IMG/VR virus record: IMGVR_UViG_2802429241_000003
DNA: 9,751 nt
Reading direction: 5' to 3' (one strand)
From: a virus
Taxonomy: Duplodnaviria > Heunggongvirae > Uroviricota > Caudoviricetes
Shown here: piece after piece, positions 1-9,751 of the stretch
Layout of the letters: each line of letters opens with the position of its first letter
How positions within the stretch are numbered: position 1 is the first letter of the stretch
The notes under the pieces: generated by a model
The model's database searches: none
What the model was told of the DNA's origin: nothing
The model's input: only the letters and a program-made list of their open reading frames with translations
Program-made: the position numbers and the translations under genes

Positions 1-69
1 CGCTCGGTTTCGGGTATAACCTTAGGAAATTTTTTCCCACCTGTAAAGCACTTTTTATATAAATCTATA
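1..69. repeat. Terminal redundancy: 1-69 is identical to 9683-9751, consistent with a circular or circularly permuted 9682-bp unit
   Basis: Direct comparison of the first 69 bases (cgctcggtttcgggtataacc...ataaatctata) with the last 69 bases of the window: identical. Confidence 0.9.
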
Positions 70-88
70 ATTATATATTTATAGATTT
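57..88. repeat. AT-rich palindromic repeat AAATCTATAA-N8-TTATAGATTT; contains the reverse complement of the 16-bp unit TTATAGATTTATATAA found beside parA
   Basis: 61-70 aaatctataa is the reverse complement of 79-88 ttatagattt; 55-70 ttatataaatctataa is the reverse complement of ttatagatttatataa at 3818-3833 and 4607-4622. Confidence 0.55.
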
Positions 89-124
89 CCGATATTCCCG
101 GTGCCTACAAATCACCAAAACAGC

Positions 125-139
125 TCAAAATGACACTTT
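125..139. promoter_or_regulatory. 15-bp half-site copy (tcaaaatgacacttt) of the 27-bp palindrome at 9235-9261, immediately after the Q-like gene stop
   Basis: Exact 15-bp identity between 125-139 and 9244-9258; function inferred only from reuse of the motif. Confidence 0.3.
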
Positions 140-516
140 CACTCTCTTCTCTTTTTCAAGTAGTCGACAACATACGTCCTGGCTTTTGCCAGCTTCCGGC
201 GATACTGTCTGAGACTAAGAGAAAGGGCGTGGGCTTTATCAATATGCGGTGCATTTATGTCGAGGCCCCGAATCTCCCACGCCCCGTATTCAATTCGGAC
301 AACCAGCGCCGCAGTCTCATCAACTACCGTGAGGGCCGTCACCGCTCCCTCGATACTGGTTTCCAGTGAGTCATTTGGTGCGCCGCCCCCTCCGGTAAAC
401 TGGCAGCGCGTAACCATCATCATTTCTAACATCGACGCGAAACCGCTACGGGCGTTGCAGCCATTGCGCACCCACAGCGCCCATAGCTCAAACAAGCTAT
501 CCAGATCGCGTCTCAC
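139..516 (-). CDS. Short Q-like late-gene antiterminator candidate (resembles the ~125-aa Q homologues of lambdoid prophages); begins with GTG
   Basis: 125-aa ORF at the distal end of a nin-like operon. The N-terminus (FELWALWVRNG) resembles the LERWGAWAANN-type start I recall for short prophage Q proteins. SD-like GGGAGA sits about 9 nt upstream of the GTG. Family assignment is from memory and unverified. Confidence 0.5.
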   Translation of the reverse strand: MRRDLDSLFELWALWVRNGCNARSGFASMLEMMMVTRCQFTGGGGAPNDSLETSIEGAVTALTVVDETAALVVRIEYGAWEIRGLDINAPHIDKAHALSLSLRQYRRKLAKARTYVVDYLKKRRE

Positions 517-519
517 TGT

Positions 520-852
520 TCAGATCTCCCGTATCGTGACGGGATAAAGCGCCTCTACCTGCTTTTTCTTCATGATGTAGACGTCTGTTCGCACACCTTT
601 AGTGTCGACACAATCAATCGTCCCATCGTCATAAAACACCATGAAATCAAGTTTATAAACGACACCACCAGGCAGATGAAAAGGCACCTGCATAAGAAAC
701 GTCACAACGCGGCCAGCTTTTCTCAGTAGCTTCAGTTCGCAGTAGTAATCAGCCTCTTTTTTGCTATCAAAAGCGATGTCATCGACAACAGTTTTTTTAT
801 TGCCGTATTTGCTTTTCCTGGTCGCTGGTTTGCGAAAGCCGGTATATCTCAT
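520..852 (-). CDS. DUF1064-family phage protein (putative nuclease or Holliday-junction-resolvase-like protein of lambdoid nin regions)
   Basis: 110 aa with KYGNKKT...FDSKKEADYY.ELKLL...YKLDF...VDTKG motifs typical of DUF1064; start overlaps the upstream gene stop (ATGA at 849-852). Confidence 0.65.
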   Translation of the reverse strand: MRYTGFRKPATRKSKYGNKKTVVDDIAFDSKKEADYYCELKLLRKAGRVVTFLMQVPFHLPGGVVYKLDFMVFYDDGTIDCVDTKGVRTDVYIMKKKQVEALYPVTIREI

Positions 853-1253
853 TTGGTATCCCCTGGTACTTCACCAAGACTAAGATCAAACCCAATTTCG
901 TCTTTAACTGACTGCGGCAACAGCTCCCACGTCTGCGCACACAAAAATTCATCTGTGCCATAACGCTCAACAAAGCGAGCACAATTACTCAGGGGAGGGT
1001 GACGAACGGCAATATGCGGAGGCACGCGCCCACCACCAGGCACAACACCGCGATGATGTGGTGCGCACAACCCAAAGCTATGGAAGTGGCAATTCTCATC
1101 AACGCTGCCGTAATCAGGATCGTGATGCAGCTCCGTCCACAGTTCTGGATTCTCAATTTCACGGCCATCAATAATGCAAGCTATGCAACCCACGTGAGTG
1201 AGCACCGCTTGTATATAAAGTTTCTCTTTCTTCGTTGGTGTACGTCCGTTCAT
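849..1253 (-). CDS. Cys/His-rich nin-region protein, possibly a zinc-binding HNH/NinG/YbcO-like nuclease
   Basis: 134-aa ORF with spaced Cys and His pairs (GCIACI, HHD, CHFH, CAPHH) and a position in the operon analogous to ybcO/ninG; 1-nt stop/start overlap with the upstream gene at 1253. Specific family not resolvable by eye. Confidence 0.45.
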   Translation of the reverse strand: MNGRTPTKKEKLYIQAVLTHVGCIACIIDGREIENPELWTELHHDPDYGSVDENCHFHSFGLCAPHHRGVVPGGGRVPPHIAVRHPPLSNCARFVERYGTDEFLCAQTWELLPQSVKDEIGFDLSLGEVPGDTK

Positions 1254-1486
1254 CAGCGCCCCTTACCATTGATAAAGAGGTTGAACTCGTTGATTAACTG
1301 GACATACATGCTTCTGGCCGCGTAGTTCTTTGCCAGCTCTTTACGGGATGAGATCCCGCAAAACTCACGCAGAATCACAGAGGCCTCAGAACTGTTTGAA
1401 ACGTTCTTCCCTGTTTTACTGGTCAGAAAGCGCCAGAATTGGGGATTCTGGCAATGCATCGCAGCACCGCGAACATAACTACTCAT
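1253..1486 (-). CDS. Hypothetical small protein (77 aa) in the nin-like operon
   Basis: ORF with ATGA overlap to the upstream gene (1483-1486) and 1-nt overlap to the downstream gene; no recognisable motif. Confidence 0.45.
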   Translation of the reverse strand: MSSYVRGAAMHCQNPQFWRFLTSKTGKNVSNSSEASVILREFCGISSRKELAKNYAARSMYVQLINEFNLFINGKGR

Positions 1487-1998
1487 TGATGGCCCCCGTC
1501 ATTTCTGGTGCTTTTCACCGTGCGGCTTCTTAAAAACCTGCCATCACGAACAACAGACACTTCTCGTTTACCCAACCTCATTTCACGGCGGTAACATTCA
1601 GAAAATGCCTCGTCCGGCATCATATAAATGCGACGCTTCGCCTCCGTATCCAGAAGGGAACGGCTTGGGGTTACATATAAAAACGACTCATCAATAGAGA
1701 CAAAACCACGAGCAAGAATTGCTGGCAGAATGCCAGGAAGAACGCAGAAAACAGCTCCACGATGCAGCAACATCTGGTACTCCATGACCTCCGTTATCCC
1801 CGTGACTACTGTTACGGTGTCACGTCTGTTACGGCTGGCAACCAGTCGCTGCACACGTCCAATTTTCTGATCTACAGATAGATGTTTGCTATCGTTATCA
1901 ATATGATCGATAACAAATCCTTTAATCGTTTGATCAAGGTAGTGCACCACCTGCGATTGAATCTGGTGATTATCACCAAAGAAGGCCAGAATCATCAT
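1483..1998 (-). CDS. Hypothetical protein (171 aa), second gene of the leftward operon
   Basis: ORF whose ATG overlaps the stop of the Cro-like gene (ATGA at 1995-1998), with GGAGG 9 nt upstream; no confident family assignment. Confidence 0.5.
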   Translation of the reverse strand: MMILAFFGDNHQIQSQVVHYLDQTIKGFVIDHIDNDSKHLSVDQKIGRVQRLVASRNRRDTVTVVTGITEVMEYQMLLHRGAVFCVLPGILPAILARGFVSIDESFLYVTPSRSLLDTEAKRRIYMMPDEAFSECYRREMRLGKREVSVVRDGRFLRSRTVKSTRNDGGHQ

Positions 1999-2489
1999 TC
2001 CTCAAGCCTCCCAAGTGCTGAACGCCGGGCGTTGCTAATCTCCTTATGAATCAGCTCGATATCGCTGGAATCTTTATTCTTAAGCTCCAGCACGGTAATC
2101 GCATCACGAACCTCTGAAACGGTTACGTGTGAGTGTTTCCAGCGAGCAATGAATCGCGGACCGCGTAGATTGCAACGCTCCGCAGGCATCCCCAGCTCAG
2201 AGAAAACCGCTTTCAGCCTTGATAAGCAGTTAACAGGGAGATTCCCTTTGATCTTGTTCTGCCGAACCGATGTGCCATCGCTACGCTGGCGCTGACGTTC
2301 GGCAAAATCTGCCGCCCATTGCTGGACGTTAATCCGGCCTTCCGAATACGCCACCAGCAGCGTCAGGTTATCCGCACGAGGGAATCTCTCGAAGCGATAC
2401 CAGGCACCAATCAGTGATGACGTAAAGCCAAACTTTCTGGCAACACCAATTTGGCCTCCATTTTCGTCAACCCACTCCTGAAAGGTCAT
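1995..2489 (-). CDS. Cro-like HTH protein with a C-terminal extension of about 100 aa (first gene of the leftward early operon)
   Basis: 164-aa ORF divergent from the repressor gene. The N-terminus (GGQIGVARKFGFTSSLIGAWYRF...PRADNLTLL) resembles P22-type Cro/YdaS-like HTH proteins; GGAG sits 9 nt upstream of the ATG at 2489; the C-terminal domain is unassigned. Confidence 0.55.
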   Translation of the reverse strand: MTFQEWVDENGGQIGVARKFGFTSSLIGAWYRFERFPRADNLTLLVAYSEGRINVQQWAADFAERQRQRSDGTSVRQNKIKGNLPVNCLSRLKAVFSELGMPAERCNLRGPRFIARWKHSHVTVSEVRDAITVLELKNKDSSDIELIHKEISNARRSALGRLEE

Positions 2490-2508
2490 TTAACGAACTC
2501 CAGTTAAA

Positions 2509-2626
2509 ACCACGATATGTGGTATTAAAACCACATATCGTGAGTTTTTCAATGGGCGAAACAAAAAATAACCTTCTATTTGTGGTCCACCTCTCGTCTT
2601 ACCATGTGAAAACCACTAAATGTGGT
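2509..2626. promoter_or_regulatory. Immunity-region operators and divergent promoters: ACCAC-N5-GTGGT at 2509-2523, a degenerate copy at 2529-2543, and a third site at 2612-2626
   Basis: Perfect palindromes accacgatatgtggt and accactaaatgtggt plus half-degenerate accacatatcgtgag. On the minus strand a candidate promoter TTGAAA-17-TTTAAT overlaps the 2509-2543 sites; TATAAA at 2631-2636 lies upstream of the repressor start. Confidence 0.6.
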
Positions 2627-2663
2627 AATGTATAAATAACCCACCATTCACGATTGATGAGAC

Positions 2664-3320
2664 ATGAAAAGCAACGACGAGAACATCAAGAAAGAAATAG
2701 GTCTGCGCATTCAGACTCTACGGAAACAATCCGGCATGACTGCCGGAGATCTCCAGCAAGTCACTGGAATAGGCTTAAGCACCTTGCAGAACTATGAGGC
2801 CGGATTAAGACAACCATCTATACCTGCCATCAAGAAAATCGCGCACGCCCTGAAAGCATCAGCGCCTTATATCGCGTGCTTAACAGATAACCCGTTCCCA
2901 CCCCAGAATACTAACGCTCCTGTTATTCCTGGGCTTGTAGCTATAAAAAATGACATAGCATCGCACGCCGGAGAAAAGCCAGTGCTGGCGATAGAACAGG
3001 AGATTCTACGAAGCAAGAACATCAACCCATCGTCTCTGTCAGTTCTCCAGAGCAACGATGAGTTAATGTCACCAACAATATCCCCAGGCTCCCAAGTCCT
3101 GATTAATACAGACGATACAGAGATTCATGAGGGGATCTATGCCCTTGAAGACAGAAATGGCCTGGTTGTTTTGAGGCACTGTAGAGTCATACCGGGTGAC
3201 AATGCTGTTATGCTGTCAACCGAAAGGGATGCTGAAATGAACACTAAGCATCTGAATAACGAGGAATTTAAGCGTTATAAAGTTCTTGGCCGCGTAGTTA
3301 GTGTTGTCAACTGGTTATGA
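2664..3320 (+). CDS. CI-like phage repressor: N-terminal HTH_XRE domain plus C-terminal LexA/S24-peptidase-like domain
   Basis: 218-aa ORF. HTH segment LRKQSGMTAGDLQQVTGIGLSTLQNYEAG; C-terminal segment with M-S-P-T-I-S-P-G-S-QVLIN spacing typical of the S24 fold. Divergent from the cro-like gene across palindromic operators. Confidence 0.8.
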   Translation: MKSNDENIKKEIGLRIQTLRKQSGMTAGDLQQVTGIGLSTLQNYEAGLRQPSIPAIKKIAHALKASAPYIACLTDNPFPPQNTNAPVIPGLVAIKNDIASHAGEKPVLAIEQEILRSKNINPSSLSVLQSNDELMSPTISPGSQVLINTDDTEIHEGIYALEDRNGLVVLRHCRVIPGDNAVMLSTERDAEMNTKHLNNEEFKRYKVLGRVVSVVNWL

Positions 3321-3326
3321 TACACA

Positions 3327-3344
3327 GCACGGCGAAAGCCGTGC
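3327..3344 (+). other. GC-rich hairpin with GAAA tetraloop just after the repressor stop (possible partial terminator or RNA stabiliser)
   Basis: gcacggc-gaaa-gccgtgc, 7-bp stem, followed by a weak U-tract (atttct). Confidence 0.35.
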
Positions 3345-3362
3345 ATTTCTACGCTCAAAAAA

Positions 3363-3377
3363 ACCACATTTTGTGGT
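3363..3377. promoter_or_regulatory. Fourth operator copy (accacattttgtggt) between the repressor gene and the downstream 124-aa gene
   Basis: Perfect ACCAC-N5-GTGGT palindrome; TTGACA at 3382-3387 lies adjacent. Confidence 0.5.
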
Positions 3378-3412
3378 TTTGACAACATGTAAAAGTATAA
3401 AAGAGGCTACGC

Positions 3413-3787
3413 ATGGAATTACATACAGCCAATAAAAACGAAACTCTGATCACTGCTGGAATCGAAATCCAAGCGTTGAACATAGCGATTGAGTGTATGT
3501 TATGCCAAATCATTGATAATGAGAAAGATATCGACTGGATAGAATCTATCCTTCATCTGGCATCAGAACAAAAAGTCTGCCTCAAAACGGCCTTACAATA
3601 CGATGTGCCAGCGGTATCGAAGCTGTGCCAGCCATTGATGGCATATAACAGGGCTATTATTTCTGTATGCCTCATGATTCTCGATGAAAACACCCCTCTT
3701 AGCGACCGCTCAGAAGCTGCTCTAACCCTCTCACGTAAACAGCGACAGCTAGCAAATCAACTGATATCAACGATAGCTGACCTCTGA
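3413..3787 (+). CDS. Hypothetical protein (124 aa) downstream of the repressor
   Basis: ORF with AAGAGG SD 6-7 nt upstream of the ATG and a hairpin terminator after the stop; no recognisable motif. Confidence 0.5.
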   Translation: MELHTANKNETLITAGIEIQALNIAIECMLCQIIDNEKDIDWIESILHLASEQKVCLKTALQYDVPAVSKLCQPLMAYNRAIISVCLMILDENTPLSDRSEAALTLSRKQRQLANQLISTIADL

Positions 3788-3792
3788 CTGCA

Positions 3793-3822
3793 AGCGGGCT
3801 AACGCCCGCTTATATGATTATA
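3793..3822 (+). terminator. Candidate intrinsic terminator after the 124-aa gene
   Basis: Hairpin agcgggc-taac-gcccgct (7-bp stem) followed by an interrupted U-rich tract (ttatatgattat). Confidence 0.45.
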
Positions 3823-3915
3823 GATTTATATAATTATATAAAACACTTTTCATCCGCCAAAAAGTTGGTTATGCTTACCTCATTCTATAAATATAGATTT
3901 ATAGAATTATATAAT
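3811..3915. repeat. Centromere/operator-like AT-rich repeats upstream of parA (two copies of the TTATAGATTTATATAA unit)
   Basis: 3818-3833 ttatagatttatataa; 3892-3915 variant atatagatttatagaattatataa. Same unit recurs at 4607-4622 and, inverted, at 55-70. Confidence 0.5.
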
Positions 3916-3937
3916 CAAACATATGGAGTCTCGACAA

Positions 3938-4591
3938 ATGACTATATCTGTAGGTATTTTCAACGGAAAAGGCGGCGTAACCAAATCAACCATTGCTCGT
4001 GCTTTAGCAGTTGCTTATGCAAAGGCTGGCTGGAATGTATGCCTGATCGATATGGATGTGCTTAACGGAACGGTAACGCGTTGGGTACAACGCAGAATGG
4101 CCAACAATATCGAACCAGCAATCGCGGCGCAGCCGTGCGGCACACCATCACAAGTCCAGAAAATCATCGAATCAGAAGTATACGACCTGGTTATCGTCGA
4201 TGGCGGTGCCTACGCATCTGAATCAGTACCGAAGCTCTCTGAATTTCTGGATATGGTTATTTTGCCAACCAGATTCTCTACCGATGACCTGGAAACCACC
4301 GTTAACACAGCTCACGGCATCGTTAAAAAGGGTGTACCAATCAAGAAAATTTGCATGGTGTTTTCCGGCGCGGCTGAAAACGAAGCTGACTATATTGAAG
4401 CCCAAGAGTACCTGGCTAATACGCCATACTTTGTTGTCGATAAGTACATTCCCCACAAGCCAGCTCTGAGCAAAGCTCAGGATAAGGGCTTAAGCCTCAT
4501 TGAGTGCTCATACGTTGCGCCACGCAAAAAGGCAGACGACGTTATTCAGGGGATTATCAACCAGCTTGAGGCTCTGACTACTGCCGCGTAA
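3938..4591 (+). CDS. parA: ParA/ParF-type partition ATPase (deviant Walker A), type Ib partition system
   Basis: GIFNGKGGVTKST Walker A-like box, LIDMD A'-box, DLVIVDGG Walker B. GGAG sits 9 nt upstream of the ATG at 3938; the track's upstream ATG at 3923 has no SD. Confidence 0.85.
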   Translation: MTISVGIFNGKGGVTKSTIARALAVAYAKAGWNVCLIDMDVLNGTVTRWVQRRMANNIEPAIAAQPCGTPSQVQKIIESEVYDLVIVDGGAYASESVPKLSEFLDMVILPTRFSTDDLETTVNTAHGIVKKGVPIKKICMVFSGAAENEADYIEAQEYLANTPYFVVDKYIPHKPALSKAQDKGLSLIECSYVAPRKKADDVIQGIINQLEALTTAA

Positions 4592-4622
4592 TATATAATT
4601 ATAGTTTTATAGATTTATATAA
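4591..4622. repeat. Repeat copy between parA and the parG-like gene
   Basis: 4607-4622 ttatagatttatataa, identical to the unit at 3818-3833 and followed directly by the parG-like SD. Confidence 0.5.
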
Positions 4623-4634
4623 GAGGTGATACAC

Positions 4635-4883
4635 ATGGCCGCACCATCAAAACCACCAAAGAAGAACAGCAAAGGCGTACCGCCATCGATCGAACAACCG
4701 CAGGTTTTCGACCCGACTGAAACGCCAACCAGAACCAAATCAGGTGGGGCACAAATGGCGTTTAACGTCGACCCTGAATTTAAACGCGAGTACAAAACGT
4801 TCGCCAGCTCAATGGATATGTCATTGAAAGAAGTGCTGACAAAATCTTTTGAGTTACTCAAGGCTCAATACAACCAGAAGTAA
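4635..4883 (+). CDS. Small ParG-like ribbon-helix-helix centromere-binding protein candidate
   Basis: 82 aa immediately downstream of parA; AAGAGGTGA SD 5 nt upstream of the ATG at 4635. The C-terminal segment MAFNVDPEFKREYKTFASSMDMSLKEVLTKSFELL has a beta-strand then two helices like TP228 ParG, with a flexible basic N-terminus. Confidence 0.6.
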   Translation: MAAPSKPPKKNSKGVPPSIEQPQVFDPTETPTRTKSGGAQMAFNVDPEFKREYKTFASSMDMSLKEVLTKSFELLKAQYNQK

Positions 4884-4945
4884 GAGAAGGTGACGGCCTC
4901 CAGCGCCAACTGTTGGCCGTCGCGACACAACAAGGGGAATTTGTT

Positions 4946-5095
4946 ATGTCCGAGCAACAATATACACGGTTACTGAAAACTCGTCTAACCGACCTCAAAC
5001 GGCTGCAAGCTGGTCGCTTATTTGCCCTGCTATCCACCAGGCCAGAATGGGTACGTGAAGCAGTTCTGAAAGGCTTAATGCGCTCCAGCGTTTAA
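4946..5095 (+). CDS. Hypothetical small protein (49 aa)
   Basis: ATG at 4946 with AAGGGGA SD 7 nt upstream; ends just before the hairpin at 5111-5128. Short, no motif. Confidence 0.3.
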   Translation: MSEQQYTRLLKTRLTDLKRLQAGRLFALLSTRPEWVREAVLKGLMRSSV

Positions 5096-5104
5096 ATTCA
5101 ACCA

Positions 5105-5128
5105 TAAAAAAGGCCCCCGAAGGGGCCT
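5105..5128 (-). terminator. Intrinsic terminator for the minus-strand small ORF
   Basis: On the minus strand: hairpin ggcccc-ttcg-ggggcc (7 bp with the flanking A-T pair) followed by TTTTTT (5105-5110); on the plus strand the hairpin lacks a downstream U-tract. Confidence 0.6.
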
Positions 5129-5133
5129 AATCG

Positions 5134-5256
5134 CTACTTGCTGCTAATGTTTATCGTCACATTCAGAGCGTTATCAGTAATCTTCCAACCCTCCCCATGT
5201 GGCGTAAACAAAGCTCCAGTAACAACGATAAAAATACACATACAGTATTTTTTCAT
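5134..5256 (-). CDS. 40-aa small hydrophobic protein, candidate type I toxin (MKKYCMCIFIVVTGALFTPHGEGWKITDNALNVTINISSK)
   Basis: Internal ATG of the 60-aa track ORF with AAGGG SD about 8 nt upstream; hydrophobic N-terminal stretch; strong terminator immediately after the stop; candidate -10 TATAAT (minus strand, 5411-5416) about 150 nt upstream. Confidence 0.35.
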   Translation of the reverse strand: MKKYCMCIFIVVTGALFTPHGEGWKITDNALNVTINISSK

Positions 5257-5320
5257 TGTATGGCCCTTACAGGCCGTTTCACGGCATCCCCACCGACGAA
5301 AATGACGCGAGAGCAAGCAC

Positions 5321-5340
5321 GCTGTTTGTGCCTGCGTGGT
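5321..5340. repeat. Copy A of a 20-bp direct repeat (gctgtttgtgcctgcgtggt); lies in the predicted 5' leader of the small-ORF mRNA, where it is read as its complement
   Basis: 19 of 20 identity with 5570-5589; flanking sequence shows a diverged duplication of about 80 bp (ctgaaag and gcgaatc shared). Confidence 0.6.
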
Positions 5341-5569
5341 ACGGCAAGTGGATAATCCTTTCCTGAAAGTCGGTGCCCGGTTGCGAATCGGCGAAAAGGC
5401 CCCAAGCCATATTATACGTCATCCCCTTCATAATGAAGGAATAAAAAACGCTTTTATTACATAGAATTACACGTAAATAAGTTAAAAACCTTCATTTTGC
5501 ATGAGCTAATGAGCTAAATTTTTTATATGAATAGTGGACTATTCACCTAAATTGGGTAAGAATGTAGTT

Positions 5570-5672
5570 GCTGTTTGTGCTTGCGTGGTTGTATTAGTAC
5601 AACGACGTTATGCTGAAAGGACCGCGAATCCGATCGGCACGAAAGAACCGTCCTCAATAGGGCGGTTTTTTT
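5570..5672 (+). ncRNA. Candidate antisense small RNA (about 100 nt) beginning with repeat copy B and ending at an intrinsic terminator
   Basis: Copy B gctgtttgtgcttgcgtggt at 5570-5589; internal hairpin gttgta-ttag-tacaac; terminator ccgtcct-caat-agggcgg plus T7 at 5648-5672. A weak candidate promoter TGGACT-17-AAGAAT at 5535-5563 would start transcription near 5570. The 5' end is not established. Confidence 0.3.
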
Positions 5673-5676
5673 GTTT

Positions 5677-6222
5677 CTACCACCGCCCTATTGATTCAAG
5701 TATTAATGAAGGTGAATCATTTGAATTATTCGATTTTGCACCGTTATCGACCCAATCTCTGTATGCTTCATCACAACAGTACCTTACAGCAGTTGGAATA
5801 ACAGGGATGCCGCCCCCAAATGAGAACCCCATTGAGCTTATGCTAATTCTGTCGGATGGCCTATTTCTCAATGCTTCAAATCCCTTGCTGTTGAAGTAAC
5901 TCAGCATCAGAGGCAAAAGGTTATCCTCGTCCTGACTGATTGTTCCAGGGAAAAAGTAGTAACCATAGCGATTAAATTCGGGGATCAGTTTTTCTACCAA
6001 CAACATGAAATTCATTGGGCTAATATTAAGGGCTGTGCAAGCACCAAAAAGGGCATCAACTGTTAATACAGACTGCCCGTTCTCTATCTTTGTCCATGCG
6101 TTTGGTGTTTTTCCGGCAGCTTGAGCCAGCACTCCTTGATGCACACCTCTTTCTAGCCTAAGCTCTTTTATGATCATTAGGTGGATTGTTGAAAAACATG
6201 AGTTTTTTGACGGATCAGACAT
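5677..6222 (-). CDS. HTH_XRE-domain protein with a C-terminal domain of unknown function (181 aa)
   Basis: ATG at 6222 with GGAG 7 nt upstream; N-terminal IIKELRLERGVHQGVLAQAAGKTPNAWTKIENGQS is a Cro/C1-type HTH; stop lies inside an 11-bp inverted repeat (5655-5665 and 5683-5693). Confidence 0.6.
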   Translation of the reverse strand: MSDPSKNSCFSTIHLMIIKELRLERGVHQGVLAQAAGKTPNAWTKIENGQSVLTVDALFGACTALNISPMNFMLLVEKLIPEFNRYGYYFFPGTISQDEDNLLPLMLSYFNSKGFEALRNRPSDRISISSMGFSFGGGIPVIPTAVRYCCDEAYRDWVDNGAKSNNSNDSPSLILESIGRW

Positions 6223-6406
6223 TTTTTAGCTCCATATAAAACTCTATCTTTGTTCTCAATTTTAACAAACTGCCCATCTTGGGAATGTGTTGTTCCTTGT
6301 GAGAACTATACATTCCCATTTCTGGTATATCAAGAAAATTAAAAGCTCGGCATTCAAACCCACGCTATGTGGTTGTCTCTGTTAAAATCCCGCCGTATTG
6401 ACATGA

Positions 6407-6505
6407 ATGCGCCATTGGTGGACACTTTCCGAGCCGTAGCAAAATCTACGGTCGGGATTGGCGTCCCGATTGCACAATGGCGCATACCGCGTTAGCGGTT
6501 TTTTT
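6407..6505 (+). ncRNA. Structured element: 11-bp long-range stem enclosing two adjacent 6-bp hairpins, followed at once by an intrinsic terminator; candidate leader/attenuator or small RNA
   Basis: Outer stem 6407-6417 aatgcgccattg pairs with 6475-6485 caatggcgcat; hairpins ccgtag-caaaat-ctacgg and tcggga-ttggcg-tcccga; terminator accgc-gtta-gcggt plus T7 (6486-6505). TTGACA at 6397-6402 lies just upstream. Confidence 0.3.
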
Positions 6506-6607
6506 ATGCGTAAAGCACTGCTACACCCAAATTATGGTGGGGCGTGCGGGGGCGGAGAAATCCGCGCCGGGTTTGTCATTGTGCCGGTTACGCCAACCCT
6601 GTACGTC

Positions 6608-6641
6608 TCACCACCATATTGATTGGCGTCATTGGTGGTGA
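6608..6641. promoter_or_regulatory. Inverted repeat TCACCACCA-N16-TGGTGGTGA in the promoter region of the antirepressor-like operon
   Basis: 9-bp perfect arms at 6608-6616 and 6633-6641; a third ATTGGTGG half-site at 6414-6421; lies 27-60 bp upstream of the ATG at 6668. Confidence 0.4.
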
Positions 6642-6667
6642 TAGTTCCTTTAATCGGAGATATCACA

Positions 6668-6859
6668 ATGACAAACCTACCCCATGACTATTACGTCAAC
6701 CTCGTAAAGATCCTTCTCAAGAAAGCCTCATACGCCGATAAATTCCGCCTGGCTGAAATCATAGAGCGCGAAGCTATGCGCATCGCCAGCAACGATAACG
6801 CTGTTTCTGACGCAAAAATCTCCCTCGTAACCAAAGTAGTTATGGGAGGTGCAAAATGA
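6668..6859 (+). CDS. Hypothetical small protein (63 aa), translationally coupled to the downstream antirepressor-like gene
   Basis: ATG at 6668 with GGAGA SD 8 nt upstream; stop TGA overlaps the ATG of the next gene (ATGA at 6856-6859). Confidence 0.45.
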   Translation: MTNLPHDYYVNLVKILLKKASYADKFRLAEIIEREAMRIASNDNAVSDAKISLVTKVVMGGAK

Positions 6860-8124
6860 AAACGCTTCCGACCGTTAACACCCTACAGCCTATCCTGCAT
6901 AACCAAATCCCTGTCATTACTACCGAGTTACTGGCACAGCTTTACGGCGTATCTCCTGTACGCATTCGACAAAATCATCATGAGAATAAGGAACGCTTCA
7001 TTGAAGGTAAGCACTACTTCAAAATTGAAGGTAACGAACTTCGAGAGTTAAAGCACAAAGTGACTCAAGATAATGATGTGAAGAACAAAAACTCTTTAAG
7101 AGATTCAGTTAATGACGCCCCCTCTAAAAGAGAGAGCGTCGAGCACAGAGTAGTTTTAAACTACTCTGTTAACCACAAGGTAACTAAAAGTCACTCTGTG
7201 AAAATCGCCCGTAACGTTCGCTCCCTCATTCTCTGGACAGAACGCGGGGCTGCACGTCACGCTAAAATGCTCGAAACTAACCAAGCGTGGGATGTGTTCG
7301 AACGGCTGGAAGACTGCTACTTCAACCAGAACGCGCAAACGGCCGCGACCGTTACCGTCTCGCCAAACAATGCTCGTGAGGTTGTCGATACGCTCAACGC
7401 CAAACCGATGTTTTACATTAAGGTGTGCAACAACGAGCCACTCACAACCTCAGCCGATGTTGCCCAGGCATTCAGCACCACAAACAATTCCATCGTTATG
7501 GCCATCGATGCGCTACGCATTCCTCGCACGGCTGCGGCACGTCATTTCTTTAAAGAGCAACGACCGCTGGAAGGAAGCGACCGCGAAATAACAATCTATC
7601 GCATGACAAAAGACGGATTTACCTTGCTCATGGAAAGTATCGACGGTCCAGGCGTGAAGGATATCAAGCTGGCCTACATTGAAGCCTTTAACGCTATCAG
7701 CAGCGTGTTAAAAACACAGTACGAGCGCGATCTGGCTAAACGACTGTACCAGGAAAAAACGATTATCCGCGCGGCAACAGAGCATAATCGGCTATTAACG
7801 GAACCGAACTACAGGAAGGAACTAATCAAGGAGTTTGACAAGGCAACAGGGAAAACCAAAGCGACGCTAAATCTGCCAGCAATGACTCAGGAAAATGTGA
7901 TATCAGCCTTACTTCTTGATCTGCTCAGAAACGCCAGAGCACTTATCAGCTTTGACGAAAACCTGAATCCTCAGCTCAAGCTACTACCACCGACAGGCAA
8001 AGTAGTCGACCAAGCTGATCACAACAGCATACTCAGCGTTCTGGATGCAAACCTGCCAGCCAGGACACTACAGGATCTGATAAAAACATGTGCTGATAAG
8101 CTGGCACAGAAAAGCAGACCATAA
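6856..8124 (+). CDS. Antirepressor-like phage regulatory protein: N-terminal ORF6N-like domain, central Rha-like domain, unassigned C-terminal region
   Basis: 422 aa. N-terminal ITTELLAQLYGVSPVRIRQNHHENKERF...ILWTERGAARHAKMLETNQAWDVFERLEDCYF resembles ORF6N; central RMTKDGFTLLMESIDGPGVKDIKLAYIEAFNAI resembles the Rha family (TRDGF..L.M.F.G.....K..YI.AFN). Strong GGGAGG SD 6 nt upstream. Confidence 0.75.
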   Translation: MKTLPTVNTLQPILHNQIPVITTELLAQLYGVSPVRIRQNHHENKERFIEGKHYFKIEGNELRELKHKVTQDNDVKNKNSLRDSVNDAPSKRESVEHRVVLNYSVNHKVTKSHSVKIARNVRSLILWTERGAARHAKMLETNQAWDVFERLEDCYFNQNAQTAATVTVSPNNAREVVDTLNAKPMFYIKVCNNEPLTTSADVAQAFSTTNNSIVMAIDALRIPRTAAARHFFKEQRPLEGSDREITIYRMTKDGFTLLMESIDGPGVKDIKLAYIEAFNAISSVLKTQYERDLAKRLYQEKTIIRAATEHNRLLTEPNYRKELIKEFDKATGKTKATLNLPAMTQENVISALLLDLLRNARALISFDENLNPQLKLLPPTGKVVDQADHNSILSVLDANLPARTLQDLIKTCADKLAQKSRP

Positions 8125-8128
8125 CTAC

Positions 8129-8160
8129 AAGGGGCTACGGCCCCTTACTCTTTTCTCTCT
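8129..8160 (+). terminator. Intrinsic terminator after the 422-aa gene
   Basis: Hairpin aaggggc-tacg-gcccctt followed by a pyrimidine/U-rich tract (actcttttctctct). Confidence 0.6.
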
Positions 8161-8359
8161 TATCAACGCCAGAGACGTTCTGAAAATCCTTTCGAATAGC
8201 GTCAGCATCACGCGCCAAGCCCATACTGGAACGCGTCGCCATATGACGAAAATGATCAACTGCCGGAAACAAAGAAATAATGGACCCAATAGCTTGCAGC
8301 AAACTCGCTTTTCTACGCATCATAATTCCACCATAACCGATAACCACCCTTCAGACACA

Positions 8360-8374
8360 CCCCCCCCTCCCCCC
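8360..8374. repeat. Homopolymeric tract C8-T-C6 in a non-coding region
   Basis: ccccccccTcccccc read directly; on the minus strand G6-A-G8. Confidence 0.9.
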
Positions 8375-8861
8375 ATACAGGGTGCCCTTTACCGGAGTTC
8401 CGGCCCCTTCTCAAAAGCATCAAAAAAAGCTCGAGATCGAGTACCGGAACTCATGCCACCAGATAGCTCCACATCGTTTCCAATGCTTCGCCGCCGTGTG
8501 CGCCCTGTGGCCCACAATCATGCCATTGGTCGTCTGATATACCTTCTTCTGCTCATAGAGCACAGGCGAGTTGTCGCACTCCTGCCTTTCTCAGACTCGA
8601 CTTAGTTTAGATCGCTGTTCCTGGCTTGCGTCAGCACACTTTCCCCTTGTACGCATACCCGCGCGCCACTTCGCCCAAAAACACCGAACCCAACGAAGTG
8701 GCAAAGACAACGACACGAGCGTGAGTCTGAAATGGGCACCAGTAAAAAAGGGGTTGCAGGCGCAAAAAGATTTGATTATCTTTAGACGCAAGAAAGCCGC
8801 CCCAATCAAGAGGTGTCTTTTTAAATCCAGCCTACCAAGCAAGATTTAAATTTCAGACTGA

Positions 8862-8890
8862 AAACCGCCCGGCAAGGCGGTTTTTGTCTT
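8862..8890. terminator. Bidirectional intrinsic terminator (ends the HTH gene operon on the minus strand and any rightward transcript on the plus strand)
   Basis: aaaccgcc-cggcaa-ggcggttt hairpin with a T-run on the plus side (8881-8885) and, in reverse complement, a U-tract on the minus side. Confidence 0.65.
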
Positions 8891-8933
8891 TCTGGCGCTT
8901 ACATTACACCACCATAAAACGATCCGTAAAGGA

Positions 8934-9206
8934 TCATTTGATCCCTTGTTCCAATTCTGACGACACTTTAACCTTTTCCCATACAAGGGTTTGCAGCCTT
9001 AACAGAATCGCGTCTTTATCAAGGTGTGAAAGATCCTTCACCATATCGTCAAACGACAGAACGCGAATGGCCATCTCAATGACCCTCGGCGGCTCCCCCT
9101 TCTCATATCGCTTATATGTAGCCAACGATATCCCAAATTCTTCGGCGGCTCGCTCCTGCGTCCAGTTCATCCCACGACGCCATAATTTCAATTCATAACC
9201 CGTCAT
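8934..9206 (-). CDS. XRE-type HTH DNA-binding protein (90 aa), antitoxin-like or autoregulator-like
   Basis: ATG at 9206 preceded by GAGGAGGG SD; LKLWRRGMNWTQERAAEEFGISLATYKRYEKGEPPRVIEMAIRVL fits an XRE HTH; the track's longer version starts at a TTG inside the palindrome. Confidence 0.6.
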   Translation of the reverse strand: MTGYELKLWRRGMNWTQERAAEEFGISLATYKRYEKGEPPRVIEMAIRVLSFDDMVKDLSHLDKDAILLRLQTLVWEKVKVSSELEQGIK

Positions 9207-9234
9207 AGCACCCTCCTCGCACAATATTAACACT

Positions 9235-9261
9235 CGCAAAGTGTCAAAATGACACTTTGCG
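9235..9261. promoter_or_regulatory. Perfect 27-bp palindrome CGCAAAGTGTCA-AAA-TGACACTTTGCG between the 126-aa gene and the HTH gene; candidate operator overlapping a TTGACA -35 on the minus strand
   Basis: 12-bp perfect arms; minus-strand TTGACA at 9242-9247; lies about 30 bp upstream of the HTH gene ATG. Confidence 0.5.
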
Positions 9262-9269
9262 CATTGTGT

Positions 9270-9650
9270 TTACTTAACGAGGAATAAAAATGGTTTATTG
9301 TTCGGCGGTGTAATCGGGGCTGGCTCGCTTTTGCTCATGCGATCAGTGTACCAGGCCAACTCCTTGTCAAAGTAAGCCTGATTAAAATAGGCCATGAATG
9401 TAGTTTCAAATCCATAACGACCGCTAATACGCAGCATCTGATTGCCGTTCTCTGTTTCCAGATATACCTGGGCACGTTCCTGATTCTCCTTCAGCCAGGT
9501 TAAAGCCTCATCGCATGAGGACACACGATACTCATCATCGTAGCAGTCATCGATGCGGCTTGAGGAAGAACGGCAAATCACGCCAACAGAACCAGCCAGG
9601 ATAGTTTGAATTTTAAGGAAAGCGTTTTTGCGGATTTTAATCATGCTCAT
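9270..9650 (-). CDS. Hypothetical protein (126 aa), first gene of the two-gene cassette
   Basis: ATG at 9650 with GGAGA SD 8 nt upstream; no recognisable motif; followed by the palindrome and the HTH gene. Confidence 0.5.
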   Translation of the reverse strand: MSMIKIRKNAFLKIQTILAGSVGVICRSSSSRIDDCYDDEYRVSSCDEALTWLKENQERAQVYLETENGNQMLRISGRYGFETTFMAYFNQAYFDKELAWYTDRMSKSEPAPITPPNNKPFLFLVK

Positions 9651-9682
9651 CGGGTTATCTCCGGTTTAACCAGAGCGGGTAT

Positions 9683-9751
9683 CGCTCGGTTTCGGGTATA
9701 ACCTTAGGAAATTTTTTCCCACCTGTAAAGCACTTTTTATATAAATCTATA
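9683..9751. repeat. Second copy of the terminal redundancy (identical to 1-69)
   Basis: Base-by-base identity with 1-69. Confidence 0.9.

Follow-up and report, generated by a model that had tools for sequence, protein, structure and literature searches.

Phased 8-bp repeat arrays at a type Ib-like partition cassette and at distal promoters in enterobacterial phage-plasmids

Short arrays of phased 8-bp repeats are located around the parA operon and at distal sites in a family of phage-plasmids. By analogy with characterized partition systems, these arrays are likely to be the binding sites of the small ribbon-helix-helix (RHH) protein encoded after parA, which would function as a type Ib centromere-binding protein, whereas the same arrays at the distal sites would mediate replicon-wide regulation. 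Because arrays are also present in front of other operons, the partition protein is probably a replicon-wide regulator as well. The best reading appears to be a type Ib centromere/operator network, analogous to those of omega of pSM19035, KorB of RK2 and Sop of N15.

Repeat arrays in the window and in the complete replicon

The window, that is, the entire stretch of 9,751 nucleotides analyzed here, is a 9.7-kb segment of phage-plasmids of about 48 kb, with 97% identity to a plasmid of E. coli ATCC 25922. Under the criterion of at least three phased units with no more than one mismatch per unit, the window contains exactly four arrays (55-86, 3810-3841, 3883-3914 and 4591-4622), and none was detected in 20 dinucleotide shuffles. 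Each array consists of four 8-bp units, TTATAGAT/TTATATAA, in perfect register over 32 bp. The 16-bp AT-rich unit described in the sequence-only reading is indeed repeated at the sites where it was placed, but the true unit is 8 bp long and is stacked fourfold. Exact copies of TTATAGATTTATATAA occur at 3818-3833 and 4607-4622 on the plus strand and at 55-70 on the minus strand; with up to three mismatches allowed, 10 matches were observed versus 0.10 expected, and 10 matches were reached in none of 200 shuffles.

The distal array S1 (55-86, minus strand; the plus strand reads TTATATAA ATCTATAA TTATATAT TTATAGAT) lies directly upstream of a leftward cassette promoter. The palindrome reported at 55-88 is real and results from ATCTATAA at 63-70 opposite TTATAGAT at 79-86. 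The other three arrays, all on the plus strand, bear out the presence of repeats upstream of parA and between parA and the small gene. Array S2, or A (3810-3841; TTATATGA TTATAGAT TTATATAA TTATATAA), stops 5 bp short of the -35 element of the inferred par promoter, and array S3, or B (3883-3914; TTCTATAA ATATAGAT TTATAGAA TTATATAA), starts at about +1 of this promoter and reaches almost to the parA ribosome-binding site (RBS), so that S2 and S3 bracket the promoter. Array S4, or C (4591-4622; ATATATAA TTATAGTT TTATAGAT TTATATAA), is intergenic and occupies the gap between the stop codon of parA and the RBS of the small gene. The site previously listed as a variant unit at 3892-3915 is genuine but corresponds to S3, whereas the supposed fifth copy at 9737-9751 is not a separate site, being part of a 69-bp terminal overlap (1-69 is the same as 9683-9751).

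The ends of the window are two different copies of a promoter cassette of about 120 bp that is present in three copies; in complete plasmids, these two copies are about 9.6 kb apart (approximately 3985-4080 and 13545-13645 in plasmid L001). The junction of the window is therefore most likely an assembly collapse, and the circular junction on which the earlier reading relied is not native. The full replicon (L003) contains eight arrays spread over about 16 kb, five of them distal. Three arrays bracket parA and the small gene, three are located at the repeated cassette, 7 bp upstream of the -35 element, and the remaining two are at other gene starts or in intergenic regions; the L003 array at 27115 precedes an ATG by 13 bp. 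Full plasmids carry seven to eight arrays compared with none in shuffles. Thus, the search for further copies proposed at the outset yielded four phased arrays in the window and eight in the complete replicon. S1, which has counterparts at 4055-4086 in L001 and at 25898-25929 in L003, upstream of a DUF3560 gene, is not a single unusual distal copy but belongs to a replicon-wide set of arrays conserved across the phage-plasmid family. An origin-proximal role for this site, one of the options considered initially, does not agree with the position of repA, which is outside the window and, in the full plasmid, more than 2 kb from the nearest array.

The par operon and its small RHH gene

A GC-rich hairpin, AGCGGGC-TAAC-GCCCGCT (3793-3810, plus strand), as read from the sequence, follows the gene for a 124-aa protein and abuts S2; the same succession of hairpin and array is found upstream of parA in most lineages. 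The par promoter (3847-3875, plus strand; -35 TTTTCA at 3847-3852, -10 TATGCT at 3870-3875, 17-nt spacer) was not called by a strict consensus scan and was inferred by alignment with TTCCAA-17-TATCAT of Salmonella and TTCCAA-17-TATGAT of locus L096. The parA gene (3938-4591, plus strand; annotated as WP_000156167.1) encodes a Walker-type partition ATPase of 217 aa, a size typical of type Ib, which contains the deviant Walker A motif KGGVTKS at residues 11-17 and lacks an N-terminal helix-turn-helix (HTH) domain. This protein matches the Pfam CbiA/ParA/MipZ families, PHROG 164 (ParA-like, 9e-39) and the ParF structure (PDB 4dzz, 3e-4). Its score against NCBIfam ParA_partition (4e-22, 78.6 bits) does not reach the curated cut-off of 180, and therefore, by this score, the window ParA is classified as a divergent member.

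The small gene (4635-4883, plus strand) encodes the candidate centromere-binding protein, of 82 aa, whose basic N-terminal tail (MAAPSKPPKKNSKGVPP...) is predicted to be disordered and whose C-terminal part is predicted to form an RHH domain. This protein has no direct sequence match in Pfam, NCBIfam or PDB but matches PHROG 6024, a family annotated as being of unknown function. Within a family of 48 small proteins, 16 match Pfam RHH_10 and 10 match Antitox_RHH, in each case weakly. In the AlphaFold2 (AF2) model of the 82-aa protein, residues 1-40 are disordered, 41-46 are extended, and 47-59 and 64-80 form helices, with pLDDT of about 90. The top Foldseek matches of this model are RHH proteins, including ParG, CopG, AmrZ and Arc, with TM-scores on the target of 0.7-0.87 over approximately 42 residues. 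Hence an RHH fold with a basic N-terminal tail, as in ParG and omega, is predicted by structural modeling. At the sequence level, membership in the ParG family was not detected, with no Pfam match and E = 1 for the profile of the 48 relatives against ParG (PDB 1p94). The designation of the locus as a type Ib partition cassette nevertheless holds in the sense of type Ib-like: a 217-aa Walker ParA is followed by a small protein with a predicted RHH fold and a disordered basic tail, and arrays of short repeats (S2, S3 and S4) adjoin the operon and overlap its inferred promoter.

Promoter cassette at the distal array

The inferred cassette promoter (19-47, minus strand) consists of a -35 hexamer TTTACA (47-42), a 17-nt spacer with the palindrome GGAAA-N3-TTTCC, and a -10 hexamer TAAGGT (24-19). 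It was not called by the strict consensus scan because the -10 element is weak. When nine copies of the cassette (from E. coli, Salmonella and Serratia) are aligned, both hexamers are present at a fixed spacing (-35 TTTACA, TTGCAG or TTGATG; -10 TAAGGT, TATGGT or TAATAT), and the spacer palindrome recurs among the copies. The conserved 5' UTR of the cassette starts at 1-18 (minus strand) and runs on through the pseudo-junction into 9651-9682; it includes the RBS AAACCGGAGA and a hairpin with two covarying pairs. The second cassette copy in the window (9651-9751, minus strand), which includes the overlap at 9683-9751 duplicating 1-69, provides the UTR and RBS upstream of a gene for a 126-aa protein (9270-9650).

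The end of S1 is 7 bp from the -35 element of this conserved promoter. Accordingly, among the three roles originally suggested for the distal copy, namely, second centromere, origin-proximal site, or operator coupling partition to another promoter, the last one fits best, and the copy may also be a second centromere. An array upstream of the -35 element combined with a weak -10 element would suit an activator too, so that regulation may be negative or positive. The three cassette arrays are paralogous copies rather than independent events.

Co-variation of units across related lineages

The par layout (hairpin, array A, promoter, array B, parA, array C in some cases, and small gene) is preserved in about 25 loci, with a constant 8-bp period although the sequence of the unit changes; the unit types among these loci are TTATAGAT, AATCTTTA/TTAAATAA, GATATAAA, TAACGCTA, TTCTTTAT and TTAGCTAA. 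The array at the S2 position is conserved in all lineages, whereas equivalents of S4 were identified in Salmonella, Serratia (L005), L104-109, L112-115, L118 and L125. Across the family, arrays recur at the same positions, namely, at the par promoter, where the early operon ends, in the three-copy promoter/UTR cassette and at the starts of individual genes.

About eight related lineages have different 8-bp units, and yet the par-proximal and distal arrays of a given replicon share their own unit at conserved positions. In every lineage examined, this unit also builds two to six distal arrays within 10 kb on either side, including arrays of units that contain G and C, for which the probability of chance occurrence is negligible. 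Units of the E. coli type form seven arrays in E. coli and Salmonella plasmids but none in Serratia, where Serratia units form five; Serratia-type arrays are found in the Serratia cassettes and at the 'ggacgYctcgacaATG' gene. Other lineages likewise possess arrays of their own units at the position equivalent to S1.

The unit type varies with the par cassette and the RHH beta-strand, but not with RepA, CI or the neighboring gene for a 125-aa protein. At locus L103, which carries Serratia-type arrays, the RHH protein (51-64% identity) and ParA (56-60%) have their closest counterparts in the Serratia group, in contrast to the 125-aa protein (54-57% to E. coli versus 42-48% to Serratia). L097 and L100 have the same unit despite different types of RepA. 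The beta-strand varies along with the unit (QMAFNV, MNFNV, LLLRL, LNFRV, FNKRL, LGFKV), with Arg or Lys present where the units contain G or C. In most lineages, all early-region proteins diverge together, and therefore the RHH-specific co-variation rests on a few discordant loci (L103; L097 versus L100); a search among the lineages for a natural par swap yielded none.

Alternative explanations and the proposed network

The arrays might be operators of another, lineage-specific phage regulator that also controls par, while the partition protein binds elsewhere or to a subset of the arrays. Two candidates for this role are a 125-aa protein of the PA0613 family, encoded just upstream of S1, and the 124-aa protein encoded just upstream of parA, and both genes are syntenic in E. 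coli, Salmonella and Serratia. Furthermore, at least 11 loci have an array of own units after the 125-aa gene, and the position of the cassette array upstream of a -35 element paired with a weak -10 element is a typical activator geometry. We nonetheless consider such a regulator improbable, given that in L103, Serratia-type arrays are paired with a 125-aa protein that is closer to the E. coli type, and that the 124-aa protein was not found by BLAST beyond the close E. coli/Salmonella group, although the arrays persist elsewhere. Moreover, there are no repeats other than the arrays at the par operon that could serve as the centromere, 8-bp phased arrays of mixed orientation are a known signature of RHH partition proteins (PMC3130281), and it is the RHH beta-strand that tracks the unit.

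It is also unlikely that the distal arrays are only extra centromeres, strengthening segregation by supplying more loading sites, like the dispersed sop sites of N15, and that they lack a regulatory role, their intergenic placement reflecting tolerance to insertion. Spreading along DNA is not known for RHH partition proteins (an unpublished observation of the authors of PMC9499535), from which we infer that several arrays would allow more protein to be loaded; the arrays comprise three to four units, in line with the at least four contiguous repeats that ParA activation requires in pSM19035 (PMC9499535), and some, such as S4 and the L003 array at 27115, have no evident promoter. However, the distance from the array to the -35 element is fixed at 5-7 bp at the par and cassette promoters across lineages, arrays in lineages with GC-containing units immediately precede ribosome-binding sites, and known RHH systems use one set of sites as both centromere and operator (PMC3130281, PMC9499535). 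Least plausible, in our view, is the absence of specific protein binding, such that the repeats would instead represent RepA iterons, curved DNA, AT-rich DNA of promoters or UP elements, or scars left by recombination at module boundaries. Although the units of the E. coli lineage are nearly pure A/T and include -10-like hexamers, and the cassette of about 120 bp, through which the pseudo-circle of the window closes, is recombinogenic or prone to assembly collapse, GC-containing units (TAACGCTA, TTAGCTAA) occupy the same architecture in other lineages. A period of 8 bp differs from the helical repeat that curved DNA would be expected to show; no array is near repA, and the RepA type dissociates from the unit type. 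The strict matching of proximal and distal units within replicons, across lineages, implies a common trans-acting reader.

Under the preferred explanation, this reader is the small RHH partition protein. From the arrays, their register and positions, the way in which proximal and distal units co-vary across the family, and the RHH fold prediction, we infer binding, its stoichiometry, centromere activity and the direction of regulation as follows. On the model of ParG and omega, each 8-bp unit would be occupied by one RHH dimer that reads it via the beta-strand, and four dimers would cooperatively coat each 32-bp array. Occupancy of S2, which ends 5 bp upstream of the -35 element, and of S3, which starts near +1, would bracket the par promoter and result in autorepression, while the protein-coated par arrays would constitute the centromere, presented to ParA by the N-terminal tail. 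At the distal arrays, that is, the three cassettes with the arrangement array, promoter, UTR and RBS, of which S1 belongs to one, and the two further arrays in the full plasmid, the partition protein would act as a replicon-wide regulator, most probably as a repressor or roadblock of the delayed-early and late operons in the plasmid-prophage state. These arrays would also enlarge the partition complex. More tentatively, it is possible that, in a family of enterobacterial and environmental phage-plasmids, the type Ib RHH partition protein is a master regulator that gates delayed-early and late phage operons via co-evolving 8-bp arrays. If so, stable plasmid partitioning and the maintenance of lysogeny would be linked by design.

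Comparison with known systems

In the phage-plasmid N15, partition centromere sites are reportedly dispersed through the genome and influence late gene expression. The predicted centromere-type sites described here are similarly dispersed through a phage-plasmid genome near phage operons. Unlike this system, the Sop system of N15 is of type Ia, with a large ParA that has an N-terminal regulatory domain, palindromic sites of the sopC type, and SopB, which is a large HTH protein of the ParB family; the N15 replicon is linear and its phage backbone is different. The counterparts in the window are a 217-aa ParA and an 82-aa predicted RHH protein.

The organization of the par genes resembles that of ParF/ParG of TP228, where a small Walker ParA is followed by a protein of about 76-82 aa that combines a flexible tail at the N terminus with an RHH domain at the C terminus (predicted in the present case). 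ParG binds tetramer boxes separated by 4-bp spacers, that is, with an 8-bp period, in both the centromere and the operator (PMC3130281). The arrays of the window share with parH/OF of TP228 the short boxes, the 8-bp period (a 4-bp box and a 4-bp AT-rich spacer in TP228), the mixed orientation and the location upstream of the operon, where the TP228 arrays serve as centromere and operator (PMC3130281). In contrast to TP228, where the box is ACTC and 8 + 12 units are located only upstream of par, the unit here is TTATAGAT/TTATATAA, and short four-unit arrays are found at other operons over a range of about 16 kb, with one array between the two par genes. Given the lack of significant sequence similarity (E = 1), the window protein is predicted to resemble ParG in function without being a member of the ParG family by sequence.

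The delta/omega system of pSM19035 is similar in that the same repeat arrays are located at several promoters, overlapping those of copS, delta and omega in pSM19035 and, in L003, comprising three in identical promoter cassettes and two at the par promoter. Omega, which is both a centromere-binding protein and a global regulator, has an RHH fold, as predicted here for the 82-aa protein. It binds repeat arrays over several promoters, the repeats are both direct and inverted, and at least four contiguous ones are required for ParA activation (PMC9499535), compared with the four-unit arrays of the window. The differences are that omega recognizes 7-bp WATCACW heptads in arrays of 7-10, as opposed to 8-bp units in arrays of three to four, and that pSM19035 is an inc18 Firmicute plasmid in which the targets are copy-number and toxin-antitoxin genes, whereas in these enterobacterial phage-plasmids, phage operons adjoin the arrays; no sequence homology to delta/omega was detected. 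KorB of the IncP-1 plasmid RK2 also combines the functions of a partition protein and a global transcriptional regulator, with operator sites around the replicon (PMC11790492, PMC5577506). Unlike the window protein, however, KorB is a ParB-CTPase sliding clamp with an HTH domain that acts at long range with KorA, rather than an RHH protein with short phased arrays.

Phased arrays of an 8-bp unit

The 16-mer TTATAGATTTATATAA picked out in the sequence-only reading is present exactly at 3818-3833 (+), 4607-4622 (+) and 55-70 (-), and a search of the window for degenerate copies recovered 10 matches with up to 3 mismatches versus 0.10 expected, a count reached in 0 of 200 dinucleotide shuffles. 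The sites proposed in that reading thus stand, but the 16-bp length of the unit does not: a repeat finder placed the copies at each site in steps of exactly 8 bp, and every site in the window, when set in register, resolves into four 8-bp units that make up a 32-bp array. These arrays are S1 (55-86; TTATATAA ATCTATAA TTATATAT TTATAGAT), S2 (3810-3841; TTATATGA TTATAGAT TTATATAA TTATATAA), S3 (3883-3914; TTCTATAA ATATAGAT TTATAGAA TTATATAA) and S4 (4591-4622; ATATATAA TTATAGTT TTATAGAT TTATATAA). With an array defined as at least 3 phased units with no more than 1 mismatch in each, the phased-unit scan detected none in the window beyond S1-S4, and the same criterion yielded 0 arrays in 20 dinucleotide shuffles of the window. 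The apparent fifth copy at the 3' end is not a separate one; it is the terminal overlap, in which 1-69 repeats 9683-9751.

Origin of the window and its apparent circularity

The 9,682-bp "circle" aligns at 97-98% identity with one uninterrupted segment of non-mobilizable plasmids of ~46-52 kb from E. coli (including ATCC 25922), E. albertii and E. fergusonii. Three Yersinia phages (vB_YpM_39, 41 and 44) match the window as well, the element having been isolated in the form of infective Yersinia phages. In the complete records, the par cassette is accompanied by a myovirus-type virion module and lysis genes, and by genes for an IncFII-like RepA, a CI-like repressor and a RelE/ParE toxin-antitoxin pair, a combination that identifies these elements as phage-plasmids. 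The element was found in 74 of the 5,426 complete E. coli genomes, with 218 of the 221 matched places on plasmids and three places in the median genome.

In complete plasmids, the ends of the window correspond to two distinct copies of a ~120-bp cassette (array, inferred promoter, leader and RBS) that are located ~9.6 kb apart before different genes, and a third copy is present as well (~3985-4080 and ~13545-13645 in L001, a complete related plasmid; 16204-16330, 25898-26020 and 32528-32650 in L003, the plasmid of ATCC 25922). Short-read assemblers turn a segment flanked by one repeat into a contig with identical ends. Because the same repeat is found at both ends in complete plasmids and the window is devoid of repA, the junction most likely represents an assembly collapse between two cassette copies; the proposed circular closure passes through the cassette, and the ends it joins are apart in complete plasmids. 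Given such a collapse, S1 would natively precede the DUF3560 gene, not the 126-aa gene (9270-9650). The three-copy cassette would likewise explain pseudo-circular contigs in short-read assemblies of the element. Cassette copies are more similar within one plasmid than orthologous copies are across lineages, which suggests concerted evolution.

The putative promoter cassette and the full array set

The ATCC 25922 plasmid carries eight arrays in total. Of those at par (21357, 22065 and 22138), two are upstream of parA and the third separates parA from the small gene; a further three belong to the cassettes (16204, 25898 and 32528). The remaining two are at 27115, where the ATG of the next gene follows after 13 bp, and at 31392, in the intergenic region before an MT-A70 methyltransferase gene. 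When aligned, nine copies of the cassette (from E. coli, Salmonella and Serratia) revealed a fixed design, with an array of 3-4 units followed, after 7 bp, by a -35 box (TTTACA, TTGCAG or TTGATG), a 17-nt spacer and a -10 box (TAAGGT, TATGGT or TAATAT), and then by a conserved, hairpin-containing leader of ~45 nt, the RBS AAACCGGAGA and the ATG. In the hairpin, just upstream of the RBS (window 1-18 plus 9651-9682, minus strand), two pairs covary, with AACC...GGTT in the E. coli and Salmonella copies and GGCC...GGCC in those of Serratia. In the window, the predicted promoter is on the minus strand, with the -35 box at 47..42 and the -10 box at 24..19; a strict consensus scan did not call it, owing to the weak -10 box, so the assignment draws on cross-lineage conservation.

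The spacer between these boxes (window 25-41, minus strand) contains a palindrome, GGAAA-N3-TTTCC, with TAGGAC-N5-GTCCTA in the same place in Serratia. GGAAA-N3-TTTCC occurs in 3 exact copies in the ATCC 25922 plasmid (25947-25959, 32577-32589 and 14648-14660) versus 0.07 expected, and may be the site of a second regulator. Its position near -20 resembles that of the late-promoter activator sites of P1.

The par operon

ParA (3938-4591) is a small Walker ATPase of 217 aa with the motif KGGVTKS, which matches Pfam CbiA/ParA/MipZ and PHROG 164 and, weakly, ParF of TP228; its score is under the curated NCBIfam cut-off. The 82-aa product of the small gene (4635-4883) produced no direct match in Pfam, NCBIfam or PDB sequence searches. 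An exhaustive HMMER search delineated a family of ~75-90-aa proteins that combine a basic, proline-rich N-terminal tail (MAxxxKPPKKxxKGxPP) with the C-terminal pattern LNFKVxxEFxREFKxFAxxxDMSMxELLxxxFELYK; 16 of 48 members weakly matched Pfam RHH_10 and 10 of 48 Antitox_RHH. In predicted fold and organisation, the 82-aa protein (hereafter, the RHH protein, for ribbon-helix-helix) looks like a type Ib centromere-binding protein. Its membership in the ParG family was rejected, as the family profile matches ParG at E = 1 only.

Comparison with Salmonella and L096, a related locus, suggests a par promoter with the -35 box TTTTCA at 3847-3852 and the -10 box TATGCT at 3870-3875, the counterparts being TTCCAA-17-TATCAT in Salmonella and TTCCAA-17-TATGAT in L096. 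S2 ends 5 bp upstream of this -35 box, a geometry comparable to that of the cassette array; S3 begins at approximately +1 of the predicted promoter; and S4 occupies the gap from the parA stop codon (4589-4591) to the RBS of the small gene.

Directly 3' of the RHH gene is a 49-aa ORF (4946-5095, plus strand) with a weak match to PHROG 22022. It is 53-77% identical to its homologs in Serratia, L097 and L100, versus ~54% for ParA and ~40% for the RHH protein, and may be a third gene of the par operon. We also observed near-identical initiation leaders in parA (GGAGTCTCGACAAATG) and an unrelated gene that follows an array (GGACGCCTCGACAATG), at window 3923-3940, L003 27147-27162 and, in Serratia L005, 38092-38107; this leader is also kept in Serratia and in many IMG/VR relatives.

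Conserved array positions and lineage-specific units

PLSDB supplied the relatives L004 (Salmonella) and L005 and L167 (Serratia), and more came from IMG/VR through a ParA alignment, with ParA identities from 96% down to ~35%; a scan of genome contigs with a ParA alignment yielded nothing but generic Walker ATPases, which matched across short segments at 25-59% identity. A first co-variation matrix, built from all 14-mers in the 150 bp upstream of parA, was dropped because of cross-hits from conserved non-array sequence and AT-rich background, and detection of phased-unit arrays took its place. All relatives share a par layout that consists of a hairpin, array A, the promoter, array B, parA, often array C, and the small gene, arrays A, B and C being the homologs of S2, S3 and S4. 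The array period is 8 bp throughout, and the unit sequence is lineage-specific: TTATAGAT / TTATATAA in E. coli and Salmonella, AATCTTTA / TTAAATAA (also written TTAAAGAT/TTAAATAA) in the Serratia type, GATATAAA in L097-L102, TAACGCTA / TAACGCAA in L104-109 and L125, TTCTTTAT in L112-116, and TTAGCTAA / TTCGCTAA in L118.

Each lineage has 2-6 distal arrays of its own unit within +/-10 kb, and this is also true of the GC-containing lineages, in which matches by chance are negligible. The E. coli units form 7 arrays in the plasmids of E. coli and Salmonella and 0 in Serratia; the Serratia units form 5 arrays in L005, and Serratia-type arrays are found in the Serratia cassettes as well as at the gene whose leader is ggacgYctcgacaATG. 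In at least 11 loci, which between them use five different units, the 125-aa gene (homologous to window 139-516) is followed by an own-unit array that is, on this comparison, the homolog of S1. Positions that are kept while the sequences diverge but remain matched within each element are the hallmark of cis-sites whose trans-acting reader evolves with them.

The probable reader of the arrays

Most early-region proteins diverge in parallel across lineages, and no natural par swap (the same backbone with par different or absent) was found among PLSDB plasmids, in which backbone and par are co-inherited. In locus L103, both par and five distal sites have arrays of the Serratia type, and the Serratia group is nearest for its RHH protein (51-64% identity) and for its ParA (56-60%); its 125-aa protein is 54-57% identical to the E. 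coli type versus 42-48% to Serratia, its 171-aa protein is also nearer the E. coli type, and its CI is equidistant. Loci L097 and L100 have a common unit and RepA of different types (30% and 59% identity to E. coli RepA), and because RepA type dissociates from unit type, the interpretation of the arrays as iterons was rejected. Nor is the earlier suggestion of an origin-proximal site borne out, with repA more than 2 kb from any array. The beta-strand, the base-reading element of the RHH fold, varies with the unit (QM[A/S]FNV, MNFNV in Serratia, LLL[R/Q]L, LNFRV, FNKRL and LGFKV), and contains Arg or Lys where the units contain G or C. The evidence from L103, from L097 and L100, and from the beta-strand points to the par cassette as the source of the array-reading factor. 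In addition, par has no repeats other than the arrays, and a type Ib partition system requires a centromere.

The 125-aa gene (139-516, minus strand) is the last of the early leftward operon, and its product weakly matches the NCBIfam PA0613 family; an antiterminator or activator would be our guess.

A model of the array network and its relation to known systems

By analogy to ParG and omega, we infer that the RHH protein binds the arrays with one dimer per 8-bp unit, so that four dimers would coat an array. Through S2 and S3 the protein would autoregulate par, its binding to S4 may throttle its own gene, and all arrays, acting as centromeres by the same analogy, could form partition complexes that display the N-terminal tails to ParA. 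Distal arrays are -35-proximal or RBS-proximal along the long leftward early-to-late transcription unit; there, the partition protein would repress or block operons of that unit in the plasmid state. Activation by the cassette array is possible too, given the weak -10 box and the location of the array upstream in the cassette.

In biological setting, the closest system is Sop of the phage-plasmid N15, whose dispersed centromeres reportedly affect late gene expression (work attributed to Ravin et al., 2008, as cited in PMC11652158). To our knowledge, this type Ia system is the sole precedent for coordination of maintenance with the lysis-lysogeny decision in phage-plasmids. Closest in working principle are ParG of TP228, with one dimer per box, boxes of mixed orientation at 8-bp spacing and sites with a double role as centromere and operator (PMC3130281), and omega of pSM19035, with arrays over several promoters and at least 4 contiguous repeats for ParA activation (PMC9499535); KorB of RK2 shows a conceptual likeness (PMC11790492). 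The system described here is set apart from all four by the family or sequence of its protein, by the length and sequence of its unit and by the size of its arrays, and is a type Ib RHH system inside a phage-plasmid regulon. We found no description of the partition system of this ~48-kb phage-plasmid group in the literature that we searched; pSLy3 was rejected as a member because it belongs to the SSU5 supergroup, and the text on phage vB_YpM_HQ103, a "plasmid-like pseudolysogen", revealed no link to the group.

A minimal type Ib system appears to have its predicted binding arrays wired into promoters and gene starts of the early/lytic region. The main interest of this array network is that it is conserved family-wide and directly testable in ATCC 25922: the element is common and is carried by this standard quality-control strain and by infective Yersinia phages, which makes experiments immediately feasible. 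Retention of the wiring in position while the recognition code varies provides natural orthogonal protein/DNA pairs for RHH recognition rules.

Other regulatory features of the window

A repeat family unrelated to the arrays consists of ACCAC-N5-GTGGT palindromes, of which the window contains 4 (2509-2523, 2612-2626, 3363-3377 and 6359-6373) versus 0.18 expected. Because they flank the gene of the CI-like repressor (2664-3320) and are also found upstream of the antirepressor region, these palindromes are probably CI operators that make up a regulon separate from the arrays. Rfam searches identified a full-length ryfA downstream of the par operon (5106-5404, minus strand; 136 bits against a gathering score of 80), isrK (6433-6505, plus strand; 67 bits) and a C4 antisense RNA (6530-6618, plus strand; 72 bits). 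The latter two are located just upstream of an ORF6N/Rha antirepressor gene (6856-8124, plus strand), with which, judging from these matches, they form an antisense-controlled antirepressor module like immI of P1/P7. This stretch is the only part of the window with ~80% identity to Stx-converting phages.

What the first reader, a model, noticed from the sequence alone, without database searches (positions are those of the whole stretch)
2490..3390. Immunity region with four ACCAC-N5-GTGGT operators, including tandem sites 20 bp apart and one downstream of the repressor gene
Sites at 2509-2523 and 2529-2543 are spaced about two helical turns centre to centre and overlap a candidate leftward promoter (TTGAAA-17-TTTAAT), like OR1/OR2. 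The site at 2612-2626 abuts the repressor promoter. The site at 3363-3377 lies in front of the 124-aa gene, suggesting the repressor also controls that gene and perhaps the par operon.
Basis: partly seen in the sequence, partly recalled or inferred. Interest (0 to 1): 0.45.

Follow-up and report, generated by a model that had tools for sequence, protein, structure and literature searches.

The report
Repressor operator set of a phage-plasmid
The palindromes are real, conserved binding sites, most likely for the lysogeny repressor of a roughly 48-kb phage that lives as a plasmid in E. coli and its relatives, and they also mark an antirepressor operon and the plasmid replication gene; this is a well-known design, seen here in an unstudied family.

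Summary
Three sites are exact ACCAC-N5-GTGGT (2509-2523, 2612-2626, 3363-3377; 0.01 expected by chance). The fourth is degenerate (ACCAC-N5-GTGAG) and lies at 2530-2544, not 2529-2543. It starts 21 bp after the first, not 20.

All four sites keep their positions in syntenic loci whose repressors are only 60-66% identical. The half-sites do not change while the central five bases vary. The repressor's helix-turn-helix is also invariant.

It sits in front of a P1-type C4-RNA/antirepressor operon. A sixth conserved site lies outside the window, upstream of an IncFII-type repA.

Sites 1 and 2 bracket the -10 of the best leftward promoter. Site 3 overlaps a conserved extended -10 in front of the repressor gene. 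Site 4 sits in the 68 bp between the repressor terminator and the 124-aa gene.

Control of the par operon is not supported. A conserved terminator follows the 124-aa gene, and par has its own repeat-flanked upstream region.

The design mirrors N15/phiKO2 CB and P1 C1. I rate it a new member of a known kind. Binding is inferred, not shown.

The parts
2509..2523 (.). Operator O1, ACCACGATATGTGGT (exact)
   Evidence: Exact match. The position and half-sites are conserved in 7 divergent loci, sometimes as CCCAC. It covers the predicted start region of the leftward promoter.
2530..2544 (.). Operator O2, ACCACATATCGTGAG (degenerate right half; GTGGG in the relatives)
   Evidence: Two mismatches. It always starts 21 bp after O1. 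It fills the 17-bp spacer of the leftward promoter.
2524..2552 (-). Candidate early (lytic) leftward promoter: -35 TTGAAA at 2552-2547, -10 TTTAAT at 2529-2524
   Evidence: Best-scoring sigma-70-like match on this strand. The TTG of the -35 and the A/T-rich -10 are conserved in the relatives. A consensus match only; no transcript data.
2571..2587 (.). Conserved element ACCTTCTATTTGTGGTC holding an extra GTGGT half-site (2582-2586)
   Evidence: Invariant CCT.CT.TT.GTGGT columns in alignment A2. The repeat finder aligns it to site 4 (D3). Role unknown.
2612..2626 (.). Operator O3, ACCACTAAATGTGGT (exact)
2623..2631 (+). Candidate repressor-gene promoter: extended -10 TGgTAATGT overlapping the right half of O3
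   Evidence: TGGTAA.GT is invariant in 7 loci, including bases outside the operator. Inferred.
2664..3320 (+). CI-like repressor gene, 218 aa
   Evidence: HTH_3 E 4.5e-11; Peptidase_S24 18.4 bits, below the 23.3 cut-off. phrog_4 'transcriptional repressor' E 9.6e-27. The model matches the lambda-186 hybrid repressor, LexA, 186 CI and lambda CI. Most HTH columns in residues 12-49 are invariant in 10 orthologues.
1995..2489 (-). First gene of the leftward operon, 164 aa (Cro position)
   Evidence: No Pfam or NCBIfam family. phrog_35 'transcriptional repressor' E 0.0023 over residues 1-53. The N-terminus is conserved, even in loci whose repressor is about 30% identical.
3327..3344 (+). Hairpin after the repressor gene (terminator-like)
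   Evidence: -15 kcal/mol, z -4.7. The stem is invariant and the loop variable in the relatives, where a T-run follows. The T-run is weaker in the window.
3363..3377 (.). Operator O4, ACCACATTTTGTGGT; with its flanks a 21-bp palindrome, AAAACCAC-N5-GTGGTTTT
   Evidence: The central five bases vary even among near-identical plasmids, but the half-sites never do.
3413..3787 (+). 124-aa gene downstream of O4; predicted four-helix bundle of unknown function
   Evidence: pLDDT 91.7. Only generic helical-bundle matches. The family was found only in this lineage, and a homologue sits in the same place in loci whose repressor is about 30% identical.
3792..3811 (+). Hairpin after the 124-aa gene, separating it from par
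   Evidence: -14.9 kcal/mol, z -4.1. Conserved in the relatives, where TTTATAT follows.
6359..6373 (.). Fifth operator-like site (Oant), CCCACGCTATGTGGT, in front of the C4/antirepressor operon
   Evidence: One mismatch. The CCCAC variant also occurs at O1 in relatives. Conserved in close relatives with a variable centre. An equivalent site lies at the same 60-nt distance from the isrK/C4 module in C. amalonaticus locus L010. Absent in L011.
6380..6388 (+). Candidate repressor-controlled promoter: extended -10 TGtTAAAAT just downstream of Oant
   Evidence: L010 has TGgTAGATT in the equivalent place. Inferred.
6420..6618 (+). P1-type immI RNA module: a1/b1 targets, isrK-like element and C4 antisense RNA
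   Evidence: C4 72.3 bits (gathering score 45), isrK 67.3 bits (50), c4-a1b1 41.7 bits (below 46.7). The same module is in the relatives.
6668..8124 (+). Small ORF plus ORF6N/Rha-type antirepressor gene (6856-8124)
   Evidence: ORF6N E 9.1e-20, Phage_pRha E 4.3e-12. Annotated 'phage antirepressor' in AP019710.

Best explanation
The window comes from a roughly 48-kb circular phage-plasmid: a myovirus with an IncFII-type RepA, ParA and toxin-antitoxin genes. Its 218-aa CI-like protein most likely binds as a dimer to a 15-21-bp dyad, AAA(A/C)CCAC-RWWWY-GTGG(T/G)TTT. The half-site centres are 10 bp apart.

In the cI/early-operon intergenic region, O1 and O2 are 21 bp (two helical turns) apart. They bracket the -10, and O2 fills the spacer, of the leftward early promoter. 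Cooperative binding there would shut off the early operon. O3 overlaps an extended -10 in front of the repressor gene, which would give negative autoregulation.

O4 occupies the middle of the only 68 bp available for a promoter of the 124-aa gene. It therefore most likely represses that gene, and it may also anchor a loop of about 750 bp to O1-O3.

The same repressor appears to hold down a promoter of a P1-like C4-RNA/antirepressor operon (Oant). Outside the window it appears to control the promoter/leader of repA. That would tie lysogeny, induction and plasmid replication to one protein.

The repressor seems to lack the catalytic serine of self-cleaving repressors, so induction is probably by the antirepressor.

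Shown here: the sites, their statistics, their conservation and positions, the domain architecture and the RNA module. Inferred: who binds, the promoters, and the direction of regulation.
For: - Statistics: three exact sites against 0.01 expected. In the full 49.5-kb relative pEA32_4, AACCAC-N5-GTGGT occurs at four loci against 0.02 expected. All four are non-coding regulatory positions.
- Phylogenetic footprint: in seven loci with repressors 60-66% identical, the CCAC/GTGG core of the half-sites is invariant, the outermost base is (A/C) or (T/G), the central five bases vary, and the spacing holds at 21 / 81-83 / 751-759 bp. Among near-identical plasmids, the differences seen within the sites all fall in the central bases.
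- A whole-plasmid scan of a divergent Salmonella Weltevreden plasmid finds only O1-O4, the repA site and one coding-sequence match.
- The gene flanked by the sites encodes an HTH_3 domain plus a LexA/CI-like fold. Its HTH is invariant while the rest diverges.
- Loci whose repressor is about 30% identical keep the recognition helix STLQNYEAG and AC(C/T)AC half-sites in the same architecture.
- Promoter geometry is given.
- The repA site is perfect in five loci with different central bases.
- Oant lies the same 60 nt upstream of the isrK/C4 module in two lineages.
- Precedent: N15/phiKO2 CB binds three OR sites and two OL sites at repA, lacks the Ser/Lys residues and lowers copy number (PMC4997575). 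P1 C1 has 22 dispersed operators (PMC8546580).
Against: - No binding or transcript data exist.
- Because the HTH is invariant in all close relatives, there is no covariation test of the protein-site pairing. A conserved 90-aa HTH protein (8934-9206, minus strand) also has an invariant HTH.
- O2 is weak in this window, with two mismatches.
- No acceptable sigma-70 promoter was found around O4, and the repressor-gene promoter is ambiguous, with two candidates.
- The S24 match is below Pfam's cut-off. The model is of moderate quality, pLDDT 74. Loss of the catalytic serine rests on a motif alignment only; hhalign and a PDB sequence search gave nothing.
- In the 30%-identity relatives the second half-site is often degenerate, and the sites downstream of the repressor gene are 19 bp apart. 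The binding mode may therefore not be a simple symmetric dimer.
- Oant is absent in some relatives (L011, L014).
Confidence: 0.75

Rival explanations
1. The sites are operators, but their main or only ligand is another element-encoded DNA-binding protein: the 164-aa product of the first leftward gene (Cro position) or the conserved 90-aa XRE-type HTH protein at 8934-9206. The CI-like protein would then recognise something else.
For: The 90-aa protein's HTH (FGISLATYKRYEKG) is invariant in five loci, so conservation alone cannot exclude it. The N-terminus of the 164-aa protein is highly conserved, even in distant relatives. In phiKO2 and PY54, Cro and the prophage repressor have different specificities.
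Against: No site with one mismatch or fewer lies near the 90-aa gene's own operon, in the window or in pEA32_4. The CI-like gene, by contrast, is flanked by sites on both sides. The 164-aa protein has no recognisable DNA-binding family. The 181-aa XRE protein (5677-6222) is absent from relatives that keep all the sites, so it is excluded. A shared CI/Cro operator set would not contradict the main explanation.
Confidence: 0.1
2. O4, and perhaps the repA site, is chiefly a distal anchor for DNA looping. Repressor oligomers would bridge O4 and O1-O3, about 750 bp apart and enclosing the repressor gene, to sharpen repression or autoregulation. This is what lambda OL-OR and the 186 flanking sites do. 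O4 would then not be the operator of a local promoter.
For: O4 is the most symmetric site, a 21-bp palindrome with its flanks. No credible sigma-70 promoter could be placed around it. The repressor model resembles lambda CI and 186 CI, which oligomerise through their C-terminal domains. The O3-O4 distance stays within 751-759 bp.
Against: The 124-aa gene is bracketed by two hairpins, so it needs a promoter inside the 68 bp that hold O4. The 30%-identity relatives have two tandem sites there, the arrangement seen at the leftward promoter. The O3-O4 distance varies by 8 bp, so helical phase is not kept. The two roles are not exclusive.
Confidence: 0.2
3. The tandem pair is really one long palindrome (CACGATATGTGGT-ATTAAA-ACCACATATCGTG, 2511-2542). 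It would act as a hairpin or cruciform, for example as a terminator, an RNA element or a replication or recombination site, rather than as two protein sites.
For: The terminator scan picks it up on both strands with 13-14 pairs. The central bases of O1 and O2 are reverse complements in this lineage.
Against: The long palindrome is lineage-specific. In six divergent loci the central bases are not complementary although both sites are kept. One near-identical relative, L022, already breaks it. A leftward transcript from the predicted promoter would start inside O1 and could not contain the whole hairpin.
Confidence: 0.03

Closest known systems
Primary immunity (immB) of the linear phage-plasmids N15 and phiKO2: prophage repressor CB with OR1-3 and OL1-2
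   Same: A phage that lives as a plasmid. A CI-type prophage repressor is transcribed divergently from the lytic genes, with three operators between them. [quoted passage not shown] CB lacks the RecA cleavage site and the Ser/Lys residues (PMC4997575). Induction is by an antirepressor operon governed by a small processed RNA (references listed).
   Different: No detectable sequence relationship: tblastn of the repressor against 50,697 phage records at E 1e-5 returns no Escherichia phage, so no N15. The operator differs, ACCAC-N5-GTGGT against a 16-bp T-A-N10-T-A motif. The replicon is circular with an IncFII_repA-family initiator rather than linear with a protelomerase. The virion is a myovirus rather than a siphovirus. 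The repA site is single and about 10 kb from the repressor gene. There is an extra site in front of a four-helix-bundle gene.
Bacteriophage P1/P7 tripartite immunity: C1 repressor with dispersed operators, and the immI operon c4-icd-ant
   Same: A circular plasmid prophage of a myovirus. One repressor acts at operators scattered round the genome (22 in P1; PMC8546580). The window holds a C4 antisense RNA with upstream targets, a small ORF and an antirepressor, with a primary-repressor-type site in front. From my own knowledge, not checked here, P1 has a C1 operator (Op51) at the immI promoter and one (Op53) at the lytic replicon.
   Different: The repressor is a lambda/LexA-type two-domain HTH protein, not a P1 C1 homologue. 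The operators are dyad-symmetric 15-mers, not the asymmetric 17-mer ATTGCTCTAATAAATTT. The antirepressor is of ORF6N/Rha type. No coi or lxc homologues were recognised.
Lambda CI with OR1-OR3 and OL1-OL3
   Same: An HTH N-terminal domain plus a LexA-like C-terminal domain. Tandem operators overlap a lytic promoter. There is a site at the repressor's own promoter. A distal operator beyond the repressor gene allows for a loop.
   Different: The catalytic serine is apparently absent. The tandem spacing is 21 bp. O3 is 82 bp from O2 rather than adjacent to it. The distal site is single and precedes a gene in the same orientation as the repressor gene. The first gene of the lytic operon is a 164-aa protein with no detectable Cro family.

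Membership tests
Lambda/LexA-type two-domain repressors (HTH_XRE + S24-like domain) | N-terminal Cro/C1-type helix-turn-helix domain | tested here: met
   Pfam HTH_3 E 4.5e-11, 43 bits against a cut-off of 23, residues 16-69. PDB sequence and fold matches to SinR, ImmR, C.BclI and P22 c2.
Lambda/LexA-type two-domain repressors (HTH_XRE + S24-like domain) | C-terminal LexA/S24-like beta domain | tested here: met
   The sequence evidence is weak: Peptidase_S24 18.4 bits against a cut-off of 23.3, and phrog_6201 'CI-like repressor' E 2.9e-9. The AF2 model (pLDDT 74) matches the lambda-186 hybrid repressor, T. maritima LexA, 186 CI, lambda CI, and the M. tuberculosis LexA C-domain at TM 0.70 and rmsd 2.6 over 95 columns.
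Lambda/LexA-type two-domain repressors (HTH_XRE + S24-like domain) | Ser-Lys catalytic dyad and Ala-Gly cleavage site (RecA-stimulated self-cleavage) | tested here: not met
   Aligning the family's G-D-S-M-x7-G motif by eye gives N-D-E-L-MSPTISP-G here, so Glu (or Leu) replaces the serine. D132, L134 and M135 are invariant in 10 orthologues. Distant relatives have S or D at that position. The A-G at residues 102-103 is S-G in several orthologues. This is motif-level evidence only; hhalign against LexA and a PDB profile search were uninformative.
Lambda/LexA-type two-domain repressors (HTH_XRE + S24-like domain) | Several dyad-symmetric operators overlapping divergent promoters between the repressor gene and the lytic operon | tested here: met
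   O1, O2 and O3 plus a half-site lie in the 174-bp intergenic region and overlap the best promoter candidates. Binding itself was not tested.
N15/phiKO2-type phage-plasmid immunity (CB repressor) | [quoted passage not shown] | tested here: met
   A perfect ACCAC-N5-GTGGT lies upstream of repA in pEA32_4 (17781-17795) and in four divergent loci, with different central bases. It lies outside the window, in 97%-identical and in divergent relatives. Binding was not tested.
N15/phiKO2-type phage-plasmid immunity (CB repressor) | Homology to CB and the 16-bp T-A-N10-T-A operator | tested here: not met
   tblastn against the phage collection returns no Escherichia phage, so no N15, and the single Klebsiella record has a different listed host. 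The operator motif is different (against PMC4997575).
N15/phiKO2-type phage-plasmid immunity (CB repressor) | Linear plasmid prophage with protelomerase and an N15-type RepA | tested here: not met
   The related records are circular, no protelomerase is annotated, and the initiator is of the IncFII_repA family.
P1/P7 immI operon (c4-icd-ant) | C4 antisense RNA | tested here: met
   Rfam RF01695, 72.3 bits against a gathering score of 45, at 6530-6618. Also present in relatives L010-L012.
P1/P7 immI operon (c4-icd-ant) | Upstream a1/b1 target elements | tested here: inconclusive
   RF03163, 41.7 bits, below the gathering score of 46.7, at 6420-6472. It overlaps an isrK match of 67.3 bits, above its score of 50.
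P1/P7 immI operon (c4-icd-ant) | Small ORF and antirepressor gene downstream, and an operator of the primary repressor at the operon promoter | tested here: inconclusive
   The gene order fits: a 63/78-aa ORF followed by an ORF6N+Rha protein. An operator-like site lies next to an extended -10. Homology to P1 Icd/Ant was not tested, and repression is not testable with these tools.
P1 C1 repressor family | C1-type protein and the asymmetric 17-bp operator ATTGCTCTAATAAATTT | tested here: not met
   The repressor is an HTH_3/LexA-like protein and its sites are symmetric 15-mers.

The most novel reading that the evidence does not exclude
In this widespread but unstudied family of phage-plasmids from E. 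coli, E. albertii, Salmonella, Citrobacter and Klebsiella, one non-cleavable CI-type repressor runs a six-site regulon. The regulon would join four modules of different ancestry: a lambda-like switch, a P1-type C4-RNA/antirepressor operon, an IncFII-type repA (with the repressor taking the promoter-repressing role that CopB plays in classical IncFII plasmids), and a conserved four-helix-bundle partner gene of unknown function. That partner stays next to the repressor gene even in loci whose repressor is about 30% identical, and it may be a new modulator of the switch. O4 may in addition loop to O1-O3.
Probability: 0.4. Interest if true: 0.5.

Novelty: new member of a known kind. Interest (0 to 1): 0.35.

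Why it matters
Phage-plasmids must reconcile two lifestyles, and how they wire the lysis-lysogeny switch to plasmid replication is known in detail only for N15/phiKO2 and P1. This family has at least 70 sequenced plasmids, among them one in the reference strain E. coli ATCC 25922, and three isolated Yersinia phages. If the predictions hold, it offers a third, independently assembled solution with a simple and very clean operator code.

The practical gains are modest. The work yields a defined operator motif for annotation. It predicts that loss of the repressor raises copy number and releases the antirepressor. It also points to a conserved gene of unknown function (124 aa) as a candidate switch component. 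The principle itself is not new.

Tried and rejected
- A scan of one genome per species for repressor relatives found nothing. Relatives came instead from the protein search and the contig look-ups and from IMG/VR.
- Two one-mismatch sites 21 bp apart, at the start of a ParB/Srx gene in pEA32_4 (45292 and 45313), looked like another tandem operator. They are coding sequence and decay to 2-3 mismatches in the divergent Salmonella plasmid, so I rejected them.
- An exact match inside a tail gene (22370) lacks the A/T flanks and is coding, so I treat it as chance.
- The 181-aa XRE protein is excluded as the binder because it is absent from relatives that keep the sites.
- Residue-level comparison of the C-terminal domain with LexA and lambda CI failed by BLASTP, pairwise alignment, hhalign and a PDB profile search.
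- The 124-aa protein has no Pfam, NCBIfam or informative PHROG family, and only generic helical-bundle fold matches.
- No significant LexA box was found in the window.
- Rfam found no CopA-like RNA in the repA leader.
- Consensus and weight-matrix promoter scans gave no credible promoter at O4.
- The literature searches found no study of this family's regulation. One relevant paper (PMC5800970) is not held.
Full report
**What the window is.** Megablast places all 9,751 bases at 96-98% identity in about 60 circular, non-mobilizable plasmids of 46-52 kb. They come from E. coli, E. albertii and Salmonella, and include the 48,488-bp plasmid of ATCC 25922. The window also matches three Yersinia phages, vB_YpM_39, 41 and 44. 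The full record of one relative, pEA32_4 (97.8% identical), carries contractile-tail, capsid and terminase genes. It also carries lysis genes, a RepA initiator, ParA and a RelE/ParE toxin module. The element is therefore a phage-plasmid.

Around the finding the genes are as follows.
- A leftward operon starts with a 164-aa protein (1995-2489) and continues through a Ref nuclease and a DUF1064 protein.
- A rightward 218-aa protein (2664-3320) has an HTH_3 domain and a weak S24-like C-terminus.
- A 124-aa gene follows at 3413-3787.
- After that come parA and an 85-aa gene.

**Checking the observation.** Exact ACCAC-N5-GTGGT occurs three times (2509-2523, 2612-2626, 3363-3377) against 0.01 expected. 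The fourth site is ACCACATATCGTGAG at 2530-2544. It has two mismatches and lies one base to the right of the stated coordinates. It starts 21 bp after the first site, not 20.

The scan that allowed mismatches also found CCCACGCTATGTGGT at 6359-6373. In this lineage sites 1 and 2 together form an inverted repeat with 13-14-bp arms. That long palindrome is not kept in relatives, and one near-identical relative already breaks it. The units are therefore the individual 15-mers.

**Conservation.** The repressor has homologues at 60-66% identity in Citrobacter freundii, C. amalonaticus, Klebsiella aerogenes, Yokenella and Salmonella. All of them sit in syntenic loci.

In alignments of the two intergenic regions the CCAC/GTGG core is invariant. 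The outermost base is A or C on the left and T or G on the right, and the central five bases vary. Start-to-start spacings are 21 bp (O1-O2), 81-83 bp (O2-O3) and 751-759 bp (O3-O4). Among near-identical plasmids, the differences seen within the sites all fall in the central bases.

The pooled logo is AAA(A/C)CCAC-RWWWY-GTGG(T/G)TTT. An extra GTGGT half-site within a conserved CCT.CT.TT.GTGGT block (2572-2586) is also invariant.

In pEA32_4 the motif with one flanking A occurs at only four loci against 0.02 expected. These are O1, O3, O4 and a site just upstream of repA.

The repA site is perfect, with different central bases, in four further loci: C. amalonaticus (L010), C. freundii (L011-L013) and S. 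Weltevreden (L014). It follows a conserved extended -10 (TGnTAGAGT) and abuts a TA(T/A)GA(T/A) hexamer. RepA belongs to the IncFII_repA family.

A whole-plasmid scan of the divergent Salmonella plasmid finds only O1-O4, the repA site and one coding-sequence match.

The fifth window site, Oant, lies 60 nt upstream of an Rfam-detected module:
- isrK, 67.3 bits;
- C4 antisense RNA, 72.3 bits;
- a1/b1 targets, 41.7 bits, which is below threshold.

A small ORF and an ORF6N/Rha antirepressor follow the module. L010 and L025 have an equivalent site (ACCACAATGCGTGAT). In L010 it lies at the same 60-nt distance from the module, whereas L011 lacks it.

**Who binds.** The gene flanked by the sites encodes an HTH_3 domain (E 4.5e-11). 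Its AF2 model (pLDDT 74) matches the lambda-186 hybrid repressor, LexA, 186 CI and lambda CI. Most HTH columns in residues 12-49 are invariant in ten orthologues, and the recognition helix GLSTLQNYEAG is identical in all of them. The C-terminal half diverges.

IMG/VR loci whose repressor is only about 30% identical keep four things:
- the helix STLQNYEAG;
- the divergent gene starting (V/M)TFQEWV;
- the hairpin after the repressor gene;
- a homologue of the 124-aa gene.

Their sites have AC(C/T)AC half-sites at the corresponding places, although the second half is often degenerate.

This is co-conservation, not covariation, so it supports the pairing without proving it. The 181-aa XRE protein is excluded because it is absent from relatives that keep the sites. 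The conserved 90-aa HTH protein cannot be excluded by conservation, but no site lies near its own operon.

**How it probably works.**
- **Leftward promoter.** The best leftward promoter is TTGAAA (2552-2547), a 17-bp spacer, then TTTAAT (2529-2524). O2 is the spacer, the -10 is the 6-bp gap between O1 and O2, and O1 covers the predicted start. The TTG and the -10 are conserved. Two dimers on the same face, 21 bp apart, would occlude this promoter.
- **Repressor gene.** O3's right half is embedded in a conserved extended -10, TGgTAATGT (2623-2631). This suggests negative autoregulation. An alternative rightward promoter, TTTTCA-17-TAACCT (2546-2574), would put O2 near -44, an activating position, but its -10 is poorly conserved.
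- **O4.** It lies between a stable hairpin after the repressor gene (3327-3344, -15 kcal/mol) and the 124-aa gene. A second hairpin follows that gene (3792-3811, -14.9 kcal/mol). Any promoter for the gene must therefore overlap O4, but none fits the sigma-70 consensus. A role in looping is a live alternative.
- **par operon.** Downstream of the second hairpin, parA is preceded by its own region with 8-bp TATA-type repeats on both sides. Control of par from O4 is unlikely.
- **Oant.** It sits just upstream of an extended -10, TGtTAAAAT (6380-6388). A second, operator-free TTGACA-17-GACACT promoter (6398-6426) is conserved. This would allow C4 RNA to be made constitutively while read-through into the antirepressor gene stays repressor-limited.
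- **Induction.** The G-D-S-M motif of self-cleaving repressors reads N-D-E-L here. No LexA box is significant in the window. Induction through the antirepressor is therefore the likelier route. This step is inference.

**Comparison with known systems.** The closest functional analogue is the CB repressor of N15/phiKO2. It has three OR operators and two OL operators at repA, lacks the Ser/Lys residues and controls copy number (PMC4997575). The second analogue is P1, with its dispersed C1 operators and the c4-icd-ant operon (PMC8546580; Rfam).

Membership fails for both. The repressor has no detectable homology to N15 CB. The operator motif is different. The replicon is circular and of IncFII type, and the protein is not a P1 C1. 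At the level of architecture it belongs with the lambda/LexA-type two-domain repressors, apparently as a non-cleavable variant.

I found no publication on the regulation of this family.

**Verdict.** The feature is real and strongly non-random, and the reading as an immunity region is right in outline. It is a new member of a known kind. Interest is moderate to low, and everything about binding and direction of regulation still needs experiment.

Noticed in passing
window 6420-6618 (+), with 6668-8124: A P1/P7-type immI module: a1/b1 targets (41.7 bits, below threshold), an isrK-like element (67.3 bits) and C4 antisense RNA (72.3 bits). A small ORF and an ORF6N+Rha antirepressor follow. This also explains the roughly 80% match of 6450-6630 to many Stx phages.
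   Followed up: partly
window 5106-5404 (-): A strong Rfam match to ryfA RNA (136.3 bits against a gathering score of 80, full length) in the gap between the par genes and the 181-aa XRE gene. From memory, ryfA-type loci encode a small toxin of a type I toxin-antitoxin pair, so this may be an addiction module. I did not examine it.
   Followed up: no
L009 (pEA32_4, NZ_CP117604) 17781-17795; also L010 16949-16963, L011 19375-19389, L012 17788-17802, L013 17790-17804, L014 27462-27476: A perfect ACCAC-N5-GTGGT site upstream of the IncFII-type repA, conserved in divergent relatives with different central bases. A conserved hairpin just downstream reads as an intrinsic terminator on the opposite strand, which hints at an antisense RNA. 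Rfam found no CopA match there. The repA start annotated in pEA32_4 (17744) lies upstream of this hairpin and may be too long, since the relatives call a 277-aa protein.
   Followed up: partly
window 3810-3841 and 3875-3922: Two clusters of 8-bp-periodic TATA-type repeats (TTATAGAT / TTATATAA) flank a promoter-like stretch in front of parA and are conserved in relatives. They are likely the centromere or operator of the ParA/85-aa partition system.
   Followed up: partly
window 3413-3787 (+): The 124-aa protein is confidently predicted as a four-helix bundle (pLDDT 91.7) with no informative match. It sits immediately after the repressor gene, terminator and operator even in loci whose repressor is only about 30% identical (L026-L029). 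This suggests it is an integral, unknown part of the immunity module.
   Followed up: partly
window 2511-2542: In this lineage O1 and O2 form a near-perfect 34-bp palindrome, because their central bases (GATAT and ATATC) are reverse complements. This is not so in divergent relatives, and L022 breaks it. It may be chance or a local inverted duplication.
   Followed up: yes
window 6305-6333 (-): A strong sigma-70-like promoter, TTGATA-17-TATAGT (the best score in the region), points leftward to the 181-aa XRE gene (5677-6222). That gene is a lineage-specific insert, absent from most relatives, and its target is unknown.
   Followed up: no
window 3923 / 3938: The mechanical ORF list starts parA at 3923 (222 aa). 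Public annotations start it at 3938 (217 aa), and the conserved ...GGAGCTTCGACAAATG in relatives favours the later start.
   Followed up: no

Follow-up and report, generated by a model that had tools for sequence, protein, structure and literature searches.

A CI-like repressor with a degenerate S24 protease site and an antirepressor module with isrK-like and C4-type RNAs in an enterobacterial phage-plasmid

Introduction

The repressors of the Gifsy phages, of coliphage 186 and of N15 are reported to be inactivated by LexA-controlled antirepressors and not by cleavage, and those of the Gifsy phages are short proteins (~136 aa) that lack a C-terminal domain (PMC3121763). Immunity of N15 is divided between immB, which holds the repressor CB and Cro together with their operators, immA (icd/ant), and antC, which is separate from these and sets off induction (PMC4488713). 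The RNA-gated antirepressor of immA is an anti-immunity system, and SOS induction proceeds through the LexA-controlled AntC (PMC4488713). The immA locus itself consists of a small processed RNA, icd and antA. For the isrK-orf45-anrP operon of Gifsy-1, coupling between the leader ORF and the antirepressor has been demonstrated experimentally (Hershko-Shalev et al. 2016, PMC4825925). N15 already pairs a catalytically dead repressor with an isrK/C4-ant operon, so this two-part design was known before the present analysis.

Here we describe a ~48-kb phage-plasmid that appears to use lysogeny control in the style of N15, with a protease-dead CI-like repressor and an RNA-gated antirepressor. The finding belongs with systems of the N15 and P1-immI kind and is not new in principle; the points of wider interest are the absent LexA link and a strongly conserved pseudo-active site.

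Results

The immunity region of a widespread phage-plasmid

The stretch of DNA that we analysed (hereafter the window, 9.75 kb) is the part of a circular phage-plasmid of ~48.5 kb that is devoted to immunity, partition and anti-immunity. It is matched at 95-99% identity by 72 plasmid records, mostly from Escherichia and including plasmid NZ_CP009073 of E. coli ATCC 25922, and also by three deposited phages, Yersinia phages vB_YpM_39, 41 and 44. This element of E. coli, Citrobacter and Klebsiella is widespread, resides in a reference strain and has been isolated in the form of Yersinia phages. A further candidate relative, vB_YpM_HQ103, was set aside as an unrelated P2-like phage. The published study of ETEC phage-plasmids is confined to the P1 and SSU5 types.

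In its complete form in ATCC 25922 (L002), the element has head, tail and baseplate genes of the myovirus type and genes for lysis, along with RepA, ParA and a RelE/ParE toxin-antitoxin pair; it lacks an integrase and has just one antirepressor gene. We also considered cutting of the repressor by an ImmA/IrrE-type protease, but the annotation of L002 contains none. N15 is likewise a plasmid prophage with ParA and a RelE/ParE toxin-antitoxin pair, but the two replicons differ: N15, a siphovirus, is linear and has a protelomerase, and the present element, of the myovirus type, is a circular plasmid with RepA.

A two-domain repressor that keeps the S24 fold

The gene at positions 2664..3320 on the plus strand encodes a protein of 218 aa, identified as the immunity repressor by its open reading frame, its Pfam and PHROG matches, an AF2 model (pLDDT 92.6) and fold matches; record AP019710 annotates it as 'repressor protein'. 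Its HTH_3 domain (residues 16-69, 2709..2870, plus strand; PF01381, E 4.5e-11) is near-invariant across the 12 family members, sharing 60-100% identity, that make up our alignment A1. Residues ~107-218 (2982..3317, plus strand) form a pseudo-S24 domain, upstream of which the cleavage-site loop is deleted. The PHROGs search matched residues 4-217 to phrog_4, 'transcriptional repressor' (E 9.6e-27), and residues 110-214 to phrog_6201, 'CI-like repressor' (E 2.9e-9); phrog_4 is a large family of CI/LexA-type repressors. Searching phages with the repressor by tblastn did not find a characterised close relative, and the best match outside the repressor family was a Vibrio cI at 26% identity.

The A1 profile gave no signal against LexA, searches of PDB sequences with A1 and with the isolated C-terminal domain returned no S24 matches, and the first AF2 model, built from A1, had a poor C-terminal domain (pLDDT 35-50). 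Since the shallow alignment was uninformative and the model poor, the C-terminal domain was put through an exhaustive HMMER search, which gave 49 matches, mostly at 23-40% identity. The resulting MAFFT alignment of 47 sequences (A2; the window protein and 46 relatives) was the basis of the work that replaced the first model. In the PDB, the A2 profile matches chains of UmuD' (E 3.6e-9), lambda CI and LexA, and the AF2 model with pLDDT 92.6 has a LexA-like beta fold in the C-terminal domain; this fold match is not independent of sequence homology, because the alignment behind the model included true S24 proteins. Pfam finds Peptidase_S24 (PF00717) at residues 113-212 below the gathering cutoff (18.4 bits vs 23.3, E 0.0018). 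The S24-type assignment made for this domain in a preliminary description of the locus is borne out. The protein shares the two-domain architecture of lambda CI, and with LexA, lambda CI and UmuD (family S24 in MEROPS) it shares the fold and the skeleton x-D-x-[SL]-M-x-P-T-I ... G-R-V-V. The C-terminal domain is presumably kept for dimerisation and cooperativity.

Both catalytic residues are replaced

The preliminary description had aligned the repressor to S24 proteins by eye, placing Leu134, in N-D-E-L-M-S-P-T-I-S-P-G-S, at the nucleophilic serine and Arg171, in V-V-L-R-H-C-R and 37 residues further on, at the general-base lysine. This numbering is correct, and profile alignment, the kind of check that it had proposed, places the same two residues in the catalytic columns. 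Leu134 (codon TTA, 3063..3065, plus strand) stands in an A2 column that holds Ser in 31 homologues, and hhalign pairs it with S119 of LexA, the S24 nucleophile; Arg171 (codon AGG, 3174..3176, plus strand) stands in a column with Lys in 31 homologues and is paired with K156, the general base. Over the motifs, the A2 consensus reads G-D-S-M-x-P-T-I..G-D opposite N-D-E-L-M-S-P-T-I-S-P-G-S and V-K-R opposite L-R-H. The comparison of A2 with E. coli LexA by hhalign (Prob 95.1%, E 3.4e-8) aligns L134 with S119, M135 with M120 and R171 with K156. The numbering of the LexA sequence used reproduces the textbook S119 and K156.

Across the 12 members of A1, residues D132, L134, M135, P137, T138, I139 and R171-H172-C173-R174 are invariant, so that Arg171 is directly followed by an invariant His172-Cys173-Arg174. 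The invariance of L134 and R171 in 12/12 members, down to 60% identity, shows that they are neither a sequencing error nor a chance substitution. Among the 47 sequences of A2, 31 have Ser and Lys in both catalytic columns, and 15 of the 16 that do not have lost both residues; the pairs found in these 15 are L/R in six, A/R in five, and V/R, N/R, L/E and L/L in one each. The R-H-C-R motif recurs in one distant relative (P0017), 31% identical to the repressor.

The N15 repressor CB is remotely homologous and likewise lacks both residues. It aligns with A2 over 190 columns (hhalign Prob 97.8%, E 6.5e-13) and has Gln at both catalytic columns, in V-G-N-Q-I-Q and I-T-I-Q-R-L, where the present protein has Leu and Arg. 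Both plasmid prophages thus have a repressor with an HTH and an S24 fold and without either catalytic residue.

The cleavage loop is lost together with the catalytic residues

The A2 sequences that carry Ser and Lys have a linker of the form A-G-x-G...E (Ala in 23/31, Gly in 24/31, Gly in 22/31 and Glu in 20/31). Of the 16 degenerate sequences, 9-12, the window protein among them, have gaps at the nine columns of this cleavage segment. The linker of the window repressor does contain an Ala102-Gly103, but an Ala-Gly is present in only 4/12 family members, and the G-x-G...E loop columns next to it are missing. Only one difference separates the ATCC 25922 allele from that of the window: two extra residues placed exactly at the former nucleophile (N-D-E-L-K-L-M-S-P), an insertion that an active S24 site is unlikely to tolerate.

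The repressor therefore keeps the fold of the self-cleaving S24 proteins and fails on every catalytic criterion for membership among them: compared with LexA, lambda CI and UmuD, it has Leu for Ser and Arg for Lys, lacks the cleavage loop and scores below the Pfam threshold. With Ser, Lys and the Ala-Gly cleavage loop all lost, self-inactivation on RecA filaments should not be possible, and we infer that the repressor is non-cleavable. A non-cleavable repressor that needs an antirepressor would fit the published behaviour of N15 CB, and this interpretation is supported by CB being a remote homologue with both residues lost. The Gifsy repressors lack the C-terminal domain altogether, whereas here it is retained in a catalytically dead form.

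An antirepressor module with isrK-like and C4-type RNAs

The preliminary description had noted an antirepressor gene in the element, and the assignment is sound: ant (6856..8124, plus strand) encodes a 422-aa protein with ORF6N (E 9e-20) and Rha (Phage_pRha, E 4e-12) domains by Pfam, and matches many PHROG anti-repressor families, down to E 1e-58. What had been missed is that ant is the last gene of a module of the P1 immI and N15 immA type. The module opens with an isrK-like leader RNA (6433..6505, plus strand; Rfam RF01394, 67.3 bits, GA 50) that has its own intrinsic terminator, a stem at 6486-6499 followed by a T-run. A c4-a1b1 target element (6420-6472; RF03163) overlaps the leader with 41.7 bits, below the GA of 46.7. 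A C4-type antisense RNA follows at 6530..6618 on the plus strand (RF01695, 72.3 bits, GA 45), covering model positions 1-87 of 87; its MFE is -46.3 kcal/mol and its architecture is that of the Rfam model.

The C4 RNA is complementary to sequences on both of its sides. Its loop at 6570-6583, GGUUUGUCAUUGUG, is perfectly complementary to a 14-nt b2-type target at 6664..6677 (plus strand), which spans the ATG at 6668. The single-stranded ACGCCAA of the C4 RNA (6590-6596) pairs with TTGGCGT both upstream (6458-6464) and downstream (6623-6629), and 6472-6479 pairs with C4 positions 6577-6584. The ATG covered by the b2-type target belongs to a leader ORF of 63 codons (6668..6859, plus strand; phrog_7886), placed like icd of P1 and orf45 of Gifsy-1 and conserved in the Citrobacter locus L003. 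Its stop codon overlaps the start of ant in an ATGA (6856-6859), a layout that points to translational coupling.

The module shares with P1/P7 immI the full-length C4 RNA, the a1/b1-a2/b2 targets with b2 over the leader-ORF start, and the downstream ant in a translational-coupling layout (ATGA); it differs in having an isrK-type terminated leader, and the leader ORF is likened to Icd by position. C1, the primary repressor of P1, is not known to be of the CI/LexA type. As in isrK-orf45-anrP of Gifsy-1, a terminated leader of the isrK family is combined with a small ORF whose stop overlaps the start of the antirepressor (AUGA). As in N15, where Rfam models also match, the antirepressor operon is preceded by isrK and C4 elements, but the Ant proteins and leader ORFs of the two elements have no homology detectable by tblastn, and N15 gp31 and gp32 gave no tblastn match to the element. 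The N-terminal domain of Ant is ~57% identical to that of the Ant of Stx phages, a kinship that would explain a nucleotide match of 6450-6630 to these phages.

Occurrence of the module among relatives

We sampled seven loci with a degenerate repressor and three with intact Ser and Lys. The isrK/C4 module, which lies downstream of parA, is also found at this place in the Citrobacter loci L003 and L004 and in two distant degenerate relatives, L007 and L008 (L/R and L/L, ~31-33% identity), where the effector is Rha-only or ORF6N, and is present in 5/7 of the degenerate-repressor loci in all. It is absent at L005, a Klebsiella aerogenes locus with the same degenerate repressor, and at L009, so that Ant is not obligatory for such elements. 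No ParA, ORF6N or Rha was found within 10 kb of the three Ser/Lys-bearing relatives, whose surroundings are chromosomal in one case, P2-like in another and Mu-like in the third. This small sample of loci is consistent with a partnership between degenerate repressor and module. The ant slot itself is mosaic, holding ORF6N and Rha, Rha only or ORF6N only, beside a conserved repressor.

Candidate operators and the early switch

Divergent from the repressor, a 164-aa gene (1995..2489, minus strand; phrog_7452) occupies the position of cro and heads the early (lytic) operon, which includes a Ref-type RecA-dependent nuclease and a DUF1064 protein. The gene has the same placement in L003-L005, L007 and L008. 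N15 also has a divergent cro-type gene with operators between it and the repressor (from its annotation); the operators of the present element are candidates. These are five ACCAC-N5-GTGGT palindromes in the window. Three lie at 2508-2627 between the divergent genes, at positions conserved in relatives: AACCACGATATGTGGTA (2508..2524), whose position is conserved in L003-L005; AACCACATATCGTGAGT (2529..2545), which has a weaker half-site; and AACCACTAAATGTGGTA (2611..2627), 37 bp 5' of the repressor start codon, which likely serves repressor autoregulation. The perfect copy AACCACATTTTGTGGTT (3362..3378) is found just past the repressor stop codon and upstream of orf124-parA, and ACCCACGCTATGTGGTT (6358..6374, one mismatch) precedes the isrK-like leader by ~60 bp and lies between two divergent promoters. 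An N6 spacer was rejected, N5 being the correct spacing.

All six good copies of the palindrome in the complete plasmid are intergenic, one perfect copy lying 52 bp upstream of repA. At L003-L005, whose repressors are 60-65% identical, the sites keep their relative positions while the spacers drift. The near-invariant HTH domain fits this conservation of the sites. The repressor probably binds the ACCAC-N5-GTGGT palindromes, and the five in the window are likely its regulon. The copy at 6358-6374 does not cover the promoter but lies upstream of the predicted -35 box (TTGACA, 6398-6403), and L003 and L004 do not have it; this makes repressor control of ant uncertain.

No recognisable SOS input

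The element has no recognisable SOS input by our scans. As reported in the preliminary description, no exact CTGT-N8-ACAG occurs in the window; copies with one mismatch number five, against 2.6 expected by chance, and all five are inside ORFs. Neither the window nor the 48.5-kb element as a whole has a LexA box of at least 13/20 in a scan that finds two boxes of 16/20 in N15, and scanning of loci L003-L005 gave no credible LexA boxes. The single exact CTGT-N8-ACAG of the ATCC 25922 element is inside a late structural CDS (~0.7 expected by chance). Homologues of the small N15 proteins (antC-like) were not found in the element. N15 differs on both counts: its LexA boxes are strong (16/20), and its SOS induction works through AntC. 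Coliphage 186, with CI and Tum, is also distinct: Tum is LexA-controlled, 186 is an integrated P2-like phage, and there is no detectable sequence similarity.

Discussion

We consider it probable that the 218-aa protein is a non-cleavable immunity repressor of the CI/LexA type that is derepressed by a C4-gated Ant. At the level of sequence, this reading is carried by the loss of the catalytic dyad and of the cleavage loop with the fold retained, by the RNA elements and their complementarity, by the coupling layout, by the operator palindromes and by the homology to CB. The repressor would occupy the three palindromes between the divergent genes, forming a classical switch with the early operon, and would have further sites between its own gene and orf124-parA, in front of the antirepressor module and in front of repA. 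Derepression would most likely come about through binding of the repressor by the 422-aa ORF6N/Rha antirepressor. Transcripts would begin at the isrK-like leader, with its own terminator, and their processing would yield the C4 antisense RNA, which would pair with the start codon of the 63-codon leader ORF. Since translation of ant appears to be coupled to that of the leader ORF through the ATGA, we propose that Ant is made only once C4 repression is overcome. A mosaic ant slot beside a conserved repressor would be odd for a specific protein-protein pair.

The main alternative accepts a non-cleavable repressor and regards the C4-gated Ant as a device for anti-immunity or for the time of infection, like those of N15 immA, P1 immI and P22 immI, with induction being spontaneous, caused by antirepressors acting in trans, or responding to another signal. 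We regard this as unlikely, though it deserves to be taken seriously. SOS induction of N15 uses the LexA-controlled AntC and not the immA antirepressor (PMC4488713); because the RNA-gated antirepressor of N15 is an anti-immunity device, and the AntC route is absent here, Ant need not be the induction trigger. The lack of a LexA box and of an antC-like gene in the element, the two degenerate-repressor loci without a C4/ant module, and the crosstalk of trans-acting antirepressors documented in Gifsy phages (PMC3121763) all point the same way. On the other hand, IsrK-driven expression of AnrP induces the Gifsy-1 prophage and responds to oxidative stress (PMC4825925), and the C4/ant module is kept at most of the degenerate-repressor loci. 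Possible triggers are the RNA switch itself (as with IsrK in Gifsy-1), trans antirepressors of co-resident prophages, or spontaneous induction only. Still less probable, in our estimate, is a reading in which this lineage, lacking recognisable SOS wiring, has the isrK/C4 RNA switch as its sole induction input or has turned the invariant Arg-His-Cys-Arg opposite Leu134 into a new pocket that senses a signal or partner; either would be a DNA-damage-independent lysis-lysogeny switch made from a dead protease. A related idea is that the dead site has been repurposed, with Arg171-His172-Cys173-Arg174 acting as a redox, metal or ligand sensor or as a Cys/His self-cleavage centre for SOS-independent induction. 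The invariance of R-H-C-R down to 60% identity, its recurrence in P0017 and the missing SOS wiring speak for it, but in the LexA alignment Cys173 corresponds to the buried Leu158 and His172 to Arg157 on the other side of the strand; besides, the protein has no cleavage loop, and either the His or the Cys is missing from other degenerate relatives. Strand geometry makes an adjacent pair facing opposite ways unlikely as a dyad, and we judged the Cys/His alternative unlikely on this register; repurposing as a whole seems to us very improbable.

Two further readings concern the identity of the protein and of its active site. The window also encodes two other HTH proteins, of 181 aa (5677-6222) and 101 aa (8934-9239), and one of these might hold lysogeny, with the palindromes belonging to the Cro-position protein. 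Operators are shared by Cro-type and CI-type proteins, and repressor binding is a prediction here; but the divergent CI/Cro-type layout and its three palindromes are conserved in relatives while the 181-aa gene is not, and the 218-aa protein matches CI repressor PHROGs and N15 CB and bears the AP019710 label. We give this reading little credence. The preliminary description had also allowed for a shifted register, in which a functional Ser/Lys dyad, for example with Ser136, would make the protein an ordinary RecA-cleavable CI. Ser136 is only two residues past Leu134, and the linker has its Ala102-Gly103. That serine is Ala in 10/12 family members, however; the MAFFT and hhalign registers agree and are anchored by M135/P137/T138 and the C-terminal G-R-V-V motif, no conserved Lys is found near position 171, the Ala-Gly is found in a minority of the family with the loop that should follow it deleted, and a natural allele carries two extra residues at the site. 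A functional dyad in another register is thus refuted at sequence level, and is the least credible of the readings considered.

In the relatives that we sampled, loss of the Ser, of the Lys and of the cleavage loop almost always goes hand in hand. This coupled loss offers a simple sequence rule by which to predict the CI-like repressors that escape SOS cleavage, which would be useful for forecasting the inducibility of prophages by DNA-damaging antibiotics.

Repressor-type palindromes at the replication and partition genes

In the complete plasmid of E. coli ATCC 25922 (L002), a perfect repressor-type palindrome, AACCACGTAACGTGGTT, lies outside the window at L002 13017-13033, at a distance of 52 bp from repA on its upstream side; the Citrobacter relatives L003 and L004 have comparable palindromes ahead of repA as well. 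These copies suggest that plasmid replication is also under the control of the immunity repressor. Such control may extend to the partition operon (window 3923-4883, plus strand), which encodes the 222-aa ParA and, after it, an ORF of 85 aa; upstream of ParA lie a conserved 124-aa ORF (phrog_7632) and a candidate operator at 3362-3378.

Variation in the repressor and at the ant slot

The ATCC 25922 repressor allele (L002 22659-23321, minus strand) carries a 6-nt in-frame insertion, encoding Leu-Lys, precisely at the former nucleophile position (window 3060-3068), and the two proteins are 100% identical apart from this insertion. The antirepressor Ant is 422 aa long in the window versus 380 aa in ATCC 25922, a difference reflecting mosaic replacement in the ORF6N domain (window 6943-7215, residues ~30-120) that includes the 42 extra residues; elsewhere the two proteins hardly differ. 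Among relatives, recombination has a hot spot at the ant slot, where ORF6N plus Rha, Rha only, ORF6N only or no ant gene at all may be present. In the Klebsiella aerogenes relative L005 (12200-14260), whose repressor has the same Leu/Arg residues, the isrK/C4/ant module is entirely absent, and the slot retains only a phrog_23465 ORF and a 70-aa ORF.

A 181-aa HTH gene (5677-6222), in whose C-terminal ~100 aa no family was matched, is divergently oriented from the ant leader and has a good promoter-like site on the minus strand (TTGATA-17-TATAGT, window 6333-6305). Overlapping this site is a 16-nt inverted repeat (TGGGAATGTGTTGTTC / GAACTATACATTCCCA, window 6280-6318), a possible operator for a second regulator of this region.

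RecA- and LexA-related features and a ryfA locus

The early operon encodes a Ref-family RecA-dependent nuclease (PF16786; window 849-1253) and a DUF1064 protein (520-852), both on the minus strand. A RecA-dependent enzyme is encoded by an element whose own repressor, judged by its sequence, appears to have lost RecA-dependent cleavage. The sole exact CTGT-N8-ACAG of the whole element, inside a late structural CDS (L002 45852-45867), is probably meaningless, since ~0.7 such sites are expected in the element by chance.

The window also contains a full-length, strong match to the ryfA RNA (5106-5404, minus strand; 136 bits versus a GA of 80), which overlaps a short hydrophobic ORF (MKKYCMCIFIVVTGALF...) within 5134-5316 on the same strand. 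In Salmonella, ryfA codes for TimP, a small toxin under repression by the sRNA TimR, so the locus in the window may represent a type I toxin-antitoxin that helps to maintain the plasmid prophage.

Follow-up and report, generated by a model that had tools for sequence, protein, structure and literature searches.

The closest described relative of the locus analysed here is timP/timR (ryfA/ryfB; STnc2070; RF00126, NF040796), a system of Salmonella, E. coli, Shigella and other enterobacteria. Its toxin mRNA, timP, is ryfA, and work in Salmonella reported that TimP is translated and toxic on overexpression, that the divergently encoded TimR represses this translation and provides rescue, and that an 18-nt TimR-timP pairing is proven by compensatory mutants; TimR was less stable than the timP mRNA, and a chromosomal timPR deletion had no growth phenotype (PMC7667032). 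The timP pseudoknot and the protection of the SL2 loop by TimR were also described in Salmonella (PMC11228461), as were sites 1 to 4 of the timP leader (PMC13000454).

Here, we examined a 9,751-nt stretch of viral DNA (the window), in which Rfam returned at gathering score ryfA, C4 and isrK only. The ryfA match (RF00126) runs on the minus strand from 5404 to 5106, covers model positions 1-296 of 296 and reaches 136.3 bits (gathering score 80, E 1.4e-35). We consider it highly probable, at roughly 90%, that this region is a type I toxin-antitoxin module of the timP/timR family on a phage-plasmid. Alignments with family members show both RNAs to be homologous to timP/timR, with pairings that are conserved and covary and with an open reading frame (ORF) under coding constraint. 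A first-pass annotation had recognized a type I layout with a divergent trans-acting RNA, in the class of zorO-orzO, shoB-ohsC and tisB-istR, and this mechanistic reading is right. Its suggestion that the pair may be new does not hold, given the full-length ryfA match, a TimP alignment over 1-40 of 40 positions and the TimR-homologous short RNA: the system is known, and the window carries a divergent, so far unannotated copy of it on a phage-plasmid.

By analogy with Salmonella, from which toxicity, repression and the order of structural events are taken, the module would work as follows. An mRNA of ~299 nt, transcribed from the minus strand (5404 to 5106), would encode a 40-aa TimP-like inner-membrane toxin, and its 148-nt leader would fold into four stem-loops with the Shine-Dalgarno sequence (SD) held in SL4. 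As in Salmonella timP, translation would need a 7-bp pseudoknot between site 1 and site 3 (nt 30-36 and 108-114) and also a pairing between site 2 (nt 60-64) and nt 128-132, which flank SL4 on its 5' side. The divergent TimR of ~103 nt (5570-5672, plus strand) would use its 5'-terminal 20 nt to pair with nt 65-84 of the leader, in SL2, and this would destabilize the active conformation and block translation.

Carrier element and possible role

The less ordinary aspect of the module is its setting, a phage-plasmid on which it lies next to partition genes. The window is part of a ~48-kb Escherichia phage-plasmid family with 97-98% identity to the Yersinia phages vB_YpM_39/41/44; the carriers are 59-61 non-mobilizable Escherichia plasmids of ~48 kb, and on the E. 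coli ATCC 25922 plasmid NZ_CP009073.1 (48,488 bp) the module, at 20300-20879, is 96.9% identical. It follows directly after parA (3923-4591) and its partner, and the window also encodes phage repressor and anti-repressor genes. The module is maintained across lineages whose ParA is only 54% identical or which share no backbone genes, and related mobile copies score 135-174 bits against the ryfA model; it belongs to a distinct mobile-element clade of TimP. Among 5,426 complete E. coli genomes we counted 73 plasmid places (~1%), and about 1% of complete E. coli genomes are thus predicted to carry an unlisted membrane toxin gene. The genome pattern scan recovered Escherichia, Shigella, Kluyvera, Citrobacter, Pseudocitrobacter and Superficieibacter, and did not recover Salmonella; eight matches in GC-rich non-enterobacterial genomes were discarded as chance.

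We inspected 11 records of plasmids and phages, and the module is annotated in none of them, phage annotation having left the RNAs uncalled; a literature search with phage-plasmid, prophage, bacteriophage and Yersinia phage names gave no description of a mobile timP/ryfA copy; the single co-occurrence of timP/ryfA with phage wording was an author's surname. For the 40-aa peptide, PHROGs held no family, a word-indexed protein search gave two proteins, and an exhaustive HMMER search gave six matches, two of which were near-identical copies and the rest low-complexity stretches in long proteins. Since gene callers rarely call such ORFs, these few protein matches say nothing about rarity.

Does the module serve to keep the phage-plasmid in its host? 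We tentatively propose, with somewhat less than even odds, that it would act as an addiction system by post-segregational killing, because it lies after parA and its partner, TimR is less stable than the timP mRNA in Salmonella, and the TimR encoded here is predicted not to pair with the chromosomal timP of the host. As the timPR deletion in Salmonella showed no growth phenotype, strong killing upon plasmid loss cannot be assumed. The fuller version of this proposal, which we hold a shade more loosely still, is that the phage-plasmid timPR may be an addiction or exclusion module insulated by its diverged seed from the chromosomal timR of the host and equipped with a mobile-specific toxin C-terminus (GEGWK..N.LNVTIN.SGK), and that the chromosomal sseA-sseB copies may be its domesticated relatives. 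A low-copy phage-plasmid, adjoining partition genes, the predicted non-pairing and purifying selection on the peptide would together make the setting expected for addiction or exclusion, and the role is testable by plasmid-stability and phage assays. If a phage-plasmid copy did have such a clear job, plasmid loss would offer a direct assay for a family that lacks a phenotype at native expression.

A role other than plasmid addiction, i.e. anti-phage defence, abortive infection, superinfection exclusion or control of the lytic-lysogenic decision, is in our view unlikely, yet it is the alternative that survives best. In the window and in the divergent viral contigs L039, L040 and L045, the module adjoins an isrK-C4-antirepressor immunity region, no ParA homologue was found in the examined part of contigs L040 and L044, and work cited in PMC13000454 connects type I toxins with abortive infection. 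The parA neighbourhood in the window family and in L039 speaks against such a role, however, and the need of the element to persist as a low-copy plasmid favours an addiction function.

Toxin transcript and reading frame

The timP (ryfA) toxin mRNA (5106-5404, minus strand, ~299 nt) would extend from a putative transcription start to an intrinsic terminator at 5105-5128, whose stem (5128-5111) comprises seven pairs, six of them G-C, followed by T6. The -10 box TATAAT at 5411-5416 (minus strand) lies 7 nt upstream of the start of the Rfam model and places the transcription start near 5404, i.e. at the exact start of the ryfA model; homologous plasmids carry TGTAAT at this position. The ORF of 40 aa plus stop (5134-5256, minus strand) translates as MKKYCMCIFIVVTGALFTPHGEGWKITDNALNVTINISSK followed by a stop codon and has a hydrophobic, signal-sequence-like N-terminus. 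It begins at mRNA nt 149, its E. coli counterpart at nt 147, and is preceded by the SD AAGGG (5264-5268, minus strand), which lies 7 nt before the AUG and partly inside SL4. All these elements had been noted in the first reading of the sequence and were found where it had placed them, from the ORF, its SD and the hairpin with U6 to the -10 box, whose leader, taken there as about 150 nt long, comes to ~148 nt.

That reading had named no toxin that the peptide resembles. The NCBIfam models did return TimP: NF040796 (toxic_TimP) aligns with the ORF end to end (1-40 of 40) with an E-value of 7.1e-5 and 23 bits, a score below the curated cut-off of 45 bits, so that NCBI's PGAP pipeline would not name the peptide. 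Peptides of the mobile clade score 13-27 bits with this model and that of E. coli 77.7; chromosomal TimPs of Pseudocitrobacter (35.6) and Superficieibacter (35.3) likewise fall below 45 bits, and this cut-off is an annotation threshold for a subfamily, not the definition of the system. The N-terminus reads MKKYCMCIFIVVTGALF here and MKIRCFCIVLIVSGALL in E. coli.

Could the ~300-nt transcript be mainly a non-coding regulatory sRNA, RyfA, whose level is tuned by the short RNA and in which the ORF is incidental? RyfA has indeed been reported to act as an sRNA with effects on stress resistance and virulence in uropathogenic and avian pathogenic E. coli and in Shigella (PMC8205139, PMC13188913, PMC5333039), and the structure of the RNA is strongly conserved. 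Yet no homologue has a disrupted ORF, the 3-nt deletion of one variant being in frame, and the differences within the mobile clade fall on first, second and third codon positions as 170/31/252, so that second positions change least. At the level of the aligned sequences, this bias shows a coding constraint on the ORF and a peptide under purifying selection. The C-terminal motif GEGWK..N.LNVTIN is kept across mobile copies with divergent nucleotide sequences, and TimP is translated and toxic in Salmonella (PMC7667032). We therefore regard a mainly non-coding transcript as improbable and retain the reading as a toxin mRNA. The roles of RyfA/timP as an sRNA and as a toxin mRNA are not mutually exclusive.

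Leader switch and antitoxin pairing

The published RNA switch, with four stem-loops, the SD in SL4, a 7-bp pseudoknot and the site 2-4 pairing, is preserved with compensatory changes when the leader is compared with its homologues by alignment. In SL1-SL4, 94.3% of the alignment cells are paired, compared with 39-46% when the partners are slid, and nine pairs are changed on both sides. SL4 (5260-5277, minus strand; mRNA nt 128-145), the stem-loop that would sequester the SD, is placed by the Rfam alignment; among the homologues, 91.8% of its cells are paired and two pairs are changed on both sides. Site 1 (CACCGAC; 5369-5375, minus strand; nt 30-36) forms seven Watson-Crick pairs with site 3 (GUCGGUG; 5291-5297, minus strand; nt 108-114) in the loop of SL3. 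In 26 of 26 homologues, all positions of this helix are paired (100%). Compared with CGCUGGC/GCCAGUG of the chromosomal copies, both partners have changed in three pairs, the exchanges being UA/CG, GC/AU and AU/GC.

Site 2 (GCCGU; 5341-5345, minus strand; nt 60-64) can pair with site 4 (ACGGC; 5273-5277, minus strand; nt 128-132) in the 5' flank of SL4, a pairing that is predicted to open this stem-loop; five of the six pairs are kept in the mobile clade, and none of its 11 sequences forms the sixth. The pairing of sites 1 and 2, which locks the inactive conformer, was placed in a putative register deduced from the mutant descriptions in PMC13000454, with the Salmonella numbering mapped through E. 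coli at an offset of 2 nt that reproduces all published pair partners. In this register, two of the five pairs are broken in 11 of 11 mobile sequences, and the shifted alternative permits a 4-bp GGCA:UGCC pairing only. If the lock is weakened in this way, the switch may be tuned differently. Such a weakening and the score of the peptide below the family cut-off would be in line with a module that is an inactive relic, travelling with the phage-plasmid backbone. We judge a relic to be very improbable, however, as divergent lineages have all retained the ORF, the SD, the terminators, the pseudoknot and the cognate complementarity, with compensatory changes.

The putative antitoxin RNA, TimR, spans 5570-5672 on the plus strand (~103 nt) and comprises a 5' end whose 20 nt would pair with the leader of timP, an internal stem-loop that is conserved and an intrinsic terminator (5648-5672, hairpin plus U7), at which the first-pass annotation had also let this short unit end. 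The region folds with -41.3 kcal/mol (z = -5.1), and its body aligns across mobile and chromosomal TimRs, which have in common the core GCUGnAAGGnCCGCGAAYCnnAnCAGCA and the terminator. Rfam has no TimR model, and a relaxed search of the timR side gave sub-threshold matches only; these (RNAI with 23 bits at a threshold of 47, and others) were judged to be terminator-driven chance.

The predicted TimR-binding site (5321-5340, minus strand; nt 65-84) occupies the 5' arm and loop of SL2. Its 20-mer, GCTGTTTGTGCCTGCGTGGT, agrees at 19 of 20 positions with that at 5570-5589, GCTGTTTGTGCTTGCGTGGT, and identity is lost sharply beyond both ends; as the earlier reading had it, the single difference becomes a G-U pair in a duplex of 20 nt. 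Agreement at 19/20 far exceeds the chance level: 200 shuffles gave no 20-mer match better than 16/20, and none of the whole-window shuffles held two matches to the pattern, of which the real window has two copies only. The duplex prediction proposed as a check gave -39.6 kcal/mol for the first 24 nt of the sRNA with the leader, compared with -19.6 +/- 2.5 for shuffled 24-mers (best -31.5); the 5' end was used since predictions with full-length RNAs are uninformative, long internal loops inflating the scores (shuffles -60 +/- 4.5).

In nine plasmid homologues, T-to-C changes occur at matching positions in both 20-mer copies. In 39 of 40 family loci, a site at mRNA nt 63-85 is matched upstream by a partner of its own, over 15-20 nt in 37 loci and 12-13 nt in two, with a site sequence that differs between loci; its position falls within nt 61-85 among the 40 loci and at nt 63-83 in the E. 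coli homologues. Cognate duplexes have a mean of -37.3 kcal/mol and non-cognate ones of -22.1, and such modelling predicts no pairing of the phage-plasmid TimR with timP mRNAs from the E. coli chromosome. That the two 20-mers are instead sites of a DNA-binding protein (iteron or operator) with an incidental RNA complementarity, a possibility raised at the outset and suggested by direct repeats on either side of a divergent promoter region and by the nearby partition and repressor genes, hardly deserves credence, given that there are two copies only in 9.7 kb, that one lies 65 nt inside the transcribed leader at the conserved SL2 position, that the arrangement recurs in chromosomal loci without plasmid functions, and that the site co-varies with its partner as in the timP/TimR pairing validated in Salmonella by compensatory mutations (PMC7667032).

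Both promoters are inferred from their -10 boxes, position and conservation, and remain putative at this level of comparison. The candidate timR promoter (5535-5563, plus strand) consists of a -35 box TGGACT (5535-5540), a 17-nt spacer and a -10 box AAGAAT (5558-5563); both boxes are conserved across plasmid variants with non-conserved surroundings, and 8 of 12 positions fit the consensus, which is under the scan threshold. A consensus promoter scan reported neither the timP nor the timR promoter, both -35 boxes being weak; its sole match (minus strand, 5282-5255) overlaps the SD and start codon and was taken as chance. The AT-rich divergent region between timP and timR (5405-5569) has at least three versions that are unrelated to each other in plasmids that are otherwise alike (10 plasmid homologues aligned). 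In mobile copies, timP and timR are 153-226 bp apart, and chromosomal loci have a spacing of 76-82 bp.

Comparison with known type I systems

With timP/timR, the nearest known system, the module has in common a toxin mRNA of ~300 nt with a four-stem-loop leader and the SD in SL4, an ORF of 38-41 aa that has a signal-like N-terminus and a matching position, a divergently encoded sRNA that uses its 5' end to pair with SL2 equally far from the start codon, and a homologous TimR body and terminator. It differs in its location, a phage-plasmid instead of the sseA-sseB chromosomal locus, and in a peptide that is only ~40% identical to E. coli TimP and whose C-terminal half is conserved within the mobile clade but variable among chromosomal TimPs. 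Between the two genes, the divergent promoter region has about double the chromosomal length and is hypervariable, the seed of TimR is predicted not to pair with the timP copies of the host, and the inactive-state pairing of sites 1 and 2 appears weakened or shifted.

Rfam has models for hok/sok, zorO-orzO, shoB-ohsC, tisB-istR, ldr-rdl and ibs-sib. No Sok or hok match was found in the window, and the other five had no match at gathering score over its whole length. The likeness to hok/sok of plasmid R1 and its relatives lies in a low-copy extrachromosomal element that encodes a small membrane toxin close to partition functions and in a stable, structured toxin mRNA opposed by a labile antisense RNA, and hok/sok is the model for the post-segregational killing that we propose. 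Sok, however, is encoded in cis and overlaps the mok leader ORF, whereas the antitoxin of the window is trans-encoded and divergent; the hok mRNA, moreover, needs 3' processing, whereas the activation of timP in Salmonella is purely structural. With zorO-orzO, shoB-ohsC, tisB-istR1 and dinQ-agrB of E. coli, the module shares the gene layout and the short complementarity in the 5'UTR of the toxin, but in the Rfam search it matches none of them in sequence or structure; these systems rely on mRNA processing or standby sites, and timP on a pseudoknot switch.

Identity of the module as timP/timR

An Rfam scan of the window matched minus-strand positions 5404..5106 to RF00126 ryfA (136.3 bits, gathering score 80, E 1.4e-35), and the match is full length (model positions 1-296 of 296). 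Originally annotated as a non-coding RNA, ryfA was later shown to be an mRNA that encodes TimP, a toxic inner-membrane protein of 38 aa; TimP is repressed by the sRNA TimR, whose gene lies immediately upstream in divergent orientation (PMC7667032). The features listed by the first-pass annotation, which had proposed a type I toxin-antitoxin-like module at 5105-5672, are all present in the window sequence. On the minus strand these are a timP-like ORF at 5134-5256 (translation MKKYCMCIFIVVTGALFTPHGEGWKITDNALNVTINISSK), a Shine-Dalgarno AAGGG at 5264-5268, 7 nt 5' of the ORF AUG, a terminator immediately past the stop codon (5128-5111; G+C-rich hairpin of 7 pairs, then T6) and, as read from the sequence, a TATAAT box at 5416-5411. 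The minus-strand promoter proposed there agrees with the ryfA match, which starts 7 nt downstream of TATAAT. The further suggestion that the pair may be new fails, because this kind of system is known and the window copy is detectable by a standard Rfam scan.

Against NCBIfam NF040796 ('small toxic inner membrane protein TimP'), the window ORF aligned over 1-40 of 40 (E 7.1e-5) with 23 bits, below the curated cut-off of 45; on this model the mobile peptides, encoded by phage and plasmid copies, reach 13-27 bits, compared with 77.7 for E. coli TimP. The mobile consensus reads MKKY.C..[IL]VV[ST]GAL..P.GEGWK[IV][ST][DN]N[AS]LNVTIN[IV]S[SG]K; in chromosomal TimPs, conservation is limited to the N-terminal half (PMC7667032). 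Seven mobile-clade ORFs carry 170, 31 and 252 substitutions at codon positions 1, 2 and 3 (summed over pairs), and the 3-nt deletion in the timP ORF of one plasmid is in frame, so the mobile TimP-like peptide is under selection.

The chromosomal matches in complete E. coli genomes are annotated as timP and are ~70% identical over 5204-5402; where one E. coli chromosomal locus holds two timP copies, both are ryfA matches (314-316 bits). As in the window, a second copy of nt 63-83 of the E. coli chromosomal leader lies upstream and forms the 5' end of a divergent unit with a terminator. The counterpart in the window, TimR (5570-5672, plus strand), has a folding energy of -41.3 kcal/mol (z = -5.1), with a hairpin and U7 at its 3' end. 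Rfam holds no TimR model, and a relaxed search of the TimR side gave only sub-threshold matches. The alignment of window and chromosomal TimR extends past the seed into the core of an internal stem-loop (GCUGnAAGGnCCGCGAAYCnnAnCAGCA), the terminator and a linker rich in A.

Pairing of TimR with the timP leader

The two 20-mers at 5321-5340 and 5570-5589 are identical at 19 of 20 positions, with similarity ending abruptly on either side, and their lone mismatch becomes a G-U wobble when the RNAs pair. The top 20-mer match in shuffled controls (n=200) was 16/20; the pattern has just two copies in the window, and none of the window shuffles held 2 matches. The first 24 nt of TimR form a predicted duplex of -39.6 kcal/mol with the timP leader (shuffled 24-mers, -19.6 +/- 2.5). 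At the same site, compensatory mutants together with in vitro translation proved an 18-nt TimR/timP pairing in Salmonella (PMC7667032).

Among 10 plasmid versions of the module, window included, seed differences occur in both leader and sRNA: GCTGTTTG is changed to GCTGCTTG in both copies in four plasmids, and in a fifth the sRNA GCTGTTTG is changed to GCCGCTTG, the leader copy having the same two T-to-C changes. Among these same versions, the AT-rich timP-timR promoter region is swapped for unrelated sequence.

Is a matched seed common to timPR loci? Scanning genome and viral collections with a pattern yielded 11 viral contigs and another 16 enterobacterial chromosomal loci whose flanks were long enough for analysis; with the window, the plasmid loci and two copies from the E. 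coli APEC37 chromosome (L002), the set comprised 40 loci. At 39 of these, the site at mRNA nt 63-85 is matched by a partner of its own upstream, over 15-20 nt in 37 loci and 12-13 nt in two (L031, L033), the exception (L024) having a 9-nt match only, while the sequence of the site varies widely. In a 16 x 16 matrix of sRNA 5' ends and leaders, cognate pairs averaged -37.3 kcal/mol and non-cognate pairs -22.1 kcal/mol. Window TimR with E. coli/Shigella chromosomal leaders (-19 to -27 kcal/mol) and chromosomal E. coli/Shigella sRNA 5' ends with the window leader (-20 to -26 kcal/mol) are both near background. In the APEC37 locus (L002 1-1200, sseA-sseB region), timP-timR is duplicated in tandem and the seeds of the two copies have diverged (about -22 kcal/mol for cross duplexes, against -35 and -41 for the cognate ones). 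Between the copies, Rfam also places an IS128 RNA match, on the opposite strand to TimR.

Work of the Holmqvist laboratory showed that the timP leader has four stem-loops, SL1-SL4, with the Shine-Dalgarno locked in SL4; for translation, site 1 in SL1 and site 3 in the SL3 loop must form a pseudoknot of 7 bp and site 2-4 pairing must open SL4, and site 1-2 pairing holds the inactive state (PMC11228461, PMC13000454). Across 26 distinct leaders (11 mobile, 15 chromosomal), 94.3% of SL1-SL4 cells are paired vs 39-46% with slid partners, and nine pairs are changed on both sides. The pseudoknot helix, CACCGAC (nt 30-36) with GUCGGUG (nt 108-114) in the window and CGCUGGC with GCCAGUG in E. coli, is 100% paired in 26/26 leaders, with UA/CG, GC/AU and AU/GC exchanges. 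Site 2-4 pairing, GCCGU (60-64) with ACGGC (128-132) in the window, keeps 5 of 6 pairs. For site 1-2, in a register inferred from published mutants, 2 of 5 pairs are lost in all mobile sequences, where 4 bp could form in a shifted register; the window copy may hold its inactive state less tightly.

Homology and the conserved pairings support the published mechanism for the window copy, and we infer TimP toxicity and TimR repression there. The structured timP mRNA would be translatable solely in the conformer with the pseudoknot and site 2-4 pairing, the TimR 5' end would bind SL2 and prevent this conformer, and TimR depletion would lead to TimP synthesis and inner-membrane damage.

Phage-plasmid setting

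The window element is a phage-plasmid. Yersinia phages vB_YpM_39, 41 and 44 (OR545053-55; ~49 kb) cover 97% of the window at 97-98% identity, and the module occurs in 59-61 non-mobilizable ~48-kb plasmids, nearly all from Escherichia (two Salmonella, one Klebsiella). Across 5,426 complete E. coli genomes, 73 plasmid places carry the module. E. coli ATCC 25922 carries one plasmid of this family. The three phage records label every gene in the window region hypothetical, and timP or timR annotation is absent from all 11 plasmid and phage records inspected.

In window order, timP is preceded on the plus strand by a CI-like HTH repressor (2664-3320; weak S24 peptidase match), a ParA-type ATPase (3923-4591), an 85-aa protein (4626-4883; phrog_6024, no Pfam match) that is probably the centromere-binding partner of ParA, and a conserved 49-aa ORF (4946-5095), which is 79% identical in the divergent mobile copy L039, ParA being only 54% identical. 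After timP (minus) and timR (plus) follow a 181-aa XRE-type HTH regulator (5677-6222, minus) and, on the plus strand, the Hfq-binding RNA isrK (6433-6505; Rfam, 67 bits), C4 antisense RNA (6530-6618; Rfam, 72 bits), a 78-aa ORF (6623-6859) and a 422-aa ORF6N/Rha anti-repressor (6856-8124). The stretch from isrK to the anti-repressor looks like a P1/P7-type immI immunity operon. Other genes take the place of the XRE-type gene in part of the plasmid family, and 78%-coverage matches stop at 5684. The near-identical plasmid pFDN11_2 is annotated with a Ref-family recombination enhancement nuclease, known from P1, and a DUF1064 protein (window 849-1253 and 520-852, both minus); these genes are further P1-like content of the backbone.

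Mobile copies have 153-226 bp between the TimR 5' end and the timP start, compared with 76-82 bp at chromosomal loci. In the window, this divergent promoter region (5405-5569) is ~2x the chromosomal length. Plasmids that are 90-100% identical in the RNA genes on either side carry at least three unrelated versions of it, in which the timR -35 and -10 boxes are the sole parts kept. In a perfect 13-nt inverted repeat (TCAATAGGGCGGT / ACCGCCCTATTGA), the left arm (5654-5666) is the 3' half of the TimR terminator and the right arm (5682-5694) supplies the final codons of the convergent HTH gene. Plasmid variants cease to be homologous nearby, at ~5680; the repeat could act as a bidirectional terminator or mark a recombination joint.

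Possible role and relation to known systems

[quoted passage not shown] A serious alternative to addiction is a function in exclusion, defence or immunity, given the recurrent linkage of the module to the C4-antirepressor region. Divergent mobile copies (L039, L040, L044, L045; ryfA scores, 135-174 bits) occur in different phage backgrounds, and in three of these contigs (L039 3074-5069, L040 8402-10756, L045 694-1521) isrK-C4 adjoins the module, 0.3-2 kb apart; in L045, TimR is immediately 5' of isrK on the same strand with no intervening gene. This linkage may be functional or may reflect shared ancestry only.

A literature search found no description of a phage- and plasmid-borne timPR clade, whereas timPR as a kind of system is known already. 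The phage-plasmid timPR is of value chiefly because it may provide a phenotype for a toxin-antitoxin family still without one.

Follow-up and report, generated by a model that had tools for sequence, protein, structure and literature searches.

Among the described systems closest to the locus analyzed here, the R-M controller (C) proteins, such as C.Esp1396I, C.BclI, and C.AhdI, are single-domain proteins of ~75 to 100 aa, which control an adjacent restriction gene and have tandem palindromic operators at their own promoters. PezA, an epsilon/zeta-type antitoxin of 158 aa, comprises an autorepressor HTH followed by a helical domain, and the immI region of phage P22 has a small repressor gene, mnt, that is divergent from the antirepressor operon. 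Bifunctional HTH-Acr proteins have also been documented, and the C-terminal extension of Aca2 serves dimerization (PMC9410906). Single-gene cargo such as old and tin occupies the gpA-gpQ interval of P2, which is a cos-proximal defense hotspot (PMC9122126). Lastly, in timP/TimR, the two genes are divergent, an 18-nt pairing lies in the 5'UTR >60 nt upstream of the RBS, and the antitoxin ends in an intrinsic terminator (PMC7667032).

The locus that we describe lies in a window of 9,751 nt (the whole stretch of DNA that was analyzed) and encodes a 181-aa protein of the XRE family, which is similar in size and layout to PezA and whose putative own-promoter operator architecture fits that of AcrIIA1-type Acr-Aca proteins. 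Our best explanation, which we regard, taken as a whole, as fairly probable, is that the gene forms a self-contained, mobile, autorepressing accessory XRE cassette (a "moron") with a conflict-related C-terminal domain, which was inserted with the terminator of a TimR-like RNA on one side and the promoter region of a P1-type ant (immI) operon on the other.

A precise 671-bp cassette and its alleles

The window is 96-98% identical to ~48.5-kb nonmobilizable plasmids of E. coli, E. albertii, and Salmonella, among them the one in E. coli ATCC 25922, and is ~90% identical to three Yersinia pestis myophages, for which a literature search returned nothing. In a complete relative, genes for the head, the contractile tail, and lysis are found alongside those for RepA, ParA, and a HigB/RelE-type toxin-antitoxin (TA) system; the host element is therefore a phage-plasmid, and the window is part of a ~48.5-kb myovirus-type phage-plasmid of the E. 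coli ATCC 25922 type. The plasmid pSLy3 was rejected as a member of the same type, being an SSU5-type element. Besides the XRE gene, the window contains (i) a ParA gene; (ii) a cI-type repressor gene (2664-3320; 218 aa), the product of which has an HTH and a sub-threshold S24 match (18.4 bits; cut-off 23.3); and (iii) an ORF6N-Rha antirepressor gene (ant; 6856-8124, plus strand). At 18137-19830 and 20493-21329 of a relative from E. albertii (L029), an acetyltransferase gene and an LPS N-acetylglucosaminyltransferase gene adjoin the tail-fiber genes, and a macro-domain protein is encoded within the tail-fiber cluster; these extra genes are possibly O-antigen-modifying or conversion cargo.

Comparison with empty plasmids, by blastn and junction alignment, delimited an accessory cassette of 671 bp (5685..6355, minus strand), which comprises the gene body, the 5'UTR, the promoter, and the operators. 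In three empty plasmids (L026, L027, and L028), homology to the window ends at 5684 and restarts at 6356, with ~3 bp between; the gene is a precise 671-bp indel, i.e., an optional cargo cassette. Of the 59 related plasmids matching 5450-6350, 15 contain the gene, and the other 44 match only ~5530-5684. In the regions examined, plasmids without the cassette keep ParA, the small-RNA locus, the ant operon, and a RelE/ParE-type TA system. Within E. coli, the cassette was found in 20 of 5426 complete genomes, every copy residing on a plasmid of ~48.5-kb size. The best full-length allele in these genomes is ≤91% identical to the window cassette, and the ATCC 25922-type alleles are ~94% identical across the 73-74% of the cassette that aligns. 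The protein of the native ATCC 25922 allele is WP_000137931.1.

The gene region is 87-91% identical between alleles, as against 97-98% for the whole window, and dS reaches 0.57. Because this divergence far exceeds that of the flanks, it implies that the cassette alleles are probably old and were swapped by recombination, rather than having recently diverged in place. Four plasmids (L001, L018, L033, and L034) have alleles that are 9-13% divergent, in plasmids otherwise 97-98% identical, and both the junction sequences and the C-terminal tails of these alleles differ. Closely related alleles are also present on unrelated small MobC/NikA plasmids (L030 and L031), as well as in a phage contig, beside HNH/terminase genes (L039).

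At the left edge of the cassette, a perfect 13-bp inverted repeat (5654-5666 / 5682-5694) encloses a 15-nt loop that holds the stop codon of the XRE gene (5677-5679). Its left arm is flank sequence, namely the 3' half of the small-RNA terminator hairpin, and its right arm comprises the first bases of the insert. The initial annotation had rightly placed the stop within an inverted repeat overlapping the small-RNA terminator, but at 11 bp it had made this repeat 2 bp too short. While the repeat might form a hairpin at the 3' end of the XRE mRNA, it is allele-specific and is not kept in the other gene-carrying plasmids. The sequence directly past the terminator varies by allele class, and the last ~20 residues of the protein vary accordingly, with the ORF of some alleles reading through the terminator (…ETKKPSF); this variation accounts for the disordered protein tail and shows the 13-bp repeat to be allele-specific.

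The XRE-family protein and its tandem operators

The ORF (5677..6222, minus strand) starts with an ATG that is preceded by the sequence GGAG (6230..6233, minus strand), which we read as a Shine-Dalgarno element 7 nt before the start codon; its last two codons and stop are flank/junction sequence. Residues 18-69 (6016..6171, minus strand) form a DNA-binding domain that exceeds the Pfam gathering thresholds for HTH_3 (29.5 bits; cut-off 23) and HTH_31 (30.5 bits; cut-off 27), and the five-helix lambda-repressor-like fold is present, as in members of the XRE (Cro-C1) family. Pfam matched nothing outside residues 18-69, including no Peptidase_S24 domain of the kind found in LexA/lambda cI-type cleavable repressors, and the matches in PADLOC-DB v2 (HTH_VI, RmrA, and control proteins) were limited to the HTH (residues 16-78). 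We identified 32 full-length homologs (130-215 aa; E values of 1e-102 to 1e-36), and dN/dS between alleles (Nei-Gojobori) is 0.02-0.36 for codons 1-62 and 0.15-0.33 for codons 63-165, with the C-terminal half evolving faster than the HTH. Given these homologs and the low dN/dS in both halves, the ORF is a real gene under purifying selection. Across the homolog family, the recognition-helix region (P40-N48) shows no or almost no variation, and residues 6-60 are identical across the cassette alleles compared (those of the window and of the four plasmids with divergent alleles). A GTG ORF of 121 aa (5534-5899, plus strand), which overlaps the small RNA and is antisense to the gene's 3' half, has no support and is almost certainly spurious.

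The upstream region of the gene contains a σ70-like promoter, TTGATA-17-TATAGT (6333..6305, minus strand), with the -35 hexamer at 6333-6328, a 17-nt spacer, and the -10 hexamer at 6310-6305. Since a promoter scan of the window was not enriched over shuffles and so did no better than chance, the support for this promoter is the conserved layout of the operators and the -10 hexamer. An apparent single 16-bp inverted repeat over the promoter was resolved, on homolog comparison, into two 17-bp palindromes of the consensus rGGAAy-N5-rTTCCy, which are 20 bp apart, center to center. Operator 1 (6301..6317; gene strand GGGAATGTATAGTTCTC) is centered on the -10 hexamer, and operator 2 (6281..6297; gene strand AGGAACAACACATTCCC), an exact match to GGAA-N7-TTCC, covers the predicted start site.

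Homologs from different genera share these sites. Across nine 240-bp upstream regions, we counted 10 exact GGAA-N7-TTCC matches within ≤100 bp upstream of seven close homologs, against ~0.03 expected. The motif precedes homologs in Vibrio, Deefgea, Pandoraea, metagenomic phages, and Mob plasmids, often as a tandem pair, with further matches in L030, L031, L036, L038, and L039, and the tandem 20-bp layout recurs in L020, L022, L008, and L031. In most family members, the AT-rich center of the operator doubles as the -10 hexamer. Moreover, a divergent subfamily from Pseudomonas and Limnohabitans (26-39% identity) has the same half-sites with an N8 spacer, which argues that site and protein have co-evolved. 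In an Advenella contig (L006, 7741-7865), a 20-bp unit, TTTTCAGGAACATGCATATC, occurs six times in perfect tandem upstream of the homolog; each unit holds the operator half-site GGAAC, and the array replaces the usual palindrome pair.

Besides the pair at the gene's own promoter, a search of the window and of a complete 49.5-kb relative found no second operator pair; in this relative, single matches with one mismatch number 22, compared with 17.7 expected from the shuffled rate. Within the window, the motif is absent from the ant promoter, the ant leader, and the small-RNA promoter, and at the homolog loci examined, it precedes none of the neighboring genes, defense genes included. A strict tandem-operator pattern matched once in 2.9 million viral contigs, with no family gene nearby and probably by chance; because the pattern is more stringent than the operator pair of the window itself, the search is a weak negative. 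Since the motif covers the gene's own -10 hexamer and start site, recurs before homologs, and occurs nowhere else on the plasmid, the protein appears to repress its own promoter, by what would be negative autoregulation. Together with the contexts of the homologs described below, in which the gene is always a lone unit, this layout agrees with the initial annotation, which had presented the locus as a standalone 181-aa HTH_XRE regulator with its own promoter.

Modeling of the full-length protein with AlphaFold2 and the family alignment gave a pLDDT of 86.5 and a pTM of 0.82. Beyond the HTH, the model has a long helix (residues 69-85), a strand (88-91) paired with one near the N terminus (6-9), and then five short helices up to residue 159. 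Together with the family alignment, it delimits a family-specific C-terminal domain (residues ~70-160; 5743..6015, minus strand), in which L103, G114, P143, T144, Y148, and C149 are invariant, and a nonconserved, disordered tail (residues ~161-181; 5680..5742, minus strand; pLDDT 40-66), which is encoded at the variable insertion junction. The initial annotation had assigned ~110 aa to an extra domain, had proposed structure prediction of residues 70-181, and had allowed for disorder throughout this region; residues ~70-160 fold confidently, so that the domain stands as ~90 conserved residues, and only the last ~20 are disordered. When modeled alone, the C-terminal region reached a pLDDT of 73.9, and this lower confidence suggests that the domain packs onto the HTH rather than forming a separate lobe.

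The excised C-terminal domain matched no Pfam family, its sequence profile matched nothing in the PDB, and a Foldseek search with the protein against viral structures returned HTH matches only. In addition, of 1.84 billion proteins searched with the domain profile, only 33 cluster representatives were retrieved, and the full-length ones all share the N-terminal HTH layout. As far as these searches reach, the domain is rare, resembles no known family or solved fold, and is joined to an HTH in every case.

The RNA loci on either side of the cassette

To the left of the cassette, a small RNA (~5530-5675, plus strand), whose locus all related plasmids conserve, has an intrinsic terminator at its end (5647-5672, plus strand; stem 5647-5654 / 5659-5666, followed by a T run). 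It is divergent from an RNA of the ryfA family (5404-5106, minus strand; Rfam 136 bits, threshold 80), which contains a hydrophobic ORF of 40 codons (ATG 5256, stop at 5134, minus strand; MKKYCMCIFIVVTGALF…). Positions 5570-5589 of the small RNA are identical to 5321-5340 at 19 of 20 positions and are thus complementary over 20 nt, one G·U pair included, to the 5'UTR of the ryfA-family toxin mRNA (5340-5321); the 40-codon ORF starts ~65 nt downstream of this pairing site. By analogy with timP/TimR, the small RNA is identified as the putative TimR-like antitoxin of a plasmid-borne, timPR-like type I TA locus. The long-range duplex energy computed for the small RNA with the ryfA-like RNA did not discriminate the pair from shuffles (-83 kcal/mol vs -76 +/- 6.5 kcal/mol), and the timPR argument therefore rests on the contiguous 20-nt complementarity. 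A weak RNAI match (23 bits, E 0.72) was sub-threshold and was disregarded.

To the right of the cassette, the ant leader contains (i) an isrK match (6433-6505, plus strand) and (ii) a C4 antisense RNA match (6530-6618, plus strand), both above threshold, as well as (iii) a c4-a1b1 match (6420-6472, plus strand) that, at 41.7 bits, is just under the gathering score of 46.7. The C4 loop at 6570-6583 is a perfect complement of 6664-6677. This stretch includes the ATG (6668) of an icd-like, 63-aa ORF (phrog_7886), which in turn overlaps the start of ant at 6856. On these matches, the leader (6420-6859, plus strand) is assigned to P1-type immI control. The palindrome at 6608-6641, which had been offered as a possible DNA target of the XRE protein, was rejected as such, being in the 3' end region of the C4 RNA; it belongs to the C4/immI leader and lacks the operator motif.

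The intergenic region between cI and the early operon (2490-2663) contains repeated palindromes of the ACCAC-N5-GTGGT type, which are probable cI operators. A similar palindrome, CCACGCTATGTGG, is present at 6360-6372, directly at the right edge of the cassette and just upstream of the predicted ant promoter (TTGACA at 6389-6394). As this cI-type site adjoins the predicted promoter, it suggests, by analogy with Op51 of P1, that the ant operon may be under cI control.

Homolog contexts, possible functions, and known systems

Across ~14 independent contexts, we found no conserved partner gene: the homolog gene invariably stands alone with an operator of its own, and its neighbors vary by locus. 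In P2-like elements, the homolog is (i) a lone gene between gpA/Ogr and the portal gene, i.e., in the gpA-gpQ interval, of a Vibrio prophage (L019); (ii) at the end of another prophage, adjoining int (L002/L003); or (iii) on a phage-plasmid with Abi_2 and LuxI/R (L024). The last of these is a 39-kb metagenomic element, which encodes portal, gpD, and Ogr proteins along with RepA_C and a ParA-like ATPase, and in which the LuxI/LuxR pair and Abi_2 share the variable region with the homolog. Elsewhere, the homolog is found in a two-integrase island with ThsB directly downstream and with type I RM and SIR2 genes (L022); it adjoins Hachiman HamB and a PIN_4 protein (L004), GmrSD (L012 and L014), or a Phd/PIN pair (L020); or it has SLATT, PLD nuclease, and HigB genes nearby (L006). 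Such a pattern is typical of conflict-related cargo, as an association that fits defense, anti-defense, and regulator roles alike. At four loci, a gene in the same orientation follows the homolog (encoding ThsB, a PIN_4 protein, a YjaZ-labeled ORF, or an 81-aa ORF), so in some elements, the homolog may just regulate the downstream gene.

According to the mechanism that we consider most likely, a dimer of the XRE protein would bind each 17-bp palindrome, and occupancy of the -10 hexamer and start site would exert negative feedback that keeps the protein at a steady low level in the lysogen. Since no other operator occurs on the element, a function beyond self-repression would likely be carried by the C-terminal domain (residues ~70-160), which probably mediates oligomerization and offers a protein or ligand partner a binding surface. 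We infer that this function most likely lies in conflict between mobile elements, either by excluding incoming phages or plasmids or by neutralizing host defense, because the relatives are single-gene cargo in the defense hotspots of many mobile elements. The more specific proposal, that this is a new type of single-gene, self-regulating conflict module, in which a C-terminal domain of new fold blocks an incoming phage or plasmid or disarms host defense, and in which the operator-bearing cassette moves between phage-plasmids, P2-like prophages, Mob plasmids, and defense islands, is one that we advance tentatively, as possible rather than probable.

A somewhat unlikely alternative is that the protein is an orphan repressor with a C-terminal domain that merely forms a dimer or tetramer, and that it represses promoters of the host chromosome (lysogenic conversion) or of incoming related elements with the same operator (decoy immunity). 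Its fold and operator layout do resemble those of small XRE repressors and R-M controllers; the tandem sites suggest cooperative binding, for which an oligomerization domain suffices; and the C-terminal extension of Aca2 is used in this way (PMC9410906). However, neither the window nor the whole relative offers a second operator pair, and the viral contigs yielded the single match in 2.9 million. A host target shared across Vibrio, Escherichia, Pseudomonas, and Burkholderiales is unlikely, and ~90 conserved residues with invariant P143, T144, Y148, and C149 exceed the needs of a simple dimerization helix.

We regard as distinctly less probable an orphan antitoxin-like or anti-defense protein of the AcrIIA1/PezA design, in which the HTH would autoregulate and the helical C-terminal domain would bind and neutralize a toxin or immune effector encoded elsewhere. 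With the full-length family profile, PezA is the best solved-structure match (2p5t_A; E 7.7e-4; positions 18-115), and the alignment extends past the HTH; this match is mainly HTH-driven, with few identities past the HTH, where it is marginal. The NCBIfam matches to PezA (NF041575; 16.8 bits vs a cut-off of 290) and to HipB-type antitoxins are likewise weak. Bifunctional HTH-Acr proteins set a precedent for this design (PMC9410906), the carriers of the gene (phage-plasmids, Mob plasmids, and prophages) must establish themselves in new hosts, and the faster evolution of the C-terminal half would suit it. The C-terminal domain has no sequence or fold similarity to AcrIIA1 or Aca2 and none to solved Acr structures, and no acr gene lies between the promoter and the XRE gene. 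Further, no PezT/zeta toxin gene adjoins the gene in the window or at the homolog loci examined. An M78/ImmA-type peptidase partner, as in the ImmR/ImmA, CapH/CapP, and DdrO/IrrE pairs, is absent from the window, and an HTH-Peptidase_M78 fusion was seen only in L010, ~1 kb away and on the other strand.

That the protein regulates its neighbors, either as a second, Mnt-like repressor for immunity acting on the divergent ant operon or by controlling the convergent TimR-like RNA, is very improbable. The arrangement invites this reading, as the gene is divergent from the ant leader and convergent with the small RNA, and its promoter is ~60-100 bp from the predicted ant promoter. Yet the 44 relatives without the gene keep both neighbors intact, the operator motif is missing from the ant promoter, the leader, and the small-RNA promoter, homologs reside in elements with neither an ant operon nor timPR, and the ant region already has the cI-type operator-like site at 6360-6372 and C4/isrK RNA control. 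The layout of a small repressor gene divergent from an antirepressor operon is shared with Mnt of P22 immI; unlike Mnt, the XRE protein has no operator at the ant promoter and is dispensable in most relatives, and Mnt is a ribbon-helix-helix protein and hence of a different fold family. Hardly credible is the reading that the gene supplies a factor for replication or maintenance that the plasmid prophage is missing; the initial annotation had suggested such a factor, and the position of the gene near genes for ParA and a small partition protein and near a TA locus could favor it. Yet 44 of 59 related plasmids lack the gene but keep ParA and ant, so that it serves no replication, maintenance, or core immunity function. 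Most relatives are maintained as plasmids without it, and empty plasmids still carry ParA and the RelE/ParE-type TA system. The complete carrier plasmid L029 has RepA annotated several kb away as well as ParA, HigB/RelE-type TA, and timPR-like TA systems elsewhere, and Pfam and NCBIfam revealed no Rep or Par family similarity. Both the Mnt-like and the replication-factor readings were rejected on this pattern of presence and absence.

These comparisons settle, at the level of sequence, that the gene stands outside the replication/immunity core, that the small RNA is to be read as a timPR-like antitoxin, and that 6608-6641 belongs to the C4 control of the antirepressor. If the preferred reading of an autorepressing, conflict-related cassette is true, a promoter, its operators, and a 181-aa ORF within 671 bp would make up a compact conflict cassette with a new domain, and the natural presence of the cassette in E. 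coli ATCC 25922, a widely used reference strain, makes it easy to test. If the C-terminal domain is an oligomerization module only, the protein would be an ordinary orphan autorepressor of modest interest.

Of the known systems, the R-M C proteins, whose structures and sequences are among those that match the HTH most closely, share the tandem palindromic operators at the gene's own promoter. The XRE protein differs from them in its length of 181 aa, with ~90 extra residues, and in having neither an R-M partner nor evidence of an activating site, and its operator sequence differs from the known C-boxes. No R-M genes flank it in the window, and R-M genes are nearby, but not adjacent, in only one of the ~14 homolog contexts. 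The likeness to the old/tin cargo of P2 is one of position: Old and Tin have no homology to the XRE protein, but the Vibrio homolog occupies the same gpA-gpQ interval, alone, and the homolog of the metagenomic P2-like phage-plasmid resides in its variable region, with Abi_2.

Follow-up and report, generated by a model that had tools for sequence, protein, structure and literature searches.

Which kind of regulatory element occupies positions 6223–6667 of the window (the 9,751-nt stretch of viral DNA analysed here), upstream of a gene for an antirepressor-type protein? The initial annotation had noticed nested hairpins and a terminator in this interval, and had offered a regulated leader, a small RNA or an origin-associated structure as explanations. 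We find that the interval is a genuine, ordinary member of the RNA-switch family known from P1, N15 and Salmonella Gifsy-1, and not a new type of leader. More precisely, we assign it, with a probability of about 0.88, as the regulatory leader of an antirepressor operon of the P1 immI, N15 immA and Gifsy-1 isrK type; the regulated leader that had been proposed holds in general terms. Our reading follows from the layout of the region, its Rfam matches, the complementarities within it, their co-evolution, the covariation of its helices and the antirepressor gene downstream. The elements run in the order promoter(s), a1, b1, terminator, C4 (with b′ and a′), a2, b2 at the ribosome site, small ORF, antirepressor. 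The carrier is a 48-kb E. coli phage-plasmid family.

An IsrK-type RNA and a C4 antisense RNA

Family membership is established by two Rfam matches, both above their curated thresholds. The search, which had been suggested as a check in the initial annotation, returned an IsrK-type RNA at 67.3 bits (gathering score 50) and a C4 antisense RNA at 72.3 bits (gathering score 45); the Rfam c4-a1b1 model scored 41.7, below its threshold of 46.7. The IsrK match agrees with the earlier suggestion of a small RNA ending near 6505.

6433–6505, plus strand: IsrK-type short leader RNA (Rfam RF01394), comprising hairpin 1, hairpin 2, b1 and the terminator
6458–6464, plus strand: a1 site UUGGCGU, in the loop of hairpin 2, complementary to a′ (6590–6596) and at the position of P1's annotated a1
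6473–6479, plus strand: b1 site CACAAUG, complementary to the b′ core (6577–6583)
6486–6505, plus strand: intrinsic terminator with a 5-bp stem, a GUUA loop and a U run (−7.6 kcal/mol)
6530–6618, plus strand: C4 antisense RNA (Rfam RF01695)
6570–6583, plus strand: b′, in the loop of C4 hairpin 2, with the core CAUUGUG at 6577–6583; 14 nt complementary to b2
6590–6596, plus strand: a′ site ACGCCAA, in a single-stranded stretch of C4, complementary to a1 and a2 (7 nt each)

The IsrK-type RNA opens with two hairpins, which had been described as two adjacent 6-bp helices; both are present, with 7 bp including one G.U in hairpin 1 (6433–6452; 6433–6439 with 6446–6452) and 5 bp in hairpin 2 (6453–6468; 6453–6457 with 6464–6468). 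They are followed by the intrinsic terminator ACCGC-GUUA-GCGGU (6486–6499), with its U run extending to 6505; this end lies 163 nt before the AUG at 6668, in agreement with the distance of about 160 nt first given. The terminator is short and modest, which is compatible with some leakiness in its predicted action; an equivalent hairpin is found in P1 and N15. The two hairpins and the terminator covary across homologues: six of the seven pairs of hairpin 1 show changes on both sides, the outer stem pairs of the terminator covary and its U run is conserved. Overall, 93.3% of cells in the IsrK helices are paired, as opposed to 30–40% when the partners are slid, in a homologue set gathered by a pattern that fixes the hairpin 1 loop and a1 as UUGGC, so that the conservation of those columns is by construction.

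C4 has the RF01695 fold, a long closing stem around two hairpins, and 15 of its 24 consensus pairs show compensatory changes (40 sequences). By alignment with P1's annotated 77-nt C4, the mature RNA is predicted to span 6536–6615; the folding energy of these 80 nt is −45.8 kcal/mol (z = −4.3). The promoter scan found no separate C4 promoter between 6505 and 6530. C4 is the main component of the interval that had originally been flagged, and neither it nor the a and b target sites had been recognised.

Two target sites bracket the ribosome site of the small ORF

6609–6640, plus strand: alternative hairpin within the palindrome 6608–6641, pairing the C4 3′ arm CACCACC (6609–6615) with GGUGGUG (6634–6640), a2 in the loop; read from covariation
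6623–6629, plus strand: a2 target site UUGGCGU, a few nt after C4, at the position of P1's annotated a2
6638–6666, plus strand: local hairpin GUGAUA/UAUCAC with the Shine-Dalgarno GGAG (6656–6659) in its loop, read from the sequence and seen in the centroid fold
6664–6677, plus strand: b2 target site CACAAUGACAAACC, an exact 14-nt complement of the C4 loop, covering the AUG (6668–6670) of the 63-aa ORF
6668–6859, plus strand: 63-aa ORF at the position of P1 icd (ORF list; phrog_7886, function unknown)
6856–8124, plus strand: 422-aa antirepressor-type protein with ORF6N and Rha domains (Pfam PF10543, 9e-20; PF09669, 4e-12)

Both arms of the predicted C4 interaction show exact complementarity. 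The b′ sequence GGUUUGUCAUUGUG (6570–6583) is the exact reverse complement of 6664–6677, and a′ is complementary to a2, such that the two target sites bracket the Shine-Dalgarno. The a1 and b1 sites are duplicates of these targets upstream of the C4 gene, placed as in P1; GAUUGGCGUC is identical at 6456–6465 and 6621–6630. Local duplex energies for b′ are −23.3 kcal/mol with b2 and −16.2 kcal/mol with b1. We used these local values since loop-loop contacts are beyond the reach of nested-structure folding: when C4 was cofolded as a whole RNA, be it with IsrK or with its target, the gain was close to nil (+1.7 and −2.5 kcal/mol). Full-length duplex values of −63 and −57 kcal/mol were discarded as evidence; they are this large because both partners are completely unfolded.

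The C4 3′ arm also covaries with an element downstream of it (CCAUCACC/GGUGAUGG, CUACCACC/GGUGGUAG, UCGCCACC/GGUGGCGA, CCGCCACC/GGUGGCGG), and N15 has a counterpart of the resulting hairpin (GCUACCACC/GGUGGUAGC). The initial annotation had related the palindrome 6608–6641 to the left half of a long-range stem further upstream. The shared 9-mer is indeed there (CATTGGTGG at 6413–6421 and 6630–6638), but it is not kept in sister alleles, the second copy being replaced by GAATGGCGG in both pRHB38 and JE86.

The 63-aa ORF ends within the start of the gene that follows, with a stop/start overlap of 4 nt (ATGA, 6668–6859/6856–8124), as in P1 icd/ant1. The downstream partner has antirepressor domains, and it matches many PHROG anti-repressor families. 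The 63-aa ORF is not a homologue of P1 Icd, to which it has no similarity.

The a and b sites co-evolve

In 97 related leaders we found 47 distinct b′ loop sequences, and b1, b′ and b2 change together. For b1, the duplex energy with a leader's own sites is −9.7 kcal/mol, as compared with −5.5 kcal/mol for sites from other loci; for b2 the values are −14.3 and −10.3 kcal/mol, the leaders being non-independent and the p-values of this comparison accordingly inflated. Sister plasmids with a backbone about 97% identical carry three a alleles and two b types in different combinations, in which a1/a′/a2 and b1/b′/b2 are always three-way matched by Watson-Crick or G.U pairs: the a′ alleles ACGCCAA, AGGCUAA and GUUCCAA pair with UUGGCGU, UUAGCCU and UUGGAAC, respectively. 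One family member is a plasmid in the reference strain ATCC 25922 (NZ_CP009073.1, leader at 19146–19470), whose allele shares the window's b type and has a different a; the vB_YpM_41 allele has the window's a with a different b. At the sequence level, the matched combinations are the pattern of P1/P7 heteroimmunity. Mixed alleles on a near-identical backbone suggest that secondary immunity is diversifying among co-circulating phage-plasmids, much as between P1 and P7. The results further suggest that the a1/b1 leader is everywhere under selection to match C4. The role of a1 and b1 is given only as ‘putative’ in the P1 annotation.

Promoters and the outer closing stem

6360–6372, no strand assigned: operator-like palindrome CCACGCTATGTGG, in the −35 region of the upstream promoter candidate
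6380–6388, plus strand: upstream promoter candidate, extended −10 TGtTAAAAT (sequence scan); its start would be at about 6395
6398–6426, plus strand: proximal promoter with −35 TTGACA (6398–6403), a 17-nt spacer and a weak −10 GACACT (6421–6426), by alignment with homologues
6407–6485, plus strand: 11-bp closing stem (6407–6417 with 6475–6485) around the two hairpins, by exact complementarity, retained in the fold

The proximal promoter aligns position by position with the −35 and −10 conserved in about 100 homologues, and also with P1's annotated P1c4/P51b and the sequence that precedes isrK in Gifsy-1; it was absent from the output of the consensus scan because its −10 matches only three of six positions. 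Its predicted start site, at 6432/6433, would place the two hairpins at the 5′ end of the transcript. About 40 nt above it lies the candidate for a second start, which would probably be repressor-controlled. The extended −10 of this upstream candidate is unchanged in nine family alleles, and a promoter-like site at this position occurs in 6/6 leaders of the window's family and 17/25 of the CATAGT subfamily, against 1/37 and 1/37 in the other two groups. The palindrome in its −35 region has the form CCAC-N5-GTGG, of which the window holds four perfect copies (0.07 expected; 0/200 shuffles reach four), the others being at 2510 and 2613 (both in the divergent intergenic region of the gene for a 218-aa CI-like repressor) and at 3364. 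Repressor binding at 6360–6372 is putative.

The long-range stem reported initially, together with the two hairpins and the terminator that it precedes, is present: AUGCGCCAUUG (6407–6417) is the exact reverse complement of CAAUGGCGCAU (6475–6485), forming 11 bp, and 6407–6505 folds at −49.9 kcal/mol (z = −5.9; 0/200 shuffles as stable), within a wider interval, 6400–6680, with z = −7.0. The minimum-free-energy fold of 6407–6505 retains the outer stem and the terminator but pairs the second small hairpin differently; Rfam and covariation back the two-hairpin form. Nine of the base pairs are identical in all nine family alleles, and the stem covers five of the seven nucleotides of b1. The covariation analysis called for at the outset bears out the hairpins, the terminator, the C4 stems and the 6608–6641 palindrome, and leaves the outer stem as a lineage-restricted feature. 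A general test for this stem across homologues was negative, with 78 of 87 distinct leaders having ≤6 bp, on a par with arms paired across loci; a signal emerged only when leaders were split by promoter type. The stem co-occurs with the upstream promoter in two lineages; in the other lineage its sequence is different, and the commonest state of one pair is U.G (11/18). P1 was considered as a third example and rejected: the long-range helix in the fold of its P51a leader uses the 3′ arm of hairpin 2, and a specific test gave z = +0.6, which is not significant.

The 5′ arm of the stem falls in the spacer of the proximal promoter, between −35 and −10, a position that had been overlooked; the stem can therefore be present in RNA only if transcription starts upstream. 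We tentatively suggest, as a possibility that has the odds against it, that the stem marks a second leader isoform: transcripts from the repressor-controlled upstream promoter would carry a 5′ extension that masks b1, proximal transcripts would leave b1 free, and promoter choice, hence the state of the main prophage repressor, would set whether the leader counteracts C4 or lets it repress. If this is correct, Gifsy-1 IsrK would become the decoy of a C4 RNA; neither the IsrK paper (PMC4825925) nor a 2025 review (PMC12197685) draws this connection. It is improbable that the two arms form no RNA helix and are instead a DNA inverted repeat whose halves, one in the promoter spacer and the other near +45, bind a regulator such as the divergent 181-aa helix-turn-helix protein. 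The spacer of a conserved promoter is a classical operator position, the gene for that protein adjoins the region, and both arms are invariant in the nine alleles even though the adjacent b1 varies. On the other hand, ATGCGCCAT was rejected as a repeated protein site, there being no further copies in the window's regulatory regions and a count in the window at chance level; a U.G pair as the commonest state in the other lineage fits RNA better than a symmetric protein site; and the stem co-occurs with the very promoter that would transcribe it.

A proposed mechanism and its alternatives

In immI modules of the P1 type, C4 is excised from the operon transcript, with RNase P acting at its 5′ end, and blocks translation with Rho-dependent polarity; in P1, the block of the small ORF causes Rho-dependent termination before ant. 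For the element described here, we propose that transcription would start immediately ahead of hairpin 1, with a probable second start at the repressor-controlled promoter about 40 nt higher. Part of it would end at the 6505 terminator to give a 73-nt IsrK-type RNA that displays the target-site copies a1 and b1, while the remainder would read through; judging from P1 and Gifsy-1, an ~80-nt C4 RNA would be cut from the read-through transcript. The b′ loop and the single-stranded a′ of C4 would then pair with b2 (6664–6677) and a2 (6623–6629). Bracketing the Shine-Dalgarno and covering the start codon, this pairing would block the 63-aa ORF and, through translational coupling, the 422-aa antirepressor as well, probably with the termination polarity seen in homologues; with both blocked, the prophage would stay repressed. 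Conversely, the a1/b1 copies, in cis or as the free short RNA, may occupy a′ and b′, so that C4 would be counteracted and the antirepressor turned on. We model this trans activation on the homologues: in Gifsy-1, IsrK turns antirepressor expression on (PMC4825925). Start sites, termination and read-through are, for this element, predictions from its sequence.

A different route to the antirepressor is described by the Gifsy-1 authors, who attribute activation to translation of an ORF inside the C4 region and not to titration of an antisense RNA (PMC4825925). Applied to the window, control would lie mainly in a small ORF of 35 codons (AUG 6534, stop 6641): the short leader RNA would open a closed mRNA fold, ribosomes would load and move on, and C4 would be no trans repressor. 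In Gifsy-1, mutation of the orf45 start codons or insertion of a stop lowers IsrK activation of anrP (PMC4825925), and the window shares this AUGGUGG start, from which the frame runs to 6641. However, this ORF ends 27 nt before the next AUG, the stop/start overlap of Gifsy-1 being missing; the C4 region evolves as RNA, as the compensatory changes in its stems indicate; the amino-acid sequence of orf45 is variable according to the Gifsy-1 authors themselves (relayed in PMC12197685); and the homologous P1 RNA is an established trans-acting repressor (P1 annotation; PMC12197685). We consider it quite unlikely that such translation is the main control.

The initial annotation had also pictured regulated attenuation at the 6505 terminator, where a Q-like antiterminator of the phage, by allowing read-through, would decide transcription of the antirepressor operon. 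A real intrinsic terminator does sit in the leader, and a Q-like gene adjoins isrK in Gifsy-1 (PMC4825925), but no Q family match was obtained in Pfam or PHROGs among the ten long ORFs scanned here, and the annotation of a sister plasmid, over 13 kb, lists no such gene. Furthermore, Gifsy-1 reporter constructs show read-through without AntQ, and in the Gifsy-1 cascade IsrK leads to antirepressor expression and this in turn to antQ expression, which places AntQ downstream of the antirepressor (PMC4825925). The Q model, which in addition leaves the conserved, covarying a/b complementarities unexplained, is in our judgement very improbable. The last suggestion, a structure tied to a replication origin or to partition, might be prompted by the location of the element on a plasmid prophage and by a ParA-like gene at 3923–4591. 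It has a negligible probability: no iterons or AT-rich unwinding element were seen in the region, every structured element is accounted for by RNA families with covariation, repA lies several kb away on the sister plasmid, and the same IsrK and C4 module is also present in integrated lambdoid prophages and Stx phages.

Comparison with known systems

One of the closest parallels to the C4 leader proposed here is immI of P1 and P7 (P51a/P51b, a1, b1, c4, a2, b2, icd, ant1/2; C4 antisense RNA, RF01695), which has all elements in the same order and the same C4 fold. In both, two C4 sites pair with targets that bracket the ribosome site of a small ORF overlapping the antirepressor gene by ATGA, and upstream copies a1 and b1 are followed by a terminator-like hairpin; tandem promoters, the upstream one beside an operator-like site, are likely here as in P1. 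Elements that are otherwise almost the same differ in their a and b sites, as P1 and P7 do. The site sequences are not those of P1 (a is UUGGCGU here and UUGACAG there, b is CACAAUG here and GUUAGUG there), and b2, with its 14 nt of complementarity, covers the start codon, whereas P1 b2 covers the Shine-Dalgarno. Further differences are a small ORF with no relation to Icd, an antirepressor with ORF6N and Rha domains, and a carrier that is a 48-kb phage-plasmid and not P1.

The isrK-orf45-anrP region of Gifsy-1 (IsrK RF01394; STnc1160; PMC4825925) has a leader RNA of the same family with identical a1 and a′, a terminator that is partly read through, a small processed RNA downstream and then an antirepressor-like gene; Rfam scores its ‘orf45’/STnc1160 region as C4, at 69 bits. 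In Gifsy-1, pairing of a1 with a′ was demonstrated with two compensatory mutants, G28A/C162U and G31A/C159U (PMC4825925), which map exactly onto a1/a′, of the same sequence in the window, and the small processed RNA is lost on deletion of the isrK promoter (PMC4825925). In contrast to the element described here, Gifsy-1 has b2 on the Shine-Dalgarno of anrP itself, no separate small ORF at the icd position, a single TATATT-type promoter and no closing stem.

N15 is likewise a plasmid prophage. Its immA scores as IsrK (62 bits) and as C4 (79 bits) with an annotated terminator between them, and has matched a/b sites (UCUCAAC and ACAAGA) besides the alternative hairpin noted above; its a/b specificities and downstream proteins are different from those here. 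Ravin et al. reportedly described this secondary immunity region, in 1999, as an antirepressor operon controlled by a small processed RNA (cited in PMC4488713). The satellite phage P4 resembles our element in its logic: its CI RNA, with seqA, seqB and seqC, is a small RNA processed from a leader that pairs with repeated sites up- and downstream. The outcome in P4 is premature transcription termination of replication genes, whereas here it would be a translational block of the antirepressor. P4 seqA was called a structural homologue of IsrK by the Gifsy-1 authors (PMC4825925).

The basic picture, known since 1990, is unchanged by these comparisons. They tie P1 c4, the N15 immA RNA and Salmonella IsrK/STnc1160, which were described as separate systems, into one family, and they allow RNA genes and target sites to be labelled in a region that, in a common family of E. 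coli phage-plasmids, is unannotated or carries doubtful protein calls.

An IsrK-C4 module in the leader

When the entire window was scanned against Rfam, three matches fell within the divergent intergenic leader (6223-6667): IsrK and C4 antisense RNA, both above threshold, and the a1/b1 target motif. Copies of the target sites lie 5' (a1/b1) and 3' (a2/b2) of C4, and a' and b' are the complementary sites inside it; we assigned these elements by position relative to P1 and by complementarity. The leader is a real, densely structured member of an RNA family known since 1990. The window adds a new member to that family, not annotated before and with a b specificity of its own.

Features of the leader
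6360-6372: palindrome CCACGCTATGTGG, in the -35 region of the upstream promoter candidate
6380-6388, +: upstream promoter candidate, extended -10 TGtTAAAAT
6398-6403 and 6421-6426, +: proximal promoter, -35 TTGACA, 17-nt spacer, -10 GACACT
6407-6417/6475-6485, +: outer stem, 5' arm AUGCGCCAUUG, perfect reverse complement of 3' arm CAAUGGCGCAU
6420-6472, +: a1/b1 target motif (RF03163), 41.7 bits, slightly below the threshold of 46.7
6433-6505, +: IsrK (RF01394), 67.3 bits, threshold 50
6433-6439/6446-6452, +: hairpin 1, inside the outer stem
6453-6457/6464-6468, +: hairpin 2, inside the outer stem
6458-6464, +: a1 UUGGCGU, hairpin 2 loop
6473-6479, +: b1 CACAAUG
6486-6505, +: terminator ACCGC-GUUA-GCGGU, directly 3' of the outer stem; U run ends at 6505
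6530-6618, +: C4 antisense RNA (RF01695), 72.3 bits, threshold 45
6570-6583, +: b', loop of the second C4 hairpin
6590-6596, +: a' ACGCCAA, within C4
6623-6629, +: a2 UUGGCGU
6656-6659, +: Shine-Dalgarno GGAG
6664-6677, +: b2 CACAAUGACAAACC, spanning the AUG at 6668
6668-6859, +: 63-aa ORF, first gene 3' of the leader

The outer stem, two hairpins and stem-plus-U-run terminator described in the initial annotation are all present, and RNA folding of 6407-6505 (-49.9 kcal/mol, z = -5.9) indicates that they are not due to chance; for 6400-6680, z = -7.0. The 63-aa ORF shares an ATGA overlap with the 422-aa antirepressor-type gene, whose product has ORF6N and Rha domains and matches many antirepressor families. 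The proposal that a Q-like antiterminator acts here found no backing: a scan of ten long ORFs gave no Q-type protein, and no such gene is annotated in a sister plasmid. An origin-associated structure was also rejected, origin features not being seen.

Correspondence with P1 immI

The P1 record annotates, in order, promoters P2c4/P51a (with a C1 operator) and P1c4/P51b, a1, b1, C4, a2, b2, icd and ant1; Rfam adds a weak IsrK-like match in P1, with a terminator hairpin positioned 3' of b1 and 5' of C4. Aligned to P1's 77-nt C4, mature C4 in the window would be 6536-6615, a predicted RNA that folds at -45.8 kcal/mol (z = -4.3). The local duplex that b' would form with b2 has an energy of -23.3 kcal/mol, against -16.2 with b1.

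In the palindrome at 6608-6641, CACCACC on the left doubles as the 3' strand of the stem that closes C4, GGUGGUG on the right (6634-6640) repeats the C4 5' arm, and a2 occupies the loop. Since homologues show covariation between this right arm and the C4 3' arm (CCAUCACC/GGUGAUGG, CUACCACC/GGUGGUAG, UCGCCACC/GGUGGCGA, CCGCCACC/GGUGGCGG), the palindrome is a conserved structure that the unprocessed transcript can form in place of the C4 fold; the N15 arms read GCUACCACC/GGUGGUAGC. The 9-mer CATTGGTGG noted earlier is indeed common to this palindrome and the outer stem, but it is not retained in sister alleles.

Covariation across homologues

We collected 120 viral contigs with the a1b1 motif and 13 with the small ORF, giving 111 distinct leaders. 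Conserved among them are the promoter hexamers, U run, C4, a2 and a GGUGGUGA element; conservation of the hairpin 1 loop and of a1 is by construction, as the search pattern fixed that loop and a1 = UUGGC. Both-side changes occur in 6 of the 7 hairpin 1 pairs, with 93.3% of cells paired overall versus 30-40% with partners slid. The outer pairs of the terminator covary, and C4 has compensatory changes in 15 of 24 consensus pairs.

The b sites are highly variable (47 distinct b' loops), yet always matched, as in the b1/b'/b2 sets GUAACC/GGUUAC/GUAACC, UCACCG/CGGUGA/UCACCG and GCAUACG/CGUAUGC/GCAUACG. Pairing is stronger within a locus than between loci for both b1 (-9.7 versus -5.5 kcal/mol) and b2 (-14.3 versus -10.3); relatedness among the sequences inflates the p-values. 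One viral contig holds two such modules: its a1b1 leaders (3965-3988 and 7227-7250) lie ~3.3 kb apart and differ in b1.

Matched alleles in a phage-plasmid family

Yersinia phage vB_YpM_41 and ~50 non-mobilizable ~48-kb E. coli plasmids with ParA and RepA, one of them from ATCC 25922, match the window at 97.7% identity; the element is therefore a phage-plasmid. Its leader is 100% identical to that of plasmid CP099296.1. The family comprises ~48-kb non-mobilizable phage-plasmids of E. coli and E. albertii that have genes for ParA, RepA, a Hin-type invertase and a RelE/ParE toxin; phages isolated with Yersinia pestis as host share 96-98% identity with them.

Divergence peaks in the immI leader, which is 85-90% identical on a ~97% identical backbone, and the differences lie at the a and b sites.

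Sister alleles of the a and b sites
Window: a UUGGCGU, b CACAAUG
ATCC 25922: a UUGGAAC, b CACAAUG
vB_YpM_41 / pMB9880: a UUGGCGU, b AUCAUCAUG
AR_0015: a UUGGAAC, b AUCAYCAUG
pRHB38: a UUAGCCU, b CACRAUG

Every allele has its matching complement in C4 a' and b' (Watson-Crick or G.U). Judged from sequence, matched a/b alleles on a near-identical backbone are the P1/P7 heteroimmunity pattern. Annotated protein genes start in or overlap C4 in vB_YpM_41 (7355-7642, hypothetical protein), pMB9880_3 (398-685, hypothetical protein) and N15 (2083-2373, gene 32); such calls are probably over-extended or spurious.

Elsewhere in the window, 5106-5404 (- strand) gives a strong Rfam ryfA match (RF00126; 136 bits, threshold 80) that holds a small hydrophobic reading frame (MKKYCMCIFIVVTGALFT...). 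In enterobacteria, ryfA-type loci are type I toxin-antitoxin-like, and the match would fit a plasmid-stability module on a phage-plasmid.

Promoters and the closing stem

Every position of the proximal promoter aligns with its counterpart in the homologues' conserved promoter, in P1 P51b and in the Gifsy-1 promoter. The 5' arm of the outer stem falls within its 17-nt spacer, and transcripts from ~6433 therefore cannot contain this stem. Taken over all homologues, the stem is not a general feature: 78 of 87 distinct leaders have ≤6 bp here, the same as between-locus pairings. We retested the stem after splitting leaders by promoter type, counting stems beyond shuffles (z < -2).

Closing stem and upstream promoter-like site by group
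Window family: stem 3/3, site 6/6
'CATAGT' subfamily: stem 82% of 22, site 17/25
Gifsy-1-like 'TATATT' group: stem 6% of 32, site 1/37
Other leaders: stem 0% of 31, site 1/37

In the CATAGT subfamily the stem is 88% paired versus 24-52% slid, with both-side changes in only 3 pairs. A consensus scan of one contig of this subfamily, L022, found tandem promoters 44 nt apart, and its longer transcript has the window's folded architecture in other sequence (z = -4.5); P1 did not pass the specific closing-stem test. The co-occurrence of stem and upstream promoter is suggestive rather than proof, because the groups are essentially two lineages, and the inverted repeat may instead act at the DNA level. 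This lineage-restricted closing stem may be linked to a second, repressor-controlled promoter.

CCAC-N5-GTGG, the motif in the -35 region of the upstream candidate, has 4 perfect copies in the window against an expectation of 0.07; besides the one here, three surround the CI-like repressor gene. Copies of this type, often reading AAACCAC...GTGGT, flank that gene (2664-3320) at 2510-2522, 2531-2543, 2613-2625 and 3364-3376 and are probably operators of the primary immunity region. The upstream candidate with its palindrome resembles P1's C1-controlled P51a. On the - strand, a good sigma-70 promoter match (6305-6333, TTGATA-17-TATAGT, 10/12) faces the divergent 181-aa helix-turn-helix gene (5677-6222).

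Comparison with Gifsy-1 and N15

In the Salmonella prophage Gifsy-1, Rfam gives 79 bits for isrK and 69 bits for C4, the latter exactly over the published 'orf45'/STnc1160 region (34131-34214, - strand); b2 sits on the anrP Shine-Dalgarno sequence. There the isrK terminator is leaky; the long mRNA, silent in translation, is activated in trans by the short RNA; and an ~80-nt RNA that needs the isrK promoter is processed from the read-through transcript (PMC4825925). That paper does not mention P1 c4 or connect the locus to it, and IsrK and c4 appear as separate entries in a 2025 review. The compensatory mutants published for Gifsy-1, G28A/C162U and G31A/C159U (PMC4825925), map to a1/a' pairs, of which the sequence is identical to the window's. 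N15 immA, described in a title cited in PMC4488713 as under control of a small processed RNA, has the same IsrK and C4 pair as the window, with an annotated terminator between them.

Follow-up and report, generated by a model that had tools for sequence, protein, structure and literature searches.

The window analyzed here, a stretch of 9,751 nucleotides from a member of the Caudoviricetes, comes from a ~48-kb Escherichia/Salmonella phage-plasmid. Placement of this element in the pSLy3 phage-plasmid group was considered and rejected, as that group belongs to the ~100-kb SSU5 supergroup. Two overlapping open reading frames (ORFs) lie on the plus strand of the window. The upstream ORF (6668..6859) encodes a 63-residue protein and is the positional analogue of icd in phage P1, while the downstream ORF (6856..8124) encodes a 422-residue putative antirepressor that consists of an ORF6N domain, a Rha domain, and a C-terminal domain (CTD). 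The AUG of the 63-codon ORF (6668-6670) follows a Shine-Dalgarno sequence, GGAG, at 6656-6659, and the ATG of the 422-codon ORF lies 6 nt downstream of a GGAGG at 6845-6849. The preliminary description of this locus had proposed that the two are translationally coupled, and the geometry on which that proposal was based is confirmed: the stop codon of the first ORF overlaps the start codon of the second in an ATGA at 6856-6859, and the same overlap recurs in the sister elements L001, L003, L063, and L132. Immediately downstream of where the second ORF stops, a GC-rich hairpin and T-rich tract (8129..8146, plus strand, with a call on the minus strand too) likely form the terminator of the operon.

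Both ORFs are genes rather than chance ORFs, as evidenced by the recurring ATGA overlap, by the low pN/pS of the 63-codon ORF (0.07 to 0.15 at a pS of ~0.45), and by the many alleles of the 422-residue protein (more than 120 among the matches listed, at 79% identity or higher). Selection acts on both at the protein level. The 63-residue protein is an orphan limited to its own lineage, and the purifying selection acting on it is strong. It is 89 to 94% identical in sister elements, its only PHROG match is phrog_7886, and a survey of 50,697 phage records found it only in three Yersinia phages of the same lineage. A BLASTP comparison with P1 Icd returned no alignment at an E value of ≤100. In element L136, a protein of the same kind as the 422-residue protein follows a C4 RNA with no small ORF between them, and so expression does not inherently require the 63-codon ORF.

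Domains of the 422-residue protein

Profile searches, which the preliminary description had proposed as a check on its two-domain reading, bear that reading out, with both domains scoring above the Pfam gathering scores. ORF6N (PF10543) spans residues 12 to 138 (nt 6889-7269; 71.2 bits against a cutoff of 27.8), and Phage_pRha (PF09669) spans residues 197 to 281 (nt 7444-7698; 46.9 bits against a cutoff of 29.9). An insertion within the first domain had also been described. The ORF6N match covers profile positions 3 to 86, which leaves about 43 extra residues within the domain, and alignment to a 380-residue allele from an Escherichia coli ATCC 25922 plasmid assigns 42 extra residues to positions of about 66 to 77 and 87 to 116. 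The insertion is therefore present, albeit not as a fixed feature, for this segment (~7051-7203) is hypervariable and carries a repeat of ~10 amino acids whose copy number differs among alleles. A tandem repeat in the underlying DNA was sought with TRF, which found none in the window; the repeat is visible only as peptide, in other alleles.

The C-terminal ~140 residues, left unassigned in the preliminary description, stay so: residues ~285 to 422 (nt 7708-8121, plus strand) have no counterpart in Pfam, PDB sequences, or PADLOC. Searching eight members of the CTD family against Pfam gave only sub-threshold noise, and the full protein has no solved-structure relative detectable by sequence, with a best E value of 2 for the CTD profile. 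The only PADLOC matches were weak and fell in the ORF6N part. Among homologues, the CTD is found only after Rha domains; three candidate homologues were dropped, namely P0002 (a chimeric assembly), P0007, and P0008 (a repeat artefact). Structure prediction with AF2, also suggested earlier for the C terminus, gave a pLDDT of ~80 for ORF6N and Rha, ~30 for the insertion, and 45 to 60 for the CTD, and a pTM of 0.22 to 0.35 for the full protein and for the CTD alone; the resulting CTD model is thus of low confidence.

Existing annotations of related proteins point in two directions. The ORF6N module shares up to 57% identity with proteins that carry the annotation Ant in Stx and Shigella phages, and it matches PHROG families annotated as anti-repressor. 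Some PHROG matches of the 422-residue protein, however, are labeled "transcriptional regulator," and NCBI names the relatives "Rha family transcriptional regulator." A 238-residue "Rha family" product starting at Met185 (P0001; PGAP annotation in pHN68-3) was considered as an Ant2-like second product. It is probably an annotation choice, because the full ORF is intact there and no Shine-Dalgarno sequence precedes Met185.

Leader RNAs and their complementarity

The 250 nt 5' of the two ORFs, which are absent from the preliminary description, contain isrK- and C4-type RNAs (6433-6618), and we propose that this region is the actual control device. The operon promoter is predicted on the plus strand at 6399..6427, with a -35 element TTGACA (6399-6404), a 17-nt spacer, and a -10 element GACACT (6422-6427). 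It aligns column for column with the P1 promoter P1c4/P51b (TTGACC-17-TATAGT) and also aligns with the TTGATT-17-TACACT of lambdoid isrK-type cassettes. A simple consensus scan did not call the operon promoter, and its -10 element is weak; the assignment therefore rests on homology.

Next comes an isrK-type leader RNA (6433..6505, plus strand), recognized by the Rfam isrK model (RF01394) at 67.3 bits against a cutoff of 50. It holds a copy of each C4 target on the plus strand, namely a1 (TTGGCGT, 6458-6464) and b1 (GCACAATG, 6472-6479), and ends in an intrinsic terminator with a stem at 6486-6499 and a T run. The Rfam c4-a1b1 model matches at 6420-6472 with 41.7 bits, under its cutoff of 46.7, which makes membership in that family borderline. 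The C4 antisense RNA (6530..6618, plus strand) is a full-length match to RF01695 (72.3 bits against a cutoff of 45) and, taken alone, folds as the consensus at -46.2 kcal/mol. Its two antisense segments are b', which comprises the 13-nt loop of hairpin 2 with flanking bases (6570-6583), and a', which is unpaired (6590-6596). Downstream on the plus strand lie the corresponding targets: a2 (TTGGCGT, 6623..6629), complementary to a', and b2 (CACAATGACAAACC, 6664..6677), complementary to b' and extending across the AUG of the 63-codon ORF.

The complementarity between b' and b2 is perfect over 14 nt and is the longest to C4 in the whole window. The duplex has an energy of -23.3 kcal/mol, compared with a mean of -8.4 and a best value of -18.4 kcal/mol for ~2000 random 25-mers from the window, and with -16.2 kcal/mol for the duplex of b' with b1. 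Moreover, the minimum free energy fold of the leader contains the b'-b2 pairing in cis (z = -4.9). Comparison across loci revealed covariation. A perfect 7-mer between a' and a2 is present in all 26 distinct cassettes and in 0.5% of cross-locus pairs, and at least 8 nt of b'-b2 complementarity is present in 24 of the 26, compared with 1.6% of cross-locus pairs. Members of the phage-plasmid family display four combinations drawn from two a types and three b types, with a1, a', and a2 always switching together, as do b1, b', and b2. More distant elements supply further new matched pairs.

Primary repressor, operators, and divergent gene

The presumed target of the antirepressor-like protein is a CI-like primary repressor (2664..3320, plus strand; phrog_4) with a helix-turn-helix (HTH) and a degenerate S24-like domain. 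Pfam scores are 43 bits for HTH_3 and 18.4 bits for Peptidase_S24, the latter below its cutoff of 23.3. In a MAFFT alignment, a Ser falls opposite the nucleophile of LexA and CI, and no Lys is placed. The S24 family motif is GDSMxPTIxxGDxVLV; aligned by motif, the repressor reads DELMSPTISPGSQVLI, with a Leu at the Ser position and no catalytic Lys. These motifs are kept in L132. Judging from its sequence, then, the repressor appears non-cleavable, as had been supposed earlier, with no convincing S24 catalytic dyad and a sub-cutoff S24 score. All relatives have this repressor at 99% identity or more. Covariation between antirepressor and repressor, considered as a way to identify the target, was uninformative because of this invariance; the ORF6N segment, by contrast, is hypervariable, and no covariation ties the antirepressor-like protein to the repressor.

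Operators of the form ACCAC-N5-GTGGT flank the repressor gene (at 2509, 2612, and 3363), and a copy with one mismatch, the palindrome CCCACGCTATGTGGT (6359..6373), lies 26 nt upstream of the -35 element of the operon, outside the promoter core. The pattern occurs at four sites in the window, compared with 0.18 expected by chance. The copy near the operon is kept in all close relatives; it was looked for in the more distant sister element L132 and is absent there. Between the repressor and the operon lies HTH181 (5677..6222, minus strand), a divergently transcribed accessory gene for a 181-residue HTH protein.

Control of the operon and comparison with known systems

The arrangement described above is that of the P1 immI operon. 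The P1 leader contains the same three Rfam families in the same order (C4 at 68.8 bits), and the RNA region is 76% identical to that of P1, with the -35 element and the stems aligning and the C4 loops differing. Shared, too, is the entire layout of promoter, a1/b1, terminator-like hairpin, C4, a2/b2, and small ORF, down to the 7-nt a sites, the 8-nt b1, the 14-nt offset from a1 to b1, and the 4-nt ATGA overlap (48688-48691 for icd/ant1 in P1, where the record annotates icd as "apparently required for expression of ant"). Further likenesses are that changes in the loops are matched by changes in the targets, as is the case for P1 and P7, and that the element is likewise a plasmid prophage, with genes for ParA and a Ref nuclease. 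The one-mismatch operator copy upstream of the operon, kept in close relatives and absent in L132, may be a counterpart of Oc4 in P1. In P1, Ant1 and Ant2 bind the C1 repressor, and both C1 and the C4 RNA repress the operon (PMC8198154).

The kind of system is thus known, whereas its protein cargo is, by sequence comparison, new and unrelated to that of P1. The 63-residue protein is unrelated to Icd, and the 422-residue protein is built from ORF6N and Rha rather than from the KilAC/ANT domain (PF03374) of Ant1, against which the best BLASTP E value was 0.23. Nor is an in-frame, Ant2-like second product evident here. The targets also differ in that b2 here comprises 14 nt on the AUG, compared with 8 nt located 11 to 18 nt upstream of the AUG in P1. 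Finally, the primary repressor here is a lambda-CI-like HTH protein with a degenerate S24 domain, in contrast to P1 C1.

N15 offers another likeness, being a plasmid prophage whose antirepressor operon is silenced by a small processed RNA. There, the CA RNA at the start of the operon is said to silence icd-antA/antB; as points of difference, it is reportedly a P4-type RNA that causes transcription termination, in an operon that carries an icd homologue. For Gifsy-1, work on isrK-orf45-anrP has revealed that an isrK cassette controls the antirepressor-like AnrP and that translation of an AUGA-coupled small ORF is needed for anrP translation (PMC4825925). The two loci have in common an isrK-type leader with an intrinsic terminator, a read-through mRNA in which the stop codon of a small ORF overlaps the AUG of the antirepressor-like gene (AUGA), and a long transcript that is translationally inactive through long-range pairing, here in a predicted fold. 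However, orf45 is reported to be conserved at the nucleotide level but not at the amino acid level and to give rise to a processed RNA of ~80 nt (PMC4825925). It begins about 107 nt from the transcription start, which is the place of C4 in our element, where a separate protein-coding 63-codon ORF follows C4. Gifsy-1 orf45 therefore probably coincides with a C4-type RNA, and AnrP, by our reading, would putatively belong to the single-domain Rha cargo class that lies behind lambdoid cassettes.

We consider it fairly probable, at roughly 0.6, that the two ORFs encode the cargo proteins of an immI operon of the P1 type (secondary immunity/anti-immunity) on a ~48-kb phage-plasmid. Since both proteins lack homology to their P1 counterparts, the antirepressor activity of the 422-residue protein and its target are putative and come from context. 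That context goes beyond domain names, because the C4 cassette that controls Ant in P1 also drives this operon, and in other phages this cassette carries only antirepressor-type cargo (KilAC/ANT, Bro-N plus P22_AR_C, or Rha). The antirepressor-like reading of the preliminary description has gained support accordingly, the role itself staying putative, and its caveat that such modules are reused elsewhere holds as well, as ORF6N and Rha are DNA-binding-type modules with other roles.

Building on the observed RNA elements, their complementarity and covariation, and the coupling geometry, we infer a course of events that includes RNA processing, Rho polarity, an antirepressor activity with its target, and a function for the 63-residue protein. 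Transcription would start at the promoter near 6399-6427, and most transcripts would extend no further than the isrK-type terminator (6505), leaving a short leader RNA with a1 and b1. Read-through transcripts would hold C4, a2, b2, and both ORFs. The a' and b' segments of C4 may then pair with a2 and b2, either in cis while the transcript is still unprocessed or in trans once C4 has been processed, and the 14-bp b'-b2 duplex would mask the AUG of the 63-codon ORF and block ribosome binding. Because the start codon of the 422-codon ORF lies inside the stop codon of the 63-codon ORF, its translation presumably depends on that of the small ORF, and the larger protein would be made only along with the smaller. 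By analogy with P1, transcription of the untranslated mRNA may tend to terminate prematurely through Rho. The antirepressor-like protein would thus be kept off in a lysogen. Both proteins would be made where C4 is absent, mismatched, or titrated, the a1/b1 leader RNA being a possible titrant; a mismatch would arise with a superinfecting or co-resident element of a different a/b type. The ORF6N-Rha-CTD protein might then bind and inactivate the CI-like repressor (2664-3320), favoring lytic growth.

The preliminary description had seen in the gene pair the likely trigger of induction, and the better-supported role is now P1-type anti-immunity or heteroimmunity control. AntC of N15 and Tum of phage 186 are models for SOS-linked antirepressor induction, and an operon of that type would be turned on by DNA damage (LexA) or another global signal, and its product would inactivate a non-cleavable repressor. 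A repressor that appears non-cleavable and a cargo of antirepressor type fit this idea. Even with one mismatch allowed, however, no LexA box (CTGT-N8-ACAG) lies upstream of or near the operon, and the five hits in the window are all elsewhere and at chance level (2.6 expected). The homologous P1 module is an immunity/anti-immunity determinant, not an SOS trigger, and the terminator and antisense RNA that follow the promoter keep the genes off, as befits a cassette built to silence them in a lysogen. There is precedent in the Gifsy prophages, where LexA-controlled, trans-acting antirepressors inactivate a non-cleavable repressor and drive induction (PMC3121763); unlike those antirepressors, the proteins here have no LexA box and would be controlled by antisense RNA. 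An SOS-linked trigger is therefore very unlikely.

Two other explanations keep the operon independent of SOS or change the role of its larger product. Small orphan ORFs partnered with divergently transcribed transcription factors have been found to act on cI (PMC10432266). By extension, HTH181 might sense a signal and activate the operon, with the 63-residue protein as the small antirepressor and the 422-residue protein as an accessory. The resemblance extends to a strongly conserved, domainless orphan, an adjoining divergent HTH gene, proximity to par, a variable locus, and a plasmid-like phage. HTH181 is nevertheless dispensable: it has no match in L124, L125, L126, and L130, relatives that are otherwise nearly identical and in which the promoter, C4, and both ORFs are intact (in L126, inspection of ORFs indicated that the gene is simply absent, and the flank of L128 is too short to judge). 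HTH181 is thereby ruled out as an obligatory activator. The promoter overlapped by the inverted repeat near HTH181 is that of HTH181 itself and not that of the operon, the leader is already explained by C4 control, and the small ORF here is C4 gated and coupled to a large multidomain protein. This explanation is quite unlikely as a whole, although the 63-residue protein may still be a small antirepressor. Alternatively, C4 may gate a regulator, with the 422-residue protein acting as a DNA-binding transcription factor, for example a lytic activator or a regulator of host genes. Its two DNA-binding-type modules, ORF6N/KilA-N-like and Rha, and the NCBI and PHROG names are in keeping with that function. 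Yet such family names are annotation only, the studied cargoes of C4/isrK cassettes (P1 Ant and, via antQ, Gifsy-1 AnrP) have been described as antirepressors (PMC8198154, PMC4825925), and all other cargo classes carry antirepressor-type domains. We regard a transcription factor as unlikely.

A bolder extension of the immI reading, which we offer tentatively and hold to be doubtful, is that the locus is a three-RNA, SOS-independent switch composed of an isrK-like a1/b1 decoy, the C4 antisense RNA, and the a2/b2 target. The a/b combination would then serve as a barcode that decides which co-resident or superinfecting phage-plasmids silence each other. The 63-residue orphan would be an effector, either a new small antirepressor or an inhibitor of host cell division or growth, analogous to Icd and unrelated to it. 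The hypervariable repeat loop of ORF6N and the rare, Rha-linked CTD would be recognition surfaces for different repressors, enabling cross-talk in trans between prophages. Separately, the 63-residue orphan is more constrained than the antirepressor and is confined to the lineage.

Considered together, these comparisons portray the P1 C4 antisense cassette as a portable gate, which recombination has joined to at least four unrelated cargoes of the antirepressor type. The combinations of a/b loops and targets predict which phage-plasmids are heteroimmune, and heteroimmunity bears on phage-plasmid co-residence, superinfection, and induction in clinical Enterobacteriaceae. The locus also points to two uncharacterized proteins under clear selection, the 63-residue orphan and the Rha-linked CTD. 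The lineage that carries them is abundant, albeit unstudied, and occurs in E. coli, Salmonella, Escherichia albertii, and Shigella; the reference strain E. coli ATCC 25922 carries one member.

An isrK/C4 leader RNA ahead of the 63-aa ORF

The key feature of the locus is an isrK/C4 antisense gate, in a control region that the preliminary description overlooked. Between the divergent HTH gene and the 63-aa ORF lie matches to three Rfam families, all on the plus strand: a c4-a1b1 element (6420-6472; 41.7 bits, near the cutoff of 46.7 and below it), an isrK element (6433-6505; 67.3 bits, cutoff 50), and a C4 antisense RNA (6530-6618; 72.3 bits, cutoff 45). The isrK element ends in an intrinsic terminator made up of a stem (6486-6499) and a trailing T run. 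Folded alone, C4 takes the Rfam consensus form with its pairing segment b' as a 13-nt loop; in the fold of the whole leader (6430-6700), b' pairs in cis with the target site b2 (z = -4.9).

The b' segment, the loop of hairpin 2 (6570-6583), is perfectly complementary over 14 nt to b2 (6664-6677), which lies across the AUG at 6668, and this is the longest complement to C4 anywhere in the window. The duplex energy is -23.3 kcal/mol, a value matched by 0 of ~2000 random window 25-mers (mean, -8.4; best, -18.4 kcal/mol). The same loop pairs over 8 nt with b1 (6472-6479; -16.2 kcal/mol), and the unpaired segment a' (6590-6596) pairs over 7 nt with both a2 (6623-6629) and a1 (6458-6464); a1 and b1 fall within the isrK element. 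Because b' pairs with b2 both in the cis fold and as a duplex, the start codon of the 63-aa ORF is predicted to be sequestered with C4 acting in cis or in trans.

Loops and targets also covary. When the shared C4 stem core was searched for as an exact match, the loci recovered carried 27 distinct C4 variants with differing loops; 26 of these had enough flanking sequence for pair analysis. A perfect a'-a2 7-mer occurs within the own locus in 26/26 cases, and cross-locus pairings between different loops reach at least 7 nt in 0.5%; b'-b2 complementarity of at least 8 nt is found in 24/26 own loci and in 1.6% of cross-locus pairings between different loops. The a1 and b1 sites change in step with the loops and with a2 and b2. 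The window's own family has two a types (TTGGCGT and TTGGAAC) and three b types in four combinations, the same pattern as in P1/P7 heteroimmunity, and the closest plasmids, L001 and L003 (pHN68-3), differ from the window in both types. More distant elements carry new matched pairs, a' UAAGGCUAA with a2 TTAGCCT in L135 and a' UAGUGAGAU with a2 ATCTCACT in L136, and b2 overlaps the AUG of the 63-aa ORF in every member carrying that ORF. Sequence and covariation together give good support to the predicted RNA mechanism; the functions of the proteins are inferred.

Kinship with P1 immI and the Gifsy-1 cassette

The gene pair had been proposed as the induction trigger, a label we abandon: no LexA box was found for the operon, and the locus is better described as a P1-type secondary immunity/anti-immunity operon with non-homologous cargo. 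The immI operon of phage P1 is annotated as a1, b1, c4, a2, b2, icd, and ant1, the last two genes sharing a 4-nt overlap. Its leader matches the same three Rfam families in identical order, and the P1 region shares 76% identity with window positions 6395-6690. The aligned parts are the -35 hexamer of promoter P1c4/P51b, the a1/b1 scaffold, the terminator-like hairpin, and the C4 stems, and the a1-to-b1 offset is 14 nt in both, whereas the loop and target sequences differ. No similarity was found between the 63-aa protein and P1 Icd, or between the 422-aa protein and P1 Ant1, which carries a KilAC/ANT domain. C4 was reportedly found by Hartmann et al. in 1995 to be processed by RNase P, and Biere, Citron and Schuster in 1992 reportedly traced Rho-dependent termination to a block of icd translation. 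C1 is the binding partner of Ant1/Ant2 in P1, where both C1 and C4 RNA repress the operon (PMC8198154).

In the Gifsy-1 cassette of a Salmonella prophage, the isrK promoter drives isrK-orf45-anrP, the anrP AUG is overlapped by the orf45 stop (AUGA), and anrP translation needs orf45 translation; the read-through RNA, itself inactive in translation, is activated in trans by short IsrK (PMC4825925). In orf45, nucleotides are conserved and amino acids are not, and a processed RNA of ~80 nt is produced (PMC4825925). The window has an ORF (6534-6641, +) that begins at an AUG in the conserved C4 5' stem (AAUUAUGG) and spans C4 and a2; measured from the predicted start of transcription, this AUG is at ~102 nt, close to position 107 for the first AUG of orf45. 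Given that AUG position, the nucleotide-only conservation, and the ~80-nt RNA, orf45 probably coincides with a C4-type RNA.

At least four cargo types lie downstream of C4 cassettes, all of them antirepressor-type families: icd with a KilAC-type Ant (P1-like), the 63-aa ORF with an ORF6N-Rha-CTD gene (the window's lineage), a stand-alone Rha protein of 181-205 aa (lambdoid phages), and a Bro-N plus P22_AR_C protein. Gifsy-1 AnrP probably belongs to the stand-alone Rha class. The antirepressor role proposed earlier for the 422-aa protein is strengthened by this context, an association that supports it and does not prove it.

The encoded proteins

The architecture given in the preliminary description was borne out. 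The 63-aa ORF (6668-6859, +) shares the overlap ATGA with the 422-aa ORF (6856-8124, +), whose start has GGAGG 6 nt upstream of it. In the 422-aa protein (Ant), Pfam places ORF6N at residues 12-138 (71.2 bits, cutoff 27.8) and Phage_pRha at residues 197-281 (46.9 bits, cutoff 29.9), and makes no assignment past residue ~285. The ORF6N match covers 84 profile positions over 127 residues, so ~43 residues are inserted, in line with the insertion described earlier. In PHROGs, the 422-aa and 63-aa proteins fall in phrog_8244 and phrog_7886, both of unknown function, and several families annotated as anti-repressor match the N-terminal and central parts of the former.

At least 120 alleles of 376-422 aa were listed at ≥79% identity, nearly all on contigs of ~45-50 kb. 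Their length differences sit in the insertion, a variable-copy repeat of ~10 aa (LKISLRDLQS four times in allele P0016; LRVTLSHSQN, then LRVALNYSQN, in P0036; diverged copies in the window) that AF2 predicts to be disordered (pLDDT, ~30). ORF6N is the sole widely shared module, at ≤57% identity to Ant-annotated proteins of Stx and Shigella phages. The C-terminal domain (CTD; residues 285-422) is rare: 1.84 billion representatives, searched exhaustively with HMMER, gave seven matches, and PDB, Pfam, and PADLOC gave none. Genuine matches are always C-terminal to Rha, as Rha-CTD (240-253 aa) or ORF6N-Rha-CTD (381-383 aa), and keep the core V.S.LL.DLLR..RA..SF...L.P...P. Structure prediction gave the same secondary structure in two AF2 runs (a long helix, more helices, a beta-hairpin, and two helices), at a low pLDDT of 45-60; as a guess, the domain serves repressor binding or oligomerisation. 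At the CTD start, window 7700-7900 is a two-allele patch where relatives are ~99% or ~80% identical, with flanks at 95-100%, which suggests recombination between diverged CTD versions. For some relatives (L003, 7367-7790; P0001), the sole RefSeq annotation is a 'Rha family transcriptional regulator' of 238 aa from internal Met185. The full 380-aa ORF and the ATGA overlap are intact there, and this shorter call probably reflects an annotation artefact, not an Ant2-like second product.

Among 50,697 phage records, the 63-aa protein occurs only in three Yersinia phages of the window's lineage. Sister elements with an Ant of just ~45-55% identity still carry it at 89-94% identity, and its pN/pS is 0.07-0.15 (pS, ~0.45), versus 0.32 for Ant. 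The product is a genuine, strongly constrained protein, more than a coupling leader; candidate roles are an Icd-like host effector, an Ant partner, or a small antirepressor. The small ORF of L135 lies ahead of a Rha-CTD gene and does not overlap it; in L136 the small ORF is absent, C4 directly precedes the ORF6N-Rha-CTD gene, and b2 lies over that gene's SD.

Presumed target and neighborhood

The presumed target, a CI-like repressor (2664-3320, +), faces a divergent early operon and combines an HTH with an S24-like C-terminus (18.4 bits, Pfam cutoff 23.3). Neither of two alignments places a catalytic Lys, the Ser position is ambiguous, and the non-catalytic motifs are kept in a 66%-identical homologue. 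With the S24 score below the cutoff, no catalytic Lys, and an ambiguous Ser, a catalytically dead domain is plausible, and so is the non-cleavable repressor proposed earlier. ACCAC-N5-GTGGT operators lie at 2509, 2612, and 3363 (3363-3377, just 3' of the repressor gene), with an imperfect palindrome at 2530 in the repressor control region (2489-2664); a one-mismatch copy upstream of the operon promoter (6359-6373) is kept in all close relatives and absent in L132. Four sites were observed in the window versus 0.18 expected. The repressor is ≥99% identical across relatives while HTH181, the C4 loops, the ORF6N segment, and patch 7700-7900 are mosaic, and therefore allele association cannot point to the target. 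Candidate routes to relief of C4 repression are superinfection that brings a mismatched C4 (anti-immunity, as in P1 versus P7) and titration of C4 by a1/b1 leader RNA.

HTH181, the divergent 181-aa HTH gene (5677-6222, -), occurs in some but not all relatives: four near-identical ones with an intact operon (L124, L125, L126, and L130) have no match to it, and inspection of L126 found it simply missing. A 16-nt inverted repeat (6280-6295/6303-6318) overlaps its predicted promoter and is probably an autoregulatory site.

Circular, non-mobilizable plasmids of ~48 kb from E. coli (including a plasmid of ATCC 25922), E. albertii, and Salmonella are 96-98% identical to the window, which also matches the genomes of three Yersinia phages (vB_YpM_39, 41, and 44); the source element is therefore a phage-plasmid. 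ParA and a Ref-family nuclease are encoded in the neighborhood. Adjoining the partition genes is a full-length ryfA-like RNA (5106-5404, -; 136 bits, cutoff 80), also matched in L135 (164 bits). TimP, a small membrane toxin, is encoded by the ryfA mRNA (PMC7667032), so the locus may represent a type I toxin-antitoxin system that serves the phage-plasmid as an addiction module. Within ORF 5134-5316(-) of this region is a candidate hydrophobic peptide (MKKYCMCIFIVVTGALF...). Directly 3' of the 422-aa gene is a convergent small ORF (8125-8347, -), the two having hairpin 8129-8146 in common; it has no Pfam match, and relatives carry an annotated 62-aa hypothetical protein at its site. Unrelated lambdoid phages (Stx and Shigella) share short segments with the window: identity to their antB/'antirepressor' genes is 88-89% at the conserved end of ORF6N (7195-7329), and the isrK/C4 region (6450-6630) is ~80% identical to a separate locus of Stx2c phages. 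These short matches are evidence that phage-plasmids and lambdoid prophages exchange modules.

What the first reader, a model, noticed from the sequence alone, without database searches (positions are those of the whole stretch)
8161..8933. About 770 bp without a convincing gene, containing a C8-T-C6 homopolymer and bounded by two terminators
The track ORFs here are low-complexity or run through the poly-C tract and through terminator hairpins. The region is enclosed by the terminator at 8129-8160 and the bidirectional terminator at 8862-8890. Such a long non-coding stretch in a 9.7-kb element is a candidate for the unassigned origin, a non-coding RNA, or a recombination site. The poly-C/G tract could undergo slipped-strand length variation or form G-rich structures on the minus strand.
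Basis: inference. Interest (0 to 1): 0.5.

Follow-up and report, generated by a model that had tools for sequence, protein, structure and literature searches.

The report
Conserved structured non-coding block in phage-plasmid
The "empty" 770 bp holds a small orphan gene plus a 585-bp non-coding block that is better conserved than the neighbouring genes in a family of ~48-kb E. coli/Salmonella phage-plasmids and looks like an undescribed structured RNA ending in a G6AG8 tract.

Summary
In detail: C8-T-C6 is at 8360-8374, hairpin terminators flank the region, and no convincing long gene lies between. Two premises are wrong. The window is not a 9.7-kb element. It is the segment between two copies of a ~110-bp repeat in ~48-kb myovirus phage-plasmids (E. 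coli ATCC 25922 plasmid, Yersinia phage vB_YpM_41), whose repA lies outside it. The left 190 bp is an annotated 62-aa orphan ORF (8135-8323, minus strand) belonging to the exchangeable antirepressor module.

The finding is 8348-8933. This block is unannotated in every relative and matches no Rfam family. Its ORFs are broken, or lack protein-level constraint, in other lineages. It is 89-91% identical in three divergent lineages (83% in a fourth with a 50-nt deletion); in Salmonella the flanking coding DNA is ~70-78%. Compensatory and G-U-type substitutions support several hairpins, on the minus strand only, and that lineage has cleanly deleted one hairpin.

Best reading: a ~540-nt structured minus-strand RNA, co-directional with the upstream 126-aa/HTH operon and ending at the G6AG7/8 tract. 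Its function is unproven. My committed guess (~0.2) is R-loop or primer formation for replication. The tract shows no length variation across 24 distinct sequences. No convincing promoter was found.

The parts
8116..8146 (.). Hairpin terminator shared by the convergent antirepressor gene (+, stop at 8122-8124) and the 62-aa ORF (-, stop at 8135-8137 in the hairpin loop)
   Evidence: Terminator scan, (+ 8129-8146; - 8143-8116); sequence
8135..8323 (-). 62-aa orphan ORF (MMRRKASLLQ...KSKGP) with a GGTGGA Shine-Dalgarno-like site 5 nt upstream. It belongs to the ORF6N/Rha antirepressor module and is absent from about one third of relatives
   Evidence: Annotated as WP_000986262.1 in RefSeq. Only homologues >93% identical among 5.8 billion proteins. 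5 synonymous and 4 non-synonymous SNPs plus an in-frame 6-nt duplication. No Pfam hit; weak PHROG hit at E=0.005
8347..8348 (.). Homology breakpoint between the exchangeable antirepressor module (left) and the conserved backbone block (right)
   Evidence: Records with other ant modules align only from query position 223/224, which is window 8347/8348; alignments
8348..8933 (-). Conserved non-coding block: candidate ~540-nt structured RNA on the minus strand
   Evidence: 62 plasmids and 72 E. coli genomes carry it at 98-99.8% identity with no annotation. 88.9-91% identity in the Salmonella, L022/L032 and L037 lineages and 83% in L041, against a calculated ~70% for 8934-9751 and 73-80% for other backbone coding DNA in the Salmonella loci. 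ORFs are broken in other lineages. Covariation; strand comparison
8360..8374 (-). G6AG8 tract on the minus strand (C8TC6 on plus), at the 3' end of the conserved block
   Evidence: variants G6AG7 and G6AG5TG in relatives
8395..8452 (-). Long irregular hairpin (21 pairs) with a U-rich apical loop
   Evidence: Helix 20: 99.4% paired, with 3 pairs showing G-U<->A-U or G-C changes that are valid only on the minus strand
8471..8486 (-). 6-bp hairpin, loop GGAA in the model (the wider GGAAAC is invariant in all lineages), nested in a larger stem (8455-8501)
   Evidence: Helix 19: 2 pairs with compensatory double changes and 3 with one-sided G-U changes; three different stem versions in the E. coli, Salmonella and L037 lineages
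8665..8702 (-). 13-bp hairpin, the best-supported helix. Lineage L041 has precisely deleted it within a 50-nt deletion
   Evidence: Helix 8: 4 pairs with double changes, 3 one-sided, 99.3% paired; deletion seen
8859..8886 (.). GC-rich hairpin (CCGCC-N6-GGCGG flanked by A and T runs). It is a strong terminator for plus-strand transcripts. On the minus strand it is a weak terminator after the HTH gene, or the first stem-loop of the block RNA
   Evidence: invariant in all lineages
8754..8782 (+). Weak promoter-like site TTGCAG-N17-TATCTT preceded by an A6 run. If active it would give a ~100-nt plus-strand RNA ending at the 8859-8890 terminator, antisense to the 5' part of the minus-strand RNA (inference)
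   Evidence: Read from the sequence. The hexamers are invariant, while two spacer positions (8765, 8772) vary between lineages. It falls below the threshold of both promoter scans
8898..8927 (-). Weak promoter-like site TTTACG-N18-TAATGT between the HTH stop codon and the hairpin (inference only)
   Evidence: Read from the sequence. The only variable positions (8912-8916) lie in the spacer. It falls below the scan thresholds
8934..9650 (-). Upstream co-directional operon: 126-aa protein (9270-9650, phrog_8090) and 90-aa HTH_3 protein (8934-9206, phrog_6962). It is preceded by the repeated promoter/operator-like element at 9647-9751

Best explanation
Window 8348-8933 encodes a previously undescribed, family-specific structured non-coding RNA of roughly 500-560 nt, read on the minus strand. 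That is the same direction as the repA ... relE/HTH ... 126-aa ... HTH-90 gene array upstream and the 62-aa ORF downstream.

The RNA would start either by read-through of the weak minus-strand terminator after the HTH gene or at a weak promoter at 8898-8927. It folds into a series of hairpins: 8889-8855, 8702-8665, 8587-8564, 8501-8455 with 8486-8471 nested inside, and 8452-8395. It ends at the G6AG7/8 tract (8374-8360). In relatives that lack the 62-aa ORF, a terminator hairpin follows the tract immediately.

Shown: nucleotide-level purifying selection, absence of coding constraint, and strand-specific base-pair covariation. Inferred: that the element is transcribed, and where its ends lie.

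For function I commit to the reading I find most likely, but only at about 0.2. The G-rich 3' end forms a persistent RNA-DNA hybrid or hybrid G-quadruplex on the C8TC6 template. This stops transcription and leaves a primer for host-polymerase-driven (lytic or run-away) replication. In logic this resembles ColE1 RNA II and mitochondrial CSB2. The putative ~100-nt plus-strand RNA (8790-8890) would then act as an RNA I-like antisense brake. The remaining probability for an RNA gene goes to an unknown trans- or cis-acting regulatory role.

The confidence of 0.6 applies to 'structured minus-strand RNA element', not to the replication mechanism.
For: (1) Conservation exceeds that of the coding flanks. 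The block is 88.9% identical in the Salmonella loci, while window 8347-9751 as a whole is 77.9% (a calculated ~70% for 8934-9751 alone) and other backbone segments are 73-80%. The encoded HTH protein is only 71% identical.
(2) The block is non-coding. There are 1-nt indels between lineages, and five of the seven tested ORFs of 40 aa or more are interrupted by stop codons in other lineages and a sixth (8389-8517, -) shifts frame near its end. The one that stays open (8420-8563, -) has 11 of 47 residues changed by about 17 nucleotide changes. There are no Pfam or PHROG hits.
(3) Structure. Both strands fold better than shuffles (z = -2.6 and -2.55). In sliding alignment windows the minus strand is clearly better, for example 8496-8378 with z = -3.3 against 0.0, and 8775-8657 with -3.0 against -1.6.
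(4) Covariation on 24 distinct sequences. Of 154 local pairs, 99.4% are paired. Six pairs carry compensatory double changes against 2.0 +/- 1.1 in shuffles (0 of 500 reach the observed value) and 0-2 in slid controls.
(5) Strand. For the same pairs, 39 pair states are valid only on the minus strand (G-U type), against 6 valid only on the plus strand. This count leans toward the minus strand, because the structure was derived on it.
(6) Modularity. Lineage L041 has a 50-nt deletion that removes the whole 8702-8665 hairpin.
(7) Context. All neighbouring genes from repA to the 62-aa ORF lie on this strand.
(8) For the priming idea. G6AG7 and G6AG8 are also the two commonest variants of human mtDNA CSB2, where the tract terminates transcription through a hybrid G-quadruplex (PMC5027508). 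The ATCC 25922 plasmid annotation lists no replication protein other than RepA. In P1 the lytic replicon kilA-repL/oriL sits directly downstream of c4-icd-ant, which is the same relative position.
Against: No transcript evidence was available. No sigma-70 promoter passes the scans on either strand in 7900-9751 or in a relaxed scan of 8100-9100. A hairpin terminator separates the block from the upstream operon.

Phylogenetic depth is shallow, with about five lineages, so covariation rests on few independent events, and the long-range helices are not stable between folding settings. Part of the conservation excess could reflect recombination of the block between lineages.

Against the priming mechanism specifically: there is no similarity to ColE1 RNA I or RNA II (Rfam RNAI gives no hit in the block). 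One lineage has an interrupted tract, G6AG5TG. Nothing downstream of the tract is conserved. G-quadruplex-dependent termination has been shown for mitochondrial and T7 polymerases, not, to my knowledge, for E. coli RNA polymerase. Cumulative GC skew of the whole plasmid rises monotonically and marks no origin here.
Confidence: 0.6

Rival explanations
1. A DNA-level cis-acting site rather than an RNA. Candidates are a single-strand initiation or primosome-assembly signal, a lytic origin, a packaging site, or another protein-binding region that works as folded single-stranded DNA or as duplex DNA.
For: The block is flanked by terminator hairpins on both sides and has no convincing promoter, which suggests it is transcriptionally insulated. 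G-T wobble is tolerated in single-stranded DNA hairpins, so the strand-specific covariation does not by itself separate RNA from ssDNA. The block occupies the position that the lytic replicon has in P1. The motif CCGGAAC/GTTCCGG recurs at 8391-8403 and 8444-8452.
Against: There are no iterons or other repeat families typical of an origin. The block is the most G+C-rich part of the neighbourhood (0.50-0.54), so it has no AT-rich unwinding region. Known ssi/pas signals are about 70-130 nt (from memory), not 585 nt. Conservation covers loops and linkers as well as stems. The plasmid origin is expected next to repA.
Confidence: 0.15
2. The block is a long 5' leader or 3' UTR with no function of its own. 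It would be a regulatory leader for whatever cargo gene sits downstream (here the 62-aa ORF), or a structured 3' tail that stabilises the 126-aa/HTH mRNA and blocks convergent transcription from the antirepressor operon. The C-rich plus strand would make read-through ant transcripts good Rho substrates.
For: In the window type, no terminator separates the block from the 62-aa ORF. The block lies between two convergent operons. GC skew on the plus strand is -0.26 to -0.35 across the 300-nt windows covering 8101-8700.
Against: About one third of relatives keep the block but lack the ORF and have a terminator directly after the tract. Insulation or Rho loading needs composition, not 89-91% sequence identity and maintained helices.
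Confidence: 0.12
3. There is no function. The block is conserved only because the family is young, or because this segment was recently exchanged between lineages. The poly-C tract would be a scar at a recombination joint.
For: Most members are >98% identical over the whole genome. The module-exchange breakpoint lies 12 nt from the tract. Mosaicism is evident in the antirepressor module.
Against: Several divergent lineages (Salmonella, L022/L032, L037, L041) show the same pattern of 83-91% identity in the block against 70-80% in the flanks. Their substitutions are concentrated in stems and are compensatory. A neutral segment would not keep 99.4% of predicted pairs.
Confidence: 0.08
4. The region contains a hidden protein-coding gene: a small protein, or a gene with a frameshift.
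For: The 47-codon frame 8420-8563 (-) stays open in all lineages. The 62-aa ORF at the left end is probably real.
Against: Nearly every nucleotide change in the 47-codon frame changes the amino acid, and several of those changes are the compensatory stem changes. It starts with GTG and has no clear Shine-Dalgarno site. There are no family hits. Other frames carry stops or indels in relatives.
Confidence: 0.03

Closest known systems
ColE1/pMB1 RNA II pre-primer with RNA I antisense control (established knowledge, from memory)
   Same: A structured, non-coding plasmid RNA of about 520-550 nt. A G-rich RNA segment faces a C-rich template near the 3' end. There are several stem-loops at the 5' end, overlapped by a possible ~100-nt antisense RNA whose last hairpin is a terminator. 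No plasmid-encoded initiator is needed.
   Different: There is no sequence or covariance-model similarity (Rfam RNAI does not hit the block). Promoters are not convincing. The element already has a RepA replicon and a ParA partition system. Priming is untested.
Human mitochondrial conserved sequence block 2 (CSB2) at OriH
   Same: The tract is identical: G6AG7 or G6AG8 on the RNA-like strand, the two commonest human variants (PMC5027508). It lies at the end of a non-coding transcribed region. In mitochondria it causes premature termination through an RNA/non-template-DNA hybrid G-quadruplex and R-loop and so makes the replication primer (PMC5027508 and the abstract of PMC6317783).
   Different: The polymerase is different (single-subunit POLRMT or T7 against E. 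coli RNAP). The mitochondrial transcript is ~120 nt and unstructured, not ~500 nt and structured. The downstream T-tract context differs. The identity of a 15-nt low-complexity motif may be coincidence.
Phage P1 immI-adjacent lytic replicon (PkilA-kilA-repL, oriL)
   Same: It sits immediately downstream of a C4 RNA-icd-antirepressor operon in a plasmid prophage. The window has the same C4, c4-a1b1 and isrK-like elements at 6420-6618.
   Different: P1 uses a protein initiator, RepL, with oriL inside its gene, read in the same direction as ant. Here the block is non-coding, on the opposite strand, and has no sequence similarity to P1.
Large structured ncRNAs of phages and plasmids in Rfam (such as ROOL, GOLLD, ryfA)
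   Same: Several hundred nucleotides long, multi-hairpin, carried on mobile elements, function largely unknown.
   Different: No Rfam 15 model matches the block at E<=1. The family is restricted to one enterobacterial phage-plasmid lineage.

Membership tests
ColE1-type RNA II / RNA I replicon | Antisense RNA I with three stem-loops detectable by the Rfam RNAI model (RF00106) opposite the 5' end of the primer RNA | tested here: not met
   The cmscan at E<=1 gave no RNAI hit in 8161-8933. The only RNAI hit is a sub-threshold chance match at 5576-5673 (23.4 bits against a gathering score of 47)
ColE1-type RNA II / RNA I replicon | Sigma-70 promoters for the primer RNA and for the antisense RNA | tested here: inconclusive
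   Neither scan reports a site at the positions needed for the primer or the antisense RNA: one search found none in 7900-9751, and the relaxed scan listed only low-scoring sites elsewhere. Only weak candidates exist (TTTACG-N18-TAATGT on the minus strand, TTGCAG-N17-TATCTT on the plus strand), with invariant hexamers and variable spacers
ColE1-type RNA II / RNA I replicon | RNase H-processed RNA-DNA hybrid at the origin, and Pol I-dependent autonomous replication of the fragment | not testable with these tools
   Needs cloning of 8300-8950 into an ori-less vector, polA and rnhA hosts, and 3'-end mapping
Mitochondrial CSB2-type G-quadruplex terminator/primer site | A discontinuous G-run (G5-6 A G7-9) on the non-template strand downstream of a promoter | tested here: inconclusive
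   G6AG8 is present at 8374-8360 (-), with G6AG7 in most relatives. That matches the common human variants. The upstream promoter is not established
Mitochondrial CSB2-type G-quadruplex terminator/primer site | Transcription termination and R-loop formation at the tract | not testable with these tools
   Needs in vitro transcription with E. coli RNAP, with and without 7-deaza-GTP, and DRIP or S1 mapping in vivo
Phase-variable homopolymer (slipped-strand contingency locus) | Tract length differs among closely related isolates | tested here: not met
   Among 24 distinct sequences from plasmids, viral and metagenome contigs, the differences are base substitutions (C/A at 8360; one G>T), not length changes. 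The single 1-nt shortening in Salmonella is offset by a 1-nt insertion 8 nt away. Within-population heterogeneity cannot be seen in assemblies
Iteron or DnaA-box replication origin | Tandem or dispersed direct repeats (iterons), with an adjacent AT-rich region | tested here: not met
   The repeat finder gives only two-copy matches of chance size. G+C is 0.50-0.54 in the block, higher than in the neighbouring sequence
Protein-coding gene | An open frame preserved across lineages, with an excess of synonymous change | tested here: not met
   For 8348-8933, frames are broken or change mostly non-synonymously. For 8135-8323 (-) the test is inconclusive: 5 synonymous against 4 non-synonymous changes and one in-frame indel
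Any curated RNA family (Rfam 15) | A covariance-model match | tested here: not met
   No hit in 8161-8933 at E<=1

The most novel reading that the evidence does not exclude
A temperate phage-plasmid carries a protein-independent, transcription-primed replication origin. A ~520-nt structured pre-primer RNA would end at a G6AG7/8 tract identical to mitochondrial CSB2. There it would form a hybrid G-quadruplex or R-loop on the C-rich template that stops E. coli RNA polymerase and primes host DNA polymerase, with a short antisense RNA setting lineage specificity. This would be a bacterial counterpart of mitochondrial OriH priming and a new kind of lytic (or run-away) origin. It could also explain how the 9.7-kb repeat-bounded segment might persist as a circle without repA.
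Probability: 0.15. Interest if true: 0.85.

Novelty: new variant of a known kind. Interest (0 to 1): 0.55.

Why it matters
These ~48-kb phage-plasmids are common. They occur in 72 of 5,426 complete E. coli genomes, including the reference strain ATCC 25922, and in Salmonella, Klebsiella and E. albertii. Yersinia pestis is recorded as the host of three phage isolates.

Their most conserved non-coding segment has no annotation and matches no RNA family. If it is an RNA gene, it adds a large structured RNA to a well-studied host, and genetics to test it are readily available. If it primes replication through a CSB2-like G tract, it would give a tractable bacterial model for R-loop and G-quadruplex primer formation, and it would explain how a phage with no recognisable replication proteins other than RepA amplifies its genome.

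The finding also carries a practical caution. Contigs bounded by the ~110-bp repeated promoter element can be mistaken for small circular elements.

Tried and rejected
- **Rfam.** An E-value scan of the whole window found nothing in the region.
- **tRNA/tmRNA.** None found.
- **Protein families.** Pfam and PHROGs gave nothing significant for eight ORFs inside the block.
- **62-aa ORF.** A search of 5.8 billion proteins found only near-identical copies.
- **Distant DNA search in phages.** Only the three Yersinia phage records of the same family matched.
- **Viral-contig scans.** Two scans with conserved 20-21-mers returned the same nine contigs already found through the HTH protein.
- **More distant relatives.** Loci in Serratia and Providencia, plus more distant hits, reached through the HTH protein lack the block by blastn, nhmmer and a covariance model of the 3' domain.
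- **CsrA-sponge idea.** GGA motifs are not enriched: 9 observed against 12.7 expected.
- **C4 antisense RNA target.** Only 9-10-nt chance complementarity was found.
- **Trans-antisense target elsewhere on the plasmid.** No complementary (minus-strand) match exceeds 15 nt.
- **Xer/cer-like site.** GCGTACAA at about 8648-8655 resembles a XerC arm, but no XerD arm follows. I rejected this by eye.
- **Sigma-54 and P2-type late promoter motifs.** Spacing is wrong, judged by eye.
- **GC-skew origin mapping.** Skew is monotonic over the whole 48-kb plasmid and so uninformative.
- **Global long-range fold.** It is unstable between settings, so only local helices are reported.
- **Literature.** I found no description of this phage-plasmid family. 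pSLy3 turned out to be an SSU5-type group and is unrelated.
Full report
**What the window is**

The 9,751-base window is not a self-contained element. Megablast finds it, collinear and 96-98% identical, inside 47-52-kb circular, non-mobilizable plasmids of E. coli and E. albertii, and the same family includes Salmonella and Klebsiella plasmids. It also lies in three Yersinia phages (vB_YpM_39, 41 and 44).

The full annotation of the E. coli ATCC 25922 plasmid (48,488 bp) shows a myovirus-type phage-plasmid. It has terminase, portal, capsid, sheath, tube and baseplate genes, an invertible tail-fibre segment, holins, a ParA partition gene and a plasmid RepA. repA lies about 2.5 kb beyond the right end of the window.

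The first 69 nt of the window are identical to its last 69 nt. The underlying repeat is ~105-113 bp and occurs three times in direct orientation in the 48-kb plasmids, each time just upstream of an operon. So the window is exactly the segment between two adjacent repeat copies. It is either an assembly product that looks circular or a recombination circle.

**Checking the observation**

The C8-T-C6 tract is at 8360-8374. It is unique in the window and never arises in shuffles. Terminator-like hairpins are found at 8129-8146 (+), 8143-8116 (-) and 8859-8886 (+). The right-hand hairpin scores as a terminator only on the plus strand.

The region is not entirely gene-free. 8135-8323 (-) is a 62-aa ORF with a Shine-Dalgarno-like GGTGGA, and RefSeq annotates it as hypothetical protein WP_000986262.1. 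It has only near-identical homologues (>93%) among 5.8 billion proteins and no Pfam family. Its polymorphisms are 5 synonymous, 4 non-synonymous and one in-frame 6-nt duplication. It is probably a real orphan gene, though that is not proven.

This ORF belongs to the exchangeable antirepressor module. In about a third of the relatives, homology with the window begins only at 8347/8348. Those elements carry a different ant gene whose terminator directly abuts the poly-C tract.

**The conserved block, 8348-8933**

This block is present in 62 PLSDB plasmids, in 72 of 5,426 complete E. coli genomes, and in IMG/VR and metagenome contigs. In the annotated E. coli-type and Salmonella records I examined, no feature is annotated inside it.

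In the Salmonella lineage the block is 88.9% identical to the window, whereas the adjacent HTH/126-aa genes are about 70% and other backbone genes 73-80%. The HTH protein itself is 71% identical. Two further lineages (L022/L032 and L037) show 90-91%. A fourth (L041) shows 83% because of a 50-nt deletion.

The block is not protein-coding. Single-base indels separate the lineages. Six of the seven ORFs of 40 aa or more are interrupted or frame-shifted in other lineages. The one that stays open (8420-8563, minus strand) has 11 of 47 residues changed by about 17 nucleotide differences. No ORF matches Pfam or PHROGs. No Rfam family matches at E<=1, and there is no tRNA or tmRNA.

**Structure and strand**

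Both strands fold better than dinucleotide shuffles (-191.7 kcal/mol, z = -2.6; -143.1 kcal/mol, z = -2.55). In sliding alignment windows with column-shuffle controls, the minus strand is consistently the more significant. Examples are 8496-8378 (z = -3.3 against 0.0), 8775-8657 (-3.0 against -1.6) and 8815-8697 (-3.7 against -2.3).

I tested a structure made only of local helices on 24 distinct sequences. It has 154 pairs that are 99.4% paired. Six pairs show compensatory double changes, against 2.0 +/- 1.1 in shuffles (0 of 500 reach the observed value) and 0-2 when partners are slid by 1-3 columns.

- The best-supported helix is 8702-8665: 13 pairs, four with double changes and three with one-sided changes.
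- Helix 8486-8471 has 6 pairs, three different stem versions in three lineages, and an invariant GGAAAC loop region.
- Helix 8452-8395 has 21 pairs.

Many of the one-sided changes are G-U<->A-U or G-C switches, which would be C-A mismatches on the plus strand. Over the same pairs, 39 pair states are valid only on the minus strand, against 6 valid only on the plus strand. The structure was derived on the minus strand, which biases this count, but the three helices above are also predicted in mirror form on the plus strand and still favour the minus strand.

Lineage L041 has removed the whole 8702-8665 hairpin in one 50-nt deletion. That is the behaviour expected of a modular RNA stem-loop.

The caveats are important. 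There are only about five independent lineages. Long-range pairings change with folding settings. And G-T wobble is also tolerated in single-stranded DNA.

**Context and likely transcription**

On the ATCC 25922 plasmid, every gene from repA through relE/HTH, the 126-aa gene, the 90-aa HTH gene and the 62-aa ORF lies on the strand that corresponds to the window's minus strand. A minus-strand RNA is therefore co-directional with its neighbours.

The operon upstream (9650 to 8934) is preceded by the thrice-repeated promoter/operator-like element. I infer from the sequence that this element carries a palindrome and a TTGTTT-N17-TATAAA or TTTACA-N17-TAAGGT promoter-like site. That suggests a repressor-controlled, induction-responsive operon.

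No sigma-70 promoter passes the scans within 7900-9751. Two weak candidates have invariant hexamers and variable spacers: minus-strand TTTACG-N18-TAATGT at 8927-8898, and plus-strand TTGCAG-N17-TATCTT at 8754-8782. The plus-strand one, ending at the strong plus-strand terminator at 8859-8890, would give a ~100-nt RNA antisense to the first three stem-loops of the minus-strand RNA. Those include the only strongly lineage-variable, covarying hairpin, at 8849-8821. All of this paragraph is inference.

**The tract**

On the minus strand the tract reads G6AG8 in the window and three other sequence types. It reads G6AG7 followed by T in most relatives, G6AG7 with a compensating nearby insertion in Salmonella, and G6AG5TG in L041. 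There is no sign of slipped-strand length variation between isolates.

The tract sits at the 3' end of the conserved block, 12 nt from the module boundary. In ORF-less relatives a terminator hairpin follows it directly. G6AG7 and G6AG8 are also the two commonest variants of human mitochondrial CSB2 (37% and 35% of 45,197 sequences). [quoted passage not shown] The resulting R-loops provide the primers at OriH (abstract of PMC6317783).

**Mechanism**

What is shown is a non-coding, selectively constrained element whose pairing pattern is strand-specific. I therefore rate 'structured minus-strand RNA' at about 0.6.

For function I commit, at about 0.2, to transcription-primed replication. A ~520-nt structured pre-primer would end in an rG:dC-rich hybrid or G-quadruplex at the tract, analogous to ColE1 RNA II and to mitochondrial CSB2, and a short antisense RNA would act as a brake. 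Three things favour this.

- The ATCC 25922 plasmid annotation lists no replication protein other than RepA.
- The size and layout resemble the RNA II/RNA I arrangement (that arrangement is cited from memory).
- In P1 the lytic replicon kilA-repL/oriL lies directly downstream of c4-icd-ant, and the window carries the same immI-type RNAs (C4, c4-a1b1, isrK) at 6420-6618.

Several things count against it. There is no homology to ColE1 RNAs. The promoters are unconvincing. One lineage has an interrupted tract. Nothing is conserved downstream of the tract. GC skew is uninformative. G-quadruplex termination by E. coli RNA polymerase is not established.

**Rivals**

- A DNA-level cis site, such as an ssi/pas signal, origin or packaging site (0.15).
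- A leader, 3' UTR or insulator without a function of its own (0.12).
- No function: conservation through recent exchange between lineages (0.08).
- A hidden small protein (0.03).

**Novelty and interest**

No curated RNA family, annotation or paper that I could find describes this block. I found no description of the phage-plasmid family itself in the searches I ran.

The kind of thing is known: a structured ncRNA on a mobile element, possibly a primer RNA. This representative has no detectable relatives outside one enterobacterial lineage, and it carries an unusual CSB2-identical tract. I rate it a new variant of a known kind, with interest 0.55. The most novel reading that the evidence does not exclude, a CSB2-like R-loop origin in a phage-plasmid, has probability about 0.15 and would merit about 0.85.

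Noticed in passing
window 1-69 and 9683-9751 (repeat extends over 9647-9751 plus 1-~80): The window's two ends are an exact 69-nt direct repeat. The ~105-113-bp unit occurs three times in direct orientation in the 48-kb plasmids, in ATCC 25922 at about 16.2, 25.9 and 32.5 kb. Each copy lies just upstream of an operon (the 126-aa gene, the DUF3560 gene and a hypothetical gene). The window is therefore a repeat-bounded segment that mimics a circular 9.7-kb element.
   Followed up: partly
window 60-88 (and the copy next to 9751; L001 12640-12690): A palindrome, AAATCTATAA-N7-TTATAGATTT, lies inside the repeated element and overlaps promoter-like hexamers. It looks like a repressor operator controlling three operons, in the style of the dispersed C1 operators of P1.
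   Followed up: no
window 5106-5404 (-): A full-length match to Rfam ryfA (136 bits, E=1.4e-35), a ~300-nt RNA otherwise known from enterobacterial chromosomes, sits between the partition genes and the XRE repressor gene of the phage-plasmid.
   Followed up: no
window 6420-6618 (+): There is a P1-type immI leader. Rfam c4-a1b1 matches at 6420-6472 (41.7 bits, just under its gathering score of 46.7). isrK (6433-6505) and C4 antisense RNA (6530-6618) match above threshold. A 14-nt C4-complementary site at 6664 lies inside the listed TTG-start ORF 6623-6859 (icd-like position) and just before the shorter 63-aa ORF annotated in relatives. The antirepressor (6856-8124) is an ORF6N + Rha fusion.
   Followed up: partly
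L033 (NZ_CP009073.1), whole 48,488 bp: Cumulative GC skew rises monotonically around the entire plasmid (G>C on the window's minus strand everywhere, whatever the gene orientation). No turning point marks an origin or terminus.
   Followed up: no
L046:2424-2989 (metagenome contig ERZ791802 NODE-7666): One metagenome variant has a 22-nt deletion (window ~8582-8603) that cuts through two predicted helices. This is unlike the clean hairpin deletion in L041. It may be a defective copy or an assembly error.
   Followed up: no
window 8934-9206 (-); plasmid hits H153-H168: The 90-aa HTH protein has ~42% identical homologues in thousands of conjugative enterobacterial plasmids, including 63.6-kb plasmids of Klebsiella pneumoniae and Serratia marcescens. 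There they lie next to a gene annotated as a restriction endonuclease. This hints at a controller-type regulator family.
   Followed up: no
H214, H215, H223-H225 (e.g. NZ_AP025749.1 3310-5179): Some family members carry an insertion of about 570 bp, with an extra hypothetical gene, within the stretch matching window 8348-9650 (the block plus the HTH-90 and 126-aa genes).
   Followed up: no

What the first reader, a model, noticed from the sequence alone, without database searches (positions are those of the whole stretch)
8934..9650. Two-gene cassette (126-aa unknown plus XRE HTH) with a perfect 27-bp palindrome, in the position where late genes normally follow Q
Layout is unknown protein first, small HTH regulator second, with a perfect 12-N3-12 palindrome overlapping a consensus TTGACA in front of the HTH gene; this resembles toxin-antitoxin or autoregulated regulator modules. 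On the circular map the cassette lies directly downstream of the Q-like gene, where lambdoid phages place Q-dependent late genes. A 15-bp half-site copy of the palindrome also sits right at the Q-like stop (125-139).
Basis: partly seen in the sequence, partly recalled or inferred. Interest (0 to 1): 0.55.

Follow-up and report, generated by a model that had tools for sequence, protein, structure and literature searches.

The report
Self-regulated HTH gene pair in phage-plasmid
This is an accessory two-gene unit of a common ~48-kb E. coli phage-plasmid: a small DNA-binding regulator that most likely represses its own promoter through a conserved palindrome, preceded by an uncharacterised 126-aa gene; it shows no sign of being a toxin-antitoxin pair, and its position next to the Q-like gene comes from the way the window closes on itself.

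Summary
The sequence features are real. They are a 126-aa ORF (9650..9270, -), a perfect 12-N3-12 palindrome (9235-9261), a 90-aa XRE HTH gene (9206..8934, -) and an exact 15-bp copy of part of the palindrome at 125-139.

The window is a 9.68-kb piece of ~48-kb Escherichia/Salmonella/Klebsiella/Yersinia phage-plasmids. It closes on itself through a ~115-bp promoter/leader repeat that occurs three times in complete genomes. None of 62 matching plasmid records places the cassette after the Q-like gene. There, higBA precedes it and a DUF3560 operon follows Q.

The cassette does carry one copy of the same promoter/leader that follows Q and that precedes the structural genes. The Q-like protein models as a Q21-type fold.

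The palindrome lies 2 nt upstream of a conserved extended -10 (TGnTAAWAT). It keeps its symmetry through changes in both arms in three clades. Similar palindromes precede homologous HTH genes in IncI1, IncFII and IncL/M plasmids. Best reading: an autoregulatory operator.

The 126-aa protein has no Pfam, NCBIfam or PADLOC family and no known fold. It stays intact where the HTH gene is disrupted, so the toxin-antitoxin reading is not supported. This is an ordinary kind of module; the interest is modest.

The parts
9270..9650 (-). 126-aa protein gene. It belongs to an uncharacterised family (PHROG 8090) with an alpha/beta N-domain of about 100 aa, a Pro/acidic linker and a short hydrophobic tail (LFLV).
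   Evidence: ORF. phrog_8090 at 6e-89. No Pfam, NCBIfam or PADLOC hit. 39 representatives in a profile search. AF2 pLDDT 77, no fold match.
9235..9261 (.). Perfect 12-N3-12 palindrome. Proposed operator of the HTH protein. On read-through RNA it also forms a 12-bp hairpin (-16.9 kcal/mol).
   Evidence: Conserved with changes in both arms in three clades. Folding.
9224..9232 (-). Conserved extended -10 promoter element TGTTAATAT (TGnTAAWAT in relatives). Predicted transcription start near 9217-9218.
   Evidence: Alignment A3 and the variants. Read from the sequence; no transcript data.
9211..9216 (-). Shine-Dalgarno sequence GGAGGG of the HTH gene. In the long transcript it is predicted to pair with the last codons of the 126-aa ORF.
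   Evidence: The flank duplex gives p=0.005 in the window and 0.04 in L006, and is not significant in L004/L020.
8934..9206 (-). 90-aa XRE-family HTH protein gene.
   Evidence: HTH_3 at 6e-7 and HTH_31 at 3.6e-6. phrog_6962. RstR-family hit at 2.6e-8, below cut-off. Weak match to the MqsA HTH domain 3fmy. Homologues in 3782 plasmid records.
8859..8886 (.). G+C-rich hairpin with T runs on both sides. Likely the terminator that closes the cassette, shared with the convergent + strand unit.
   Evidence: The same element is called on the cassette strand in L003 (17113-17086).
9647..9751 (-). Copy 1 of the ~115-bp repeated promoter/leader, cut by the window end. It contains TTTACA (9729..9724), a 17-nt spacer holding GGAAA-N3-TTTCC, TAAGGT (9706..9701) and a leader of about 45 nt ending at the ATG of the 126-aa gene.
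   Evidence: Hexamers read from the sequence.
1..83 (-). Copy 2 of the same repeat (its upstream part). In complete genomes it lies after the Q-like gene and heads the DUF3560/lysis operon.
125..139 (-). Exact 15-bp copy of the left arm, spacer and first 3 nt of the right arm (AAAGTGTCATTTTGA), abutting the Q-like stop codon. It is present in the E. coli/Yersinia clade and absent from the Salmonella clade.
139..516 (-). Q-like gene (125 aa). Context only, not part of the cassette.

Best explanation
The cassette is an accessory unit in the plasmid-maintenance and immunity region of a ~48-kb myovirus-type phage-plasmid.

The second gene encodes a small XRE-family dimeric repressor. It is transcribed from its own extended -10 promoter (TGTTAATAT, 9232..9224). 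The 27-bp palindrome lies at about -44 to -18 relative to the predicted start. The HTH protein binds it and blocks RNA polymerase, which gives negative autoregulation (inferred).

The first gene (126 aa, biochemical function unknown) is transcribed separately. Its promoter is one of three near-identical ~115-bp promoter/leader copies. The other two head the lysis operon and the packaging/structural operon, and one of them directly follows a Q21-type antiterminator-like gene. The 126-aa gene is therefore probably co-regulated with late genes (inferred).

On that longer transcript the palindrome forms a hairpin. The flanks can pair the HTH ribosome-binding site with the end of the 126-aa ORF. 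Read-through would then yield HTH protein only in step with translation of the upstream gene (speculative).

The 15-bp copy after the Q-like stop may be a weak extra HTH site, or it may be a recombination scar.
For: Shown by tools:
- HTH domain.
- The palindrome is perfect here. In the Salmonella clade it is GTGGAAAGTATCA-ATT-TGATACTTTCCAC. In the K. aerogenes clade it is GCTCAAAGTGTCA-AAT-TGACACTTTGAGC. It is always 2 nt from TGnTAAWAT.
- The HTH segment GISLATYKRYEKG is invariant in these clades, matching the invariant core AAAGTRTCA.
- Homologous HTH genes have AAA.TG..CA.TTT-type palindromes just upstream: IncI1 (AAAGTGAA-N5-TTCACTTT), IncFII (two 12-N1-12 sites) and IncL/M (AAAATGTTCA-N4-TGAACATTTT).
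- The two genes are paired in all 24 loci of the close family, counting two loci where the HTH gene is disrupted (L007, L022) and one where the contig end cuts it (L013), and they diverge together (65% and 70% identity).
- The repeat is present three times, in the same orientation, each copy ending at an ATG, in E. coli and Salmonella genomes.
- Terminator-like sites lie inside the other two units, before the holin gene and before the ParB-family/packaging genes.
- The Q-like model matches Q21 and AlpA.
- Distant members of the 126-aa family also lie within 1.5 kb of a small XRE-like HTH gene.
Against: - There is no binding, transcript or expression data; every regulatory step is inferred.
- The outer 3-4 positions of the arms differ between clades yet stay complementary. 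This is explained more easily by selection for a hairpin, or by palindrome self-templating, than by protein contacts.
- One-arm changes are mostly G.U-compatible on the sense strand (about 6 events against 2, not significant).
- In five loci a 575-bp insertion separates the palindrome and -10 from the HTH gene. The palindrome therefore stays with the 3' end of the 126-aa gene rather than with the HTH start.
- The -10 of the repeat promoter is weak (TAAGGT), and the scan tool does not call it in the window.
- The Q21 match is a moderate fold score, not proof of function.
Confidence: 0.55

Rival explanations
1. Toxin-antitoxin module with the toxin first, as in mqsRA or higBA. The 126-aa protein would be a growth-inhibiting toxin. 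The HTH protein would be its antitoxin, with its own internal promoter and operator.
For: - Gene order, sizes and strict pairing in the close family.
- The HTH region is most similar, though weakly, to the MqsA HTH domain.
- Predicted masking of the ribosome-binding site suggests coupled translation.
- Distant family members also neighbour small HTH genes.
- The cassette lies in a maintenance region beside higBA and parA.
Against: - No toxin, TA or defence family hit.
- The operator lies in front of the second gene, not in front of the operon.
- The first gene uses the phage late-type promoter copy.
- The 126-aa gene is intact where the HTH gene is truncated by IS110 (L007; its 126-aa homologue P0004 stands for 22 member sequences) or frameshifted (L022).
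- A 575-bp insertion splits the pair in five loci.
- In Vibrio phages the family occurs as a 225-aa protein among early genes, and no HTH domain was detected in the adjacent genes.
Confidence: 0.1
2. The palindrome acts mainly at the RNA level. It would be a hairpin at the 3' end of the 126-aa message that works as an attenuator, pause site or stabiliser. It would insulate the HTH gene from the late-type promoter unless RNA polymerase has been made terminator-resistant by the Q-like protein. It would not be a protein-binding site.
For: - A 12-13-bp stem of -16.9 kcal/mol (z = -7).
- Outer stem positions co-vary between clades (5 pairs changed on both sides and kept).
- One-arm changes lean towards G.U on the sense strand.
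- The hairpin stays with the 126-aa gene in the insertion variants.
- The other two repeat-headed units also contain terminators before their distal genes.
Against: - No U-tract follows the stem on the sense strand. The terminator scan calls the site only on the + (antisense) strand.
- The fixed 2-nt spacing to a conserved extended -10, and the analogous palindromes upstream of homologous HTH genes that have no upstream ORF (IncI1), fit an operator better.
- The G.U bias is not significant.
- The two roles are not exclusive.
Confidence: 0.2
3. The HTH protein is a regulator of the phage-plasmid life cycle. It would control late transcription through the palindrome and through the 15-bp copy next to the Q-like stop, rather than only regulating itself.
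For: - The exact 15-mer is unlikely by chance.
- It is the only other AAAGTGTCA in the 48-kb genome.
- It lies between the Q-like gene and late-promoter copy 2.
Against: - It is only a half-site: the other arm matches 6 of 12 positions.
- It lies about 77 bp upstream of the -35.
- It is absent from the Salmonella clade, where another gene follows Q and the palindrome is otherwise conserved.
- HTH-disrupted variants persist.
Confidence: 0.1

Closest known systems
Small autoregulated XRE/Cro-type repressors of mobile elements (for example CTXphi RstR and the HTH domain of MqsA)
   Same: - N-terminal XRE HTH: HTH_3 at 6e-7, RstR family at 2.6e-8, MqsA HTH at 0.06.
- Small size, and a palindromic site beside its own promoter.
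   Different: - All scores are below the curated family cut-offs.
- The C-terminal 40 residues are unrelated.
- The operator is a long 12-N3-12 palindrome placed between two genes.
- No binding data exist.
Uncharacterised HTH regulators of conjugative-plasmid leading and maintenance regions (IncI1 between nikA and ardA, IncL/M, IncFII)
   Same: - 32-53% identity over nearly the full length.
- Analogous AAA.TG..CA.TTT palindromes directly upstream.
   Different: - The neighbours differ: an Mrr_cat nuclease in IncL/M, and no 126-aa family member nearby.
- None of them has been characterised either.
Lambdoid Q cassette (Q gene, PR', sigma-dependent pause element, terminator, late genes), Q21 type
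   Same: - The Q-like gene is followed by a promoter-like repeat, and then by operons with internal terminators before the lysis and packaging genes.
- The layout follows the description in bioRxiv 10.1101/651190.
   Different: - There are three dispersed, near-identical promoter/leader copies instead of one.
- One of them heads this non-late-looking cassette.
- No Q-binding element or pause element could be identified.
- There is no sequence-level family hit for the Q-like protein.
Type II toxin-antitoxin modules with the toxin first (higBA, mqsRA)
   Same: - Two small genes with the HTH protein second.
- A palindrome and an internal promoter for the second gene.
   Different: - The first protein has no toxin family or fold.
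- The operator is not upstream of the operon.
- The pair can be split or lose the HTH gene.

Membership tests
XRE-family HTH transcriptional regulator (Pfam HTH_3 / HTH_31) | Sequence match to the HTH_3 or HTH_31 profile above the gathering score | tested here: met
   HTH_3 scores 29.8 bits against a cut-off of 23. HTH_31 scores 27.6 against 27.
XRE-family HTH transcriptional regulator (Pfam HTH_3 / HTH_31) | Sequence-specific binding to a (pseudo)palindromic operator | not testable with these tools
   Comparative support only: a conserved palindrome next to a conserved -10, and analogous palindromes upstream of homologues.
RstR family repressor (NF041951) | Score above the NCBIfam cut-off (80 bits) | tested here: not met
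   34.1 bits, E = 2.6e-8, covering only the HTH region.
Type II toxin-antitoxin system | The first protein belongs to a known toxin family or fold | tested here: not met
   [not shown]
Type II toxin-antitoxin system | The toxin gene is not maintained without a functional antitoxin gene | tested here: not met
   L007 has the HTH gene truncated by IS110 and L022 has it frameshifted. Both keep an intact 126-aa ORF. L022 is a low-coverage metagenome contig.
Type II toxin-antitoxin system | Growth inhibition by the toxin, relieved by the antitoxin through a protein complex | not testable with these tools
   This needs expression and rescue assays.
Type II toxin-antitoxin system | The operon promoter is autoregulated by the antitoxin or by the complex | tested here: inconclusive
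   The palindrome lies in front of the second gene only. The first gene has a different, repeated promoter.
Q-dependent late transcription unit (lambdoid, Q21 type) | Q-family antiterminator encoded upstream | tested here: inconclusive
   [not shown]
Q-dependent late transcription unit (lambdoid, Q21 type) | The unit lies directly downstream of the Q gene | tested here: not met
   This adjacency exists only in the self-closed window. None of 62 plasmid records shows it. In complete genomes higBA precedes the cassette.
Q-dependent late transcription unit (lambdoid, Q21 type) | Promoter with a Q-binding element and a sigma-dependent pause element, followed by a terminator | tested here: inconclusive
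   The cassette shares its promoter/leader with the copy that follows Q. A hairpin and a terminator follow. No Q-binding element or pause element could be recognised.

The most novel reading that the evidence does not exclude
A single Q21-type antiterminator serves three dispersed, concertedly evolving copies of one ~115-bp promoter/leader. Each copy also carries the TTATAGATTTATATAA motif that clusters around the parA operon. One copy drives this cassette. In this reading the palindrome is both the HTH operator and a hairpin that only Q-modified polymerase reads through. The lytic switch would then raise the 126-aa protein and, through coupled translation, the HTH regulator. The 126-aa family, spread in phage-plasmids, plasmids and Vibrio phages, would be a new late or establishment factor that works together with small HTH proteins.
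Probability: 0.12. Interest if true: 0.55.

Novelty: new member of a known kind. Interest (0 to 1): 0.3.

Why it matters
These ~48-kb phage-plasmids are common in E. coli: 62 complete plasmids in PLSDB, including one in the reference strain ATCC 25922. They are almost entirely annotated as hypothetical.

Three points have practical value:
- The HTH and palindrome pair is assigned as a self-regulated regulator.
- The Q adjacency is shown to be a repeat-collapse artefact, which prevents a wrong toxin-antitoxin or late-gene annotation.
- The broader lead is a thrice-repeated promoter/leader tied to a Q21-like protein and to a motif that clusters around the parA (partition) operon. It could explain how such elements coordinate plasmid-state silencing with late transcription.

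The cassette on its own is a routine kind of regulatory module.

Tried and rejected
- **TTGACA as the -35 of the HTH promoter.** Rejected. It lies 12 nt from the only conserved -10, and the promoter scan finds nothing.
- **Sense-strand intrinsic terminator.** Not supported. There is no U-tract, and the scan calls the site only on the antisense strand.
- **N-terminal lipoprotein or signal sequence on the 126-aa protein.** Rejected. The Cys is not conserved.
- **CI-type operators in the repeat or the palindrome.** None found (ACCAC..GTGGT).
- **Assignment to the pSLy3 phage-plasmid group.** Wrong. That group is SSU5-related (PMC7969092).
- **Literature on the Yersinia phages vB_YpM_39, 41 and 44.** Nothing is held.
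- **Direct similarity between the window HTH and the HTH-like neighbours of distant family members.** Only marginal (E about 0.3).
- **126-aa family members next to HTH homologues in IncI1, IncL/M or IncFII plasmids.** None found.
- **Masking of the ribosome-binding site by the ORF end.** Significant in two clades but not in the Salmonella clade. I keep it as speculative.

Full report
**1. What is in the sequence**

On the - strand the region holds four elements:
- A 126-aa ORF (9650..9270).
- A perfect palindrome, CGCAAAGTGTCA-N3-TGACACTTTGCG (9235-9261).
- An ORF ending at 8934 with an XRE-type helix-turn-helix (Pfam HTH_3 at 6e-7).
- A G+C-rich hairpin with flanking T runs (8859-8886).

The mechanical ORF for the second gene starts at TTG 9239. 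The conserved start is ATG 9206 (90 aa), preceded by GGAGGG. This is the start annotated in RefSeq. Upstream of it, relatives carry an 8-nt indel that breaks the longer frame.

It is unlikely by chance. It is the only other AAAGTGTCA in a complete 48-kb relative.

**2. Where the window comes from, and the 'circular map'**

The window matches a contiguous stretch of ~48-kb non-mobilizable plasmids at 96-99% identity. The hosts are Escherichia, one Klebsiella and three more divergent Salmonella records. It also matches three Yersinia myophages.

These elements are phage-plasmids. They carry an IncFII-type repA, parA and higBA, together with terminase, portal, capsid, a contractile tail and lysis genes.

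The window's first 69 bases equal its last 69. Both ends lie inside a ~115-bp repeat. In complete genomes this repeat occurs three times, in the same orientation, and each copy ends at the ATG of a gene:
- Copy 1 is upstream of the 126-aa gene.
- Copy 2 lies between the Q-like stop and a DUF3560 gene that opens the operon ending in holin and lysozyme.
- Copy 3 is upstream of the operon leading to the ParB-family genes, terminase and the structural genes.

The divergent Salmonella plasmid pAR-0407-1 has the same three copies. They are 96-97% identical to each other but differ from the E. coli version, so the copies evolve in concert.

A query spanning the window's Q-like to 126-aa junction is covered in one piece in 0 of 62 plasmid records. 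Every listed record holds the repeat in three places.

In real replicons higBA and its terminator precede the cassette. repA lies outside the window. The 9.68-kb circle is therefore either an assembly cycle through the repeat or a non-replicating recombination product. Its Q adjacency is not a property of the element.

**3. The Q-like gene and the repeat**

The repeat reads as follows:
- An AT-rich tract.
- TTTACA, then a 17-nt spacer, then TAAGGT (TATGGT in Salmonella).
- GGAAA-N3-TTTCC inside the spacer.
- A leader of about 45 nt running up to the ATG.

The units headed by copies 2 and 3 contain strong terminator-like sites before the holin gene and before the packaging genes. This fits antitermination control.

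I could not identify a Q-binding element or a pause element. The link between the Q-like protein and the repeat is therefore an inference. What is shown is narrower: the cassette shares its promoter/leader with the two late-type operons.

**4. The palindrome**

Across 24 loci of the close family the palindrome is always present. Three clades keep the symmetry with different sequences:

| Clade | Palindrome |
|---|---|
| Window | CGCAAAGTGTCA-TTT-TGACACTTTGCG |
| Salmonella | GTGGAAAGTATCA-ATT-TGATACTTTCCAC |
| K. aerogenes | GCTCAAAGTGTCA-AAT-TGACACTTTGAGC |

These are shown. RNAalifold counts 5 pairs changed on both sides and kept.

The palindrome always ends 2 nt before a conserved extended -10 (TGTTAATAT, TGATAAAAT or TGTTAAAAT). 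It lies only 12 nt from this -10, so it is not a usable -35, and the promoter scan finds no classical promoter. With the start predicted near 9217, the palindrome covers about -44 to -18, which is a repressing position.

The HTH segment GISLATYKRYEKG is invariant in the three clades, as is the core AAAGTRTCA.

Homologous HTH genes (32-53% identity) are very common in conjugative plasmids: 3782 records. The ones I inspected have analogous palindromes just upstream:
- IncI1: AAAGTGAA-N5-TTCACTTT.
- IncL/M: AAAATGTTCA-N4-TGAACATTTT.
- IncFII: two 12-N1-12 sites.

Together this makes an autoregulatory operator the best reading.

**5. An RNA role cannot be excluded**

On a read-through transcript the palindrome is a hairpin of -16.9 kcal/mol. 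In the minimum-energy folds of all three clades, the last codons of the 126-aa ORF pair with the HTH ribosome-binding site. A flank-only test is significant in the window (p=0.005) and in K. aerogenes (0.04). It is not significant in Salmonella.

The outer stem positions co-vary. One-arm changes lean towards G.U on the sense strand, at about 6 events against 2, which is not significant.

There is no U-tract on the sense strand.

In five loci a 575-bp insertion sits immediately after the -10. It carries a 141-aa membrane-protein gene on the opposite strand. The palindrome stays with the 126-aa gene there.

**6. The 126-aa protein**

The protein has no hit in Pfam, NCBIfam or PADLOC. Its only assignment is PHROG 8090, of unknown function.

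Close relatives are confined to these phage-plasmids. An exhaustive profile search finds 39 representatives in marine gammaproteobacteria, Vibrio phages and a Vibrio phage-plasmid. The family shares three parts:
- An N-domain of about 100 aa (IRKNAxKKI..DDSxD..WL..G.Y.F..F.AYF).
- A variable acidic or Pro-rich linker.
- A short hydrophobic tail.

Distant members lie near another small XRE-like HTH family, a 76-aa KfrB-like protein and a convergent Rha-type antirepressor. An association with small HTH proteins therefore seems old, but it is not obligatory.

**7. Toxin-antitoxin test**

The defining features I could test are not met:
- There is no toxin family or fold.
- The operator is in front of the second gene only.
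- The first gene has a separate, repeated promoter.
- The pair is split by an insertion in five loci.
- The 126-aa ORF is intact where the HTH gene is cut by IS110 (L007) or frameshifted (L022).

Toxicity itself needs an experiment.

**8. The 15-bp copy**

It is real but specific to one clade. It is present in E. coli and Yersinia genomes. It is absent from the Salmonella plasmid, where another gene follows Q. It is a half-site lying about 77 bp upstream of the -35 of copy 2. A weak HTH site and a recombination scar are both possible.

**9. Verdict**

The autoregulation idea is supported by comparison. The toxin-antitoxin idea and the 'after Q' position are not supported.

The cassette is a new member of a known kind: a self-regulated XRE regulator with a partner of unknown function. 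The more unusual feature is the thrice-repeated promoter/leader shared with the late operons.

Noticed in passing
window 55-70, 3818-3841, 3891-3914, 4607-4622; L003 and L010 genome-wide: The 16-mer TTATAGATTTATATAA (8-bp unit TTATAKAW) is dispersed. It gives 13 hits in L003 against 0.05 expected, and 16 hits in Salmonella L010. It clusters around the small-ParA operon and sits directly upstream of the -35 of each of the three repeated promoter copies. It may be the site of the partition or centromere-binding protein, linking partition to silencing of the late promoters.
   Followed up: partly
window 1-83 and 9647-9751; L003 16210-16330, 25915-26018, 32531-32648; L010 17613-17727, 26747-26848, 35017-35121: The ~115-bp promoter/leader repeat is present three times per genome. 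Copies within a genome are 96-97% identical but differ between E. coli and Salmonella elements, which indicates concerted evolution. Many short-read contigs break at this repeat.
   Followed up: partly
window 6420-6618 (+): Rfam matches C4 antisense RNA (72 bits), isrK (67 bits) and, just below its gathering score (41.7 bits against 46.7), the c4 a1/b1 target. All lie upstream of the ORF6N/Rha antirepressor gene (6856-8124). This looks like a P1/P7 immI-type antisense control of ant.
   Followed up: no
window 5106-5404 (-): Full-length match to ryfA RNA (136 bits, E = 1.4e-35) between the par genes and the 181-aa XRE gene.
   Followed up: no
window 2506-2547, 2611-2628, 3360-3380: ACCAC..GTGGT palindromes lie between the divergent CI-like (S24 peptidase) gene and the Cro-like gene, with one more just after the CI-like gene. 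They are probably the immunity operators and are unrelated to the cassette palindrome.
   Followed up: no
L019 2925-3500 (also L016, L029, L030, L031): A 575-bp, low-G+C insertion carries a 141-aa predicted membrane-protein gene on the opposite strand. It sits exactly between the -10 and the HTH gene, which marks this spot as a site of cargo insertion.
   Followed up: partly
window 7145-7169 and 5654-5694: Two further perfect inverted repeats. One is 12-N1-12 inside the ORF6N/Rha gene. The other is 13-N15-13 spanning the stop codon of the 181-aa XRE gene.
   Followed up: no
L009 2785-4543, L008 2915-3124: In marine relatives, several small genes (the 126-aa family member and a 133-aa gene) are each preceded by the same upstream sequence, which translates as ...RTKSPIIYLEGRARCQGQNRDN. 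This is another case of a repeated promoter/leader in front of accessory genes.
   Followed up: no
window 58-88: A near-perfect 28-bp AT-rich palindrome (AAATCTATAA..TTATAGATTT) is found only in the repeat copy that follows the Q-like gene.
   Followed up: no
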